Positions 1 through 55,907 are shown, numbered from the stretch's first letter. The stretch: DNA of 55,907 nt from Reyranellaceae bacterium (GCA_050185515.1 JBFWZG010000002.1:1-55907), one strand, 5' to 3'. Numbers and translations: made by a program. The notes: generated by a model not told the origin, from the sequence alone.

Positions 1-1
1 G

Positions 2-325
2 GACTGGCTCGAGGCGCGCAAGGTGTTCCATGTCTCGCCCTTCCTTCCGGTCGAGGGCCGCTATCGCTTCCGTTTCCGTCTTGATTCCCAGCGGGTTCGG
101 GCCGACATCCACTACCATGACGATGATGGCCTCATGCTGGTGACCTGGTCCGACGGCGACCGCCGCGAGCTCGGTTCCGCATCCGCGCTCGGCGCCGTCT
201 TTCGCCATCCCCTGATGACCTTCATGGTCGTGTTCCGCATTCACCTGCAGGCGGCACGGCTGTGGTTCAAGCGCGCCCGTTTCTTCCGCAAGCCTGCGCC
301 ACCGGCCGAGGAGCTGACGCGATGA
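2..325 (+). CDS. DUF1365 family protein, C-terminal part (5' end outside window)
   Basis: Frame is open from the window edge (DWLEARKVFHVSPFLPVEGRYRFRF...). The stop overlaps the next start as ATGA at 322-325. DUF1365 typically precedes CFA-synthase-like genes. Confidence 0.6.
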   Translation, partial: DWLEARKVFHVSPFLPVEGRYRFRFRLDSQRVRADIHYHDDDGLMLVTWSDGDRRELGSASALGAVFRHPLMTFMVVFRIHLQAARLWFKRARFFRKPAPPAEELTR

Positions 326-1521
326 ACTCGCCGGCGATCTCCGGTCACATGCCGATGGCCGCGCGACTGGCGCTGGCAGCCGCCGCGCGTCTCGATGTGG
401 GCGAGCTGACGGTGAAGCTGCCCGACGGCATGGTCCATCGCTTCGCCGGCCGCCGCGAAGGCCCGCGCGCGGATTTGCACATCACCGACTGGCGCTTCTT
501 CGCGCGCGTCATCAAGGGCGGCGACATGGCCTTTGCCGAGGCCTACATGGATGGCCAGTTCGACACCCCGGACCTGCCGGCCCTGCTGACGCTGGGGGCG
601 CTTAACGAAGCGGCATTGGAGCGCGCCTTCCAGGCGAACTGGCTGCGCCGCGCGCTCTGGCGGCTTATCCACTCGCGCCGTGGCAATTCCCGCCGCGGCT
701 CGGCCCGCAATATCCGTGCCCACTACGATCTCGGCAACGACTTCTACCGGCTGTGGCTCGACGGCGGCATGACCTATTCGTCCGGCCTGTACGAGAACGA
801 AGCCGGTCGCAGCCTGGAAGCGGCGCAGGACGCAAAGTACGCCCGCATCCTCGATCGTCTCGGCGTGCGCCAGGGCGACAGCATCCTCGAGATCGGCTGC
901 GGCTGGGGCGGTTTCGCCGAAGCGGCCGCACGACGCGGCGCAAGAGTGCACGGCATCACCATCTCGCGCGAGCAGCTCGATTTCGCACGCCAGCGCGTGG
1001 CAAAGGCCGATCTCGCGCATGCCGCCGAGATCGAATTTCGCGATTATCGCGACGTGGAAGGCGTCTATGACCACATCGTCTCGATCGAGATGATCGAGGC
1101 CGTGGGAGAGAAATACTGGCCGCAGTATTTCGCCACCCTCTCGCGGCACCTGCGCCCCGGCGGCAAGGCGCTGATCCAGGCCATTACGATTGCCGACAAC
1201 GCGTTCGAGCAGTATCGGCGCGGCACCGACTTCATCCAGCGCCATATTTTCCCCGGCGGCATGCTGCTGTCGCCCCACCGGCTTGTCGAGCAGGCCCGGC
1301 ATGCCGGCCTGAAGCTGGCCGATGCCTACGGCTTCGGCCACGACTACGCCCGCACCCTCGCCGCCTGGCTGGAACGCTTCGACCGGGTCTCCGACCGGGT
1401 GCGGCAAATGGGCTTCGACCAGCGGTTTCAGCGCATGTGGCGTTATTATCTCGCCTATTGCATCGCCGGCTTCTCGACCGGCCGGACCGACGTCTTGCAG
1501 GCCGAACTGGTTCATGCTTAA
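322..1521 (+). CDS. cfa: cyclopropane-fatty-acyl-phospholipid synthase family SAM-dependent methyltransferase
   Basis: SAM-binding motif ILEIGCGWGGF and the characteristic SIEMIEAVG and YLAYC blocks. ATG 322 overlaps the upstream stop. Confidence 0.88.
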   Translation: MNSPAISGHMPMAARLALAAAARLDVGELTVKLPDGMVHRFAGRREGPRADLHITDWRFFARVIKGGDMAFAEAYMDGQFDTPDLPALLTLGALNEAALERAFQANWLRRALWRLIHSRRGNSRRGSARNIRAHYDLGNDFYRLWLDGGMTYSSGLYENEAGRSLEAAQDAKYARILDRLGVRQGDSILEIGCGWGGFAEAAARRGARVHGITISREQLDFARQRVAKADLAHAAEIEFRDYRDVEGVYDHIVSIEMIEAVGEKYWPQYFATLSRHLRPGGKALIQAITIADNAFEQYRRGTDFIQRHIFPGGMLLSPHRLVEQARHAGLKLADAYGFGHDYARTLAAWLERFDRVSDRVRQMGFDQRFQRMWRYYLAYCIAGFSTGRTDVLQAELVHA

Positions 1522-1581
1522 TCAGGTGCCGCGGGCGCCTCGCCCCTGAGCGAGCGTTTCGCAAATGCGAGAAAGGCACTC

Positions 1582-2961
1582 TTGACTCCATCGACCGACA
1601 AATCGGCGGCCGCGCCCGTACGTTTGAGCAGTTGGCGTCTTGGGGCCTATTCGATGCTGCAGCTGCCGCTGGCGATGGCGGCGCTGCCGATCGTCCTCAA
1701 CGTTTCGCACTTCTACGGCAAGCATTTCAGCGTCAATCTCAGCCTCATCGGCGTCATCTTTCTGATCACGCGGCTGATCGACGCGATCCAGGATCCCCTG
1801 ATCGGCTACTTCAGCGACAGGCTGACCCATACCCGCAACGGCCGGCTTCTGATGACGCTGGGGTCGGTGCCGCTGCTTGCCCTGGGGTTCTACGGCGTTT
1901 TCGCGCCGCCGGACCTGACTGGTCATGCCATGCTGGTTTATCTGCTGCTGGCGCTGATCACGGTTCATCTCGGCTATTCCGGCGTATCCATCAACTATCA
2001 TTCGCTGGGCGCCGAACTCAGCTACGACTACCACGAGCGCACCCGCGTTACGGTCTGGCGCGAGGTGTTCGGCATTCTTGGCCTGCTCACCGGCGCCGCC
2101 CTGCCGTCCTACCTCGTGGACCTGTTCGGGGAACTCTCCGGATACTCCCGCCTTGCCGTCACCTTCGTGCCGCTCCTGTTGGTGCCCGCCATCCTGATCT
2201 GGGTCGTGAAGCCGCGGCCGGTGACGCCGCCCGTGCCGCGCACTGCCTTCAGCATCAGCCGCGTCTTCGTCGCTCCGTTCCGCAACAAGCGTTTTCGAAC
2301 GCTGCTGACCGTCTACCTGATTAACGGCACCTCCGTGGCCATCGCCGCCTCCGTGGTCCTGTTCTTCATCGACGACATCGTCGAGGCGCCGCATTACAAG
2401 GTATGGTTCATTCTGGCGTATTTCCTTTCGGGCATGGTCAGCGTACCGTTCTGGCTGTGGCTGTCGCGCCGCACCAGCAAATCGGCGGCGTGGTTCGTCG
2501 GCATGGCGTTCAGTTCGGCCGGCATGGCCTGCGCCATGTTCCTCGGCGCCGGCGACATCACCGCCTACCTGTTCGTATGCGTGCTGGCCGGATTCGGACT
2601 CGGGGCCGATTACGGGCTGCCGCCGGCCATTCTGGCGGACGTCATCCACAACGAAGTCAGCGACAGCCAGGGCGAATCGGGCAAGTATTTCGGCCTGTGG
2701 GCCATGGCAACCAAACTCACCACCGCAATAGGCGGCGGCCTCGCCCTGCCGTTGCTCGACGGCCTCGGTTACAAGCCCGGCCAGATCGATTCCGGCTGGG
2801 CGCTGATCGCCGTCTACGCCGCCCTGCCGGCGCTGGTGAAGCTGATCGCGATCGGCTGGATCTGGCGCATCCGGGTCGAATCGGCCAAGCAGTCGGTCGG
2901 CCAGCAATGGCGCGAGTACCGCAAGCCGATTACCGCGGTCCGCAGCGAGCAGGCGCGGTGA
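1582..2961 (+). CDS. MFS transporter, GPH (glycoside-pentoside-hexuronide)-like
   Basis: About 12 hydrophobic segments and the LIDAIQDPLIGYFSDR motif typical of the GPH/MFS_2 family. TTG start at 1582 has GAAAGG 6 nt upstream; the start is uncertain. Confidence 0.75.
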   Translation: MTPSTDKSAAAPVRLSSWRLGAYSMLQLPLAMAALPIVLNVSHFYGKHFSVNLSLIGVIFLITRLIDAIQDPLIGYFSDRLTHTRNGRLLMTLGSVPLLALGFYGVFAPPDLTGHAMLVYLLLALITVHLGYSGVSINYHSLGAELSYDYHERTRVTVWREVFGILGLLTGAALPSYLVDLFGELSGYSRLAVTFVPLLLVPAILIWVVKPRPVTPPVPRTAFSISRVFVAPFRNKRFRTLLTVYLINGTSVAIAASVVLFFIDDIVEAPHYKVWFILAYFLSGMVSVPFWLWLSRRTSKSAAWFVGMAFSSAGMACAMFLGAGDITAYLFVCVLAGFGLGADYGLPPAILADVIHNEVSDSQGESGKYFGLWAMATKLTTAIGGGLALPLLDGLGYKPGQIDSGWALIAVYAALPALVKLIAIGWIWRIRVESAKQSVGQQWREYRKPITAVRSEQAR

Positions 2962-2993
2962 ACGAACCGGGCGGTTCGTTCGTATAGATCGAT

Positions 2994-3764
2994 ATGGCGA
3001 TTAAGCAGAGTTGGGCGGGAAAGCGGGTTTGGATCGTCGGCGCCTCGAGCGGCATCGGCGCGGCGCTGGCGCGCGAACTGGCGGGCCGCGGCGCGCGGCT
3101 GGCCGTTTCGGCGCGCAACGCGGATGCTCTGCGTACCTTGTGTGCGCAGCTGCTGGGCGACGGCCATCGCGCCCTGCCCCTCGACATCACCGACGAAGCG
3201 GCCTCGCGTGCGGCAGTGGAAACGCTGGAAACCGACTGGGGCGGCATCGACGCCGTCGTCCTCGGCGCGGCGGCCTACGAGCCGATGCGCGCCTTCGCGA
3301 TCGATGCCGAGAGCGGACGGCGGTCACTGCGCGTGAACGTCGAAGGCACGTTCAATTGCATCGCCGCGATCGTGCCGGCGCTGCTGCGGGCCGGTCGCGG
3401 CCAGATCGCCGTCGTCGCCAGCGTCGCCGGCTATCGCGGCCTGCCGCAGGCGCTGGTCTATGGCGCCACAAAGGCCGCATTGATCAACATGACCGAGACG
3501 CTGCGGCTCGATCTGGCCGATCGCGGCATCAAGGTGCAACTCGTCAATCCCGGCTTCGTGCGCACGCCTCTGACGGCGAAGAACGAGTTCCCGATGCCCG
3601 CCATCGTCGAGCCGGAGCAGGCGGCGCGCTGCATCGCCGACGGCATGGAAAGCGAGCGCTTCGAGATCCACTTCCCGATGCGTTTCACCCTGGTGCTGAA
3701 GGCGTTGCGCCTGCTGCCGTACCGGCTCTATTTCCCGCTGATCCGGCGCGTCACCGGCCTTTAG
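2994..3764 (+). CDS. SDR family oxidoreductase
   Basis: Cofactor motif GASSGIGAA, catalytic YGATKAA (YxxxK), and length of about 255 aa. Confidence 0.88.
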   Translation: MAIKQSWAGKRVWIVGASSGIGAALARELAGRGARLAVSARNADALRTLCAQLLGDGHRALPLDITDEAASRAAVETLETDWGGIDAVVLGAAAYEPMRAFAIDAESGRRSLRVNVEGTFNCIAAIVPALLRAGRGQIAVVASVAGYRGLPQALVYGATKAALINMTETLRLDLADRGIKVQLVNPGFVRTPLTAKNEFPMPAIVEPEQAARCIADGMESERFEIHFPMRFTLVLKALRLLPYRLYFPLIRRVTGL

Positions 3765-3765
3765 C

Positions 3766-4932
3766 TCAGACGAAGTCCAGCAGCAGGTTGCGGCCTCCGG
3801 CGGCAGGCGCAGGCAGGTTCCACCAGCGCTGCGCGACCGTGGCGTAGACGTCGCGGAAATCGACGGCATGGCGCAGGTCGCCCTCGCTGAGATCCGCGAG
3901 CGACGGCTGGCGGCCGTGGAAACCGCCCTTCACCTTGCCGCCCATGACGAAATGCGGCGCCGCCGTACCGTGGTCGGTGCCGCGGCTGCCGTTCTCCGCC
4001 GCACGCCGGCCGAATTCCGAATAGGTCATTACCAGCACCCGATCCCACAGCCCGGCCTGCTTCAGGGCCGTCCGGAACGAAACCAGCCCGGCGCCCAGCT
4101 GGCGCATCAGCCGGTCATGCGTCTCGCGCTGGCGCGCATGGGTGTCGAACCCGCCCAGCGCAACTTTCACGACCGCCAACGGCGTGCGCGACAGCAGCAG
4201 GCGCAGCGCCAGATCGAGGTGACGGCCGAGGGCGTCGTTCGGCATCTCGACTGCCGGCGCCGGCGCGTTCTTCATCCGGTCGCGCAAGGTCAGCGCCGCC
4301 CGATGCACCTCGCCCTGCACCTTCAGCAGATGGCGCAGCGCCGGATTGGCCGGCCGCGAGGCCGAAGCCTGCTGCATGCGCTCGGCCTGGCGAACGAAGC
4401 TCTCCACGTCCTTGAGCACGACGTTGCGCAGGCCAGGTCCGCTGACGGGCAGCACGTTGTCGTCGACCACCACGGCGTCGAGAGCGAACGAGGCCGGCCG
4501 CGGGCTCTTCGCCATGGCGCGGGCGATCCAGCCTTCGCTGAGATATTCATCGCTCGAGGACGCCGTGTCCCAGATCTCGATCGAGCGGAAATGCGAGCGG
4601 TTGGGATCGGGATAGCCGACGCCCAGCACCACGCCGAGCTCGCCGGCCTTCCAGGGCTCGAGCAGCGGCTTCAGCCCGGGATTGAGCCCCAGCCTGTCGT
4701 CGAGCTGCACCACCTCGTCGCGCTCGACGCCGATATTCGGGCGCAGCCGGCCATAGGCGGGATCGGCATATGGCACGACCGTGTTCAGCCCGTCATTGCC
4801 GCCTTTCAGTTCGATCAGCACCAGCGCCCGGTCCCAGTTCGGACCGGCGGACGGGGCGGCGAGGCCCGGCCGCGTCGCCAGCGCCACCGATACGCCGCCA
4901 GCCAGAGCAATGAAATCGCGTCGATTGATCAT
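3766..4932 (-). CDS. DUF1501 domain protein (alkaline-phosphatase/sulfatase superfamily), Tat-exported
   Basis: Twin-arginine signal MINRRDFIALAGG. Motifs GGNDGLN, GGFDTH, SEFGRR and GTDHG are characteristic of DUF1501. Confidence 0.8.
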   Translation of the reverse strand: MINRRDFIALAGGVSVALATRPGLAAPSAGPNWDRALVLIELKGGNDGLNTVVPYADPAYGRLRPNIGVERDEVVQLDDRLGLNPGLKPLLEPWKAGELGVVLGVGYPDPNRSHFRSIEIWDTASSSDEYLSEGWIARAMAKSPRPASFALDAVVVDDNVLPVSGPGLRNVVLKDVESFVRQAERMQQASASRPANPALRHLLKVQGEVHRAALTLRDRMKNAPAPAVEMPNDALGRHLDLALRLLLSRTPLAVVKVALGGFDTHARQRETHDRLMRQLGAGLVSFRTALKQAGLWDRVLVMTYSEFGRRAAENGSRGTDHGTAAPHFVMGGKVKGGFHGRQPSLADLSEGDLRHAVDFRDVYATVAQRWWNLPAPAAGGRNLLLDFV

Positions 4933-4939
4933 GATGCGA

Positions 4940-6436
4940 CTACTTCAGCTGATAGACGGGATCGAGCAGCATCTGCGCGAGAGCCGCCCCCGCGTCGGCG
5001 TCGCGTGGCGCCGGGCTGACGGGCGGCAGCGCCAGCACGATGCGTTCGAGCCGCGCCCGATCGATGCCGCGCAGCGGCTCGGGCAGGCGAATGGCCATCG
5101 GCGCGTCGCGCAGCGACCGGCCTTCGACCGGCATCTCGTTGAGCTGTTCCTTGTCCACCGGCCTGGCCATGCCCATTGACCGGCCGCCGGCGACCTGGGT
5201 GGCCTGGATGATGCGCTGCAGCCCCTGCTCGCGCAGCATCAGCGTGTATGACGAAATCCAGGCCTCGCCGCCCGGCCAGCCCTTGACGTTGGGCGGATCG
5301 AACACGTCCTGACCCAGCAGCCTGCCGGCGCGCACCAGCTTCTGCGCGTCGTCGACCGGCAACTGCAGCAGCCGCAGCGTGCCGACCGTCAGTTCGACCG
5401 GCGACTTGAACAGCGTGCCGCGATTGGCCGGATCGCGAAAGGCCGGCGACACCAGCATGGCGCGCAGCAGCGGCTTCATCTCGTACTTGCTGTCGCGCAG
5501 GAGGGCCGCAAGGCGCCCGACCTCGGTCGGATCGGGCTGCGGCGAGATAAATTCGCGCCACAGCTTCTCGACCAGGCGCTCGGCCGTGCGGGGATGGTTC
5601 AGCACCGTGGCGATGATGTCTTCGCCATCGAGATTGCCGCTGCGGCCGAGGAAGGTCTTGTCGCCGTCATCGTGCAGCACGCGATAGATACGATGGGCGC
5701 CAGTGTCGCGGTCGATCGACCAGCCGGTGAAGGCGCGCGCCGCCTCCTTGATGTCGCGTTCGGTGTAGTTCCCCTCGCCGACCGTGAACAGTTCGAGCAG
5801 TTCGCGCGCGAAATTCTCGTTGGGCTGTCCCTTGCGGCTGGAAACGCCGTCAAGATAGAGCAACATCGCCGGATCGCGCGCCACTTCCTGCAGCAGCCGG
5901 GCGTAGTTGCCGGCCGCCTCGCGTCGGAAAAGCTCGTTTTGCCGGATCAGCGACGGCACATAGCGCGTCTTCTGCACCGAGGAGGTGAAATGGTTGTGCC
6001 AGAACAGCACCATGCGCTCGGTGAAGGGCGAAGGCGTCGACAGCATCTCGCGATACCACCACGCCTTGGCTTCGCCGCCCTGCTGGCGCATCAGATTGGC
6101 GATCTTGAGTATGCGTCCCGTATCGCGCTCGGCCTCGCGCTTCTGTCGCCGGATCTCGCGATTGAGCTGGAAGAACTCCGTCGGCGACATCTCCATCCAG
6201 TCCGGCAACGGCGTCGCCGCCCTGGTCCGCATGCCGTCGAGGATGCGTTCGACGCCGTCGGCGTACTCGAGGCCTTCGAAGCGGGAGACCTCCTCGGGCG
6301 TCGGCTGGAAGCCGGTGCGAGCCAGCAGATGCCGCGCCAGGTCCGTCCCCATTGGCGCTGCGACGGCCGATACCGTCGCAAGAGCGACCGTCATGCCCAA
6401 TCCAACCGCCCACATTCGCACGCCGGACCGGATCAT
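4940..6436 (-). CDS. DUF1800 domain protein, secreted
   Basis: N-terminal signal peptide and an LFWHNHFTS block typical of DUF1800. It sits 7 nt upstream of the DUF1501 gene, the canonical pairing. Confidence 0.72.
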   Translation of the reverse strand: MIRSGVRMWAVGLGMTVALATVSAVAAPMGTDLARHLLARTGFQPTPEEVSRFEGLEYADGVERILDGMRTRAATPLPDWMEMSPTEFFQLNREIRRQKREAERDTGRILKIANLMRQQGGEAKAWWYREMLSTPSPFTERMVLFWHNHFTSSVQKTRYVPSLIRQNELFRREAAGNYARLLQEVARDPAMLLYLDGVSSRKGQPNENFARELLELFTVGEGNYTERDIKEAARAFTGWSIDRDTGAHRIYRVLHDDGDKTFLGRSGNLDGEDIIATVLNHPRTAERLVEKLWREFISPQPDPTEVGRLAALLRDSKYEMKPLLRAMLVSPAFRDPANRGTLFKSPVELTVGTLRLLQLPVDDAQKLVRAGRLLGQDVFDPPNVKGWPGGEAWISSYTLMLREQGLQRIIQATQVAGGRSMGMARPVDKEQLNEMPVEGRSLRDAPMAIRLPEPLRGIDRARLERIVLALPPVSPAPRDADAGAALAQMLLDPVYQLK

Positions 6437-6458
6437 CTCGAAGCTCCCGTCGGTGGAA

Positions 6459-6932
6459 CTACTTTCCCGCTTCGGCGCGCCGCGCGCGCCGTTCGTCGCG
6501 GCGCTTGAGATTTTCGGCGATGCCCGCCTGCAGCGCCTGGCGCTGTTCGGGCGTCAGCGTCTGGTAGAACTCGTTCACCGAGCGCAGCATCGCCTTGTAC
6601 TTCTTGCTCTGGATGTCGCCCAGCGTGTCGATCTTGGCGTCGGCTGCCGCGAAATCCGGCGTGGCCTTAGTCATTTCGGCCAGCAGTTCACGGCGCAGGG
6701 GGCGCATCTCGTCGCGAATGTCGTTCGAATCCGCGCGCAATTCCTCGCGCAGCTTCTCGAGTGCCCCTTTCTGAGGTCCGTCGAGATCGAGCTCGTGAAG
6801 AGCCGCCACGATAGGCGAGCGGCTGCCCATGCGATGCTCGGCCAACCGCTTGCCGTAGATGAAGCCGCCAATGGCGAAGACGTTCAACACCAGCGACAGC
6901 GCCAGCAATATCCAGGGCAGTTTCGCGCGCAT
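6459..6932 (-). CDS. Spy/CpxP-family periplasmic protein (LTXXQ motif, 'periplasmic heavy metal sensor' type)
   Basis: Start moved to MRAKLPWILLALS (signal/anchor). The protein is helical and charged, with an LTPEQ (LTXXQ) motif. The start lies 1 nt after the anti-sigma stop. Confidence 0.68.
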   Translation of the reverse strand: MRAKLPWILLALSLVLNVFAIGGFIYGKRLAEHRMGSRSPIVAALHELDLDGPQKGALEKLREELRADSNDIRDEMRPLRRELLAEMTKATPDFAAADAKIDTLGDIQSKKYKAMLRSVNEFYQTLTPEQRQALQAGIAENLKRRDERRARRAEAGK

Positions 6933-6933
6933 C

Positions 6934-7434
6934 TCAGAGCTCCCCTCCGAACAGACCCGTCGAGTCGTCGCCCAGAAGGGCGAACTCGGCCGGCTCATCG
7001 GCCATGGCGATGTTGTCGCCCAGACCACCCCCGATGAAGAAGCCGCCGCTGGCGGCGATCATGAAACAGGCTCCCACCGCCGCCCATTCCAGGCGCCGCT
7101 GCCAGGAGCCGAACTCGACGCCGAGCCGGGCGAAAAATCCGGCCGGCCGTGGCGCGGCAACCCGCGGCGCCACCATGGCGCGGGCGCGCACCAACAGCCG
7201 TTCCGGGGCCGGCTCGACCGTCTCCGCCGCCGCCCGAGCGGCCAGCGCCATCTCCAATAGCGCCGGATCGGTCGCCAGCGCCCCCTCGACGCGCGCCGCC
7301 AGCCCGGCATCGGCCCGGCCGTCGATCCAGGCGGCAAGATCGAGCGGGTCCATCGCCGTCCGCCCGTCCTGGGGACGGGGGGCGGCACGGCGCCACAATC
7401 GGCGGGCTTCGGTAGGGTCGAATTCCTCGGTCAT
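6934..7434 (-). CDS. anti-sigma factor, single-pass membrane, non-ZAS
   Basis: Lies directly downstream of the ECF sigma gene. One TM segment (AAVGACFMIAASGGFFIGGGL), no His and only one Cys, and an extracytoplasmic tail of only about 35 aa. Confidence 0.6.
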   Translation of the reverse strand: MTEEFDPTEARRLWRRAAPRPQDGRTAMDPLDLAAWIDGRADAGLAARVEGALATDPALLEMALAARAAAETVEPAPERLLVRARAMVAPRVAAPRPAGFFARLGVEFGSWQRRLEWAAVGACFMIAASGGFFIGGGLGDNIAMADEPAEFALLGDDSTGLFGGEL

Positions 7435-7474
7435 CTTCGGTTCCTCGTCTGCCTATACGGCGGGGCGACGCCGC

Positions 7475-8020
7475 CTATCCCCCTGCATTGTCGCGGAAAT
7501 GTTCCCGCAGACGGGTCAGGGCCTTATGGTGGGTCGACCGGACAGTCTGGGCCTCGATGCGGAGCACCGTGGCGATCTCCGCCACATCCATATCCCGGTC
7601 GTAAATCATTTTCAAAACAAGGGCTTGGCGCTCGGTCAGCAGCCCGTCAGGGATCGTCAGCGTCTCCTTTTCGACCGGTTCGACCGCCAGGGCCGCCTCC
7701 GGCACGTCGTCGATATTGGACGTCGGCCGCCGCCGGCGCAGCCAGTCCACCGTCGTCGAATAGGCGATAATGCCGATCCAGGTGGCCAGCTTGGCCTTGG
7801 CCGGGTTGAACTCCCGCAGCAGCCGGTAGTCGTCGCGGCAGAGTTTCAGGAAAACTTCCTGGCCGGCATCGAGCAGATCGTCCTGGGTCGGCCTGAATGT
7901 ACCGAAAGCGCGGCGCACCGCGGCGTGAATCGTTGGCGCATAGCGGGCGCAGAAGGCGTCCCAGCTTCGCTTGTCGCCGCCGACCAGCGCCTTCAGATCG
8001 ATCTCTGCGTCCTGCTGCAC
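7475..8020 (-). CDS. ECF-type RNA polymerase sigma-70 factor
   Basis: Region 2 (DDLLDAGQEVFLKL) and region 4 HTH (LTERQALVLKMIYDRDMDVAEIATVLRIEAQTVRSTHHKALTRLR). Start set to in-frame GTG 8020 (182 aa). The longer track ORF upstream is Arg/Gly-rich shadow sequence. Confidence 0.85.
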   Translation of the reverse strand: MQQDAEIDLKALVGGDKRSWDAFCARYAPTIHAAVRRAFGTFRPTQDDLLDAGQEVFLKLCRDDYRLLREFNPAKAKLATWIGIIAYSTTVDWLRRRRPTSNIDDVPEAALAVEPVEKETLTIPDGLLTERQALVLKMIYDRDMDVAEIATVLRIEAQTVRSTHHKALTRLREHFRDNAGG

Positions 8021-8130
8021 GCGCCCGCATCCACCGTGGCTGGCCCCTTCGGGCGACGAGAATAGCCGATCCGGAGGCGGGACGGCGAATATCCCCTTGT
8101 CGCGCCAGCAGATAATTTGCCGGCATCGCG

Positions 8131-8159
8131 TTGACAAGCCCGGGCCCAGTTCCCATTCT
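8131..8159 (+). promoter_or_regulatory. candidate sigma70 promoter (-35 TTGACA, 17-nt spacer, -10 CATTCT)
   Basis: Perfect -35 hexamer at 8131-8136 and a weak -10 at 8154-8159. The predicted TSS near 8166 falls just before the riboswitch P1 stem. Confidence 0.4.
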
Positions 8160-8167
8160 GCCGCCCA

Positions 8168-8250
8168 CAGGCTGGGGTGCCGGACGCGTCGTCCGGCTGA
8201 GATCAAACCCATCGCACCTGATCTGGATAATGCCAGCGAAAGGGAGCCCG
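8168..8250 (+). promoter_or_regulatory. TPP (THI-box) riboswitch
   Basis: GGCU-GGGGUGCC-(hairpin CCGGACG/CGUCCGG)-GGCUGAGA-UCAAACCC-AUCGCACCUGAUCUGGAUAAUGCCAGCG-AAAGGGAGCC. This matches the invariant THI-box core as in the E. coli thiM and thiC leaders. P1 is 8170-8173 pairing with 8245-8248, and it overlaps the SD AGGGAG. Confidence 0.9.
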
Positions 8251-8252
8251 CG

Positions 8253-9371
8253 ATGATTTTCCATCGTCCGTTTTCCGTCTTGTCGATCCTCCTGGCTGTG
8301 GCCGCGGCGCCGGCTGCCGCCGAACCGCCGCGCCTGCCGGTGCTGGTGCCGATTACCGGCTTCCTGGCGCTGGAAGGCACCAGCCAGCGCAACGGAGCCT
8401 TGCTGGCGCTGGAACGAAGCAGCCTGTCGCCGGCGCCGACCGCCGAGGTGATCGATACCGGCGTCACGCCGGAGGGCGCCATCACCGCCTTCGAGCGAGC
8501 CATGAGCGGTGGCGCCGCGCCGGCGGTCGTGGCGCCGATGCTGGGCACCCAGATGCTGGCCCTGCTGCCGCTGGCCGAGCGCGAGAAGGTGCCGCTGGTC
8601 ACCGTTTCCGGCACGGCGAAGATCACCGAACTGGACAATCCCTGGGTGTTCCGTTTCTTCCCCGGCGACGACGTAGTCAAGGTCGCCCAGGCGCGCTACG
8701 CCGTCGAGAAACTCGGTGCGCGCAAGCCCGCCCTGCTCTACCAGACGACTGCCTACGGCCAGAGCGGCCGCCAGCACCTCGCCGACCAGTTCGCGCGGCT
8801 GGGCGCACCGCTGGTGTTCGAGGAAGGGCTGGCGCCGACGGTCAAGGACGCGCTGCCGGCGCTGGTCAAGGCACAGGCCGCGGGCGCGGACGCGCTGATC
8901 CTGCATCTGCACGCCCCCAGCACGGCGCTCGCCATCGCCCAGGCGCGGGCGCAGGGCATCGATCTTCCCATCGTCGCCGGTTCGGCCATGCACCAGCCGG
9001 CGACCGCCGCCCTGCTTAGCCCGCGCGATCTGGCCGGCGTCTGCGCCGAAACCGCGTCGTCGCCGATCTCCGCGGGCGATCCGGCGATGACGGATTTCGC
9101 CGCCGCCTACCGCAAGCGTTTCGGCACCGAGCCGGACGCCTTCGCCGTGGCGCAGTACGACGGCGCGATGATGGTGCTGGCCGCGCTTCAGGCCGGGGCG
9201 AGCCGACCCGGGGAAGTTCGCGCCTGGCTCGCCAGCCAATCGCACCAGGGTCTGGCCATGCGCTACCGTTCCGACGGCAAGGGAAACATGGCGCACGATG
9301 CGGCGATCGTCTGCTACGACGGCAAGAGCCGCGTTCCCGCCATCGTCCAGCGCTATACCGGCACACCCTGA
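8253..9371 (+). CDS. ABC transporter substrate-binding protein, Leu/Ile/Val-binding (type I PBP, LivJ-like) family
   Basis: ATG 8253 lies 6 nt after GGAG. Signal peptide MIFHRPFSVLSILLAVAAAPAAA. LivJ-like blocks include VLVPITGFLALEG, NPWVFRF and AYGQSG. Confidence 0.82.
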   Translation: MIFHRPFSVLSILLAVAAAPAAAEPPRLPVLVPITGFLALEGTSQRNGALLALERSSLSPAPTAEVIDTGVTPEGAITAFERAMSGGAAPAVVAPMLGTQMLALLPLAEREKVPLVTVSGTAKITELDNPWVFRFFPGDDVVKVAQARYAVEKLGARKPALLYQTTAYGQSGRQHLADQFARLGAPLVFEEGLAPTVKDALPALVKAQAAGADALILHLHAPSTALAIAQARAQGIDLPIVAGSAMHQPATAALLSPRDLAGVCAETASSPISAGDPAMTDFAAAYRKRFGTEPDAFAVAQYDGAMMVLAALQAGASRPGEVRAWLASQSHQGLAMRYRSDGKGNMAHDAAIVCYDGKSRVPAIVQRYTGTP

Positions 9372-9387
9372 GCCGATCGCCGCCGCC

Positions 9388-10260
9388 ATGCTGAGCCTGC
9401 AACTGGCGCTCAATACGCTGGCGCTGGCCGCCGCCTATGCGCTGGTGGCGCTTGGGTTCGTCATGGTGATCAACGCCGTCGGCGCGGTCAATTTCGCGCA
9501 TGGCGATCTCGTTGTCTCCGGCGGCTTCATCGCCGTGCTGTTCGCCACACTGATCGACCTGCCTGCCGTCATTCTGGCGCCGGCCGTCGTTGTCGCGGCA
9601 GGCAGCCTTGGCCTGGCGCTTTCGCTGCTTGCGTATTTTCCACTGCGGCGCGGACCGCCAGTCGGCATATACGTATCGACCATTGCCGTCGGCGTCATGC
9701 TGCAGAACGCGATCCTCAATCTCGCCGGCCCGGCGCCGCGGCGCGGACCGCCACTGCTCGACGCCGCGCCATTGCGAGTGGGCGACGTCGTGGTCTCGAG
9801 CCAGGCGCTGGCGACCATTGCGGTGGCGGCGCTGCTGCTGGCCGGCATGCAGGCCCTCCTGCACCGGACCCAGTTCGGCCGCCGCCTGCGGGCCACGGCG
9901 CAGGATCCGCTGATGGCCGAATCGATCGGCATCGACACCCGCCGCTCCATCGTCTTCTCCTTCGCCATCGCCGCCGCGCTGGCCGGCGCCGCCGGCCTGT
10001 TGCTGGCGCCGCTGCATTTCGTTTCGCCGCACGATGGGGCGGGGCTGATCCTCAAGGCCTATGTCGCCACCGTCATAGGCGGCTGGGGCCATGTGCGCGG
10101 CGCGCTGTTTGGTGCGCTGATCGTCGCCGCTTTCGAAGTGCTGGGCGCCACGCTGGTATCGCAGCCGGCCGCCGAAGCGGCACTGTACGTCGCCCTGCTG
10201 GCGATGCTGTGGCTGCGGCCGGAGGGCCTGTTCGGCGAGCCCTCGAGACGCCGCGCATGA
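9388..10260 (+). CDS. branched-chain amino acid-type ABC permease (LivH-like)
   Basis: Polytopic membrane protein with a LivH-like N-terminus (LALNTLALAAAYALVALGFVMVINAVGAVNFAHGD). Confidence 0.85.
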   Translation: MLSLQLALNTLALAAAYALVALGFVMVINAVGAVNFAHGDLVVSGGFIAVLFATLIDLPAVILAPAVVVAAGSLGLALSLLAYFPLRRGPPVGIYVSTIAVGVMLQNAILNLAGPAPRRGPPLLDAAPLRVGDVVVSSQALATIAVAALLLAGMQALLHRTQFGRRLRATAQDPLMAESIGIDTRRSIVFSFAIAAALAGAAGLLLAPLHFVSPHDGAGLILKAYVATVIGGWGHVRGALFGALIVAAFEVLGATLVSQPAAEAALYVALLAMLWLRPEGLFGEPSRRRA

Positions 10261-11972
10261 CGTCGCCCGATCGCAGCCTGGCTTTCGATCGCGTCCTGGG
10301 CGGGGCGCTGATCTTCGCTGCCCTTGCCGCAGCCACGTTCGTGCGCGATGCCTATCTGCAGCGACTGCTGGCCGTCGCCGGCTGCTACGCCATCCTCGCG
10401 ATCGGCTACCAGCGAATTTTCGGCGAACTTGGCGTGCTGTCGCTGGCACAGGGCGCGTTCTTCGCCGTCGGGGGCTATGCTGCCGCCATCCTGTCGCTAC
10501 GCACCGGCTGGGACGGTGTGCTGTTACTGGGCGCCGCGATCGTTGCCGCGGTATTGCTGGCGGTCCTCGCCGCCCCGGCGATGCTGAAACTGGCATCGCA
10601 CTACTTTGCTCTCGCCTCTCTCGCCCTCGCCCAGCTCGTGCTGCTGGCGACCATCAATTTCGAATCCTTCACTGGCGGCAGCAACGGGCTGAGCCCTTTG
10701 CCACCCTTTGCCATGGTGGGCGTCGAACTGTCGCCGGGAACCCCGATGACACTGGCTATCTGGTCCGCCGCTGCCGCAACCGCGATCCTGTTCTGGCAGC
10801 CGGGACCGCTGGCCGCCCTGCGCCGGCTTGTCCTGCGCGAAGCGCCGCTGGCGGCACAGGCCATGGGCATCGATGCGGCGCGCTGGCGGCTGGCGGCTTT
10901 CGCCTTTGCCGCCGGTTGCGGCGGTCTTGCCGGCGGTTTCTACGTCCATGGCACCGGCGTCGCCGCACCCGACATCGCCGACTTCGGCATTGCCGTCAAT
11001 GCGCTGGCCATCACGGTGATTGGCGGACGCGGCCGGGTTGGCGGCGCCGTGCTGGGCGCTGTGCTGCTGGCGTTTCTGCCCGAAGCATTGCGCTTTCTCG
11101 GCGGCTGGCAACTGTTCGCCTGGGGTGGAGCCATGCTTGCCATGCTGATCCTTGCTCCCGACGGGCTGGCAGGACTGCTCCAGCGTTCGTTCACGAATTC
11201 CCCCGGAATACCGGATCGGACGCCGGTCAATAGCCGGATAGCGCTGGGCCAGGCCGGTACTTTGTCCGGAACCCGTCTGCGCAAGAATTTCGGGGGCGTA
11301 ACCGCGGTCGACGATATCTCGATGGATGTACGGCCGGGTGAGATCGTGGGCCTGATCGGCGGCAATGGCGCCGGCAAGACGACGTTGCTCAATCTGCTGA
11401 CCGGCTTCGAGACACCCGATACGGGATCGATCGTCTGGCGCGGTGGCGACGTCACGACGCTGGATACCAGCCGTCGCGCCCGGCTGGGCATAGGCCGCAG
11501 TTTCCAGATCGACCAGCTGCCCGGCACGCTGACCGCGCTCGATGCTGTGGCGGCCGCCGTGTGGCAGACAGGGTCGCTGCCAGCTGCCCGTGTGGCGGCA
11601 AGCACGCTGCTCCAACAGATGGGCCTTGGCGAACGCTGCGCCGAGCCGCTCGACACACTGCCACCCGCCACCAGGCGGCTGGTTGACATCGCCCGCGCCC
11701 TGGCAGCGTCGCCCGGCGTGCTGCTGCTCGACGAGCCGACGGCCGGCCTCAGCGCGACCGAGCGCGACGGGCTGGGCCGGACATTGGCAACATTGCGGGA
11801 GCAAGGACTCGGCATGGCGATCGTCGAGCACGATCTCGCCTTCCTGCTGCCACTTGTCGACCGCCTGGTTTGCCTGCGCGATGGACGGATCGTCGCCGAA
11901 GGTACGCCGGACGATCTGGCCAGCCGGCCGGACCTGCGGGATTTTTTCGCCGGTTACAGGGGCACGCCATGA
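10257..11972 (+). CDS. fused LivM-like permease / LivG-like ATPase
   Basis: The N-terminal ~330 aa are polytopic. The C-terminal part has Walker A GGNGAGKTT, Walker B LLLDEPTAGLS and an H-loop VEHDL. The signature motif is degenerate (LPPATRRL). ATGA overlaps occur at both ends. Confidence 0.85.
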   Translation: MTSPDRSLAFDRVLGGALIFAALAAATFVRDAYLQRLLAVAGCYAILAIGYQRIFGELGVLSLAQGAFFAVGGYAAAILSLRTGWDGVLLLGAAIVAAVLLAVLAAPAMLKLASHYFALASLALAQLVLLATINFESFTGGSNGLSPLPPFAMVGVELSPGTPMTLAIWSAAAATAILFWQPGPLAALRRLVLREAPLAAQAMGIDAARWRLAAFAFAAGCGGLAGGFYVHGTGVAAPDIADFGIAVNALAITVIGGRGRVGGAVLGAVLLAFLPEALRFLGGWQLFAWGGAMLAMLILAPDGLAGLLQRSFTNSPGIPDRTPVNSRIALGQAGTLSGTRLRKNFGGVTAVDDISMDVRPGEIVGLIGGNGAGKTTLLNLLTGFETPDTGSIVWRGGDVTTLDTSRRARLGIGRSFQIDQLPGTLTALDAVAAAVWQTGSLPAARVAASTLLQQMGLGERCAEPLDTLPPATRRLVDIARALAASPGVLLLDEPTAGLSATERDGLGRTLATLREQGLGMAIVEHDLAFLLPLVDRLVCLRDGRIVAEGTPDDLASRPDLRDFFAGYRGTP

Positions 11973-12607
11973 GCGCCGGGCTGCTGCGCGTCCGCAATCT
12001 GCGCGCCTGGCGCGGCGCGGCGACGGTTTTGCAGGGCGTCGACCTCGACGTCGCCGTCAGCGAGGCGGTCGCCATTGTCGGGCCGAACGGCGCCGGCAAA
12101 TCGTCACTGGCGTTGGCTATCGCCGGCCATCTGCGCAGCGCCGGCGAAATCGTCTTCGACGGCGCCAGTGTGCAGAACCTGCCGGCGTATCGCCGGGCCA
12201 GGCTTGGCATCGGATTGTGTCCGGAGGGGCGGCGCATGTTTCCGGCCATGACGGTCGCCGACAGCCTGCTGGTCGGCGCTCCGGTGGCCGATCGGACACT
12301 GCTGCGGACCATGCTCAGCCTGTTCCCCGAACTGGAGCGGCGCCTCGACGCGCCTGCCTGGCAGCTCTCCGGCGGCGAGCAGCAGATGCTGGCGCTGGGG
12401 CGCGCCTTGATGGGGCGACCGCGCCTGTTGATGCTCGACGAACCGTTCCTCGGCCTGTCGCCCGCCGCAAGCCAGCGCCTCGCCGATGCGCTGCGCGGCG
12501 TTGCCCGGCAAGGCGTTTCGCTGCTGCTTGCCGACCAGGATGCGCAACGCGCCGAAAGCCTCTGTTGTCGCTCGATTTTTCTCGATCGCGGCACGATCAA
12601 GGCCTGA
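11969..12607 (+). CDS. ABC transporter ATP-binding protein (LivF-like)
   Basis: Walker A GPNGAGKSS, canonical signature LSGGEQQML, and Walker B LMLDEPFLGLS. Confidence 0.9.
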   Translation: MSAGLLRVRNLRAWRGAATVLQGVDLDVAVSEAVAIVGPNGAGKSSLALAIAGHLRSAGEIVFDGASVQNLPAYRRARLGIGLCPEGRRMFPAMTVADSLLVGAPVADRTLLRTMLSLFPELERRLDAPAWQLSGGEQQMLALGRALMGRPRLLMLDEPFLGLSPAASQRLADALRGVARQGVSLLLADQDAQRAESLCCRSIFLDRGTIKA

Positions 12608-12760
12608 ATATCTCTGTGGAAAATTCCGGGCACCTGAACGCCGTCGGATATTGCGGCGCACAATCGCCGATGGCGAATTTTTCAGCAATGTTAAGCGCTT
12701 AGCCCTCTTGCCGGACCTGGGGTTTGCCGTTAAGAACGAGCGCGCTCAGGCTTGGGGGCA

Positions 12761-13486
12761 ATGATGGCGACTAAGAAAATTACGCGCAGCAAAGTCGAGC
12801 AGGCGGCCGCCCGCGAAACGGCGAAGCTGTTGCTGGAAATCGAAGCCGTCCATTGCCGGCCTGACCAGCCCTTCATCTTCACGTCCGGCCGCGCCAGCCC
12901 GGTCTATATCGACTGTCGTAAGATCATCGGCTTCCCCGAGGCGCGCACCAAGATCATGGCGCATGCGCATAAGCTGATCGACGAGAAGATCAAGTGGTCG
13001 AAGATCGACGTCGTCGCGGGCGGCGAGACCGCCGGCATTCCCTTTGCCGCCTGGCTCGCCGACAAGGCCAAGAAGCCGATGGTCTACGTGCGCAAGCAAC
13101 CCAAGGGGTTCGGCCGCATGGCGCAGATCGAAGGCGACCTGAAAAAGAACCAGCGCGCACTGCTGGTAGAGGATCTGGCGACCGACGGCGGCAGCAAGAT
13201 CAACTTCATCGAGGCGCTGCGCAAGGCCGAGGCCAAGTGCACCGACGCCTTCGTCGTGTTCCACTACGGCATTTTCCCGCAAAGCATCGATGCGCTCGCC
13301 ATGATGGGCGTCAAGCTGCATGGTCTCGCGACCTGGTGGGACGTGCTGGAAGCGGCCGAGAAGCACAAGTATTTCGACCAGAAGGGCATCGACACGACGC
13401 GCGCCTTCCTCGAGAAGCCCGAGGAATGGTCGGCCGCCCACGGCGGCGCAAAGATGCGCCCGGCCCCGGCGGCGGCGCGGGGCTGA
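12761..13486 (+). CDS. pyrE: orotate phosphoribosyltransferase
   Basis: PRPP-binding loop LLVEDLATDGGSK and GGETAGIPFAAWLA. ATG 12761 (or 12764) follows GGGGG. Confidence 0.88.
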   Translation: MMATKKITRSKVEQAAARETAKLLLEIEAVHCRPDQPFIFTSGRASPVYIDCRKIIGFPEARTKIMAHAHKLIDEKIKWSKIDVVAGGETAGIPFAAWLADKAKKPMVYVRKQPKGFGRMAQIEGDLKKNQRALLVEDLATDGGSKINFIEALRKAEAKCTDAFVVFHYGIFPQSIDALAMMGVKLHGLATWWDVLEAAEKHKYFDQKGIDTTRAFLEKPEEWSAAHGGAKMRPAPAAARG

Positions 13487-13496
13487 CCGCGCGGCA

Positions 13497-14282
13497 GTGC
13501 GTTTCGCCGCCAATCTCTCCTTTCTGTTTCCCGAGATAGCGTTTCTCGAACGCTTCGCTGCCGCGCGTTCCGCCGGCTTCAAGGCGGTCGAGTTCTTCTT
13601 CCCCGAGGGCTACGAACTCGGCGAACTGGTCCAGGCTCAGAAGGACAGCGGGCTGGACATCGCGCTGATGAACCTGCCGGCCGGCGACGCCGCGGCAGGC
13701 GATCGAGGCCTTGCCTGCCTGCCCGACCGCGTGCCCGAGTTCCGCACGGCCGTCGATCGCGGTATCACGCTGGCTCGCGCCTTGCGCTGCCCCCGCCTCC
13801 ATGTCGTGGCCGGCATCGTGCCCAGGGGCAGTGACAAGGCGCGCTACCTCGATACGCTGGTCGACAACCTGCAATACGCCGCCGAACGCGCTGCTCCCCA
13901 TGGCATCGCCATGATGCTCGAGCCGATCAACAATCGGGATATTCCGGGTTTCGTGGTCAATCGCTCGTCCGAGGCCATCGAGGTGCTGGACCGCGCCGAC
14001 CGCCCGAATCTGCTGCTGCAATACGACCTCTATCACACGCAGATCATGGAAGGGGATTTGATCCCGACTTTCCAGCGCCTGTTCCACCGCATTGGCCATA
14101 TCCAGTTCGCCGACACGCCCGGCCGCCACGAACCAGGCACCGGCGAGGTCAATTTTCCCAATGTGTTCGCTGCCATCGAAAAGGCGGGTTACGGCGGCTA
14201 TATTGCGGCGGAGTACCGGCCCAGCACGGCCCGCACGGAGGACAGCCTGGCGTGGTTTCAGCCCTATCGCACAAAGCCCTGA
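13497..14282 (+). CDS. hyi: hydroxypyruvate isomerase family (TIM-barrel) protein
   Basis: In-frame GTG 13497 gives VRFAANLSFLFPE..., a typical Hyi N-terminus, and about 261 aa. The longer track ORF would overlap pyrE. Confidence 0.8.
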   Translation: MRFAANLSFLFPEIAFLERFAAARSAGFKAVEFFFPEGYELGELVQAQKDSGLDIALMNLPAGDAAAGDRGLACLPDRVPEFRTAVDRGITLARALRCPRLHVVAGIVPRGSDKARYLDTLVDNLQYAAERAAPHGIAMMLEPINNRDIPGFVVNRSSEAIEVLDRADRPNLLLQYDLYHTQIMEGDLIPTFQRLFHRIGHIQFADTPGRHEPGTGEVNFPNVFAAIEKAGYGGYIAAEYRPSTARTEDSLAWFQPYRTKP

Positions 14283-15934
14283 AAGTTCTGGCCGCCGCCG
14301 TGTCGCTGGCGGTTGTCCTGCTGTTGCAGCCGCAGCAGGCCGCGGCCAAGGACGAACTGACGATCGGTACCACGCAGTATCCCTCGACACTGCATCCGAT
14401 GTTCGATTCGATGCTGGCCAAGTCGATCATTCTGGCGGCGGCGCGCCGCCCCTTCACCGCCATCGATCCGCAGTGGAGCCAGATCTGCATGCTCTGCGTC
14501 GAAGTGCCGACGCTGGAGAACGGGCTGGCGAAGCTCGAGACGCGCGACGGCAAACCCGGCATGTCGGTGACCGTCACGATCCGCGACGGCGTCAAGTGGG
14601 CCGACGGCACGCCCGTGACCAGCGCCGACGTGGTTTTCGCCTGGGAAGTCGGCAAGCACCCGCAATCGCAGGTCACCGCCGCCGAGTACTACCGGCGCAT
14701 CACCGCCATCGACGTGAAAGACGCGCGCACCTTCACCATCCACATCGACCGCCAGGTGTGGAACTTCACGATCTACATCCCCGAACCGCTGCCCGCCCAC
14801 ATCGAGAAGCCTATCTTCGACGCCGATCCGGCGCAGTATCGCAACCGCACCAAGTACGACACCGACCAGGGCAATCCCGGCCTCTATTACGGCCCCTATC
14901 GCGTGGTGTCGGCGACGCCCGGCGCCAGCGTGGTGCTGGAGACCAACCCGCACTGGAGCGGCGTCAAGCCGCATTTCAGGCGCATCACCTTTCGCACCAT
15001 CGAGAATACCGCCGCGCTTGAGGCCAATCTGCTGTCGGGCAGCGTCGACTACATTCTCGGTGAGCTCGGCCTGACGCTCGACCAGGCGCTGGCTTTCGAG
15101 AAGCGCAACCGCGACCGGTTCGACGTCGTCTACAAGCCGGGGCTCGTCTACGAGCACATCGATCTCAACCTGGAGAACCCGCTGCTGGCCGACCGGCGCG
15201 TTCGCCAGGCGCTGCTGCACGGCATCGACCGCAAGGCGATCGTCGACAAGCTGTTCCAGGGCAAGCAGCCGGTGGCGCACGGCTACATGGCGGAGAACCG
15301 GCCCGAATACGATCCGACGGCGCCGCATTACGCCTACGACCCGAAGAAGGCGGCGCAGCTTCTCGACGCAGCCGGCTTCACCACCATGAAGGACGGCTAT
15401 CGCCACAGCCCCGAGGGCAAGCGGCTGTCATTGGAACTGGCGACCACCGGCGGCAATCGCGTGCGCGAGCTGGTGCAGCAGGTGCTGCAGAGCCAGTGGA
15501 AACAGATCGGCATCGAGATCCGCCTGCGCGCCGAACCGCCCCGCGTCTTCTCCGCCACCACGCTCAGCAAGCGCGAGTTGGAAGCCATGGCCATGTACGC
15601 CTGGATCTCCTCGCCGCTGAGCGTGCCGCACTCGATGATGCATTCGACGCAGATCCCGACGGCGGAGAACGGCTGGATCGGCCAGAACTATCCCGCCTAT
15701 CGTAGCCCGCAGATGGATCGCATCGTCGAAAGCCTGGAAACCGAGCTGGACGCCGGCAAGCGCAAGGCGCTATGGGGCGAATTCCAGCGGCTCTACGCTA
15801 CCGACCTGCCGGTGCTGCCGCTGTTCTTCCGCACCGAGCCCTTCGTCATTCCCAAATGGCTGAAGGGCATCGAGCCCACCGGCCATCTCTACTCGACCAC
15901 GCTCTGGATCGAGCACTGGCGCGACGCCCGTTAA
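14252..15934 (+). CDS. ABC transporter substrate-binding protein, family 5 (peptide/nickel/opine type)
   Basis: Signal peptide (LKVLAAAVSLAVVLLL...AAA) and size of about 560 aa. The fold is DppA/OppA-like in overall pattern. The GTG start is uncertain and overlaps the hyi 3' end. Confidence 0.8.
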   Translation: MVSALSHKALKVLAAAVSLAVVLLLQPQQAAAKDELTIGTTQYPSTLHPMFDSMLAKSIILAAARRPFTAIDPQWSQICMLCVEVPTLENGLAKLETRDGKPGMSVTVTIRDGVKWADGTPVTSADVVFAWEVGKHPQSQVTAAEYYRRITAIDVKDARTFTIHIDRQVWNFTIYIPEPLPAHIEKPIFDADPAQYRNRTKYDTDQGNPGLYYGPYRVVSATPGASVVLETNPHWSGVKPHFRRITFRTIENTAALEANLLSGSVDYILGELGLTLDQALAFEKRNRDRFDVVYKPGLVYEHIDLNLENPLLADRRVRQALLHGIDRKAIVDKLFQGKQPVAHGYMAENRPEYDPTAPHYAYDPKKAAQLLDAAGFTTMKDGYRHSPEGKRLSLELATTGGNRVRELVQQVLQSQWKQIGIEIRLRAEPPRVFSATTLSKRELEAMAMYAWISSPLSVPHSMMHSTQIPTAENGWIGQNYPAYRSPQMDRIVESLETELDAGKRKALWGEFQRLYATDLPVLPLFFRTEPFVIPKWLKGIEPTGHLYSTTLWIEHWRDAR

Positions 15935-15950
15935 GCCGCCGCGACAGCCG

Positions 15951-16337
15951 ATGCACTACGCCGCAGCCGTCACGCTGATCGCCGCCCTGCTCTATGCCGG
16001 CAGCATTCTGCTGGTCGGCTGGGCGCGCTGGCGGCACGGCATCGACGCGCCATCGGTTACCGGCCATCCCGCCTTCGAACGTGCCCACCGGGTACAGACC
16101 AACACGCTGGAGCAGATGCCGATCTTTCTGCCCTCGCTGTGGCTGGCCTCATGGCTCCACTCCGACGAGGTCGCGGGCGCGATCGGCCTGCTGTTCATTG
16201 GCTTCCGCGTGCTCTATGCCGTGCTCTACCTGCGCGACAGCGAAAGGCGCGGCTGGGGCTATGCGCCAGGGGCGTTCTGCATGCTGGCTCTTTGGATTCT
16301 GGCCGTCTGGGGATTGGCCGAACGCACGACCATCTAG
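15951..16337 (+). CDS. MAPEG family membrane protein
   Basis: 128 aa with four hydrophobic helices and an RAHRVQTNTLEQMPIF motif typical of MAPEG. Confidence 0.75.
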   Translation: MHYAAAVTLIAALLYAGSILLVGWARWRHGIDAPSVTGHPAFERAHRVQTNTLEQMPIFLPSLWLASWLHSDEVAGAIGLLFIGFRVLYAVLYLRDSERRGWGYAPGAFCMLALWILAVWGLAERTTI

Positions 16338-18235
16338 GGCCGCAGGATCTCGAACATCAGCTCGAAATCGTCGAGCGACCCGAAGAGTTTCGCCAACGGC
16401 GCCGCCTCGCCCGAAATCTTCCCCTCGTCCGCAGCCTGGGCGACACCGGTCTGTCGCACGATCAGCGCCACCAGCGTGTCGCGACTGAGCGTGACGCTGG
16501 CATCGGCCTTCGGCGAATGCGTGTCGGCCAGATGGTTCAGCGTGCAGTTCGAGACGTTGAGCAGCAGCTTTTCGCCGGAATCCGTCAGCGTCAGGTTGAT
16601 CGCGAATGCCTCGTCGCCGATCTTCTTCGGATCGATGCGCACGGCGACGAAATCCAGCAAGGTGCCGGTGGCGATGGCGGCCAGCAGATCGGGGCTGAGG
16701 ATCGGGCGTGGCGGCAACCGTGGCGCGCCGAAACGTAGCTCCAGCGCGCCGAAAAGATAGGCGTTGCGCCAGGTGGCCGACTCGGCCTGATAGCCGAGCT
16801 GCTCCAGCGCGTCGGCCATCAGCTCGCGCGCCTCCGTGTTGTCGGGATCGGCGAAGACCAGCTGATACATGACCTGCGCCACCCAGCGGAACTCGCCTTG
16901 GGCGAAATCGGACCGCGCCCGCTCGAGTGCGGCGGCCGCGCCGCCCATGTATTCGACGTACTTGACGGCGGTCTGGCGCGGCGGCAGCGGGTTGAGGTTG
17001 GCGGGATTGCCGTCGTACCAGCTCAGGTAACGCTGATAGACCGCCTTGGAGTTATGGCTGATGGTTCCGTAGTAGCCGCGCACCGTCCAGTCGCGCGACA
17101 GGCCGGGCGGCAGGGCCAGCACCTCGGCGATCTCGGCCGGCCGTCGGCCATGGTTCATCAGCCGCACCGTCTGGTCGTGCACGTACTTGTAGAGATCGCG
17201 CTGCGTCGCCAGAAAATCGAGAATCTTCTCCCGCCCCCAGGTCGGCCAGTGGTGCTGGCCGATCAGCACCTCGGTGCGATCGCCGAAGCGCTGCACCGCG
17301 TCGGCCAGATAGAACGCCCACATGCGCGGATCGCGCACCACCGAGCCGCGCAGCGGGCAGAAATTGTGCAGATGCCGCGTGGCGTTCTCCGCCATGTTGA
17401 GCACCCCGCCGCGCGGCATGAACATGTGCATCTCCGCCGGCGCCTCGGTGCCCGGCGCCAGGTGGAACACGATCTCGACGCCGGCGATGACATGGGTTTC
17501 CACGGGCTGGCGAATGGTCATGGTCGGCGCCAGCAGCGAGACGCGGCCGCGCGCCACGCCCTTGCCCAGCCCGGCATCGACCTGGCCGCGCGGTCCGGGC
17601 GGCAGCAGCGGTCCGAACTGGAACATGGCGCGGCGCGTCATGGCGTTTCCGGCCAGCACGTTCTCGCCGCCAACCGCCTCCATGAAGCCGTCGGGCGCGA
17701 TGACCGCGACGCGTCCCGAGCGGACGTCCTCCTCGCTCGCCACGCCGCGCGCGCCGCCGTAATGGTCGACATGGGAATGGCTGTAGATCACCGCCCGCAC
17801 CGGCTTCTTCGGACGATGCGCGTAGTACAGTTCCAGCGCCGCCGATGCCGCTTCGACGGTGGTGAGCGGATCGATCAGCACCAGCCCGTCATCGCCCTCG
17901 ATCACGGTCATGTTGGCGATGTCGAGGCCGCGCAGCTGGTAGACGCCGTCGACCACCTTGAACAGGCCGTTGGCCATGTTGAGCTGCGCCATGCGCCACA
18001 GGCTGGGATTGACGGTGGGCGGCGCGTTCGGCCCGTCGAGGAACTGGTAGGCGCCGAGATTCCAGATCAGCCCGCCGCGATTGACGATCTTGCCGTCCGG
18101 CAGCGCCGCCACCAGCCCGCGTCGCGAGTCCTCGTAGTCCTGCCGGTCTTCGAATGGAAGCTGGTCGAGCACCGCGCGATTGGCGGCCTCGGTCGCCGGT
18201 TCGGCATCGCGCTGGCGCAGCGGATTGTCGGCCAT
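16334..18235 (-). CDS. alkyl/aryl-sulfatase (metallo-beta-lactamase fold with SCP-2-like C-terminus, SdsA1/BDS1 type)
   Basis: MBL motif YSHSHVDHYGG and length of about 630 aa with a conserved dimerisation/SCP2 tail. ATG 18235 is preferred because GGAGGGGG lies upstream. Its stop overlaps the MAPEG stop (CTAG). Confidence 0.82.
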   Translation of the reverse strand: MADNPLRQRDAEPATEAANRAVLDQLPFEDRQDYEDSRRGLVAALPDGKIVNRGGLIWNLGAYQFLDGPNAPPTVNPSLWRMAQLNMANGLFKVVDGVYQLRGLDIANMTVIEGDDGLVLIDPLTTVEAASAALELYYAHRPKKPVRAVIYSHSHVDHYGGARGVASEEDVRSGRVAVIAPDGFMEAVGGENVLAGNAMTRRAMFQFGPLLPPGPRGQVDAGLGKGVARGRVSLLAPTMTIRQPVETHVIAGVEIVFHLAPGTEAPAEMHMFMPRGGVLNMAENATRHLHNFCPLRGSVVRDPRMWAFYLADAVQRFGDRTEVLIGQHHWPTWGREKILDFLATQRDLYKYVHDQTVRLMNHGRRPAEIAEVLALPPGLSRDWTVRGYYGTISHNSKAVYQRYLSWYDGNPANLNPLPPRQTAVKYVEYMGGAAAALERARSDFAQGEFRWVAQVMYQLVFADPDNTEARELMADALEQLGYQAESATWRNAYLFGALELRFGAPRLPPRPILSPDLLAAIATGTLLDFVAVRIDPKKIGDEAFAINLTLTDSGEKLLLNVSNCTLNHLADTHSPKADASVTLSRDTLVALIVRQTGVAQAADEGKISGEAAPLAKLFGSLDDFELMFEILRP

Positions 18236-18298
18236 CGTCTCCCCCTCCATTCGTTGCCGACAGCCTAGGCCGGCTGCCGGAACGGGGGCAAGCGCCTG

Positions 18299-18703
18299 TC
18301 AGCGCCCGGGCAACTTCACCGTCATGGTGTCGCCGGAATAGCCGTCCGGCTTCATGCGTGCGCGCACCAGCACGCTGGTCGTTCCGTCCGGCACTGCCAC
18401 GCCATAGACGTCGCGCGTGAAGGGCTGCTCGATGTCATGCGGATGCAGCAGGATGCGCCGCTTCAGCAGCGTCCGGCCGTCGGGCGTCAGCACCTCGATC
18501 GCGTCGGCATACTGTTTCCAGCCATTGTCGTCGGACCGCACAGTGACGTCGAAATCGTAGGCGCCGGCCGCTGTCTGCCGGACCTTGACGTCGATCACAT
18601 GCGCGCTTGCCGCCCGAGCCTCAGCCACGGCGAGCCCCAGCGTCAGCAGGAAAACGAGCGTCGCGCCGATAATGCGCCATTGGGCTCTCTCAATCGCCTC
18701 CAT
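18299..18703 (-). CDS. hypothetical secreted protein (134 aa)
   Basis: N-terminal signal/anchor (IIGATLVFLLTLGLAVAEARAASA) followed by a ~100-aa beta-rich domain. I recognise no motif. It lies 63 nt upstream of the sulfatase gene on the same strand. Confidence 0.5.
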   Translation of the reverse strand: MEAIERAQWRIIGATLVFLLTLGLAVAEARAASAHVIDVKVRQTAAGAYDFDVTVRSDDNGWKQYADAIEVLTPDGRTLLKRRILLHPHDIEQPFTRDVYGVAVPDGTTSVLVRARMKPDGYSGDTMTVKLPGR

Positions 18704-18780
18704 AATGGGCTAGTCTATCGCACCATGTGCGATCCCCGAAACGCCGCGTCCCGCTTCGCTTTTCACGTTCGCTTGAGCCG

Positions 18781-19755
18781 ATGAGCCGCTATCTTCTGGG
18801 CCGCATGGCGGAGATCCTCGTCGTGCTGCTGGTGATGTCGCTGATCGTCTATCTGATGATCGGACTGATGCCGGGCGATCCGATCGACCTGCTGTTCACC
18901 GGCAATCCAGATGTGCGGCCCGAGGACGTGGCGCGGCTGCGCGCCATCTACGGTCTCGACCAGCCGCTGCACCAGCGCTATCTCGCGTGGCTTGCGCAGG
19001 CGCTGCAGGGCGATTTCGGCTATTCGCGCATGTTCGCCCGGCCGGCGGTCGACGTGCTGCTGCCGCGACTGGGCAATACGGTGATGCTGATGGGCATCTC
19101 CTTCGCCCTGTCGATCGCCATCGCCCTGCCGCTGGGCATCGAGGCCGCCCGGCACCCCTATGGCGCGCTGGACAACGGCGTCAACCTGTTCTGCTTCGCC
19201 GGCATTTCCGTGCCGCCCTTCTGGCTGGCGCTGCTGCTGATCATCCTGTTCGCCGTCGTCCTGGGCTGGCTGCCGGCCAGCGGGTCGGGCGACGATGCCG
19301 GCGGCGGCCTTCTGGGTTCGCTGACCGACCGGGCGCGGCATCTGGTGCTGCCGGTTCTGACGCTGACGATCGCCAGCGTCGGCCATTACACCCGCTACGT
19401 GCGCGCGGCGATGATCGAGACCCTGCGACAGGACTTCATTCGCACCGCCCGCGCCAAGGGCGTGCCGGAAGCCGGCATTGTCTGGCGCCATGCGCTGCGC
19501 AATTCGCTGTCGCCGATCCTGACCATCCTGGCGCTGTCCTTCGGCAGCCTGTTCTCCGGCGCGCTTATCACCGAGATCATGTTCGCCTGGCCTGGCATGG
19601 GAAAGACCATGTTCGATGCCATCCAGGCCAACGACTACAACCTGGCGCTGGTCGGCCTGCTGTTCGCCACCCTGACGACGCTCCTGGGCAGCCTGCTGGC
19701 CGATCTGGCCTATGCCTGGTCGGATCCGCGCGTGCGCCTGAGCGAGCGGGCATGA
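18781..19755 (+). CDS. ABC transporter permease (DppB/OppB-like)
   Basis: N-terminus MSRYLLGRMAEILVVLLVMSLIVY and the EAA-type region of the BPD_transp_1 family. Confidence 0.88.
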   Translation: MSRYLLGRMAEILVVLLVMSLIVYLMIGLMPGDPIDLLFTGNPDVRPEDVARLRAIYGLDQPLHQRYLAWLAQALQGDFGYSRMFARPAVDVLLPRLGNTVMLMGISFALSIAIALPLGIEAARHPYGALDNGVNLFCFAGISVPPFWLALLLIILFAVVLGWLPASGSGDDAGGGLLGSLTDRARHLVLPVLTLTIASVGHYTRYVRAAMIETLRQDFIRTARAKGVPEAGIVWRHALRNSLSPILTILALSFGSLFSGALITEIMFAWPGMGKTMFDAIQANDYNLALVGLLFATLTTLLGSLLADLAYAWSDPRVRLSERA

Positions 19756-20666
19756 ACGCGCCGGCGCCCCGCTTCGGCGATTTCTGGCGGCGCTTCCGTC
19801 GCCACGGCTTTGCCGTCGCCAGCCTCGCGCTGCTGGCGGCGCTGGCGCTGCTGTCGTTCGCCGCGCCGCTGATCGCCGAGCTGCGCGGCATCGATCCCAA
19901 CCAGGCCGATCTTCTGAGCCGGCTGGAGCCGCCATCGGCGCTGCACTGGCTCGGCACCGACGACCTGGGCCGCGATCTCTTCCTGCGCCTGCTGGAAGGC
20001 GGGCGGGTGTCGCTGCTGGTCGGCATCGCCGCGGCACTGATCGCCGCCGTCGCCGGCTCCGTCATCGGCGTGGTCGCCGGCTATGTCGGCGGCCGTCTCG
20101 ATGCCCTGCTGATGCGCCTGACCGACGTGGTGATCGCCCTGCCGGTCCTGCCGCTGCTGATCCTGCTCAGCGCCGTCGATCTGCAGAAGCTCGGCATTCC
20201 GCTGGAGATCGCCCGCTCGCCGGCGATCTCGCTCTACCAGATCGTCGTCATCGTCAGCCTGTTCGGCTGGACCACCGTGGCGCGGCTGGTGCGCGGCATG
20301 ACCCTGTCGCTCAAGACTCGCGACTACGTGCGCGCCGCACGGGCGCTCGGCGCCGGACCGCTGCGCATCATGTTCCGCCACATCCTGCCCAACGCGCTGT
20401 CGCCGGTGGTGGTCGCCACCACCATGTCGGTCGGCAGCATCATCCTGTTCGAGTCGGTGCTGAGCTTCCTCGGCCTGGGGGTGCAGGCGCCGCTGGCGTC
20501 CTGGGGCAACATGCTGACCAACGCCCAGGAGCTGATCTGGTCCAATCCCGCGCTGGCCGTCTGGCCCGGCCTGCTGATCTTCCTCACCGTCGTCGCCTTC
20601 AACTTCGTCGGCGACGGCCTGCAGGACGCGCTCGATCCCAGGGCGCTGGACAGGCGCGCGGGCTGA
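19752..20666 (+). CDS. ABC transporter permease (DppC/OppC-like)
   Basis: ATGA overlap with the upstream permease. The HWLGTDDLGRDLF motif is typical of DppC/OppC. Confidence 0.88.
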   Translation: MNAPAPRFGDFWRRFRRHGFAVASLALLAALALLSFAAPLIAELRGIDPNQADLLSRLEPPSALHWLGTDDLGRDLFLRLLEGGRVSLLVGIAAALIAAVAGSVIGVVAGYVGGRLDALLMRLTDVVIALPVLPLLILLSAVDLQKLGIPLEIARSPAISLYQIVVIVSLFGWTTVARLVRGMTLSLKTRDYVRAARALGAGPLRIMFRHILPNALSPVVVATTMSVGSIILFESVLSFLGLGVQAPLASWGNMLTNAQELIWSNPALAVWPGLLIFLTVVAFNFVGDGLQDALDPRALDRRAG

Positions 20667-20669
20667 ATC

Positions 20670-20696
20670 GAAAAGGGCGCCACAGCGCGACGCCCT
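20670..20696 (-). terminator. candidate Rho-independent terminator downstream of the M20 hydrolase gene
   Basis: On the minus strand, AGGGCG-loop-CGCCCT is followed by TTTTCGAT. Confidence 0.45.
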
Positions 20697-20717
20697 GTCG
20701 CCCGATGATGGACGGGT

Positions 20718-21911
20718 CTATTCGGCCGCCTGCTTGCGCGGCATCTCCTTCGACAGCTCCTGCTCGACCAGGGTCGCCCAGTAGGAGGCGCCCAGCGGCA
20801 GGATCTCGTCGTTGAAGTCGTAGCCGGGGTTGTGGATCATGCACGAGCCCGGCCGATCGCCGTTGCCGATCCAGATGTAGCAGCCCGGCCGGGCCTGCAG
20901 CATGAAGGCGAAATCCTCCGAACCCATGGCCGGCGTCGGATTGCGATTGACCTTGGGCAGGCCGGCGACGGCGGCGGCGGCGCGGGCGGCGATCTCGGTT
21001 TCCGCCTCGCTGTTGACCGTGGCCGGGTAGCGCCGCTCGTAGCGCCAGCCGATCCTGGCGCCGTAGCCCTGCGCCACCGCGCGGCTGATCTCCTCGATCT
21101 GGCGCTCGACGCGGTCCTGCACTTCCTTCTTGAAGGTGCGCACCGTGCCGCGCAGCACGGCGGTCTGCGGAATCACGTTCCAGGCGTCGCCGGAATGGAA
21201 CTGCGTCGTGCTGACGACCGCCGTGTCCATGGGATCGGTGTAGCGGCTGACGATCGCCTGCAGCGCCACCACGATCTGCGAGCCGACCATCACCGGGTCG
21301 ATGCCCTGATGCGGCATGGCGCCATGCGCGCCGCGGCCCTCGACGGTGATCTCGAAAATGTCGTAGGCGGCCATCATCGGGCCCGGACGCACGGCGAAGT
21401 GGCCGACCGGAATGCCGGGGATGTTGTGCATGCCGTAGACCTGTTCGGCCGGGAACTTGTCGAACAGCCCTTCCTCGACCATGACGCGGCCGCCGCCCTC
21501 GTTCTCCTCGGCCGGCTGGAAGATGAAATAGACCGTGCCGTCGAAGTTCTTGGTCTCTGCCAGGTACTTGGCGGCGCCCAGCAGCATGGTGGTGTGGCCG
21601 TCATGGCCGCAGGCATGCATCTTCCCGGGAATGGTCGAGGCATGGTCGAAATCGTTGGTCTCGAGAATGTCCAGCGCGTCCATGTCGGCCCGCAGTCCGA
21701 TGGCGCGCCGGCCGCTGCCCGCTTTCAGCACGCCGACCACCCCGGTCTTGGCCAGCCCGCGATGCACCTCGATGCCGAAGGACTGCAGCAGCCTGGCGAC
21801 CACGTCCGAGGTGCGATGCTCCTCGAAGGCGGTTTCGGGATGCTGATGGATGTCGTGACGCCAGGCCTCCATATCCTTCTGGAAGTCGGCGATGCGGTTG
21901 ATGATCGGCAT
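20718..21911 (-). CDS. M20 family amidohydrolase (hippurate hydrolase / N-acyl-amino acid amidohydrolase type)
   Basis: WRHDIHQHPE, the metal site HACGHDGH, and FQPAEE blocks. Confidence 0.88.
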   Translation of the reverse strand: MPIINRIADFQKDMEAWRHDIHQHPETAFEEHRTSDVVARLLQSFGIEVHRGLAKTGVVGVLKAGSGRRAIGLRADMDALDILETNDFDHASTIPGKMHACGHDGHTTMLLGAAKYLAETKNFDGTVYFIFQPAEENEGGGRVMVEEGLFDKFPAEQVYGMHNIPGIPVGHFAVRPGPMMAAYDIFEITVEGRGAHGAMPHQGIDPVMVGSQIVVALQAIVSRYTDPMDTAVVSTTQFHSGDAWNVIPQTAVLRGTVRTFKKEVQDRVERQIEEISRAVAQGYGARIGWRYERRYPATVNSEAETEIAARAAAAVAGLPKVNRNPTPAMGSEDFAFMLQARPGCYIWIGNGDRPGSCMIHNPGYDFNDEILPLGASYWATLVEQELSKEMPRKQAAE

Positions 21912-21965
21912 GCAACTCTCCTCGAAACCGGGTTTTGCGGCAGCTTAGAGCCTGCCGCCAGCGGG

Positions 21966-22865
21966 TCAAGTTGCGTCGCCGTAACTGGCGAGACCGGCCT
22001 CGATGGCCGCCGAATCGGGCAGTGCCGCCTGGGCGCCCGCTCCGCGGCAGGACAGGCTGCCGGCGACGCAGGCGCGCCGGGTCGCATCCGGCAGGGAAAG
22101 TCCCCGTTCCAGCGCCGCCGCCAGCACTCCGACGAAGGCGTCGCCTGCTCCCGTTGTATCGGCGACGTCGACCGCCAGTGCTGGAGCCGACCACTCGTGC
22201 CGGCCGTCGCTGCCTTGCGCGCCCAATTCGCCCAGCGTGACGATGACGGGTACGCCGAGCTTTCCGCACAGGGCCGACGCCACGGCCCCGCTGGCTGCGG
22301 TCCAGCGCGCCAGGGCGGTGGCTTCCAGCTCGTTGACCACCAGCAGATCGACCGCCCGCAATGCGAGGTCTGCCAGCTCCAGCGCCGGCGCCAGGTTGAG
22401 CACGACGCGCGCGCCAGCCTTTCTCGCCATCGCGATCGCCCGCTCGGTCTCCTCACGGCGCAGTTCGCGCTGCAGCACCAGCGTATCGCCGGCCGTTAGC
22501 TGACCCTCGAGCCACGCCGCCTCGACGGCAAGGTTTGCCCCGGCCGCAACCATGATCTGGTTCTGCCCGTCGGCACCGACCCCGACAGCCGCCGCCCCGG
22601 TCGGTCGGTCGACGGTGCGGATGGCGGCAAGGTCGACGCCACTGCCGCGCGCACTGGCCAGCGCCTGTTCGCCCAGCGCGTCGCGGCCGATGGCGCCGAT
22701 CAGCCGCACTGCGGCGCCGTCGCGGGCGGCCGCCACCGCCTGGTTGGCGCCCTTGCCGCCCGCGGCCACGCGATAGGTCTCGCCCAGCACCGTCTCGCCC
22801 GGCCGCGGCAGCACCGGCACGGCGAACAGGTGGTCGACGATGATGGAGCCGAAGACGACGATCAT
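21966..22865 (-). CDS. rbsK: ribokinase / PfkB family sugar kinase
   Basis: GGKGANQAVAAA and DTTGAGDAF motifs. Start set at MIVVFGS. Confidence 0.82.
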   Translation of the reverse strand: MIVVFGSIIVDHLFAVPVLPRPGETVLGETYRVAAGGKGANQAVAAARDGAAVRLIGAIGRDALGEQALASARGSGVDLAAIRTVDRPTGAAAVGVGADGQNQIMVAAGANLAVEAAWLEGQLTAGDTLVLQRELRREETERAIAMARKAGARVVLNLAPALELADLALRAVDLLVVNELEATALARWTAASGAVASALCGKLGVPVIVTLGELGAQGSDGRHEWSAPALAVDVADTTGAGDAFVGVLAAALERGLSLPDATRRACVAGSLSCRGAGAQAALPDSAAIEAGLASYGDAT

Positions 22866-22881
22866 GCCTGGCCCTTCAATG

Positions 22882-22909
22882 CAAACGGCCGCCGGCAAGC
22901 CGGCGGCCG
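22882..22909 (-). terminator. candidate terminator hairpin downstream of the usp gene
   Basis: 11-bp perfect arms (CGGCCGCCGGC / GCCGGCGGCCG) at 22886-22909. On the minus strand they are followed only by TTTG, a weak U-tract. Confidence 0.4.
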
Positions 22910-22930
22910 CTTAACTATCGCAAAAAAGCT

Positions 22931-23770
22931 TCAGTGGCTCATCAGGACCGGAACGGTCATCGAGCCGAGGATCTTGCGGGTGACGCCGCCGATCACCAGT
23001 TCGCGCAGCCGGGAATGGCCATAGGCTCCCATTACCAGCATATCGACGCCCAGATCGGCGATCCGCGAGAGGATGACGTCGCCCGGATCGGCATCGTCCG
23101 ACACGGTAAAGGACGAGGTGACCTTGACGCCATGGCGCGCCAGGAACTGACCGATGTCGGCGCCGGGATCCTCGCCGTGACCGCGCGGGCCGGACTTAGG
23201 GTTGACCGCCAGCACCGTCACCGTCTTGGCCGCCTGCAACAGCGGCAGCGAATCGCTGACCGCCCGCGTCGCCTCGCGGCCGGCGTTCCATGCCACCATG
23301 ACGTGGCCGCCCATCAGGGGGCCCTTGAAACCGATATAAGGCAGCAGCAGCACCGGCCGCCCGGCCCGCAGCGCCACCGTCTCGGGCAGGTCCGGCACCA
23401 CGTCGGGATCGGCCAGGTTGCTGTCGTACTGGCCCATGACCACGAGATCGGCGTAACGCGCGTTCATGGTCCCCAGTTCATAGACGTCGCCTTGCGCCTC
23501 GCGCCACTCGCCGCTGACGCCGACCCGGTTGCAGATGGCGTCGAACGAAGCCTTGGCCTTGGCCGCCTGCTCCTTGGTGCGATTCTCCTGCAGCATGATG
23601 AGGTCGGGGCTGATGCCCGCCTCGAGATAGGCCGGCAGCACGATGTTGCCGCGCAGGAACAGGCCGGCCAGATGCCCGCCGCAGCCGCGCGCCATTTCAG
23701 CCGCAGCCTCGACCCGTTTGTCGTTGGTCGGCGCGGTGTCGCAATTGACCAGAATCGTCTTGTACCCCAT
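22931..23770 (-). CDS. universal stress protein, tandem UspA domains
   Basis: Two USP repeats. The C-terminal ATP-binding motif is GAYGHSRLRELVIGGVT. ATG 23770 is preceded by GGAGGG. Confidence 0.85.
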   Translation of the reverse strand: MGYKTILVNCDTAPTNDKRVEAAAEMARGCGGHLAGLFLRGNIVLPAYLEAGISPDLIMLQENRTKEQAAKAKASFDAICNRVGVSGEWREAQGDVYELGTMNARYADLVVMGQYDSNLADPDVVPDLPETVALRAGRPVLLLPYIGFKGPLMGGHVMVAWNAGREATRAVSDSLPLLQAAKTVTVLAVNPKSGPRGHGEDPGADIGQFLARHGVKVTSSFTVSDDADPGDVILSRIADLGVDMLVMGAYGHSRLRELVIGGVTRKILGSMTVPVLMSH

Positions 23771-23828
23771 CGATCCCTCCAATGCCTTCAATAGACAAAC
23801 ATATTGGACCCGAAGGGTTCGGAAATAA

Positions 23829-23842
23829 ATGATCTAGATCAA
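23829..23842 (-). promoter_or_regulatory. FNR/FixK-type box (aTGATCTAGATCAA)
   Basis: 13/14 match to TTGAT-N4-ATCAA. It is centred about 65 nt upstream of the usp ATG in an AT-rich spacer, and a CAATAT-like -10 sits at the class II distance. Confidence 0.6.
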
Positions 23843-23864
23843 CGGGGAATCGCCTGTTTTCGGC

Positions 23865-24914
23865 TCAGCCGGCGCGCTGCTCGACCGCCAGGCGGCCCTC
23901 CTGTATCGCATGGCAGGCCACCATGCCGCCCTCGATGGCGTAGGGCTGGGGGACTTCCGTGCGGCAGCGTTCATTGGCGAAGGGGCAGCGCGGATTGAAG
24001 GCGCAGCCCGGCGGCGGATCGATCGGGCTCGGCACCTCGCCGCCCACCGGCGTGCGCTCGCGGCCGGTCATCTCCAGATCGGGGATTGTGTCGAGCAGCA
24101 TGCGCGTATAGGGATGCTTGGGCCGGTAGAACAGAGTTTTCGTATCGGCCAGCTCGACCAGGCGGCCGAGATACATCACCCCGACGCGGGTCGAGATGTT
24201 GTAGACGACTGCCAGGTTGTGCGAGATGAACAGGTAGGTCAGGCCGAAATCGCGCTGCAGCTCCTTCATCAAGTTGAGGATCTGCGCCTGCACCGAGACG
24301 TCGAGCGCTGAGGTCGGCTCGTCGCATACCAGGAACTCCGCTTCGCTGGCGAGCGCGCGCGCAATCGATATGCGCTGGCGCTGGCCGCCGGAGAACTCAT
24401 GCGGAAACTTCGCGCCATCGGCCGCCGTCAGCCGCACCTGGCGCAGCAGCTGGCCGACGCGGTCGGCGATCGCCGCCTGCGAGCGGGCCAGCTTGAAGGC
24501 CCGGATCGGCTCGGCCACGATGTCGAACACGCGCCAGCGCGGATTGAGGCTGGCATAGGGGTCCTGGAAGATCATCTGCATGCGCCGGCGCAATGGCGCC
24601 ATCTCGCGCCGGCCGATCTTGGGATCGAGCACCCTGCCCTCGAAGGCGATGGTGCCGTCGGTCGGCCGGTAAAGACCCACCACCAGCCGGGCCACGGTGG
24701 ACTTGCCGCAACCGGATTCGCCCACCAGCGACAGCGTCTCGCCGCGGGTGATGTCGAAATCGATGCCGTCGACGGCGCGTACGATCTGCTCGGGCTTGCC
24801 CTCCAGCACCCGATTCAGCCAAGGTGGCGAGACGTCGAAATAGCGCTTCAGCCCGCGCACCTCGAGCAGCGTGTCGCCGCCGACGCTGACCTTGCGTTCC
24901 GTCCGCTCAGCCAT
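23865..24914 (-). CDS. peptide-type ABC transporter ATP-binding protein (DppF/OppF-like)
   Basis: Walker A GESGCGKST, signature FSGGQRQR, Walker B LVCDEPTSALD, and a C-terminal oligopeptide extension. Confidence 0.9.
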   Translation of the reverse strand: MAERTERKVSVGGDTLLEVRGLKRYFDVSPPWLNRVLEGKPEQIVRAVDGIDFDITRGETLSLVGESGCGKSTVARLVVGLYRPTDGTIAFEGRVLDPKIGRREMAPLRRRMQMIFQDPYASLNPRWRVFDIVAEPIRAFKLARSQAAIADRVGQLLRQVRLTAADGAKFPHEFSGGQRQRISIARALASEAEFLVCDEPTSALDVSVQAQILNLMKELQRDFGLTYLFISHNLAVVYNISTRVGVMYLGRLVELADTKTLFYRPKHPYTRMLLDTIPDLEMTGRERTPVGGEVPSPIDPPPGCAFNPRCPFANERCRTEVPQPYAIEGGMVACHAIQEGRLAVEQRAG

Positions 24915-25932
24915 TGGCCGCCTCCAGCGCCCGCTCCAGCTTCGGCCCGGTGCCCGCCGCGTCGTAGAGCCAGCACGCCGCCTGGGTGGCGCCGGCCGGC
25001 AGCAGGTCCGGCCTCTGCTCGGTGCAGCGAGTGCCCGCCTGCGGGCAGCGCGGATTGAAGGCGCAGCCCCGCGGAATCTCGGTCAGACGCGGCATCGCGC
25101 CCTCGATCTGCGTCAGCCTGCCCTGTTCGCCGCCGATCGCCGGGATCGAACCCATCAGGCCGCTGGTGTACGGATGGCGCGCATTCTTCACTACCTCGCG
25201 CACCGGACCGATCTCGGCGATGCGGCCGGCATACATCACCGCAACGCGGTCGGCGGTCTCGGCAATCACGCCCATGTCGTGCGTCACCAGCATCACCGCC
25301 GTGCCGTGCTCGCGACACAGCCGCTTGAGCAGCGCGATGATCTGCGCCTGGATCGACACGTCCAGGGCCGTGGTCGGCTCGTCGGCGATGATCAGCTTCG
25401 GGTTCGCGCACAACGCCAGCGCAATCACCACGCGCTGTCGCATGCCGCCGGAGAACTGGTGCGGATAATGGTCGACGCGCTGCTCGGCGGCCGGGATGCC
25501 GACCTCCTTGAGCAGTTCGATCGCCCGCGCCCGCGCCTGCTGCGCCGAAAGATCGATATGGGTCAGGATGGTCTCGACCAGCTGCCGGCCGACCGTGTAG
25601 AGCGGGTTGAGGCTGGTCAGCGGGTCCTGGAAAATCGCGCCGATCTGCGCGCCGCGCACCTTGCGCATCTCCTCGTGCGGCAGGTTGTCGATGCGCCGGC
25701 CGGCGAGGTTTATCTCGCCGCCGGCGACGCGGCCGGGCGGCTCGAGCAGGCCGATGATGGCGGCGCCGGTCAGCGACTTGCCTGCCCCCGATTCGCCCAC
25801 CACGCCCAGCACTTCGCCGGGATCGATATGAAACGACACGTCGTCGACCGCCACCAACGTGCCGCGCCTCGTGGGGAACTCGACCCGCAGGTTGCGGACC
25901 TCGAGCAGCGGCTGGTTGGCGGCGGCGTTCAT
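24907..25932 (-). CDS. peptide-type ABC transporter ATP-binding protein (DppD/OppD-like)
   Basis: Walker A GESGAGKSL, signature FSGGMRQR, and Walker B IIADEPTTALD. It overlaps the next gene by 8 nt. Confidence 0.9.
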   Translation of the reverse strand: MNAAANQPLLEVRNLRVEFPTRRGTLVAVDDVSFHIDPGEVLGVVGESGAGKSLTGAAIIGLLEPPGRVAGGEINLAGRRIDNLPHEEMRKVRGAQIGAIFQDPLTSLNPLYTVGRQLVETILTHIDLSAQQARARAIELLKEVGIPAAEQRVDHYPHQFSGGMRQRVVIALALCANPKLIIADEPTTALDVSIQAQIIALLKRLCREHGTAVMLVTHDMGVIAETADRVAVMYAGRIAEIGPVREVVKNARHPYTSGLMGSIPAIGGEQGRLTQIEGAMPRLTEIPRGCAFNPRCPQAGTRCTEQRPDLLPAGATQAACWLYDAAGTGPKLERALEAANG

Positions 25933-25942
25933 CGGTCCGGCC

Positions 25943-26869
25943 TCAGCGCAGCTTGGGATTGAGCGCGTCGCGCAGCCAGTCGCCCAGCAGGTTGACCGAC
26001 AGCACCAGCGCCAGCAGCGCGATCGCCGGCATCATCGAGATCCACCAGTTGCCCTCCTGGATGACGCGGTTGCCTTCCTCGATCAGCCGGCCCAGCGACG
26101 GCTGCGTCGCCGGCAGGCCGACCCCGAGGAAGGACAGCGTCGCCTCGGTGATGATGGCCAGCGCCAGGTTGATGGTGGCGATGACCAGCACCGGCCCCAT
26201 GACGTTGGGCAGGATGTGGCGGAACAGAATGACGATCGGGTGGATGCCGATGACCTTGGCCGCCAGCACGTATTCCTTGTTTTTTTCGACCAGCACCGAG
26301 CCGCGCACCGTGCGCGCGTACTGCACCCAGAACGACAGGCCGATCGACAGGATGATCACGATCATCGCCAGCTCGTCGAAGCGCTGGTTGCCGACGATGC
26401 CGCGCGCCACGCCGTTGATCAGCAGCGCGATCAGGATCGCCGGGAAGGTGAGCTGCACGTCGGCGGCGCGCATGATGAAGGCGTCGACGGCGCCGCCGGC
26501 ATAGCCGCTGACCAGCCCTAGCGTGATCCCCAGCGCCATGGCGAACAGCACCGAGACGAAGCCGACGAACAGCGAAATGCGCATGCCGTAGAGGATGGCC
26601 GACAGAACGTCGCGCCCCTGCTCGTCGGTGCCGAGCAGGAATTCGGGATTGCCGCCCTCCATCCAGAACGGCGGCAGCAGGCCGTTTATCAGATTGATGG
26701 AGCCGAGATCGAGCGGGTCGGTCGGCGAGATCCACGGCGCGAAGATCGCCGCCAGAAACAGCAGCACCGTGACTATGCCGGCCGCGACGATGACCGGCGA
26801 CTTGCGGAAGCTGTAGGCGACGTCGCTGTCCCAGGCGCGATAGACCATGGCGGCGAGGCGGGTTGACAT
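25943..26869 (-). CDS. ABC transporter permease (DppC-like)
   Basis: Start set at MSTRLAAMVYRAW, 1 nt after the upstream stop. Contains an LLGTDEQGRDVLS motif. Confidence 0.88.
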   Translation of the reverse strand: MSTRLAAMVYRAWDSDVAYSFRKSPVIVAAGIVTVLLFLAAIFAPWISPTDPLDLGSINLINGLLPPFWMEGGNPEFLLGTDEQGRDVLSAILYGMRISLFVGFVSVLFAMALGITLGLVSGYAGGAVDAFIMRAADVQLTFPAILIALLINGVARGIVGNQRFDELAMIVIILSIGLSFWVQYARTVRGSVLVEKNKEYVLAAKVIGIHPIVILFRHILPNVMGPVLVIATINLALAIITEATLSFLGVGLPATQPSLGRLIEEGNRVIQEGNWWISMMPAIALLALVLSVNLLGDWLRDALNPKLR

Positions 26870-26870
26870 G

Positions 26871-27857
26871 TCAGTGGCCTCCCTTGCCCAGGCTGTCGAG
26901 CCGCAGCCGCGGATCGACGGCGTAGTACAGCAGGTCCACGGCAAGATTGATGACCACGAAGAACAGCGCGATCAGCACCAGGTAGGTCGCCATCACCGGA
27001 ATGTCGACCGATTGGACCGACTGGATGAAAAGCTGCCCCATGCCCGGCCACGAAAACACCGTCTCGGTGATGATGGCGAAGGCGATGATGGCGCCGAGTT
27101 GCAGGCCGGTGATGGTGATGACCGGCACCAGCGTGTTCTTGAGCGCGTGGCCGAAATTTATCGCCCGGTCGGTCAGGCCGCGGGCGCGGGCGAACTTGAT
27201 GTAGTCGGTCCGCATGACCTCGAGCATCTCCGAGCGCACCAGCCGCATGATCAGGGTGAGCTGGAACAGGCCCAGCGTGATGGCGGGAAGAATCATGGCC
27301 GACAGCCCGGACGAGGTGAAGAAGCCGCTGCTCCACCAGCCGATCTGCACCACCTCGCCGCGCCCGAAGGACGGCAGCACGTTGAGCCAGACCGCGAACA
27401 CCAGGATCAGCAGAATGCCGATCAGGAACGTCGGCAGCGACACGCCGATCAGCGAAACTGTGAGGAAGAAGCGGCTGGCGGGGCTGCGCGGATAGAGGCC
27501 CGTGAACACGCCGAGGCCGACGCCGACCACCAGCGCCATGACGGCGGCGACGAAACTCAGCTCGACCGTCGCCGGCAGGCGACTGGCGATGACGTCCATC
27601 ACCGGCTCGCTCATGCGGTAGGACAGGCCGAAATCGCCCTGCACGCCGTTGAAAACGAAACGCGCGAACTGGATCGGGAACGGATCGTTCAGGCCAAGCT
27701 GCTCGCGCAGCTTCTCGCGCTCGTCCAGCGGCGTGTCGATGCCAACCAGGCTGTTGATCGGATCGCCAACGAAGTTGAACAGCGAGAAGGCTATCAGGCC
27801 CACCGCCAGCATGACGACGATGGCCTGCAGGATGCGGCGGATGATGAACGCAAGCAT
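26871..27857 (-). CDS. ABC transporter permease (DppB-like)
   Basis: MLAFIIRRILQAIVVMLAVGLIAF N-terminus, typical of DppB/OppB. Confidence 0.9.
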   Translation of the reverse strand: MLAFIIRRILQAIVVMLAVGLIAFSLFNFVGDPINSLVGIDTPLDEREKLREQLGLNDPFPIQFARFVFNGVQGDFGLSYRMSEPVMDVIASRLPATVELSFVAAVMALVVGVGLGVFTGLYPRSPASRFFLTVSLIGVSLPTFLIGILLILVFAVWLNVLPSFGRGEVVQIGWWSSGFFTSSGLSAMILPAITLGLFQLTLIMRLVRSEMLEVMRTDYIKFARARGLTDRAINFGHALKNTLVPVITITGLQLGAIIAFAIITETVFSWPGMGQLFIQSVQSVDIPVMATYLVLIALFFVVINLAVDLLYYAVDPRLRLDSLGKGGH

Positions 27858-27920
27858 CGGGCTGGCAAAAGCGGCGTGGTCCGGACTTGCGTCCGGACCA
27901 CGCCCCGTTTCCCTGCGATG

Positions 27921-29540
27921 CTACTTGATCGTCACGAACGACAGCGGGAAGACGTTGTCGGCCCGCTGCACGACGTCGACGTTCTTGCGCATCGCCCACA
28001 CCACCGCCTGCTGGTGCAGCGGAATGTGGCCGACCTCGTCGAGGTGGATCTTCTGCGCTTCCTTGAGCATGGCGTCGCGCTTGGCCTTGTCGGTCTCCTG
28101 CTCGATCTTGTCGGCCAGCTCGTCGACCTTCTTGTTGGAATAGCCGCCCGGGTTGAAGCCGCCCTTCTTGGTCGCCGCGTTGGGCGTCTGGATCAGCTGC
28201 TCCAGCACGTTGTGTGCGTCGTAGGTCGAGGCGGGCGACCAGCCCAGCATGAAGAAGCTGGTGTTGCCCGGCGAAAAGTCCGGCTTGCGCAGGATTTCGG
28301 CGAAGTACTTGGCGCGGGTCTGCGCGTTCAGGTTCACCTTGATGCCGATGCGGGCCAGCATCGATACGGTGGCCTTGCAGATCGCCTCGTCCTGGACGTA
28401 GCGGTCGTTCGGGCAGTCCATGCCGACCTCGAAGCCGTCGGGGTAGCCGGCGTCGGCCAGCAGCTTCTTGGCCGCCGCCACGTCGCCCTTCGGACGCACG
28501 TCGATGTCCTTGAAGTAGCCGTTGATGCCCTGGCCGACCATCAGCGCGGTCGGGAAGGACTGGCCGCGCATGATCGTGCGCTGCATCGCCTCCGGGTCGA
28601 TGGCGTACATGAACGCCTTGCGCACCCGCACGTCCTTGAACGGGTTCTTGCCCTTGACGTTCGACTTCAGCAGCTCCGGGCGCTCCTGGTCGAAGCCGAG
28701 ATAGACGACGCGGGTTTCGCGCCCGGCCACCACCTTGGTGTTCGGATCCTTCTTCAGCGCGTCTTCGTCCTGCGGCGGCACCGTATAGACGAAGTGCACC
28801 TCGCCCGAGCGCAGCGCCGCGGTGCGGGTGGCGGCATTGGCGATGCGATTGAACTCGGCGACGTCGATGTTGCCTTTGTGCTTGTCCCACCAGGCGGTGT
28901 TCTTGACCAGCACGGTCTTCACGTCAGGCTCGCGGCTCTGCAGCTTGAACGGGCCGGTGCCATTGGCGTTGCGGGTGGCGAAGTTGCTCTCGTCCGGCTT
29001 GGTCAGGTCGGCCACGGCGACGGCGCCGTTCTTCTCCGCCCAGGCCTTCGACATGATGTAGATCTGCGCCAGCTTGTCGACCATCAGCGGGTCGGGATAC
29101 TTGGTCTCAAGCACCACGGTCTGCTCGTCGACCTTGCGGATCTCCTTCATCGAGGGGAAATAGCCCTTCATGTTGGAGGCGCCGGTCGCCGCGCGGTTGA
29201 TCGAAAAGACCACGTCGTCGGCTACGAACGGCGTGCCGTCATGGAACTTCACGCCCTGGCGCAGCTTGAACTCCCAGGTCGTCGGCGACGTCAGCTTCCA
29301 CGAGGTGGCCAGCGCCGGTTCGAGCGCGAGGGCCGGGCTGCGACGCACCAGGCCCTCGTAGACGTTGCCGAGGAAGGACAGCAGGAACGTCTCGTTGCGG
29401 GCGTAGGGGTCCATCGAGTTGACGTCGCCGTCGTTCGCCCATTTGAAGACCTTGCCCTGCGCGAAGGCAGTGCCCGACGCCGCCGACGACAGCGCCAGCG
29501 CGCCCGCCGCCAGGATCAACGTCCTGAAGCCGATTTTCAT
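27921..29540 (-). CDS. ABC transporter substrate-binding protein, family 5
   Basis: Start at MKIGFRTLILAAGALALSSAASGTAFA (signal peptide) with GGGAGA 8 nt upstream. Length is about 539 aa. Confidence 0.88.
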   Translation of the reverse strand: MKIGFRTLILAAGALALSSAASGTAFAQGKVFKWANDGDVNSMDPYARNETFLLSFLGNVYEGLVRRSPALALEPALATSWKLTSPTTWEFKLRQGVKFHDGTPFVADDVVFSINRAATGASNMKGYFPSMKEIRKVDEQTVVLETKYPDPLMVDKLAQIYIMSKAWAEKNGAVAVADLTKPDESNFATRNANGTGPFKLQSREPDVKTVLVKNTAWWDKHKGNIDVAEFNRIANAATRTAALRSGEVHFVYTVPPQDEDALKKDPNTKVVAGRETRVVYLGFDQERPELLKSNVKGKNPFKDVRVRKAFMYAIDPEAMQRTIMRGQSFPTALMVGQGINGYFKDIDVRPKGDVAAAKKLLADAGYPDGFEVGMDCPNDRYVQDEAICKATVSMLARIGIKVNLNAQTRAKYFAEILRKPDFSPGNTSFFMLGWSPASTYDAHNVLEQLIQTPNAATKKGGFNPGGYSNKKVDELADKIEQETDKAKRDAMLKEAQKIHLDEVGHIPLHQQAVVWAMRKNVDVVQRADNVFPLSFVTIK

Positions 29541-29718
29541 GGATCTCGTCTCCCAATTTGGTTGTGCCGTCCGTTGGCCGGATGGCTCTGGCATGATGGA
29601 CCGCGCCGGCAGGTTTTGCCGGTTAGTCCTTGTCCTATCGCGTAGAACACTCCGGATTGGGAGTCAATCGCGTCTCGCTACGCGAACCATTGTCCGCCGA
29701 CAAGAAAGCCCTTCGAAC

Positions 29719-29742
29719 CATGACGGATGCGCATCCGTCATG
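29719..29742. repeat. 24-bp perfect palindrome CATGACGGATGCGCATCCGTCATG (possible operator)
   Basis: Read directly from the sequence. It lies in the 319-nt divergent region between the family-5 SBP gene and the aminotransferase gene. Confidence 0.9.
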
Positions 29743-29859
29743 TCCCGCGCGCTTGGCGATGCACTGGCGCATGGCTGCGCTTTGGCCTTACGCTGTGCCG
29801 CAGCATGGTCTCCGGCGTTCCGGCCGGGATCGCTTCGAGCTTCCGCGGAGGACAGAGAC

Positions 29860-31263
29860 GTGACCCATACCGCCCCCAGCCTGCCCGGCAATTCGCTTCA
29901 GGCCCGCGACATCGCCTCGGTCGCCCACCCCTATACCCATCTCAAGAAGCATCTGAGCGAGGGGCCGCTGGTCATCGCCCGCGGCAAGGGCGTGCGGGTC
30001 TACGACGATTCCGGCAAGGACTATCTCGAAGGCATGGCCGGGCTGTGGAGTGCGGCGCTCGGCTTCGACAACGAGCGGCTGGTGCAGGCGGCGCTGAAGC
30101 AGATGCGGCAGCTGCCCTTCTATCACGGCTTCGCCAGCAAGTCGCACGAGCCGATGATCGAACTGGCCGAGATGATGCTCAAGCGCGCGCCGGTGCCGAT
30201 GGCGCGGGTGTTCTTCGCCAATTCCGGGTCGGAGGCCAACGACAGCGCGCTGAAGCTGGTCTGGTACTACAACAACGCGCTGAACCGGCCGCAGAAGAAG
30301 AAAGTCATTTCGCGCATCAAGGGCTATCACGGCGTCACCATCGCCGCCGCCAGCCTGACCGGCCTGCCCAACAACCATCGCGATTTCGACCTGCCGATCG
30401 CCAACGTACTGCATACCGACTGCCCGCATTTCTATCGCTTCGGCCATCCGGGAGAGACGGAGGAGCAGTTCGCCACGCGCCTCGCCGACTCGCTCGACGC
30501 GATGATCCAGCGGGAAGGACCGGACACGGTGGCCGCCTTCATCGCCGAGCCGGTGATGGGCGCCGGCGGCGTCATCGTGCCGCCCGCCACCTACTACGAG
30601 AAAATCCAGGCGGTGCTGAAGAAGCACGACGTGCTGTTCATCGCCGACGAGGTGATCTGCGGCTTCGGCCGCACCGGCAACTACTGGGGCTGCCAGACCT
30701 TCGACATCAAACCCGACATCCTGACCTGCGCCAAGGCGCTGTCGGCGTCCTTCCTGCCGATTTCGGCGGTGATGGTGAACGAGAAAATCTGGCAGGCCAT
30801 GCTGGTCGAGAGCGAGAAGATCGGCACGTTTGGCCACGGCTTCACCTATTCCGGCCATCCCGTGCCGGCGGCCGTCGCGGTCGAGACGCTGAAGATCTAC
30901 GACGAGATCGATCTGGTCGGCCATGTCCGCAAGGTCGGACCCGTCATGCAGGCGGGCCTGCGCAAGCTGGGCGAGCATCCGCTGATCGGCGAGGTGCGGG
31001 GCATCGGCATGATCGGCGCGGTGGAGATCGTGCGCGACAAGAAGACCCGGGAAGCCTTCGCCACGGCCGGCGCCGCCGGCGGCCGCTTCGCCATGCACGC
31101 ACAGGATAACGGCCTGATCCAGCGCAACATGGGCGATTCGATCGCCTTCTCGCCGCCTCTGGTCATGACCGAGGCGGATGTCGAGGAAATGTTCGCCCGC
31201 GCCACCAAGGCGCTCGACCTGACCATGGCCGATCTGCGCGCTTCTGGCGAGTTCAAGGGCTGA
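29860..31263 (+). CDS. class III (omega) aminotransferase, PLP-dependent
   Basis: In-frame GTG 29860 has GGAGG 7 nt upstream. Contains the ADEVICGFGRTG motif and the PLP-lysine region CAKALSASFLP. Resembles beta-alanine/putrescine-pyruvate transaminases. Confidence 0.88.
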   Translation: MTHTAPSLPGNSLQARDIASVAHPYTHLKKHLSEGPLVIARGKGVRVYDDSGKDYLEGMAGLWSAALGFDNERLVQAALKQMRQLPFYHGFASKSHEPMIELAEMMLKRAPVPMARVFFANSGSEANDSALKLVWYYNNALNRPQKKKVISRIKGYHGVTIAAASLTGLPNNHRDFDLPIANVLHTDCPHFYRFGHPGETEEQFATRLADSLDAMIQREGPDTVAAFIAEPVMGAGGVIVPPATYYEKIQAVLKKHDVLFIADEVICGFGRTGNYWGCQTFDIKPDILTCAKALSASFLPISAVMVNEKIWQAMLVESEKIGTFGHGFTYSGHPVPAAVAVETLKIYDEIDLVGHVRKVGPVMQAGLRKLGEHPLIGEVRGIGMIGAVEIVRDKKTREAFATAGAAGGRFAMHAQDNGLIQRNMGDSIAFSPPLVMTEADVEEMFARATKALDLTMADLRASGEFKG

Positions 31264-31272
31264 TTCTATCGG

Positions 31273-32499
31273 CTAGGCCTTGTGCGCCCAGAGCGCCGAC
31301 CGCAGCCTCAGGAACGCCAGCAGGCAGAGCATCACCAGCGCCGGCGGAATGCAGGCGGTGTGGATGTCGGTCAGGTCCGCCAGGAAGCCGACCAGGAGGG
31401 CGCCGATCGGCGCGCCGCCCATGAAGCCGAGCTGGAACAAAGACAGGATGCGGGCGCGGTGCGAAGGCGGCGCCGCAATCTGCACGATCGTGCGTCCCTG
31501 CGTCATGTTTATGCCCGCCGTCACGCCCCAGAGAGCGCTCAGCGCCGCCACGCCGTAGAACGGCAATCGCTGCGACAGCGCCAGCAGCACGAAGGCGGCG
31601 ATCATCAGCGACACCAGCATGGCGCGGCCTGGCCGGCGCAACGCGCCGATCCTGACCTGGGCGAAGATCGAGGCGAGCGCGCCACCCCAGAAGAAGAAGT
31701 TCACCGTGGCGATCTCGGTGGCACCGCCGCCGAAATCGTCGCGCACGATCAGCGGCAGCAGCACCAGAAAGGCGCCGATGTAGAATATGCCGATCCCGAG
31801 CATGGCGACGATCACCGGCCATACCACCGGTATCGACCAGGCTTCGCGGATGCCGTCGGCGATCGCGGCCAGGCGTTTGCCGTCGCCGCCAGTCTGCTGC
31901 GGCGTCGCGGCCGTCAGTTTCCAGCATGCCAGCGCGCCCAGCGCCATGATCAGCGCCTGCCCGCACAGCAGCAGCGGCGCACCCAGCGCCTCGGCGGCGC
32001 TGGCGCCGGCCATGCCCAGAAGCTGCGACAGGAACTGCGCGCCGGTAACCAGCGCCACCGCCCGCGGCAGGTCGCGGCCCGCCACGTGCACCAGAAGCGC
32101 ATCGCGCGCCGGCATGGCGAAGGCGCCCAGCGTGCCCATGGCGAGGCCGAACACGACGATGGCCTCGAAGCTCAGATGACCGGCCAGCACCACGGCCGCC
32201 AGAGCGAGCGGCGGCACGGCGGCGAAGGCATGGTATCGGATGAGTAACTTGCGACCGTCGTTATGGTCGGCCACGGCACCGCCCAGCAGAATGAAGAGGA
32301 TCGCTGGCGCCATCAAAGCGGTTTGCGCGATGCCGACCAGGCGCGGCGGCGCTTCCAGCACAACCGCCACCAGCCACGGAAACAGCACCATCTGCAGGCC
32401 GAGACCGGCGTACCACGCGCCTAAACTGCCGAGGTAGAACGGAAAATCGCGATTGCGGGCGGCAGTGCCGGGAATAGCGGAGGCCATTGCTATGTCCAT
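31273..32499 (-). CDS. MFS transporter
   Basis: About 12 TM segments with an EntS/MFS_3-like pattern. The start is uncertain (ATG 32499 or 32487). Confidence 0.75.
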   Translation of the reverse strand: MDIAMASAIPGTAARNRDFPFYLGSLGAWYAGLGLQMVLFPWLVAVVLEAPPRLVGIAQTALMAPAILFILLGGAVADHNDGRKLLIRYHAFAAVPPLALAAVVLAGHLSFEAIVVFGLAMGTLGAFAMPARDALLVHVAGRDLPRAVALVTGAQFLSQLLGMAGASAAEALGAPLLLCGQALIMALGALACWKLTAATPQQTGGDGKRLAAIADGIREAWSIPVVWPVIVAMLGIGIFYIGAFLVLLPLIVRDDFGGGATEIATVNFFFWGGALASIFAQVRIGALRRPGRAMLVSLMIAAFVLLALSQRLPFYGVAALSALWGVTAGINMTQGRTIVQIAAPPSHRARILSLFQLGFMGGAPIGALLVGFLADLTDIHTACIPPALVMLCLLAFLRLRSALWAHKA

Positions 32500-32572
32500 G
32501 ATTGTGGGATCGGCCGTGCCGGTCCTGCCGCTCTGCCGTGCGGCAATGCGCCACCCATGAGAGCGGCGGTTC

Positions 32573-32586
32573 TTGATATAAATCAA
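32573..32586 (+). promoter_or_regulatory. FNR/FixK box, perfect consensus TTGATATAAATCAA
   Basis: 14/14 match to TTGAT-N4-ATCAA. It is centred 74 nt upstream of the hemA ATG, and a CATTCT -10-like hexamer (32608-32613) sits at the class II distance. Confidence 0.65.
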
Positions 32587-32653
32587 GGACTACCGGGGGA
32601 TGCGTGGCATTCTTGCCGGACATGGCATCGCCCGCCCCGCACTGGGATTCTCG

Positions 32654-33871
32654 ATGGACTACCGCAGCTTTTTCCGCCAGTCGCTGGCCGATCTCCAGAC
32701 CGAAGGTCGTTACCGCGTTTTCGCCGATCTCGAGCGCGAGGCCGGCAATTTCCCGCTGGCGCGCAACCATCGCAACGGCGGCACCAGCCAGGTCACCGTC
32801 TGGTGCTCGAACGACTACCTCGGCATGGGCCAGAATCCGGTGGTGCTCGACGCCATGCGCGCAGCACTGGATCTGTCGGGCGCCGGCGCGGGCGGCACCC
32901 GCAACATCTCAGGCACCAACCACAACCACGTCCTGCTCGAGCGTGAACTGGCCGACCTGCACGCGAAGCAGGCGGCACTCGTCTTCACCTCCGGCTACGT
33001 CGCCAACGAGACGACGCTGCAGACCCTGGGCAGTCGCCTGCCCGACTGCACCATCTTTTCCGATTCGCTGAACCACGCCTCGATGATCGCCGGCATTCGC
33101 AACGCCGGCTGCAAGCGCCACGTCTTCCGCCACAACGATCTGGCCGACCTCGAGCGCAAGCTCGAACAGGCCGGTCCGGGCGGCGCCCGGATCGTCGCTT
33201 TCGAGTCGGTCTACTCGATGGACGGCGACATTGCGCCGATCGGCGAGATCTGCGATCTGGCGCACCGCCATGGCGCGCTGACCTATCTCGACGAGGTGCA
33301 CGCCGTGGGCATGTACGGCCCGCAGGGCGCGGGCGTCGCCGAGCGCGACGGCGTGCTCGAGAAGGTCGATCTGGTTCAGGGCACGCTTGCCAAGGCCTTC
33401 GGCGTGATCGGCGGCTACATCGCCGGCGATGCCGAACTGGTCGATTTCGTGCGCAGCTTCGGCTCCGGCTTCATCTTCACCAGCGCCCTGCCGCCCTCGA
33501 TCGCCGCCGGCGCGTTGGCCAGCGTGCGCCATCTGCGCCGCCACAACGAGATTCGCGAGCGCCACCAGGAGCGCGCCGCCACGCTGAAACGCAAGCTCGG
33601 TGCGGCAGGCCTGCCGGTCATGCCGTCCGAAAGCCACATCGTGCCGCTGTTCGTCGGCGACGCCGAGCGCTGCAAGCGCGCCAGCGACATGCTGCTCGAT
33701 CTGCATGGCATTTACGTGCAGCCGATCAACTATCCCACCGTGCCGCGCGGCACCGAGCGGCTGCGCCTGACGCCTACGCCGCTGCACACCGATGCCATGA
33801 TGGCCGATCTGGTCGGCGCCCTGCTCGACGTCTGGAGCAGGCTGGGCCTGCTGCGCGCTGCGGCCGAGTAG
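32654..33871 (+). CDS. hemA: 5-aminolevulinate synthase
   Basis: MDYRSFF...[12 protein letters not shown]-terminus, plus [15 protein letters not shown] and the PLP-lysine block GTLAKAFG. Confidence 0.92.
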
Positions 33872-33955
33872 CGCGACGCTTTCCATCCGCCGCCAAATCG
33901 TTCAGAGTCCGGGGACGGCTTCACGCCGCCCGAATGAATTTCCGATGCGCGGAGC

Positions 33956-34348
33956 ATGGCGCTCAACCGGCAGCAACTGGCGAAGATTCTCGAGCTGATG
34001 GGCAGCGCCCATGACGGCGAGGCCCTGGCGGCCGCGCGCCGCGCCCATATGCTGGTGAAGAATTCCGGCCTGTCCTGGCAGACCCTGCTCGGCGCCCAGT
34101 CGGTTCCGGTTGCGCCAGCCGCTTCTGCCGCCGAAGCCCGACCGCGCGCCGCCACCCCTCATGGCCGCGAGCTGACCAGCTACGAGATGCTCTACGCGCT
34201 GCTGCATTCGAACCGCACGCCAGCGCTGATCAAGAAACGACTGAAGCCGCTGGAGGATCGCATCGTCGACGGCGACGTGGCCGACGAGGTGCTACAGGAA
34301 CTGCGCACACTGTTCCGCCGCTACGTCGCCGTCCCCGCCGGCGCCTGA
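33956..34348 (+). CDS. hypothetical protein (130 aa)
   Basis: Clean ORF ending 5 nt before the SRAP gene. The N-terminal helix LAKILELMGSAHDGEALAAARRAHMLV is reminiscent of DUF2786-type motifs (from memory, unverified). Confidence 0.5.
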   Translation: MALNRQQLAKILELMGSAHDGEALAAARRAHMLVKNSGLSWQTLLGAQSVPVAPAASAAEARPRAATPHGRELTSYEMLYALLHSNRTPALIKKRLKPLEDRIVDGDVADEVLQELRTLFRRYVAVPAGA

Positions 34349-34353
34349 GCGCC

Positions 34354-34950
34354 ATGTGCTCGCGCTTCGAGAACATGGTCGGCCCAGATTCGCTCAACGG
34401 GCGCTACGGCGTTCTCGCCCCGCTGGGCTACCGTGCCTCGTCCGACATCAGGCCCGACAACGAGGTGCTGATCGTCACGGCGGCCGGCGGCGCATTGCGG
34501 CGCTGGGGCCTGAAGGCGCCATGGGACAATCGCCTCATCATCAACGCCCGCGCCGAGACGGTGGCGCAGAAATCGACCTTTCGCCGCCTGCTCGGCAGCC
34601 GCTGCCTGATCCCCGCCACCGCCTGGTACGAATGGCAGGCGGTGCCCGGCGCCAAGCGCAAACGCAAATACGTGCTGATGCCGGCAGACGGCGAGAGCTT
34701 CGCTTTCGCCGGCCTGACCGACGGCGAACGCGTGGTCATGCTCACCCGCGCCCCCGCTCCCGAGATCGCTCATGTGCACGATCGCATGCCCGCCGTGCTG
34801 GCGCGTGGGGACGAAGCGCGCTGGATCGACCCGCAGGCTGGCTTCGATCAGGTTCGCGGGCTGCTCGACGGTGGCGGCACACGCTACGCCAGCGAGCCGG
34901 TCGACGACGCCCCATCCCCGCCGAAACGCCAGCCCGACCTGTTCGAGTGA
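34354..34950 (+). CDS. SOS response-associated peptidase (SRAP/YedK, DUF159)
   Basis: N-terminal MCSRF supplies the catalytic Cys2. Also contains INARAET, PATAWYEW and HDRMP motifs. Confidence 0.85.
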   Translation: MCSRFENMVGPDSLNGRYGVLAPLGYRASSDIRPDNEVLIVTAAGGALRRWGLKAPWDNRLIINARAETVAQKSTFRRLLGSRCLIPATAWYEWQAVPGAKRKRKYVLMPADGESFAFAGLTDGERVVMLTRAPAPEIAHVHDRMPAVLARGDEARWIDPQAGFDQVRGLLDGGGTRYASEPVDDAPSPPKRQPDLFE

Positions 34951-34957
34951 ATGGCGA

Positions 34958-35602
34958 TCAGCAAGCCATCTTCGTCGTGCCGACCAGCCGTTCCACCAGC
35001 TGCCGCAATTCCTGCGGCGTGGTGCGACCGGCGACGACTTCGTGGTAGGTGATGCCCGCCCGCCGCAGCGCCTCTTTCTTCACCGCATCGCGTGCCGCCG
35101 CCGAACTCTGATAGTGCCCGCCGCCCTGATATTCAATTGCATGACGCGGATGGCATTCCTCGTCGACAAGAAGCAGATCCACCCGCTTCGAATTGATGCA
35201 CCCGAATGCCTGCTTGTCGGCACTGCGCAGAATCTCACCGAGCGACACCTGCGCCATGACCTGCCAGCGTGGATTGCAGCCCAGGACCATGCGATCCAGT
35301 TCCCTGAACACGCGCGCTTCGCTCTTGTTAAGCAGCGGCTGTGCCGAAAATGGCGCATTCATCACGATGCGCAACTGGTCGGCCGCGTCGAGCGGTGGGT
35401 TCTGGAATCGCTGGCGCTGGGACCAGTTGCCGGCGTTCCGCTTGCGCCATGCGCGGCGGCGCATCCCATTGGCCACGCCCGCCACCGCCAGGCCGCCCAA
35501 CGCCCCAATGCCGAGTACGAACGCCAACAGAACCGGTCTGTCTATCAGCGCAACGATCTCCGGCGGGATCTGCTCAATCCAACCCTGCATTCCAGCACCC
35601 AT
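34958..35602 (-). CDS. DUF2726 domain protein with N-terminal TM segment
   Basis: NKSEARVFRELD...RVDLLLVD...IEYQGGGH pattern of DUF2726 (restriction-endonuclease-like fold). The start is ambiguous: ATG 35602, ATG 35590 or GTG 35656. Confidence 0.68.
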   Translation of the reverse strand: MGAGMQGWIEQIPPEIVALIDRPVLLAFVLGIGALGGLAVAGVANGMRRRAWRKRNAGNWSQRQRFQNPPLDAADQLRIVMNAPFSAQPLLNKSEARVFRELDRMVLGCNPRWQVMAQVSLGEILRSADKQAFGCINSKRVDLLLVDEECHPRHAIEYQGGGHYQSSAAARDAVKKEALRRAGITYHEVVAGRTTPQELRQLVERLVGTTKMAC

Positions 35603-35744
35603 AGGCGCCAATGTTGCGAAACTGAGTTCCCCGGCGCCGTTCCCCGCCGCAAGCACTGATATGCGAGCTGTTCTACGTCAAGTGGTGCCGCAGAAGCGCA
35701 TAACTCGTTTGAATAGTATTTGATACCGATGCACTCGGCTCCGG

Positions 35745-36098
35745 TTAGTTCACCGACGCAACCAGGAAGGTGAACTGCTCGCCGCTGTGCTCGGTGATGG
35801 AAATGTACTCGCCGGGCTTGAACACGTGATCCCCCAGCCGGAAGATCGGCTCGTCATCATCGTCCCCCGGCGCGTACGAAAACACCCAGCGGTTGCGCTT
35901 GCGCTCGATGTGGCCCTGCTCGTCGTCCTCGCCCTGCCAGAACCGGCGCACCGTGCACTTGTCCTTCGCCTTCGTCCAGGCGTCGACGTCGAGATGGCCG
36001 TCGCCCGTCAGCGGCGCCACGATCTCGTAGCCGTGATTGCGGCTGCCTTCGGGGAATTTCGAATTCCGCGCCAGTTCCAGGCGTATCTTCTTCAGCAT
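35745..36098 (-). CDS. hypothetical protein (117 aa, acidic)
   Basis: ORF with non-shadow amino-acid composition (K/E/D/F-rich in a GC-rich genome). I recognise no motif. Confidence 0.6.
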   Translation of the reverse strand: MLKKIRLELARNSKFPEGSRNHGYEIVAPLTGDGHLDVDAWTKAKDKCTVRRFWQGEDDEQGHIERKRNRWVFSYAPGDDDDEPIFRLGDHVFKPGEYISITEHSGEQFTFLVASVN

Positions 36099-36166
36099 AT
36101 CCGGCGCTCCTCATCGTCGTTCGGATCAAACTTATAGCTCATAAGTCGGCATCGCCTTGATCGGAG

Positions 36167-37735
36167 TCAATCCCCCAGCGCCGCCCGCGCCGACGCAACG
36201 ATCGTCTCGATGCCGGCTGCTGCGTCGAGCCGGCGCCAGTCGAGCGCGCCAATATCGTACGACGCCTGTCGCTCGACCACGTCGACCGTCGCGTCGGACG
36301 CATCGCCGCGCCGCTGTTCCACGCGCCGGCGCAGCAACGCCTTCGGCGCCTCCAGCCACAAGCCGACAAACCGCACGCCGGCCTGTCGCGCAACGTCCGC
36401 CGCCGCCGCCCGTTCCGCCGCCCGCGCATAGACCCCATCCAGAACCACCGAGCGTCCGGCGTCGAGCGCGATCCTCGCCAGACGATGCAACTCGTCGTAG
36501 ACCGAGGCGGCGTTCTCCTTCGTGTACCAGCCCGCCGGCATGCGCCGGTCGAGCGCCACGCCGGCCATGCGCTTGCGCGTCACGTCCGAGCGCAACACCA
36601 CAGCGCCTGGAGTCGGAACGAGGTCCGGCGCCAGCGCCATGGCCAGCGTCGTCTTGCCGGTGCCGGACAATCCGCCGACGCAGACCAGAAGCGGCGGCGA
36701 CGGCGCGAACAACGCGCGCGCATAGCGCTGATAGGCGCGCGCCTGCTCGCGCTGGCGCGCGGCCTCGGCCCGGTTCCTCATATGCGGCACGCCCGCGGCG
36801 TCGACATGGGCGCGGATCGCCGCCCGCCGGGCGAGATAGATGCGCAGCAGCGCCAGGCCCGCCAGAAGTTCTTGGTCCTTCTCGGCCGAATGCCAGAGGT
36901 AGCGGTTCAGCGCCAGGTTGGCGTGGCCGCGCAGGCCGCGGAAATCGAGATCCATCAGCAGGAAGGAAAGATCGTAGAGCGTATCGATGCAGGACAGCCG
37001 GTCGTTGAACTCGATGCCGTCGAAGGGCGCCGGCGTCTCGCCGTCGAGATAGATGTTCTTCAAATGCAGGTCGCCGTGGCAGCGCCGAACCGCGCCGCAG
37101 GCGCGTCGACGGTCGGCCGCCGCCGCAACGCGTGCCGCTTCCGCCGGCATCAACTCGGCCAGCTCGGCGCTCAACCCCGGATCGAGCAGATCGCCGCGCG
37201 CGATCATCTGTTCGGTGTCCATCTTCACGGTATGCGCCAGCACCGCCGCGCCGCCATGGCCAGGTTCGGGCGGCGCGCCGGCATGGAAGGTCGCCACCGT
37301 CTCGGCCAGCCGCCCGATCAGCTCCGCCGGCAGCGCGCCGCGCTCGGCCAGCCGCGCCAGCAGCGCTTCCTGATCGAAGCGCCGCATCGCCACCAGCCAG
37401 TCCACCGCCGAATCGTCGTCGGCATTTTCCCGCATCGCGCCCAGCGCCAGCGTCGCGCCGTCGCGCAGCACGGGCACGAGCCCGAGATAGAGCCTCGGCG
37501 CGGTGCGCCGGTTCAGCCGCACCTCGTCGGCGCAGAAGCGGCGCCGGCGCTCGAGCGTGGAAAAATCCATGAACGGAAAACTCACCGCCCGCTTCAGCTT
37601 GTAGACCCGTTCGCCGACCAGGAACACCGCCGCGCCATGCGTGTCGATGCGCTCCACCTTGACGTCCTGCGGCAGTCCCCAGGCCTGCGGCGTCGACAGG
37701 AAGGCGATCGTCGCGCTCTGGTCCGACACGTCCAC
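36167..37735 (-). CDS. bifunctional aminoglycoside-phosphotransferase-like kinase / P-loop ATP-binding protein
   Basis: APH catalytic motif CHGDLHLKNI and DxxYD. The C-terminal Walker A is GGLSGTGKTTLA. Start set to GTG 37735, 8 nt after the CDF stop. The 793-aa track ORF is an out-of-frame extension. Confidence 0.78.
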   Translation of the reverse strand: MDVSDQSATIAFLSTPQAWGLPQDVKVERIDTHGAAVFLVGERVYKLKRAVSFPFMDFSTLERRRRFCADEVRLNRRTAPRLYLGLVPVLRDGATLALGAMRENADDDSAVDWLVAMRRFDQEALLARLAERGALPAELIGRLAETVATFHAGAPPEPGHGGAAVLAHTVKMDTEQMIARGDLLDPGLSAELAELMPAEAARVAAAADRRRACGAVRRCHGDLHLKNIYLDGETPAPFDGIEFNDRLSCIDTLYDLSFLLMDLDFRGLRGHANLALNRYLWHSAEKDQELLAGLALLRIYLARRAAIRAHVDAAGVPHMRNRAEAARQREQARAYQRYARALFAPSPPLLVCVGGLSGTGKTTLAMALAPDLVPTPGAVVLRSDVTRKRMAGVALDRRMPAGWYTKENAASVYDELHRLARIALDAGRSVVLDGVYARAAERAAAADVARQAGVRFVGLWLEAPKALLRRRVEQRRGDASDATVDVVERQASYDIGALDWRRLDAAAGIETIVASARAALGD

Positions 37736-37743
37736 GGAAGCTC

Positions 37744-38679
37744 TCAGCCGAACGTGGCGCGCGGCTCGGCCACGCCTTCGGGGTCCTGGTGCACGATGAT
37801 CTCGGCGCCCGGAAACTCCCTTCGGATCGCGTCCTCGACCTCGTCGCCGACGACATGCGCAGCCGCCAGCGTCATCTCGGGATCGAGCTCCATGTGGAGC
37901 TGGATGAAGGTCGTCATGCCCGACGAGCGGGTGCGCAGATCGTGCAGGTCGCGCACCTGCGGATGGGCGCGGACGATCGCCTTGATCTTCTCGCGCTCCT
38001 CTTCCGGCAGTTCGCGGTCCATCAGCACATTGTAGGCCCCGACCGCGATGTCGGCCGCACTTTTGAGAATATAGAGGCCGATCAGTCCGGCGATGATCGG
38101 ATCGGCGATGCTCAGGCCGAAGCGAGAGGACAGGACCAGCGCCACGATGACCCCGGCATTGGTCAGCAAGTCCGACTTGTAGTGCAGATGGTCGGCGCCG
38201 ATCGCCATCGAGGCGGTGCGCGAGATCACCGCGCGCTGGAACAGCACCAGCCCCAGGGTCAGCGCGATCGAACCCGCCATCACGACGTACCCGACGGTCT
38301 CCTGCGTCACAGGCTGCGGCGCGTGAATCCGCTGTCCGGCCGAGATCAGCAGCCAGATCGCCGAGGCGCCGATGAAGCCCGATTGAACCAGTCCGGCCAG
38401 CGCCTCCGCCTTGCCATGGCCGAAGCGATGCTCCCTGTCGGCCGGCACCAGCGCGTGGCGCACGCTGATCAGCGTCACCAGCGAGGCCAGCAGGTCGAGC
38501 GACGAATCGAGCAGGGTCGACAGCAAACTGACCGAATCCGTCATCCACCAGGCGACGCTCTTGCCGGCGATCAGCACGATCGCCACCGCCGTCGAGGCGA
38601 TCGACGCCAGCCGCATCAGCCGCGCCTGCTCCGGCGTCAGCTTCCCGCTATTCGCTGGCGCGTGGCCGTGCGGGTCCAT
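37744..38679 (-). CDS. cation diffusion facilitator family transporter (FieF-like)
   Basis: Six TM segments, HRFGHGKAEALAG, and a C-terminal cytoplasmic domain with a VHQDPE end, typical of CDF. Confidence 0.88.
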   Translation of the reverse strand: MDPHGHAPANSGKLTPEQARLMRLASIASTAVAIVLIAGKSVAWWMTDSVSLLSTLLDSSLDLLASLVTLISVRHALVPADREHRFGHGKAEALAGLVQSGFIGASAIWLLISAGQRIHAPQPVTQETVGYVVMAGSIALTLGLVLFQRAVISRTASMAIGADHLHYKSDLLTNAGVIVALVLSSRFGLSIADPIIAGLIGLYILKSAADIAVGAYNVLMDRELPEEEREKIKAIVRAHPQVRDLHDLRTRSSGMTTFIQLHMELDPEMTLAAAHVVGDEVEDAIRREFPGAEIIVHQDPEGVAEPRATFG

Positions 38680-38685
38680 CGCCGC

Positions 38686-39279
38686 CTACGGATAGAGCCG
38701 CTCGCGCGACCAGGCGTTGGCGCCCTGCCCACGCGAGAACACCAGACGGTCGTGCAGCCGGAAGGGCTTGTCCTGCCAGAACTCGATGCGCTGGGGCAGC
38801 ACGCGAAATCCGGACCAGTAGGGCGGCCGCGGCACCGTGCCGACATGGAACTTGGCGGCATAGCTGGCGACCGCTTTCTCAAGTTCCATGCGGCCCGTCA
38901 GCGGCCGCGACTGCTTCGACGCCCACGCCCCGATCTGACTGCCGCGCGGGCGGCTGGCGAAATACTCGTCGGCGTCCGCGTCGCTGACCTGCTCCACCGG
39001 CCCCTCGATCCGCACCGAGCGGCGCAGCGATTTCCAGTGGAAGCAAAGCGCCGCCTTGGGGTGCTCGATCAGCTGCTGTCCCTTGCGGCTCTCGAAGTTC
39101 GTGTAGAACACGAAACCCCGCTCGTCGACGCCCTTGAGCAGCACCATGCGCGCGCTCGGCATGCCATCGGCGCCGACAGTTGCCAGCGTCATGGCATTGG
39201 GGTCTGCGGGCTCGGCCTTGGCCGCCTCGGCGAACCAGGCGTCGAACTGCGCGATCGGATCGTTTTCTGTGTCTGCCAT
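38686..39279 (-). CDS. pdxH: pyridoxamine 5'-phosphate oxidase
   Basis: [20 protein letters not shown], and a C-terminal RLxP-type ending (WSRERLYP). Confidence 0.92.
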
Positions 39280-39449
39280 CGTCCCGTTCCTGTGGCGCGA
39301 CTATGCCCTCTGGCGCCGCGCGGAGCCATCACCGGATTGCATAGCGGCAATCGATCGCTATCTAAAGGGCCGAAATGATTGGCCTTGGCGGCGAACGGGC
39401 GGGATGATGCAAATCGCTCGCAGCCGTGGCGGCGATAGAACGAGTGAAG

Positions 39450-40391
39450 ATGATGCGCGATCCCTACGAGATACTGGGCGTGGCGAAGAACGCCAGCGCC
39501 GACGAGATCAAGAAGGCCTATCGCAAGCTGGCCAAGAAACTGCATCCCGATCTCAATCCGGGCAAGAAGGAGATCGAGGCGCAGTTCAAGGAAGTCGGAG
39601 GCGCCTACGACATACTCTCCGATCCCGAGAAGCGCCGTCGCTTCGACGCCGGCGAAATCGACGCCGCCGGCCAGGAGCGGCCGCAGCGCCAGTACTATCG
39701 CCAGTACGCCCAGTCGGACGACGGCATGCGCTACAGCGGCGATTTCGGTGGCGACGAGGCGGGCTTCGCCGAGGATCTGTTTGCCGAGATGTTCGCCCGC
39801 GCCCGCGGCGGCCGCGCCGGCCCCGGCGGTGGCGCCGGGAGCTTCCGCATGCCGGGCAGCGACGTCACCTACATGCTGGAGGTGCCGTTCGTCGAGGCAG
39901 CTGTCGGCGCCAAGCGCCGCCTGACCCTGCCCGACGGCAGGACGCTCGACGTCAATATCCCGGCCGGCTCACAGGACCGCCAGATGCTGCGGCTCAAGGG
40001 CCAGGGCCATCCCGGCCATGGCGGCGCGCCGGCCGGCGACGCCTATATCGAAATCCACGTCCAGCCGCATGCCCATTTCCGGCGCAAGGACAGCGACGTG
40101 CATCTCGACGTGCCGATTACCCTTCAGGAGGCCGTACTGGGCGGGCGCATCGACGTGCCGACCATCGACGGCAAGGTCACGCTGACCGTGCCGGCCGGTT
40201 CCAATTCCGGTTCCAGCCTGCGTCTGAAGGGCAAGGGAATCGTCGACCAGCGTTCGGGCCAGCGCGGCGACCAGTACGTGCATCTCAGCGTCGTGTTGCC
40301 CGACGACAAGGATGGCGCGCTGAAGCAGGCGATCGAGGCCTGGGCCGAGGGCCGCGACTACGACGTGCGCGCCAGGGCCGGACTGAAATGA
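39450..40391 (+). CDS. cbpA: DnaJ-domain curved-DNA-binding co-chaperone (CbpA-like)
   Basis: J-domain DPYEILGV...YRKLAKKLHPDLN (HPD motif) with no zinc-finger CxxCxGxG repeats. A cbpM-like gene follows. Confidence 0.82.
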   Translation: MMRDPYEILGVAKNASADEIKKAYRKLAKKLHPDLNPGKKEIEAQFKEVGGAYDILSDPEKRRRFDAGEIDAAGQERPQRQYYRQYAQSDDGMRYSGDFGGDEAGFAEDLFAEMFARARGGRAGPGGGAGSFRMPGSDVTYMLEVPFVEAAVGAKRRLTLPDGRTLDVNIPAGSQDRQMLRLKGQGHPGHGGAPAGDAYIEIHVQPHAHFRRKDSDVHLDVPITLQEAVLGGRIDVPTIDGKVTLTVPAGSNSGSSLRLKGKGIVDQRSGQRGDQYVHLSVVLPDDKDGALKQAIEAWAEGRDYDVRARAGLK

Positions 40392-40732
40392 CGGAGGAGC
40401 ACATGAGCTGGCGCTTCGAACAGATCGTCACCCTGGTCGGCTGCCGCACCCCCGACCTCGAGACCTGGATCGCCGAGCAGTGGATCAGGCCGGTGCGCGA
40501 CGACAGCGGCTGGATTTTCGCCGAGGCCGATCTCGCCCGCGCCCGACTGATCCGCGATCTGGTCGACGAATTGGAGATCGAGGCGGAAACGGTGCCGGTG
40601 GTGCTGTCCCTGATTGACCAGAATCATGCCCTGCGACGGCAGTTGCATGACATTCTGGCCGCCATCGGCGCTCTGCCGCCGTCGACGCGCGAACAGATCA
40701 TGCGCCAGCTCGGCCTGGGGGAGATCTCCTGA
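40388..40732 (+). CDS. cbpM: chaperone modulator CbpM-like (MerR-type fold)
   Basis: ATGA overlap with cbpA. 114 aa with a WIAEQWIRP...ADLARARLIRDL pattern. Confidence 0.72.
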   Translation: MTEEHMSWRFEQIVTLVGCRTPDLETWIAEQWIRPVRDDSGWIFAEADLARARLIRDLVDELEIEAETVPVVLSLIDQNHALRRQLHDILAAIGALPPSTREQIMRQLGLGEIS

Positions 40733-40789
40733 CCGACGGCCGGGACGAATTTATTGAGTAAATACGGCCGCTTAGTCGGTGGGGCGTGA

Positions 40790-40817
40790 TTGACCGGGCG
40801 GGTTGATGGTGTAGGAT
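40790..40817 (+). promoter_or_regulatory. candidate sigma70 promoter for fabI (-35 TTGACC, 16 nt, -10 TAGGAT)
   Basis: Hexamers read from the sequence about 40 nt upstream of the fabI ATG. Confidence 0.3.
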
Positions 40818-40856
40818 GCCGCAAAGCAAGATGTTCCCGCCTGTGCAGAGGTTTCA

Positions 40857-41696
40857 ATGACGTCCCCCGCCCCGCTCATGGAAGGCAAGAAAGGCCTTAT
40901 CATGGGCATTGCCAACGACCGTTCGATCGCCTGGGGCATCGCAAAGGCCCTGCACAAGCATGGCGCCACAATGGGCTTCACCTATCAGGGGGAGGCGCTC
41001 GAAAAGCGCATCCGGCCGCTGGCGCAGGAAGTCGGGGTCAGCCTGGTCGAGCCCTGCGACGTGACCGATAACGCCAGCATGGATGCGCTGTTCGCCAAAG
41101 TGCAGAAGGAGTGGGGCAAGATGGACTTCCTGGTCCATGCCATAGCCTTCTCGGACAAGGACCAGCTCAAGGGACGTTACGTCGACACGACGGCCGAAAA
41201 TTTCGCCATGACGATGAACATTTCCTGTTTCTCGTTCACGGCACTGGCCCAGCGCGCGGCGCGGCTGATGACCGATGGCGGCAGCCTGGTGACCCTCACC
41301 TACTACGGCGCCGAACGCGTCATCCCGCACTACAACGTCATGGGCGTCGCCAAGGCCGCGCTCGAAGCCAGCGTGCGTTACCTGGCGGCCGATCTCGGCA
41401 ACCAGAACATCCGCGTCAACGCCATCTCGGCCGGTCCGATCCGCACCCTGGCGGCGTCGGGCATCGGCGATTTCCGCTACATCATGAAGTGGAACGAGTA
41501 CAACGCGCCGCTCAAGCGCAACGTCACCATCGACGACGTCGGCGGCTCGGCGCTGTACCTGCTGAGCGATCTGGGCGCCGGCGTCTCGGGCGAGGTGCAT
41601 CACGTCGACGCCGGCTACCACACGGTCGGCATGATGGCGACCGACGCCGCGCCCAAGCTGGTCGATCTTCTGAAGAACTTCGACCCCGACAAGTAG
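40857..41696 (+). CDS. fabI: enoyl-[acyl-carrier-protein] reductase (NADH)
   Basis: [23 protein letters not shown], the catalytic Y/K region [12 protein letters not shown], and [12 protein letters not shown]. Confidence 0.92.
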
Positions 41697-41706
41697 GCAG
41701 GCGGCG

Positions 41707-42780
41707 ATGGCCGGCAACAGCTTCGGCACACTCTTCCGCTTCACCAGCTGGGGCGAGAGCCACGGTCCCGCCATCGGCTGCATCGTCGATGGCGTACCGC
41801 CGCTCATTCCTCTTTCCGAAGGCGAGATCCAGGGCTGGCTCGACAAGCGCCGGCCCGGCCAGTCGCGCTTTACGACGCAGCGACAGGAACCCGATGCGGT
41901 GAAGATCCTGTCGGGCGTGTTCGACGGCGTCACCACCGGCACGCCGATCAACCTGACGATCGAGAACGTCGACCAGCGCTCCAAGGACTACAGCGACATC
42001 AAGGACAAGTTCCGCCCCGGCCATGCCGATTTCACCTACTGGGCGAAGTACGGCATTCGCGACTATCGCGGCGGCGGCCGCCAGTCGGCGCGCGAAACCG
42101 CCGTGCGCGTTGCGGCCGGCGCGATCGCCCGCAAGATCCTGGGCGACGGCGTCAAGGTCCGCGGCGCGCTGGTGCAGATCGGCAGCAAGCGCATCGATCG
42201 AACCAACTGGAGCTGGGACAGCGTCGGTCAGAACCCGTTCTGGTGCCCCGACCCGAAGGCCGCGATCGAATGGGAGGATTATCTCGATGGCATCCGCAAG
42301 GCCGGCTCCTCGACCGGCGCGGTGGTCGAGGTGGTCGCCTCCGGCGTGCCTGCGGGACTGGGCGCGCCGCTCTACGACAAGCTCGACAGCGACATCGCCC
42401 GCGCGCTGATGACCATCAATGCCGTCAAGGGCGTCGAGATCGGTGACGGTTTCGCCGCCGCCGAGCTTTCCGGCGAGAACAACGGCGACGAGATCCGCAT
42501 GCGCGACGGCCGCCCGCATTTCCTCAGCAACCATGCCGGCGGCATTCTCGGCGGCATCTCCACCGGCCAGGACATCGTCGCCCGCATGGCGGTCAAGCCG
42601 ACCAGCTCGATCCTCAAGCCGATGCGCACCGTCGATACGTCCGGCCGCGAAACCGAAATCCAGACCAAAGGCCGCCACGATCCCTGCGTCGGCATCCGCG
42701 CCGTGCCGGTGGCCGAGGCCATGGTGGCCTGCGTGCTGGCCGACCATCTGCTGCGCCATCGCGCGCTGGGGCGGGGCTGA
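41707..42780 (+). CDS. aroC: chorismate synthase
   Basis: [21 protein letters not shown] and GRHDPCVG motifs. Confidence 0.95.
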
Positions 42781-43334
42781 TGGCGCCGCGCCAGCCGCTG
42801 GTCGTCAACTACGCCCGGCCCTTCTACCTCAGCATGCTCGCCTTGGGCCTGGTGGCTCTGGTGCTGGTGATCATTCTCGCCACCGGCGACGTCGACCCGG
42901 TGCTGTCGCCCGCGGCCGAGGCGGGCGCCGAACGCGACCCCACCGTGCTGTGGTTCGCCGGCTTCGCCATCGTCTTCTGCATGGGTTACTACCTGTGGCG
43001 CGCGCTGCGCCGTCTGCACGATCCCGGCCCGGTCATCGAAGTTCGCCCCGAAGGCATCATGCTGCGCATCGGCCAGCCGCGCCGCTTCCTGTGGGACGAG
43101 ATCAGCCGCGTTCAGCTCGGCCGTCACCGCATGCGCCAGCGGTTGGAGATCACCGTAACGCCCGACCGCTTCATGGAATTGCGCCTGCCGACCCTGTTCG
43201 TCGACGACAATTTCGCCGGCATCCGCGCCAAGCCCTTCACCATCGGCATCACCGGCCAGGGCTTCGACCGCCCGCTGAGCGATGCCTTCGACGAGATCAG
43301 ACGCTACCGGCCAAACCTGGTCGCCGCGCGCTAG
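42780..43334 (+). CDS. hypothetical membrane protein (two TM segments plus PH-like C-terminal domain)
   Basis: TGATG overlap with aroC. Two hydrophobic helices are followed by a soluble domain (VIEVRPEGIMLRIG...). Confidence 0.55.
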   Translation: MAPRQPLVVNYARPFYLSMLALGLVALVLVIILATGDVDPVLSPAAEAGAERDPTVLWFAGFAIVFCMGYYLWRALRRLHDPGPVIEVRPEGIMLRIGQPRRFLWDEISRVQLGRHRMRQRLEITVTPDRFMELRLPTLFVDDNFAGIRAKPFTIGITGQGFDRPLSDAFDEIRRYRPNLVAAR

Positions 43335-43354
43335 CAGACAGAACGGAGGAAGCC

Positions 43355-43930
43355 ATGCCCCAGCCCAAGCACCTGACCAAGCTCAAGCTGCCGGTGCCGA
43401 AGAAGCCCAAGGACGCCGATCTCGCCAAGTATTTCGAGAAATGCCTCGAGAAGCTCGGCATGGTGCCGAACGTGATCCGGGCGGTTGCGCACAACCCGAA
43501 GAAGGCGCGCGCCTTCATCTCGACCTACAACGAGCTGATGCTGGGCGAGTCGGGCCTGTCCAAGCTCGAGCGCGAGATGATCGCCGTCGTCGTCTCGAGC
43601 GCCAACCGCTGCTACTACTGCCTCGTCGCCCACGGCCAGGCGGTGCGCCAGATTTCGGGCGATCCGCAGCTGGGCGAAATGATGGTGATGAACTATCGCG
43701 TCGCCGAACTGCAGCAGCGCCAGCGCGCCATGCTCGACTTCGCCTGGAAGCTGACCGTGGCGCCGTTCGACATCGGCGACGCCGATCGCGCCGCTCTACG
43801 CAAGGTCGGTTTCTCCGACCAAGACATTTACGACATCGGCGACACCGCCGCGTTCTTCAACATGACCAACCGGCTGGCCCACGCCACCGACATGATGCCC
43901 AACGCCGAATACCACGCCATGACCCGCTAG
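43355..43930 (+). CDS. carboxymuconolactone decarboxylase/AhpD-like peroxidase-related protein
   Basis: ATG follows GGAGGAAGCC. Contains the AhpD-type motif CYYCLVAH (CxxCxxxH). Confidence 0.78.
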   Translation: MPQPKHLTKLKLPVPKKPKDADLAKYFEKCLEKLGMVPNVIRAVAHNPKKARAFISTYNELMLGESGLSKLEREMIAVVVSSANRCYYCLVAHGQAVRQISGDPQLGEMMVMNYRVAELQQRQRAMLDFAWKLTVAPFDIGDADRAALRKVGFSDQDIYDIGDTAAFFNMTNRLAHATDMMPNAEYHAMTR

Positions 43931-43947
43931 CAACCTTGGAGGCGGAA

Positions 43948-44349
43948 ATGCAGACCGAATACGCCGAAATCGCCAAGTCGCTGCAGCTCTATTTCGACGG
44001 TTTCTACGACGGCGACGTCGCAGCCTTGCGCCGCATCTTCCATCCCGTCTGCCATCTGTCGCACGCCAGCGAGGGCGCGCTGGTGCATGACGACATGGAG
44101 ACCGTCTACGCCCGCGTCGCCGGCCGAGTCTCGCCGGCGAAGAATGGCGAGACTCGTCGGGACGTCATTCTCGGCATCGACGTGTCAAGCCCTGTCAGCG
44201 CGCTGGCGCGGGTGCAGATCGCCATAGGTGCGCGACTCTTCACCGACTATCTCAGCTTCCTGAGAGTCGATGGCGAGTGGCGCATCATCGCCAAGGTCTA
44301 CAGCTGGGTCGAACTGCCGGCAGCGGCGCGCAAGCAGGCCGCGGAGTAG
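43948..44349 (+). CDS. NTF2-like (SnoaL/lumazine-binding-like) protein
   Basis: 133 aa with GGAGG upstream and an LQLYFDGFYDGDVAALRRIFHP pattern typical of the NTF2-fold family. Confidence 0.62.
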   Translation: MQTEYAEIAKSLQLYFDGFYDGDVAALRRIFHPVCHLSHASEGALVHDDMETVYARVAGRVSPAKNGETRRDVILGIDVSSPVSALARVQIAIGARLFTDYLSFLRVDGEWRIIAKVYSWVELPAAARKQAAE

Positions 44350-44352
44350 CGC

Positions 44353-45126
44353 ATGGCCCGCATCGGGCCGGTGTTCGTCTCGCACGGCTCGCCGATGCTG
44401 GCGCTGACGCCGACCCCGGCGCATCGCTTCCTGCGCGGGCTGGGCGAGAGCCTGCCGCGCCCGCGCGCCATCCTGTGCATTTCCGCTCACTGGGAAACCG
44501 AGACGCCGCAGCTGGGCGGCGTCGACGGTCCCGAAACCATCCACGACTTCTCCGGCTTCCCGCCGGAACTCTACCGGCTGCGCTACGCCGCGCCGGGCGC
44601 GCCCGATCTCGCCGACGAGGCGGCCGGCCTGCTGGGCGAGACCGGCATGGACGCCAGCATCGATCCGCAGCGCGGGCTCGATCACGGGGCCTGGGTGCCG
44701 CTGATGCTGATGTATCCGCAGGCCGACATTCCGGTGACGCAGCTATCCATCCAGCACCATCGCGGCGCCGCCTGGCATTTCGATCTCGGCCGCGCGCTGG
44801 CCCCGCTCTGCGACGACGACGTGCTGGTGCTGGGCTCCGGTTCGATCGTCCACAATCTGCGCGACCTGCGCTTCGAGGGCGGCGAGCCCGATCCGTGGGC
44901 GCGCGACTTCGAGCAGTACGCACACCAGGCCATCGTGGCGGGCGACGCCACAGCCCTGTCCGACTATCGCCAGCAGGCGCCCGGCGCACGCCGCGCGCAT
45001 CCGCGCGACGAGCATCTGCTGCCGCTGCTGGTGCCGTTCGGCGCCGCCGGCGGTCGCCCCGGCCAGGCCCTGCACCGCTCCTTCGAACTGGGCAATCTCG
45101 GCATGGGCGCCTGGGGCTGGGGCTGA
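44353..45126 (+). CDS. ygiD: class III extradiol dioxygenase (LigB family, 4,5-DOPA dioxygenase/YgiD-like)
   Basis: VFVSHGSPM N-terminus and AHWE. Also contains LDHGAWVPL and GSGSIVHNL blocks. Confidence 0.82.
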   Translation: MARIGPVFVSHGSPMLALTPTPAHRFLRGLGESLPRPRAILCISAHWETETPQLGGVDGPETIHDFSGFPPELYRLRYAAPGAPDLADEAAGLLGETGMDASIDPQRGLDHGAWVPLMLMYPQADIPVTQLSIQHHRGAAWHFDLGRALAPLCDDDVLVLGSGSIVHNLRDLRFEGGEPDPWARDFEQYAHQAIVAGDATALSDYRQQAPGARRAHPRDEHLLPLLVPFGAAGGRPGQALHRSFELGNLGMGAWGWG

Positions 45127-45260
45127 GCCGGCGGTCGGAATTGCGCCGCAATCCCCTGTAAAGTTTCGGTTTTTGCGACGCGGCACTGGCCATTCGGCCG
45201 GTTTCGCGATAGGTAGCGGAACCGGACGCTCCCAAGGCTCGAAAGGCGACGTATCGACCC

Positions 45261-47024
45261 ATGGCCCGTTTCTTCACCACCCTGCTCGCCATCATCGGCG
45301 GCCTCACCGTGCTGGTGATCGGCCTCGGCATTGCCGCGGCGCTCTGGCTGCAGCCGACCGCACCGACGCCGCCCGACCGCATCGTGCTCAAGCTCGATCT
45401 GCGCACCGCACCGGTCGAGTCGCCGGCCAGCGATCCGCTCGAGGCGCTGCTTTCCGAGCCGCGCCCCGTCATGTCGCAGATTGTCGAGACCCTGCTGCAG
45501 GCCCGCCTCGATCCGCGCGTCGCCGGCGCCGTGCTGCTGGTGGGCGACGAGAGCCCCGGCCTCGCCTCCGTGCAGGAGCTGCGCGAGGCTTTCACCGCGT
45601 TCCGCGCCGCCGACAAGTTCGTCGTCTCCTTCGCCACCTCCTTTGGCGAGGGCGGCAACGGCACCGGCGCCTACTACCTCGCCTCGGCGGGCGAAGTCTG
45701 GCTGCAGCCCTCTGGCGAGTTCGGCGTCACCGGCGTCTCGGCCGAAACGCCGTTCCTCAAGGGCGCGCTCGACAAGGTCGGCGTCGACCTGCAGGGCGGC
45801 CAGCGCTGGGAGTACAAGACCGCGCCCAACTCGCTGACCCGCAGCGACTACACCTGGCCGCATCGCGAGAACCTGCAGGCGCTGGTCGACAGCCTGTTCG
45901 CGCAGATCGTCGGCGACGTGTCGAAGGCGCGCGAAATTCCCGCCGAACAGCTGCGGGCGTTGATCGACCGCGCGCCGATCTCCGCCGCCGACGCCAAGCT
46001 GGCGAAGCTGGTCGACCGCATCGGCTACTGGGACGAGGCCGAAAGCCACGTGCTGCAGCTCGCCGGCAAGCGCGCCGGGCTGTTCGACATCGCCGACTAT
46101 CGCGCCATCGTCGATCCGCCGCACAGCGAGGGCCCTGTGATCGCGCTGATCCAGGGCAGCGGCGCCATCGCGGCCGGCGAAAGCGCCTACAGCATGGCCA
46201 ACGGCGACCGGCTGATGGGGGCCGACAGCATGACCGCGGCCTTGCGCGAAGCGGCCGAGGATCCCGCGGTCCGCGCCGTCGTGCTGCGCATCGATTCGCC
46301 CGGCGGCTCCTACGTCGCCTCCGACACCATCTTCCGCGAGGTGGCGCGCACCCGCAGCCGCGGCAAGCCCGTCATCGTCTCGATGGGCGACGTGGCCGCC
46401 TCGGGCGGCTATTTCGTCGCCCTGCCGGCCGACATGATCGTCGCCTCGCGCGCCACGCTGACCGGTTCGATCGGCGTCTTCGGCTACAAGCCGGTCGCCG
46501 CGCAGCTGCTGGAGGATATCGGCGTCAACGTCGGCCACATCCATGCCGGCGCCAATGCCGGCATGGAATCGCCGTTCCGCCGCTTCACCCCGGAGCAGAG
46601 CGCGGCACTCGAACGCTCGCTCGACCGGGTCTACGCCGATTTCACGCAACGGGTCGGCGAGGCGCGCAAGCTCAGCCCGCCGCAGGTCGACCAGGTGGCG
46701 CGCGGCCGCGTCTGGACCGGCATCGACGCCAAGCGGGTCGGGCTGGTCGACGAGCTGGGCGGGCTGGCGCTGGCGGTCGACTACGCCAAGGCCGCCGCCG
46801 GCATCGACACCACGTCCGGCATCACGCTGCGGCGACTGCCGGAACGGAAGGACCCGGTCGACGAGATCTTCGAGCGCATGTTCGGCCGCAGCGAGAGCGA
46901 CGAGGCGGTCGCCCTGCGCCGCATGATGCGCGGCGTTGCCGAGATCGGCCGCACGCTCAACGGTCTGGGCCTCACCGGCGATCGCGGCGCGCTCTCCATG
47001 CAGCCGCTCCGCCTGCGCTACTGA
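45261..47024 (+). CDS. sppA: signal peptide peptidase SppA, 67K type
   Basis: N-terminal TM segment and two S49 repeats. Contains IDSPGGSYVASD and GDVAASGGYFVA. Confidence 0.88.
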   Translation: MARFFTTLLAIIGGLTVLVIGLGIAAALWLQPTAPTPPDRIVLKLDLRTAPVESPASDPLEALLSEPRPVMSQIVETLLQARLDPRVAGAVLLVGDESPGLASVQELREAFTAFRAADKFVVSFATSFGEGGNGTGAYYLASAGEVWLQPSGEFGVTGVSAETPFLKGALDKVGVDLQGGQRWEYKTAPNSLTRSDYTWPHRENLQALVDSLFAQIVGDVSKAREIPAEQLRALIDRAPISAADAKLAKLVDRIGYWDEAESHVLQLAGKRAGLFDIADYRAIVDPPHSEGPVIALIQGSGAIAAGESAYSMANGDRLMGADSMTAALREAAEDPAVRAVVLRIDSPGGSYVASDTIFREVARTRSRGKPVIVSMGDVAASGGYFVALPADMIVASRATLTGSIGVFGYKPVAAQLLEDIGVNVGHIHAGANAGMESPFRRFTPEQSAALERSLDRVYADFTQRVGEARKLSPPQVDQVARGRVWTGIDAKRVGLVDELGGLALAVDYAKAAAGIDTTSGITLRRLPERKDPVDEIFERMFGRSESDEAVALRRMMRGVAEIGRTLNGLGLTGDRGALSMQPLRLRY

Positions 47025-47042
47025 GGATTTCGCCGTTCCTGA

Positions 47043-47792
47043 TCAGGCGGGATCGAAGCGCGCGCCGAGCAGGAACTCGCGGTTGCCGTCGGCGCCCTCG
47101 ATCGGGCTGTCGATCACGCCCAGCACGCGCCAGCCCGGCTGCGCGTTCACCCAGGCCGCGAGGCGCGCACAGACTTCGGCGTGCAGGATCGCATCGCGCA
47201 CGATGCCGCCCTTGCCGACCTGGCCCCTGCCGACCTCGAATTGCGGCTTGACCAGGGTCGCAAGCATCGCCCCCGGCGCCGCCAGCGCCAGCGCCGCCGG
47301 CAGCGCCTTCTCCAGCCCGATGAACGACACGTCGCAGACGATCAGCTCGACCGGATCGGGCACCTGCTCGCGCCCGATGCCGCGGATATTGGTGCGCTCC
47401 AGCACCACCACGCGCGGATCGGAGCGGAGCTTCCAGGCCAGCTGCCCGTGCCCGACATCGACGGCATAGACCTTCGCCGCGCCCCGCTGCAGCAGCAGAT
47501 CGGTGAAACCGCCCGTCGAGGCGCCGACGTCGAGCGCCACCTTGCCCGACGGATCGATGCCGAAGGCGTCGAGCGCACGCTCGAGCTTCAGCCCGCCGCG
47601 CGAGACGTAAGGGTGCGGCTGCCCGCGCACCTCGAGCGCCAGATCGGCGGCGACCTGCGTGCCCGGCTTGTCGAGCCGCTTCTCGCCGGCGAACACCTTG
47701 CCGGCCAGCACCAGCGCCTGCGCCTTGGCCCGCGTCTCGACCAGACCGCGTTCGACCAGCGCCTGGTCCAGCCGCATCCTGTCCTTGCTCAT
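47043..47792 (-). CDS. tlyA: TlyA family rRNA (cytidine-2'-O)-methyltransferase
   Basis: S4 domain MRLDQALVERGL and the FtsJ SAM motif DVGASTGGFTD. The start overlaps the MATE stop (ATGA). Confidence 0.9.
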   Translation of the reverse strand: MSKDRMRLDQALVERGLVETRAKAQALVLAGKVFAGEKRLDKPGTQVAADLALEVRGQPHPYVSRGGLKLERALDAFGIDPSGKVALDVGASTGGFTDLLLQRGAAKVYAVDVGHGQLAWKLRSDPRVVVLERTNIRGIGREQVPDPVELIVCDVSFIGLEKALPAALALAAPGAMLATLVKPQFEVGRGQVGKGGIVRDAILHAEVCARLAAWVNAQPGWRVLGVIDSPIEGADGNREFLLGARFDPA

Positions 47793-49237
47793 GCCAGCCT
47801 GCCGTCCAGCGCCGCCTGCAGCGCCGGCAGTTTCTCGCGCAAGGAAAAGCGGCCCAGCATGAGCGCCGCCGCCGCCATCAGCGCCACCACGAAGCCGATC
47901 CAGACGCCCTCGCCCGCCAGCCCGAACTCGAAGGCCAGCAATATGCCGACCGGCAGGCCCAGCACCCAGTAGCCGAAGGCGGCGAACAGCATCGGCGTTC
48001 GCGTGTCCTTCAGCCCGCGCAGCAGATTGGCGCCGATGACCTGCGCCGCATCGAAGATCTGGAACAGCGCGGCGATCGCCAGATACGTCGTCGCCAGCGC
48101 CAGCACCTGCTCGGTCTGCGCCGAGCCGTCGGCCGGCAGGAACACCGACACCAGCAGTTCGGGCACGGTCCACAGCACCACGGCCATGCAGGCCATGAAG
48201 CCGAAGCCGATCGCCACCGCCGTCCAGCCCGCGCGCGTCACCCCCGCCCGGTCGGCCGCGCCGGCCGCCAGCGCCACCCGGATGCCGGCGGCGTTGGCGA
48301 TGCCCATCGGCAGCATGAAGGTGAAGGACGCGATCTGCAGCGCGAACTGGTGCGCGGCCAGCTCGTAGATGCCGATGCGGCCCATGACGAAGGCAGAGCC
48401 CGCGAACAGCGCAATCTCGAACACCAGCGCCAGCCCGATCGGCGTGCCCAGCCGCAGCACCTCGGCAAAGCGCTTCCAGTCGGCGCGCCAGAAGCGGCCC
48501 AGAACGTGGAAGCGGCGGAAGCGCCTGTCGGTCAGCACATGCCCCAGCAGCAGCCCCACCATGACGAACTGCGCAAGGCTCGAGCCGATGCCCGCCCCCA
48601 GCACGCCCAGCGCCGGGAAGCCCAGATGGCCGTAGATCAGCACGTAGTTGAAGCCGACATTGGCCAGCAGCCCGATCCCCATGATGACCATCGGCGCCGT
48701 CGCCCGCTGGTAGCTGGAGACGAAGTTGCGCAGCACCGTGAACCAGGTGGCGAAGAACAGCGACGGCAGCAGCGCCTGCAGATAGGCGGCCGCGTCCTCC
48801 GCTATCTGCGGCTCCTGACCGGTCGCCAGCATCAGCGTTTCGCCCCACAGCAGCGCCACCGCGAAGGGCAACGCCACCAGCCCAGTCGCCCAGATCCCCT
48901 GGCGCAAGGTGCGGCGCACCTCGCGCATGGATTTTTCGCCCTTGCCGATGGCCTGAGCCATCATCGGCGCGGTGCCCATGGCCAGGCCGATCAGGAAGAT
49001 CAGCACGATCAGGAACACCGAGAAGCCCAGCGCGCCGGCCGCCACCGCCTGCGGCCCCACCCGCCCCAGCATGGCGACGTCGATGGCGTTCATCAGGATC
49101 TGCGCCAGATGCGAGGCGGCGATCGGCAGGCCGAGCGCCAGCATCGCCCTGGCCTGCGCTTTCCACGGGGCGAGGGACGGCGCGACGATCGCCGGCGTCG
49201 GGGACGCCGGCGCTATGGCATGCGGCCGTTCGGTCAT
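47789..49237 (-). CDS. MATE family efflux transporter
   Basis: 12 TM segments and LGLPIAASHLAQILMNAIDVAMLGRVG, a NorM-like N-terminus. Start set at MTERPH (ATG 49237). Confidence 0.86.
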   Translation of the reverse strand: MTERPHAIAPASPTPAIVAPSLAPWKAQARAMLALGLPIAASHLAQILMNAIDVAMLGRVGPQAVAAGALGFSVFLIVLIFLIGLAMGTAPMMAQAIGKGEKSMREVRRTLRQGIWATGLVALPFAVALLWGETLMLATGQEPQIAEDAAAYLQALLPSLFFATWFTVLRNFVSSYQRATAPMVIMGIGLLANVGFNYVLIYGHLGFPALGVLGAGIGSSLAQFVMVGLLLGHVLTDRRFRRFHVLGRFWRADWKRFAEVLRLGTPIGLALVFEIALFAGSAFVMGRIGIYELAAHQFALQIASFTFMLPMGIANAAGIRVALAAGAADRAGVTRAGWTAVAIGFGFMACMAVVLWTVPELLVSVFLPADGSAQTEQVLALATTYLAIAALFQIFDAAQVIGANLLRGLKDTRTPMLFAAFGYWVLGLPVGILLAFEFGLAGEGVWIGFVVALMAAAALMLGRFSLREKLPALQAALDGRLA

Positions 49238-49437
49238 GGGGCGCGGACTATGGCGAAGCGGCGGCTGGAAATCCAGAGGGGCGGGTTGAGCCCGGCGCCG
49301 GCCACCATTGCCGGCCGAACAATGCGCAACCCGAATTGGACCCCAGCACCCCTTCACGCAGGATTTACAGCAATCAGTGCATTGCCTATTGCTACTATTG
49401 CGGCGACGCGATGCGTCGAACCGGGAGAAAACAAGCA

Positions 49438-49788
49438 ATGCAGTTCATGATCCTCATCTACACCAACGAGAAAGACGAGATGAAGATGTCGCCCAAGGAT
49501 CAGGAGGCGATCATGGGTGCTTATATGAAATACACAAAAGACATGCAGGATGCCGGCGTCATGAAGCACGGCGAAGCGCTGCAGCCCTCGATGACGGCCA
49601 AGACCGTGCGCAAGGTCGACGGCAGGAAGACGACCATTGAAGGGGGTGCGGTGAAGAACCGCGAGACGCTGGGCGGGTACTACATGGTCGAGTGCAAGAA
49701 CATGGCCGAAGCCGTCAAATGGGCCGGCCGCTGCCCCGCCGCCAGCAACGGCTCGGTCGAAGTCCGCCCGGTGATGGTGTTCGGCTAG
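49438..49788 (+). CDS. YciI family protein
   Basis: MQFMILIY...GGYYMVECKNMAEAVKWA pattern. GGGAGA lies upstream of ATG 49438. Confidence 0.8.
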   Translation: MQFMILIYTNEKDEMKMSPKDQEAIMGAYMKYTKDMQDAGVMKHGEALQPSMTAKTVRKVDGRKTTIEGGAVKNRETLGGYYMVECKNMAEAVKWAGRCPAASNGSVEVRPVMVFG

Positions 49789-49820
49789 GCCGGCCTGCGA
49801 CCGTCTCGACTGTCGTTTGT

Positions 49821-49940
49821 CCCCTCTCCCGCTTGCGGGAGAGGGTGCCCGAAGGGCGGATGAGGGTGTGCGGCGCCCGATGCCGAGGAACACCCTCATC
49901 CGGGCTTCGCCCACCTTCTCCCGCAAGCGGGAGAAGGGCC
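49821..49940. repeat. REP-like nested inverted repeat element
   Basis: Imperfect ~45-nt arms at 49824-49868 and 49891-49936. Each arm carries a local palindrome (CTCCCGC-TT-GCGGGAG and CTCCCGC-AA-GCGGGAG). Confidence 0.75.
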
Positions 49941-49996
49941 AACTTGATGGAACCGCCTGACGGGCGAAGCTATCCCCCATGCTATCCTGACCGCCG

Positions 49997-51244
49997 ATGC
50001 CCCGCCCCGACGCTGCAGTCACCTTGCCGCCCGTCCTCCTGCTCGCCGCCCTGCTGGCGCTGATCGGCTTCCTCTACATCCCGACCGTTGCATGGTCCTT
50101 TGTCGACTGGAGCGGCTGGGCGCTGGCCGAACTGCACGTCAACTACGCCGCTGGGCCGGTGCGGCGCGGCCTGCCGGGCGAGATCGCCTGGCAGGTGGCG
50201 TCGCTGGGAATTCCCACGCGCGATTTCTTCGCCGCCGTCTTCATCGCGCTGGCCGCCCTGCAGGCGATCGCATTTGCCGCACTGGCCTGGCCGCTGGCAA
50301 CGCGCCACAAGCCGCTCTTCGTCGCCTTGATGCTGTCGCCGGCGCTGCTGCTGTTCCCCGCCTACGATACCGGCGCCTGGCTGCGCAAGGACATGCTGCT
50401 GGCGCTGGGCATCCTGCTGCACACGCTGGCGGTGCGTCGCGTGCTGACAGGACGGCTCGACCCCGCGCGCTATCGCCGCCTGGTCTGCCTGGCGCTGGCG
50501 CCGGCGCTGCTGCTGGTGACGCTGGCGCATGAGCTGCAGATCGTGATGTTGCCGCTGCACATGGCGCTGGTGCTGCTGACCACGAACGCCGGTGTCGCCA
50601 TGCGGCCGCAGGCCGCGCCACCGCCGACCGCCGCCATGCTGTCGCTGGCCACGGTCGCCGCGGTCGGAACGATCTTCGTCGTCGCCTTCCGCGGCGACGC
50701 AGTAATGGCGCAGGTCATTTGCGACTCCTGGCAGAACGTCGCGCCCATCGACTGCCTGGCCGTGCGGGCGATCGGGATGGAATTCTCGGCAGTCATCGAC
50801 TTCGACCTGAAGATTCTCAACAACAGGCTGGCGCTGGTGCTGTTCGCTCTCGCCTTCGCGCTGTCCCTGCTGCCTGCCGTGGCGCTTTCGCTCGCCGGCG
50901 ACCGGACGGGGCGCGCCCTGCTGCCGCTGCCCCTGATGGCGCTGGGCCTGCTGCCGCTGCTGACGATGTTCGTGCTGGGCTGGGACTGGGGCCGCTGGAT
51001 TCACCTGATCGCGCTTTCGGCCGTGGCGCTGCTGCTGGCAACCCCTTTTCCGCCGGCCGCGCCAGGGAGGACGCTATCGATGTCGGCCTCGTCGATGCGA
51101 AGACTCGCTGCCGGCGTGATCGCCTGGGTGCTGGCGCTGGCCTATGTCGGCGGCTGGCGCCTGCGTCATTGCTGCGAGATCGCCAACCTCGACGCCGGTC
51201 TCTACCCCACCTTCGTCCGCGCCATTGAGATCGTCGGCCGCTGA
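49997..51244 (+). CDS. hypothetical polytopic membrane protein (415 aa)
   Basis: About 9-10 hydrophobic segments. I recognise no family motif. Coding is supported by length and hydrophobic periodicity. Confidence 0.55.
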   Translation: MPRPDAAVTLPPVLLLAALLALIGFLYIPTVAWSFVDWSGWALAELHVNYAAGPVRRGLPGEIAWQVASLGIPTRDFFAAVFIALAALQAIAFAALAWPLATRHKPLFVALMLSPALLLFPAYDTGAWLRKDMLLALGILLHTLAVRRVLTGRLDPARYRRLVCLALAPALLLVTLAHELQIVMLPLHMALVLLTTNAGVAMRPQAAPPPTAAMLSLATVAAVGTIFVVAFRGDAVMAQVICDSWQNVAPIDCLAVRAIGMEFSAVIDFDLKILNNRLALVLFALAFALSLLPAVALSLAGDRTGRALLPLPLMALGLLPLLTMFVLGWDWGRWIHLIALSAVALLLATPFPPAAPGRTLSMSASSMRRLAAGVIAWVLALAYVGGWRLRHCCEIANLDAGLYPTFVRAIEIVGR

Positions 51245-51284
51245 GCCGGCCCGCCCGTGGACGCGACGGGTCTGGCGCAGGCTG

Positions 51285-52046
51285 TCATCGTTTCAGGAAG
51301 AACAGCACCGACATCGCAAGTCCGACAAGCACGATGGCGAAACGCAGAATGGAGGGGTTGGATATCCGTCGCGCCGCCCAGGCGCCGCAATAGCCTCCGG
51401 CGGCGGCGGCGCCGGCCATGACCAGGCCCTCGCGCCAATGGACGATCCCGGCGATGGCGAATGTCGCCGCCGAGATCACCGACAGGGCGGCGGAAAGCAG
51501 ATTCTTCAGCCCGTTCATTCCGCTCAGATTGACGTATCCGATCAGCCCGAAGGCCGCGAGAAGCAGAATTCCCAGCCCGCCATTGAAGTAGCCGCCATAG
51601 ATCGAGACCGCCACGAGCGCGGCCATCGACAGGAACCGGCCGGCCACTCCGACGCCGCGCTGCTGCAGCGCCGACATGATCGTCGGTCCCAGCGCGAACA
51701 GCGCCGTCGCGGTCAGCAGCAGCCAAGGCACGACGCCGTTGAACACGTCGGACGGGGTGACCAGAAGCAGCAGCGAGCCGGCGACGCCGCCGACGAGCGA
51801 TACGGCAACGGTTTCGCCCAGACGCAACGAGCCTTCCGGCCTGACGTCGCGCCGGAACGCATAGGCGCCGCCGATGTATCCGGGCAACGCCGCCACGGTC
51901 GCCGTCGCATTGGCGGCGATCGGCGGAACGCCGAGATAGACGAGCACCGGAAAGGTGATGAACGTGCCGCCGCCGGCGACGGCGTTCAGCGCACCGGCGG
52001 CGAATCCGGCGGCCAGCAGGAGCGCAATGTCGATCAACGCGGGCAC
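51285..52046 (-). CDS. sulfite exporter TauE/SafE family protein
   Basis: Internally duplicated 4+4 TM protein with GAxxGGGxF-type motifs (AVAGGGTFITFP and GGYFNGGLGILLL). Confidence 0.82.
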   Translation of the reverse strand: MPALIDIALLLAAGFAAGALNAVAGGGTFITFPVLVYLGVPPIAANATATVAALPGYIGGAYAFRRDVRPEGSLRLGETVAVSLVGGVAGSLLLLVTPSDVFNGVVPWLLLTATALFALGPTIMSALQQRGVGVAGRFLSMAALVAVSIYGGYFNGGLGILLLAAFGLIGYVNLSGMNGLKNLLSAALSVISAATFAIAGIVHWREGLVMAGAAAAGGYCGAWAARRISNPSILRFAIVLVGLAMSVLFFLKR

Positions 52047-52192
52047 CTTGCCAGGTTAGGAAGTCGCGGCCGGCGCATCAGGCGCACCGCAAGCCGTCTC
52101 CTAGCACGGCGTGGCGCGCCGGTGGGACATTCCGGCCTGCATGCCCTGCGACGCAGACCGGCAACGCCGACATGGTCTCGTGTGTCCGATTT

Positions 52193-52804
52193 CTACCGCG
52201 ACGCCGTCGTGTTCGCGTCCTGATCGCCTTGCCGCAGCTTGACGTCGTCCGGTTCGGTCTTTGGCGGCACCCGCGGCGGCTTGGGATGCAGTTCGACGAA
52301 GCGCAGCGCCAGCGCCAGCATCACGATGCTGAACGGCAGCACCAGGAACTTGGCGATCTGCAGCCAGTCGAGCATCGTCTGCGGGTTCTGGAACGACTGC
52401 AGCGCCACGCGCAGGAACAGCACGAACAGAATCACGATGATGACTTCGGCCACCACCTGCTTGAGCTGGCCGATCTGGTGCACGCGCAGCCAGACCGGCA
52501 GCGCCAGCGCCTCTTCCGATTCCTCGGGGTGGATGAACAGCGAATAGACGCCGTAGCTGAAATAGATCAGAACGATGGCGATGAGGAAGCGGTCGAGACC
52601 TTCGATGATGCGGATCACAGCGTCGGTGCCGAACGGGGCCTCGGAATCGGCGATCGGCTCGAACATTTCGTGAAACGCCTCGTAGACGTTGAACAGGCCG
52701 AGCAGGAACATCAGCAGCGCACCGGCCAGCGAGCCGAACACGGCGAGGATTGCGAAGAATCGCGAGCTGACGACCACCCGCCGTTCGAATTTCCTGATAT
52801 CCAT
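52193..52804 (-). CDS. YqhA (UPF0114) family membrane protein
   Basis: FERRVVVSSRFFAILAVFGSLAGALLMF and LIAIVLIYF pattern. ATG 52804 is preferred over TTG 52810. Confidence 0.72.
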   Translation of the reverse strand: MDIRKFERRVVVSSRFFAILAVFGSLAGALLMFLLGLFNVYEAFHEMFEPIADSEAPFGTDAVIRIIEGLDRFLIAIVLIYFSYGVYSLFIHPEESEEALALPVWLRVHQIGQLKQVVAEVIIVILFVLFLRVALQSFQNPQTMLDWLQIAKFLVLPFSIVMLALALRFVELHPKPPRVPPKTEPDDVKLRQGDQDANTTASR

Positions 52805-52971
52805 GCGCAAGAAGCCTCTGACCGGTGCTGCGGTATCCAGAGACTAATGGTCCGAAAGGTCGATGGTTCCGCGCTGCCGGGGATTCCACCCCCGCCCCCC
52901 TTTCGTCGTGTCGAGCGGAGCGAGACATCTCTTGACCTCTCTCCCGGCATGCCGCCTGCCGGCGTCAAACG

Positions 52972-53008
52972 ATTCCTCGCTCCTGAGCCCGTCGAAGGGG
53001 CTCGGAAT
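52972..53008. repeat. REP-like bulged hairpin (ATTCC...GAGCCC-GTCGAAG-GGGCTC-GGAAT)
   Basis: Arms read directly from the sequence. It translates to the '...ARND'-type junk ORFs typical of Rhizobiales intergenic repeats. Confidence 0.5.
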
Positions 53009-53010
53009 GA

Positions 53011-53050
<40 letters not shown>

Positions 53051-53094
53051 CCGCCCGTCAGCCCGAAACGGAACCCGATCGGATCGAACCCAGC

Positions 53095-55029
53095 CTAGGC
53101 CCGCGCGCCTGCTTCCGCCTCTTCCTTGCCAAGCGCCGCCAGCGCCGTCGCAACGATGTGGTGGGCGTTGAGGCCGGCATCGTCGTATTGCGCCGCCGGC
53201 GAATTGTGCTCGATGAATCGGTCCGGCAGCACCATCGGGCGGATCTTCAGGCCGCTGTCGAGCAGGCCCGCCGTGGCGAGGAACTGCAGTACGTGGCTGG
53301 CGAAGCCGCCCACCGAGCCTTCCTCGATGGTGATCAGCACCTCGTGCTCGCGCGCCAGGCGGCGGATCAGCTCCTCGTCGAGCGGCTTGGCGAAGCGCGC
53401 ATCGGCCACCGTCGCCGGCAGGCCGCGCGCCGCCAGCTCCTCGGCCGCCTTCATCGCCTCGCCCAGCCGCGTGCCGAGGCTGAGAATGGCGATCTTGCCG
53501 CCCTCGCGCAGGATGCGGCCCTTGCCGATCTCCAGGGGCGCGCCCCGCGCCGGCAGTTCGATGCCGACGCCCTCGCCGCGCGGATAGCGCACCGCCGAGG
53601 GCCGGTCGTCGATCGCAGCAGCCGTCGCCACCATGTGCATCAGCTCCGCCTCGTCGGCGGCCGCCATGACCACGAAATCCGGCAGGCAGGCGAGATAGGC
53701 GATGTCGAAGGCGCCGGCATGGGTGGCGCCGTCGGCGCCGACCAGCCCAGCGCGGTCGATGGCGAAGCGCACGGGCAGTTTCTGGATGGCGACGTCGTGC
53801 ACCACCTGGTCGTAGCCGCGCTGCAGGAAGGTCGAGTAGATCGCCGCGAAAGGCTTGTAGCCCTCGGTGGCGAGGCCGGCGGCGAAGGTTACCGCATGCT
53901 GCTCGGCGATGCCGACGTCGAAGCTGCGCGCGGGAAAGCGTTCGGCGAACTTGTCCAGACCGGTGCCGCTCGGCATCGCCGCGGTGATGGCGACGATCTT
54001 CTGGTCGGCCTCGGCTTCCGCGATCAGCGCCTTGGCGAACACCGATGTGTAGCTCGGCGCATTCGCCGCCGCCTTTACCTGGGTGCCGGTGATGACGTCG
54101 AACTTGGCGACGCCGTGATATTTGTCCGCGCTCTGCTCGGCCGGGCCGTAGCCCTTGCCCTTCTGCGTCACGCAATGGATCAGCACCGGCCGGTCGAGCC
54201 TGGCGTCGCGCGCGTTCTTCAGCACCGGCAGCAGATGCTCGATCTTGTGGCCGTCGACCGGCCCGACATAGTAGAAGCCCAGCTCCTCGAACAGCGTGCC
54301 GCCGGTCACCAGGCCGCGGGCATATTCCTCCGCCCGCTTGGCCGCCTTCTCGAACGGCCGCGGAAAGGCGCGCGCCATGTGCTTGCCGATCTGGCGCAGC
54401 GACAGGTAGGGACGCGAGGAGATCAGCCGCGAGAGGTAGCCGCTCATGGCGCCGACCGGCGGGGCGATCGACATGTCGTTGTCGTTCAGCACCACGATCA
54501 GCCGGCTCTTGAGATGCCCGGCATTGTTCATCGCCTCGTAGGCCATGCCCGCACTCATGGCGCCATCGCCGATCACCGCCACGACGTTGCGCGTCGCCCC
54601 GGAAAGATCGCGCGCCACCGCCATGCCCAGCGCGGCCGAGATCGAGGTCGAGGAATGCGCCGCGCCGAAGGGATCGAATTTGCTCTCGCTGCGGCGGGTG
54701 AAGCCCGACAGCCCGCCGCCCTGACGCAGGGTGCGGATGCGGTCGCGCCGTCCGGTCAGGATCTTGTGCGGATAGGCCTGGTGGCCGACGTCCCAGATCA
54801 CCCGGTCTTCGGGCGTCTTGAACACGTAATGCAGGGCGACAGTGAGCTCGACCACACCCAGCCCGGCGCCGAGATGGCCGCCTGTCACCGATACCGCATC
54901 GATCGTCTCGCGGCGCAGCTCGTCCGCCACCTGCGGCAGCTTCGCCTCGTCGAGCCGACGCAGATCCTCCGGGCCCGACAGCGTGTCGAGCAGCGGCGTT
55001 CTGCTGTCGTTTTGCGGCTCTTTCCCCAC
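53095..55029 (-). CDS. dxs: 1-deoxy-D-xylulose-5-phosphate synthase
   Basis: [14 protein letters not shown] and the TPP-binding [15 protein letters not shown]. Full length is 644 aa. Confidence 0.95.
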
Positions 55030-55124
55030 GCCCTGGCTCCCGTGGCTGACAAACCAAAAATCGTTCCCGACCGGGGCGCCTTCAAGGCCGCGCTTTGTCG
55101 CGGCCGAGGCGCCTCTGCGCCGTT

Positions 55125-55907
55125 CTAGCGGCGGCGACTGACCACGAAACGCGCGGCCTGGCGCAACAAATCCGCCTTTTCCTGAAATATTTCAAGGTGC
55201 TTTCCGGCCTGCTCGGCCAGCATGCCGGCCTGCGCCCGGGCCCGCTCCAGCCCCAGCACGTCGACGAATGTCGCCTTGCCGCGGGCCTTGTCCTTACCGA
55301 CGGCTTTTCCCGCCTCGGCTGCATCGCCCTGCGCGTCGATCAAATCGTCGACGATCTGGAAGGCGAGCCCGAGATCATGGGCATAGGCGTGCAAGGCATG
55401 CCGGCTCGGCTCCGCCGCCTTGCCTAGGACGGCGCCGGCCGTGCATGCGAAGGCGATCAGCTCGCCGGTCTTCATGCGCTGCATGCGGGTGATTTCGCCG
55501 ATGCCGAAGCTGCCGTCGGCCGCCGCCAGATCGAGCATCTGGCCGCCGACCATGCCCTGCGCGCCGATCGCCATGGCAAGGCCCTTCACAAGTTCGCAGC
55601 GCACCGCCGGATCGCCATGCGTGGCGCTGTCGGCCAGCGTCTCGAAGGCCAGCGACTGCAGCGCATCGCCGGCCAGGATCGCGGTCGCCTCGTCGAACTT
55701 GCGATGCACGGTAGGCTCGCCGCGGCGCAGATCGTCATCGTCCATCGCCGGCAGATCGTCGTGGATCAGCGAATAGGCGTGCACGAACTCGACCGCCGCC
55801 GCCACCCGCGCCGCCGCCGGTTCGGCGACGTTGAACAGCCTTGCCGAGGCCAGCACGAAAAACGGCCGCAGACGCTTGCCGCCCGACAGCGCCGCATAGC
55901 GCATCGC
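55125..55907 (-). CDS. ispA: farnesyl/geranyl diphosphate synthase (polyprenyl synthetase), N-terminus outside window
   Basis: First Asp-rich motif [16 protein letters not shown] and second motif FQIVDDLID. The ORF is open to the window end. Confidence 0.9.

Follow-up and report, generated by a model that had tools for sequence, protein, structure and literature searches.

The window, a stretch of 55,907 nucleotides (55.9 kb) of DNA from a Reyranellaceae bacterium, contains a four-gene operon for an ABC importer that is preceded by a TPP riboswitch. The features of the locus, all on the plus strand, are as follows.

8131..8159, plus strand: putative sigma-70 promoter (-35 TTGACA at 8131-8136, 17-nt spacer, -10 CATTCT at 8154-8159)
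8163..8262, plus strand: TPP riboswitch aptamer (THI element), RF00059 above the gathering score
8168-8172 paired with 8246-8250, plus strand: aptamer P1, from the Rfam alignment
8217-8243, plus strand: aptamer P4/P5, from the Rfam alignment, with A8241-G8243 as the P4 3' strand
8241..8255, plus strand: ribosome-binding site AGGGAG (8241-8246) and ATG (8253-8255), from the sequence mapped on the Rfam alignment
8253..9371, plus strand: periplasmic substrate-binding protein, 372 aa (PF13458, Peripla_BP_6, 149 bits)
9388..10260, plus strand: LivH/UrtB-like permease, 290 aa (PF02653, 130 bits; under all NCBIfam equivalog cut-offs)
10257..11972, plus strand: fusion of a LivM-like permease and a LivG-like ATPase, 571 aa (PF02653 and PF00005)
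11969..12607, plus strand: LivF/UrtE-like ATPase, 212 aa (PF00005, 96.9 bits)
12664..12686, plus strand: weak terminator-like hairpin with a T-run, lying between the LivF/UrtE-like ATPase gene and pyrE

The operon (8253-12607) has the layout given in the preliminary description, with a 16-nt gap between the first two genes (9371/9388) and ATGA overlaps at 10257 and 11969. Its assignment to the Liv/HAAT-type importers likewise holds, as the genes encode a secreted Peripla_BP_6 protein, two BPD_transp_2 domains and two distinct ATPases. In the LivM::LivG fusion, which is kept across orthologous loci, the LivM-like part spans residues 35-299 and the LivG-like part residues 336-566, approximately. 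The hairpin at 12664..12686 may mark the end of the operon; with five terminator-like sites found against 3.9 expected, it is not significant by itself. The phosphoribosyltransferase gene at 12752-13486 was considered as a further operon member and rejected. With 333 bits (cut-off 245) the gene is identified as pyrE, and we regard its position as plain synteny, since it is conserved better than the transporter and is missing from the Azospirillum and Skermanella loci.

The aptamer is a genuine TPP riboswitch. The Rfam covariance model RF00059 matches over its full length (model positions 1-105) with 67.1 bits, above the gathering score of 54.3 (E 4.6e-11), and this is the sole Rfam match anywhere in the window. 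The THI-box motifs from which the element had been recognized, GGGGUGCC, a P3 hairpin, GGCUGAGA, ACCC and CACCUGAUCUGGAUAAUGCCAGCG, are all found in the window sequence. The pyrimidine-sensor CUGAGA (8197-8202) is carried by P2/P3, the pyrophosphate-sensor ACCUGAUCUGGAUAAUGCCAGCG lies at 8216-8238, and both are nearly invariant in 74 aligned leaders. Among the orthologous aptamers, compensatory double changes occur in 9 of the 17 predicted pairs, in P2, P3 and P5; P1 was left out of the scoring because of an indel in the alignment. The Rfam alignment places the P1 3' strand at G8246-G8250, essentially the same as the AGCC at 8245-8248 proposed before. By eye, P1 covaries, pairing as GGC/GCC in some leaders and as GUGAUG/CGUCAC in others.

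The TTGACA-N17-CATTCT promoter named in the preliminary description is present in the sequence, and it would place the start of transcription on the 5' border of the aptamer, near 8165-8168. A consensus scan for E. coli-type promoters did not call this one, because its -10 element fits just three of six positions, and we judged it by phylogenetic conservation instead. Of 71 orthologous leaders, 67 have a TTGACA box with at most one mismatch (58 have it exactly) 40-50 nt before the GGGG of the aptamer, followed by a -10 element of the CAnnnT type.

The ribosome-binding site AGGGAG is embedded in the 3' strands of P4 and P1, 6 nt before the ATG, as had been noted earlier. Being part of the aptamer, it implies a translational OFF switch. 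Transcription would begin just upstream of the aptamer, and at high cellular levels TPP would lock P4/P5 and P1. In the locked fold four of the six AGGGAG bases would be paired and P1 would end 2 nt before the AUG, and we propose that translation of the binding-protein gene is thereby blocked. Expression of the downstream genes would be expected to drop as well, via the 16-nt gap and the two ATGA overlaps. At low TPP the weak P1 would open, and the operon would be expressed. We infer this OFF logic from the Rfam consensus structure, since single-sequence MFE folding of the leader did not recover the aptamer fold. The MFE fold contains a 6-bp hairpin over the AUG, which is probably not conserved, as suggested by the differing sequence after the ATG at locus L002. 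The ATG lies 6-11 nt past the aptamer GGGAG in the window and in about 17 related loci. In a second class of leaders it lies 54-117 nt downstream of the aptamer, and these leaders carry an element of the CUCCCCGCC type with two alternative pairing partners, the aptamer 3' strand and the ribosome-binding site. The two expression platforms appear to follow the same regulatory logic.

Orthologous binding proteins (60-94% identity) were collected from 80 species-representative genomes, with upstream DNA in 78. Motif matches place a TPP aptamer directly upstream of the binding-protein gene in 76 of these 78 loci, a frequency that puts the link between riboswitch and transporter beyond chance; the check proposed earlier, whether orthologues keep the riboswitch, is strongly positive, and this in varied genomic contexts. 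The aptamer-bearing orthologues include those of Azospirillum, Nisaea, Skermanella, Thalassobaculaceae, SAR116 and Reyranellaceae. In the subset of loci scanned with Rfam, 24 related loci reach the RF00059 gathering score; the aptamers of L017 and L023 score 46.6-47 bits (E about 5e-6), and L044 is motif-positive yet below the gathering score. Two loci (L016 and L072) have no aptamer upstream, nor do orthologues at 51-56% identity, so riboswitch control is not obligatory. The four genes stay together, while their neighbours vary among Nisaea, Azospirillum and several metagenomic lineages. Promoter, riboswitch and four-gene importer seem to make up a self-contained, portable unit. Species-representative genomes yielded 343 confirmed relatives, which puts the number of alphaproteobacterial species with the cassette at several hundred or more; among them are Azospirillum, which promotes plant growth, and SAR116, an abundant marine clade. 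Azospirillum is genetically tractable.

The earlier observation that the window holds no thi biosynthesis genes stands. Searches by tblastn with E. coli ThiC, ThiD, ThiE, ThiF, ThiG, ThiH, ThiM, ThiS, ThiB and ThiP, a query set that covered neither TenA, ThiO nor Thi4, gave no match, either in the window or at any of 85 related loci, and no thi gene came up when the window's GC3-selected ORFs were scanned with Pfam. The sole related gene in the window is the housekeeping gene dxs (53095-55191). With no thi or kinase gene clustered with the cassette, in the window or at the 85 loci, its surroundings do not hint at a substrate.

The binding protein has a signal peptide ending in AAA|EPP, and its AlphaFold model (pLDDT 90) predicts a type I, LivJ-type closed fold, which superimposes on LivK/LivJ-type structures with Foldseek TM values of 0.82-0.85 at 15-23% identity. 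A search for closely related liganded structures yielded none, the best match being 3td9 (E 4e-18, 22% identity). Residues F37, E41, Q100, T121, Y168, H220, H247 and Q248 are invariant, and the pocket residues do not vary across 64 family members, so that the protein appears to have its own, family-specific Glu/His/His/Gln pocket. In alignments at about 20% identity, Tyr18, Tyr202 and Glu226 of LivJ, which we take from the LivJ and LivK structures to be among the ligand contacts, align with Glu41, His220 and Ser244 or Ala250, and the equivalents of LivJ Thr102, Tyr150 and Phe276 are retained. The nearest paralogues differ in their pocket residues and have no aptamer; their neighbours are genes for a GntR/FCD regulator or for acid catabolism (CoA transferase, Ldh_2).

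Thiamine genes can be reliably located by their TPP riboswitches, and several families of thiamine or precursor transporters were first predicted from them. The bacterial genes under their control fall into two classes, thiamine biosynthesis and transport of thiamine or its precursors (PMC3766115). The recurrence of the pairing in all but two of the 78 loci points to a probably undescribed uptake system for vitamin B1 or a building block of it. The analysis shows what the aptamer is, how the genes are arranged, that aptamer and transporter stay paired across orthologous loci, and that the binding protein has a LivJ-type fold and a remodelled pocket; the direction of transport and the thiamine-related nature of the ligand we infer. 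We hypothesize, with a probability of nearly four in five, that the cassette takes up thiamine or, more likely, a building block or breakdown product of thiamine, the latter being favoured by the pocket size typical of the protein family. The pyrimidine moiety (HMP, AmMP or FAMP) would be our first choice of ligand, followed by the thiazole (HET, cHET) and intact thiamine. The secreted binding protein would capture the ligand in the periplasm and hand it over to a membrane channel formed as a heterodimer of the LivH-like protein and the LivM-like domain, with power supplied by two different ATPases, the fused LivG-like domain and the LivF-like protein.

Other readings of the locus differ mainly in the cargo. 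That the aptamer is a chance or vestigial match with no regulatory role for the transporter appears effectively refuted by the conservation data, given the E value in the window, the same position in nearly all orthologous loci, the compensatory changes and the conserved promoter. A cargo of intact thiamine (or TMP/TPP), which would make the importer a functional analogue of ThiBPQ in its host lineages, is possible but doubtful. Thiamine is the commonest cargo of TPP-controlled ABC importers (list in PMC3766115). The invariant Glu together with the aromatic residues F37, F135, F136, Y168 and F297 could fit a cationic thiazolium and an aminopyrimidine, and orthologues without the riboswitch persist on AT-rich contigs, possibly parts of reduced genomes. 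Against this, thiamine is larger than the ligands of roughly 75-190 Da bound by the liganded structural relatives, which we take to be amino acids, hydroxybenzoates, keto acids and urea; 4n03, which has palmitate bound, departs from this pattern.

A rather unlikely variant is that the substrate lacks a known bacterial transporter, with cHET or a fragment from thiamine oxidation or degradation as candidates, or, more radically, that a non-thiamine compound is imported to spare TPP. We also consider it unlikely that the cargo is a thiamine-related carboxylate, for example carboxythiazole (cHET) or a thiamine fragment in oxidised form; its import would use the carboxylate preference usual in the family. 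The invariant S-G-T at a helix N-terminus aligns with the carboxylate-binding A-A-T of LivJ, but this motif is generic to the fold, and no specific basic residue could be assigned to the pocket. Many structural relatives bind aromatic carboxylates, the regulator and acid-catabolism genes adjoining the nearest paralogues fit such a cargo, and no cHET transporter is named in the literature found; the cassette is clustered neither with ThiM nor with another thiazole-salvage gene, which speaks against it. Highly improbable is the import, when TPP is exhausted, of a metabolite made by TPP enzymes, for instance branched-chain amino acids. The operon does resemble the LivJHMGF family, and B12 riboswitches on B12-independent isozymes might offer a parallel, but the equivalents of LivJ Tyr18, Tyr202 and Glu226 are lost and all Liv equivalog models score far under their cut-offs. 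Moreover, the comparative catalogue has categories for thiamine biosynthesis and thiamine or precursor transport only (PMC3766115).

The preliminary description knew of no Liv-family importer for thiamine or its precursors, and our searches agree. Full-text literature outside subscription journals, RegPrecise and SEED yielded no description of the system, and two published catalogues, which cover TPP-regulated or B1 transporters, contain no Liv-type system (PMC3766115 supplement; PMC10881298). Studies that infer B1 auxotrophy and exchange within microbial communities work with transporter sets that lack the cassette (PMC3766115; PMC10881298), and some populations are without any described B1 or vitamer transporter (PMC10881298). 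NCBI annotation is generic, and wherever the cassette occurs its label is that of a generic or 'branched-chain amino acid' transporter. Identification of the ligand would mend this systematic misannotation, supply a marker gene for metagenomics of the B1 cycle and broaden the range of substrates known for the HAAT family. Import of cHET or a thiamine fragment, if true, would add a vitamer route to B1 cycling in the rhizosphere and the sea, and TPP-sparing import, if true, would be the first member of a bacterial TPP riboswitch regulon outside thiamine metabolism.

The system of the window is related to several known systems in its parts. ThiBPQ, the thiamine/TPP importer of E. coli, is likewise a binding-protein-dependent ABC importer located right behind a TPP riboswitch with translational control, and the logic of import at low TPP is presumably shared. 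However, ThiBPQ combines a type II binding protein (ThiB) with a single fused permease (ThiP) and one ATPase, whereas the system described here has a type I Peripla_BP_6 protein, two BPD_transp_2 domains and two different ATPases. Neither ThiB nor ThiP of E. coli has a tblastn match in the window or in the 85 related loci, and ThiQ matches just generic ABC ATPase domains. A scan of Azospirillum plasmids and chromids, a collection without chromosomes that is therefore uninformative on redundancy with ThiBPQ, gave no ThiB. ThiXYZ and YkoEDC(F) of Firmicutes and others, which also take up thiamine precursors under TPP riboswitch control, provide the functional model that we hold most likely. ThiY is NMT1/THI5-like and YkoEDC is of the ECF type, and neither domain type occurs in the window operon, whose Pfam domains are PF13458/PF01094, PF02653 and the ABC ATPase (AAA-type) only. 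The system is therefore distinct from ThiBPQ, ThiXYZ and YkoEDC, as had been proposed.

Fold and subunit set are shared with LivJ/LivK-LivHMGF and the HAAT family (TC 3.A.1.4), including UrtABCDE and the aromatic-acid binding proteins of Rhodopseudomonas. The differences are the low identity to solved structures (15-23%), the fusion of LivM and LivG, and control by a TPP riboswitch instead of Lrp, nitrogen or substrate regulators. The operon proteins stay under the NCBIfam equivalog cut-offs for LivJ (34.9 against 477 bits), LivH (105.9 against 379), LivG (135.3 against 362) and LivF (144.1 against 441), and for UrtB (122.4 against 250.3), UrtD (135.1 against 304.1) and UrtE (157.6 against 285.8); the UrtA model has no match among them. 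In its proposed regulation the locus is comparable to the thiM-type riboswitch of E. coli, an OFF switch that controls how ribosomes reach the message. In Azospirillum and Nisaea the leaders appear thiM-like, with an aptamer 3' strand, an anti-SD and an SD. In contrast, the window and about 17 loci have no separate expression platform, and the aptamer's own, conserved AGGGAG serves as the ribosome-binding site.

The segment 8163-8262 (+) of the window matches the full Rfam model of the TPP riboswitch (RF00059) with 67.1 bits against a gathering score of 54.3 (E 4.6e-11), and the Rfam scan found no other family in the 55.9 kb window. The preliminary description had called a TPP riboswitch here, for which it proposed this RF00059 search, and the aptamer motifs that it quoted are present in the window sequence. 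The operon layout that it gave, four reading frames with one 16-nt gap and two ATGA overlaps, is likewise correct:

8163-8262 (+), TPP riboswitch aptamer (Rfam RF00059)
8241-8246 (+), ribosome-binding site AGGGAG (from the sequence, mapped on the Rfam alignment)
8253-9371 (+), 372-residue protein, Peripla_BP_6 (Pfam)
9388-10260 (+), 290-residue protein, BPD_transp_2 (Pfam), after the 16-nt gap
10257-11972 (+), 571-residue protein, BPD_transp_2 and ABC_tran (Pfam), first ATGA overlap, with the preceding gene
11969-12607 (+), 212-residue protein, ABC_tran (Pfam), second ATGA overlap

With the Rfam alignment mapped to window coordinates, the 3' strand of P4 takes in A8241-G8243, which belong to the ribosome-binding site, and G8246-G8250 make up the 3' strand of P1; the AUG of the binding-protein gene begins at 8253. 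The TPP-stabilised fold would cover most of the ribosome-binding site and stop 2 nt short of the start codon, which implies that the leader may act as a translational OFF switch without a separate expression platform. Single-sequence folding also gives a 6-bp hairpin, GCGAUG/CAUCGU, around this start codon (8250-8267, +); the differing post-ATG sequence in the related locus L002 suggests that it is not conserved there, and its relevance is doubtful.

In the window's clade and in about a dozen further loci the ATG follows the aptamer GGGAG after 6-11 nt; it is 54-117 nt downstream in Azospirillum, Nisaea, Skermanella, Thalassobaculaceae and SAR116. For the leaders with a distant ATG, folding suggests a C-rich element (CUCCCCGCC in several Azospirillum-type leaders, CCUCCUC in locus L053) with two alternative pairing partners, the aptamer 3' strand and a strong ribosome-binding site, as in the known arrangement of E. 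coli thiM. We infer that both leader designs would repress at high TPP.

An E. coli-type scan did not pick up the promoter proposed in the preliminary description. We compared 72 leaders, those of the window and of 71 of the loci L002-L084. In 67 of the 71 leaders a TTGACA -35 box (58 exact) precedes the aptamer by 40-50 nt; the -10 element, 17 nt further on, is weak, tolerates G+C and is of the CAnnnT type (CATTCT, CACTGT, CATCGT, CAGGTT). Because the box recurs at a like distance, we accept this promoter despite the scan result, with a predicted transcription start at the aptamer edge. The leaders provide a clean comparative case of an alphaproteobacterial promoter missed by an E. coli-type scan.

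Relatives of the binding protein were sought in one genome per species; 343 were confirmed, and the best 80 of these (60-94% identity) were kept. Azospirillum contributes about 25 species to this set; the others are from Nisaea, Skermanella, Thalassobaculaceae, SAR116, Reyranellaceae and numerous unnamed alphaproteobacterial MAGs. Upstream DNA is missing at two loci, and the aptamer counts rest on the remaining 78. The preliminary description had asked whether orthologous binding proteins keep the riboswitch, and among these loci nearly all do: the TPP core motif lies directly upstream of the gene in 69, five more are at or above the Rfam gathering score, two more score 46.6-47 bits (E about 5e-6), and the aptamer is absent upstream only in L016 and L072. 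When 20 of the motif-positive loci were checked independently, 19 passed the gathering score, with one match each at the expected position, and the alignment of 74 distinct aptamers contains compensatory changes in P2, P3 and P5.

The four transporter genes are kept together in all compared loci, while the flanks vary. The neighbours in Nisaea include CHASE2 and isocitrate-dehydrogenase genes, those in Azospirillum thermophilum belong to nucleoside catabolism, and two metagenomic lineages have glycosyltransferases or mreCD-pbp2 there. The conserved unit, as judged from this constancy against changing flanks, is promoter, aptamer and four genes. The following genes adjoin it in the window, those at 3766-8128 (-) forming a block divergent from the riboswitch promoter:

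12752-13486 (+), pyrE, orotate phosphoribosyltransferase (333 bits, cut-off 245)
7475-8128 (-), ECF sigma factor
6934-7434 (-), reading frame without family match, which may encode an anti-sigma factor
6459-7028 (-), LTXXQ/Metal_resist periplasmic protein
4940-6436 (-), DUF1800 protein
3766-4944 (-), DUF1501 protein

pyrE follows the cassette in the window's clade as well as in Nisaea, SAR116 and Thalassobaculaceae, and is conserved more than the transporter (93% versus 79% identity in L002). Because the Azospirillum and Skermanella loci lack it, we rejected it as an operon member and regard it as a syntenic housekeeping gene. In a comparison of the sigma factor, the unassigned reading frame and the LTXXQ gene, these three were syntenic in loci L001-L005. 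Elsewhere in the window, dxs and a polyprenyl synthase gene at its end (53095-55907, -) and a pyridoxamine-phosphate oxidase gene midway (38686-39300, -) are housekeeping cofactor genes without a riboswitch; the dxs product is a TPP-dependent enzyme that makes DXP, a precursor of thiamine's thiazole.

All four transporter proteins are nearest to Liv and Urt systems in NCBIfam, but all scores are far under the equivalog cut-offs (for example, 34.9 bits versus 477 for LivJ). By these scores, the subunits are those of a HAAT-type ABC importer, yet not Liv or Urt orthologues. The binding protein has a signal peptide, which leaves residues 24-372 as the predicted mature protein, and AlphaFold gives a confident, closed two-lobe model (mean pLDDT 90). 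The solved structures most similar to it are those of LivK/LivJ-type proteins, aromatic-acid binders, urea binders and AmiC (TM 0.8-0.85, identity only 15-23%); the best PDB match by sequence is 3td9 (E 4e-18). We aligned the family to E. coli LivJ in two ways, by profile and by multiple alignment, and compared the residues that we take to be the LivJ ligand contacts (Tyr18, Thr102, Tyr150, Tyr202, Glu226 and Phe276). Thr102, Tyr150 and Phe276 are retained as T121, Y168 and F297, Tyr18 and Tyr202 are replaced by Glu41 and His220, and Glu226, which in LivJ holds the alpha-amino group of the ligand, has no acidic counterpart in the family. Positions F37, E41, Q100, T121, Y168, Q170, H220, S244, H247, Q248, E266, S270, S273 and Q301 do not vary among 64 family members. 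The family is compact: when 1.84 billion representatives were searched exhaustively, only 80 clusters matched at E 1e-30 or better, with scores dropping steeply below about 50% identity.

At four loci with orthologues of 51-56% identity no TPP aptamer was found:

L095, 1878-3035
L096, 4001-5158
L097, 1859-3076
L098, 2907-4124

The pocket signature is almost complete in the orthologues P0121 and P0123 (L095, L097, L098); P0122 (L096) retains E41, H220, H247 and Q248, and differs at F37, T99 and Q100. The L097 and L098 contigs are AT-rich and may come from reduced or host-associated genomes; a pyrE-like gene lies downstream in L097 too. In the nearest paralogues (35-44% identity) the pocket positions are changed, no aptamer was found at their loci, and the neighbours are a GntR/FCD regulator gene or acid-catabolism genes:

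L091, 2988-8582, permease::ATPase fusion as in the window, GntR/FCD regulator gene adjoining
L093, 3215-8356, GntR/FCD regulator gene adjoining
L099, 2290-8478, permease::ATPase fusion as in the window, CoA-transferase, Ldh_2 and IlvD-type genes alongside

These features suggest an origin of the TPP-linked family from organic-acid importers, and they argue that its binding protein would have a distinct ligand.

No homologue of E. coli ThiC, D, E, F, G, H, M, S, B or P lies beside the cassette in the window or in any of 85 related loci, and Pfam scans found no thi gene among the GC3-selected reading frames of the window, in agreement with the earlier statement that it holds no thi biosynthesis genes. 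Since bacterial TPP riboswitch regulons are classed under synthesis of thiamine and transport of thiamine or its precursors (PMC3766115), a thiamine-related cargo is by far the most likely. The riboswitch could instead spare TPP by merely turning on amino-acid uptake, but the altered pockets, different neighbours and missing aptamers of the nearest paralogues argue against this. We put the probability of TPP-repressed import of a thiamine-related compound by the cassette at roughly 0.78. Among the structural matches, most liganded relatives hold small ligands (amino acids, hydroxybenzoates, keto acids and urea, in part from general knowledge), which favours a precursor-sized vitamer for this import. 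The pyrimidine moiety (HMP, AmMP or FAMP) is our tentative choice of cargo; intact thiamine seems somewhat less likely, and the thiazole moiety or cHET slightly less likely again.

The interpretation put forward in the preliminary description, a TPP-controlled Liv-type importer as a candidate salvage route, is supported, and the underlying observation is confirmed. The 2013 catalogue of TPP-regulated transporters, the coverage of which lies outside the Rhodospirillales, comprises thiXYZ, ykoFEDC, cytX, thiU, thiW, thiT, ecfA/T, pnuT, thiBPQ and omp_thi (PMC3766115 supplements), and the markers of a 2024 marine B1 study are thiB, thiT, thiY, thiV, cytX, ykoF, ThiPerm and omr1 (PMC10881298). We found no description of the cassette in the literature outside subscription journals, RegPrecise and SEED, and its Azospirillum genes carry generic names at NCBI ("ABC transporter substrate-binding protein", "branched-chain amino acid ABC transporter permease"). 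The cassette is a conserved, uncharacterised and misannotated importer under predicted TPP-riboswitch control. It resembles ThiBPQ and ThiXYZ in function, as riboswitch-controlled ABC uptake, but has no subunit family in common with them; with Liv and Urt it shares the HAAT-type structure, but it falls outside both by their membership scores and by the LivJ alignments. The cassette would represent recruitment of the HAAT family into thiamine salvage.
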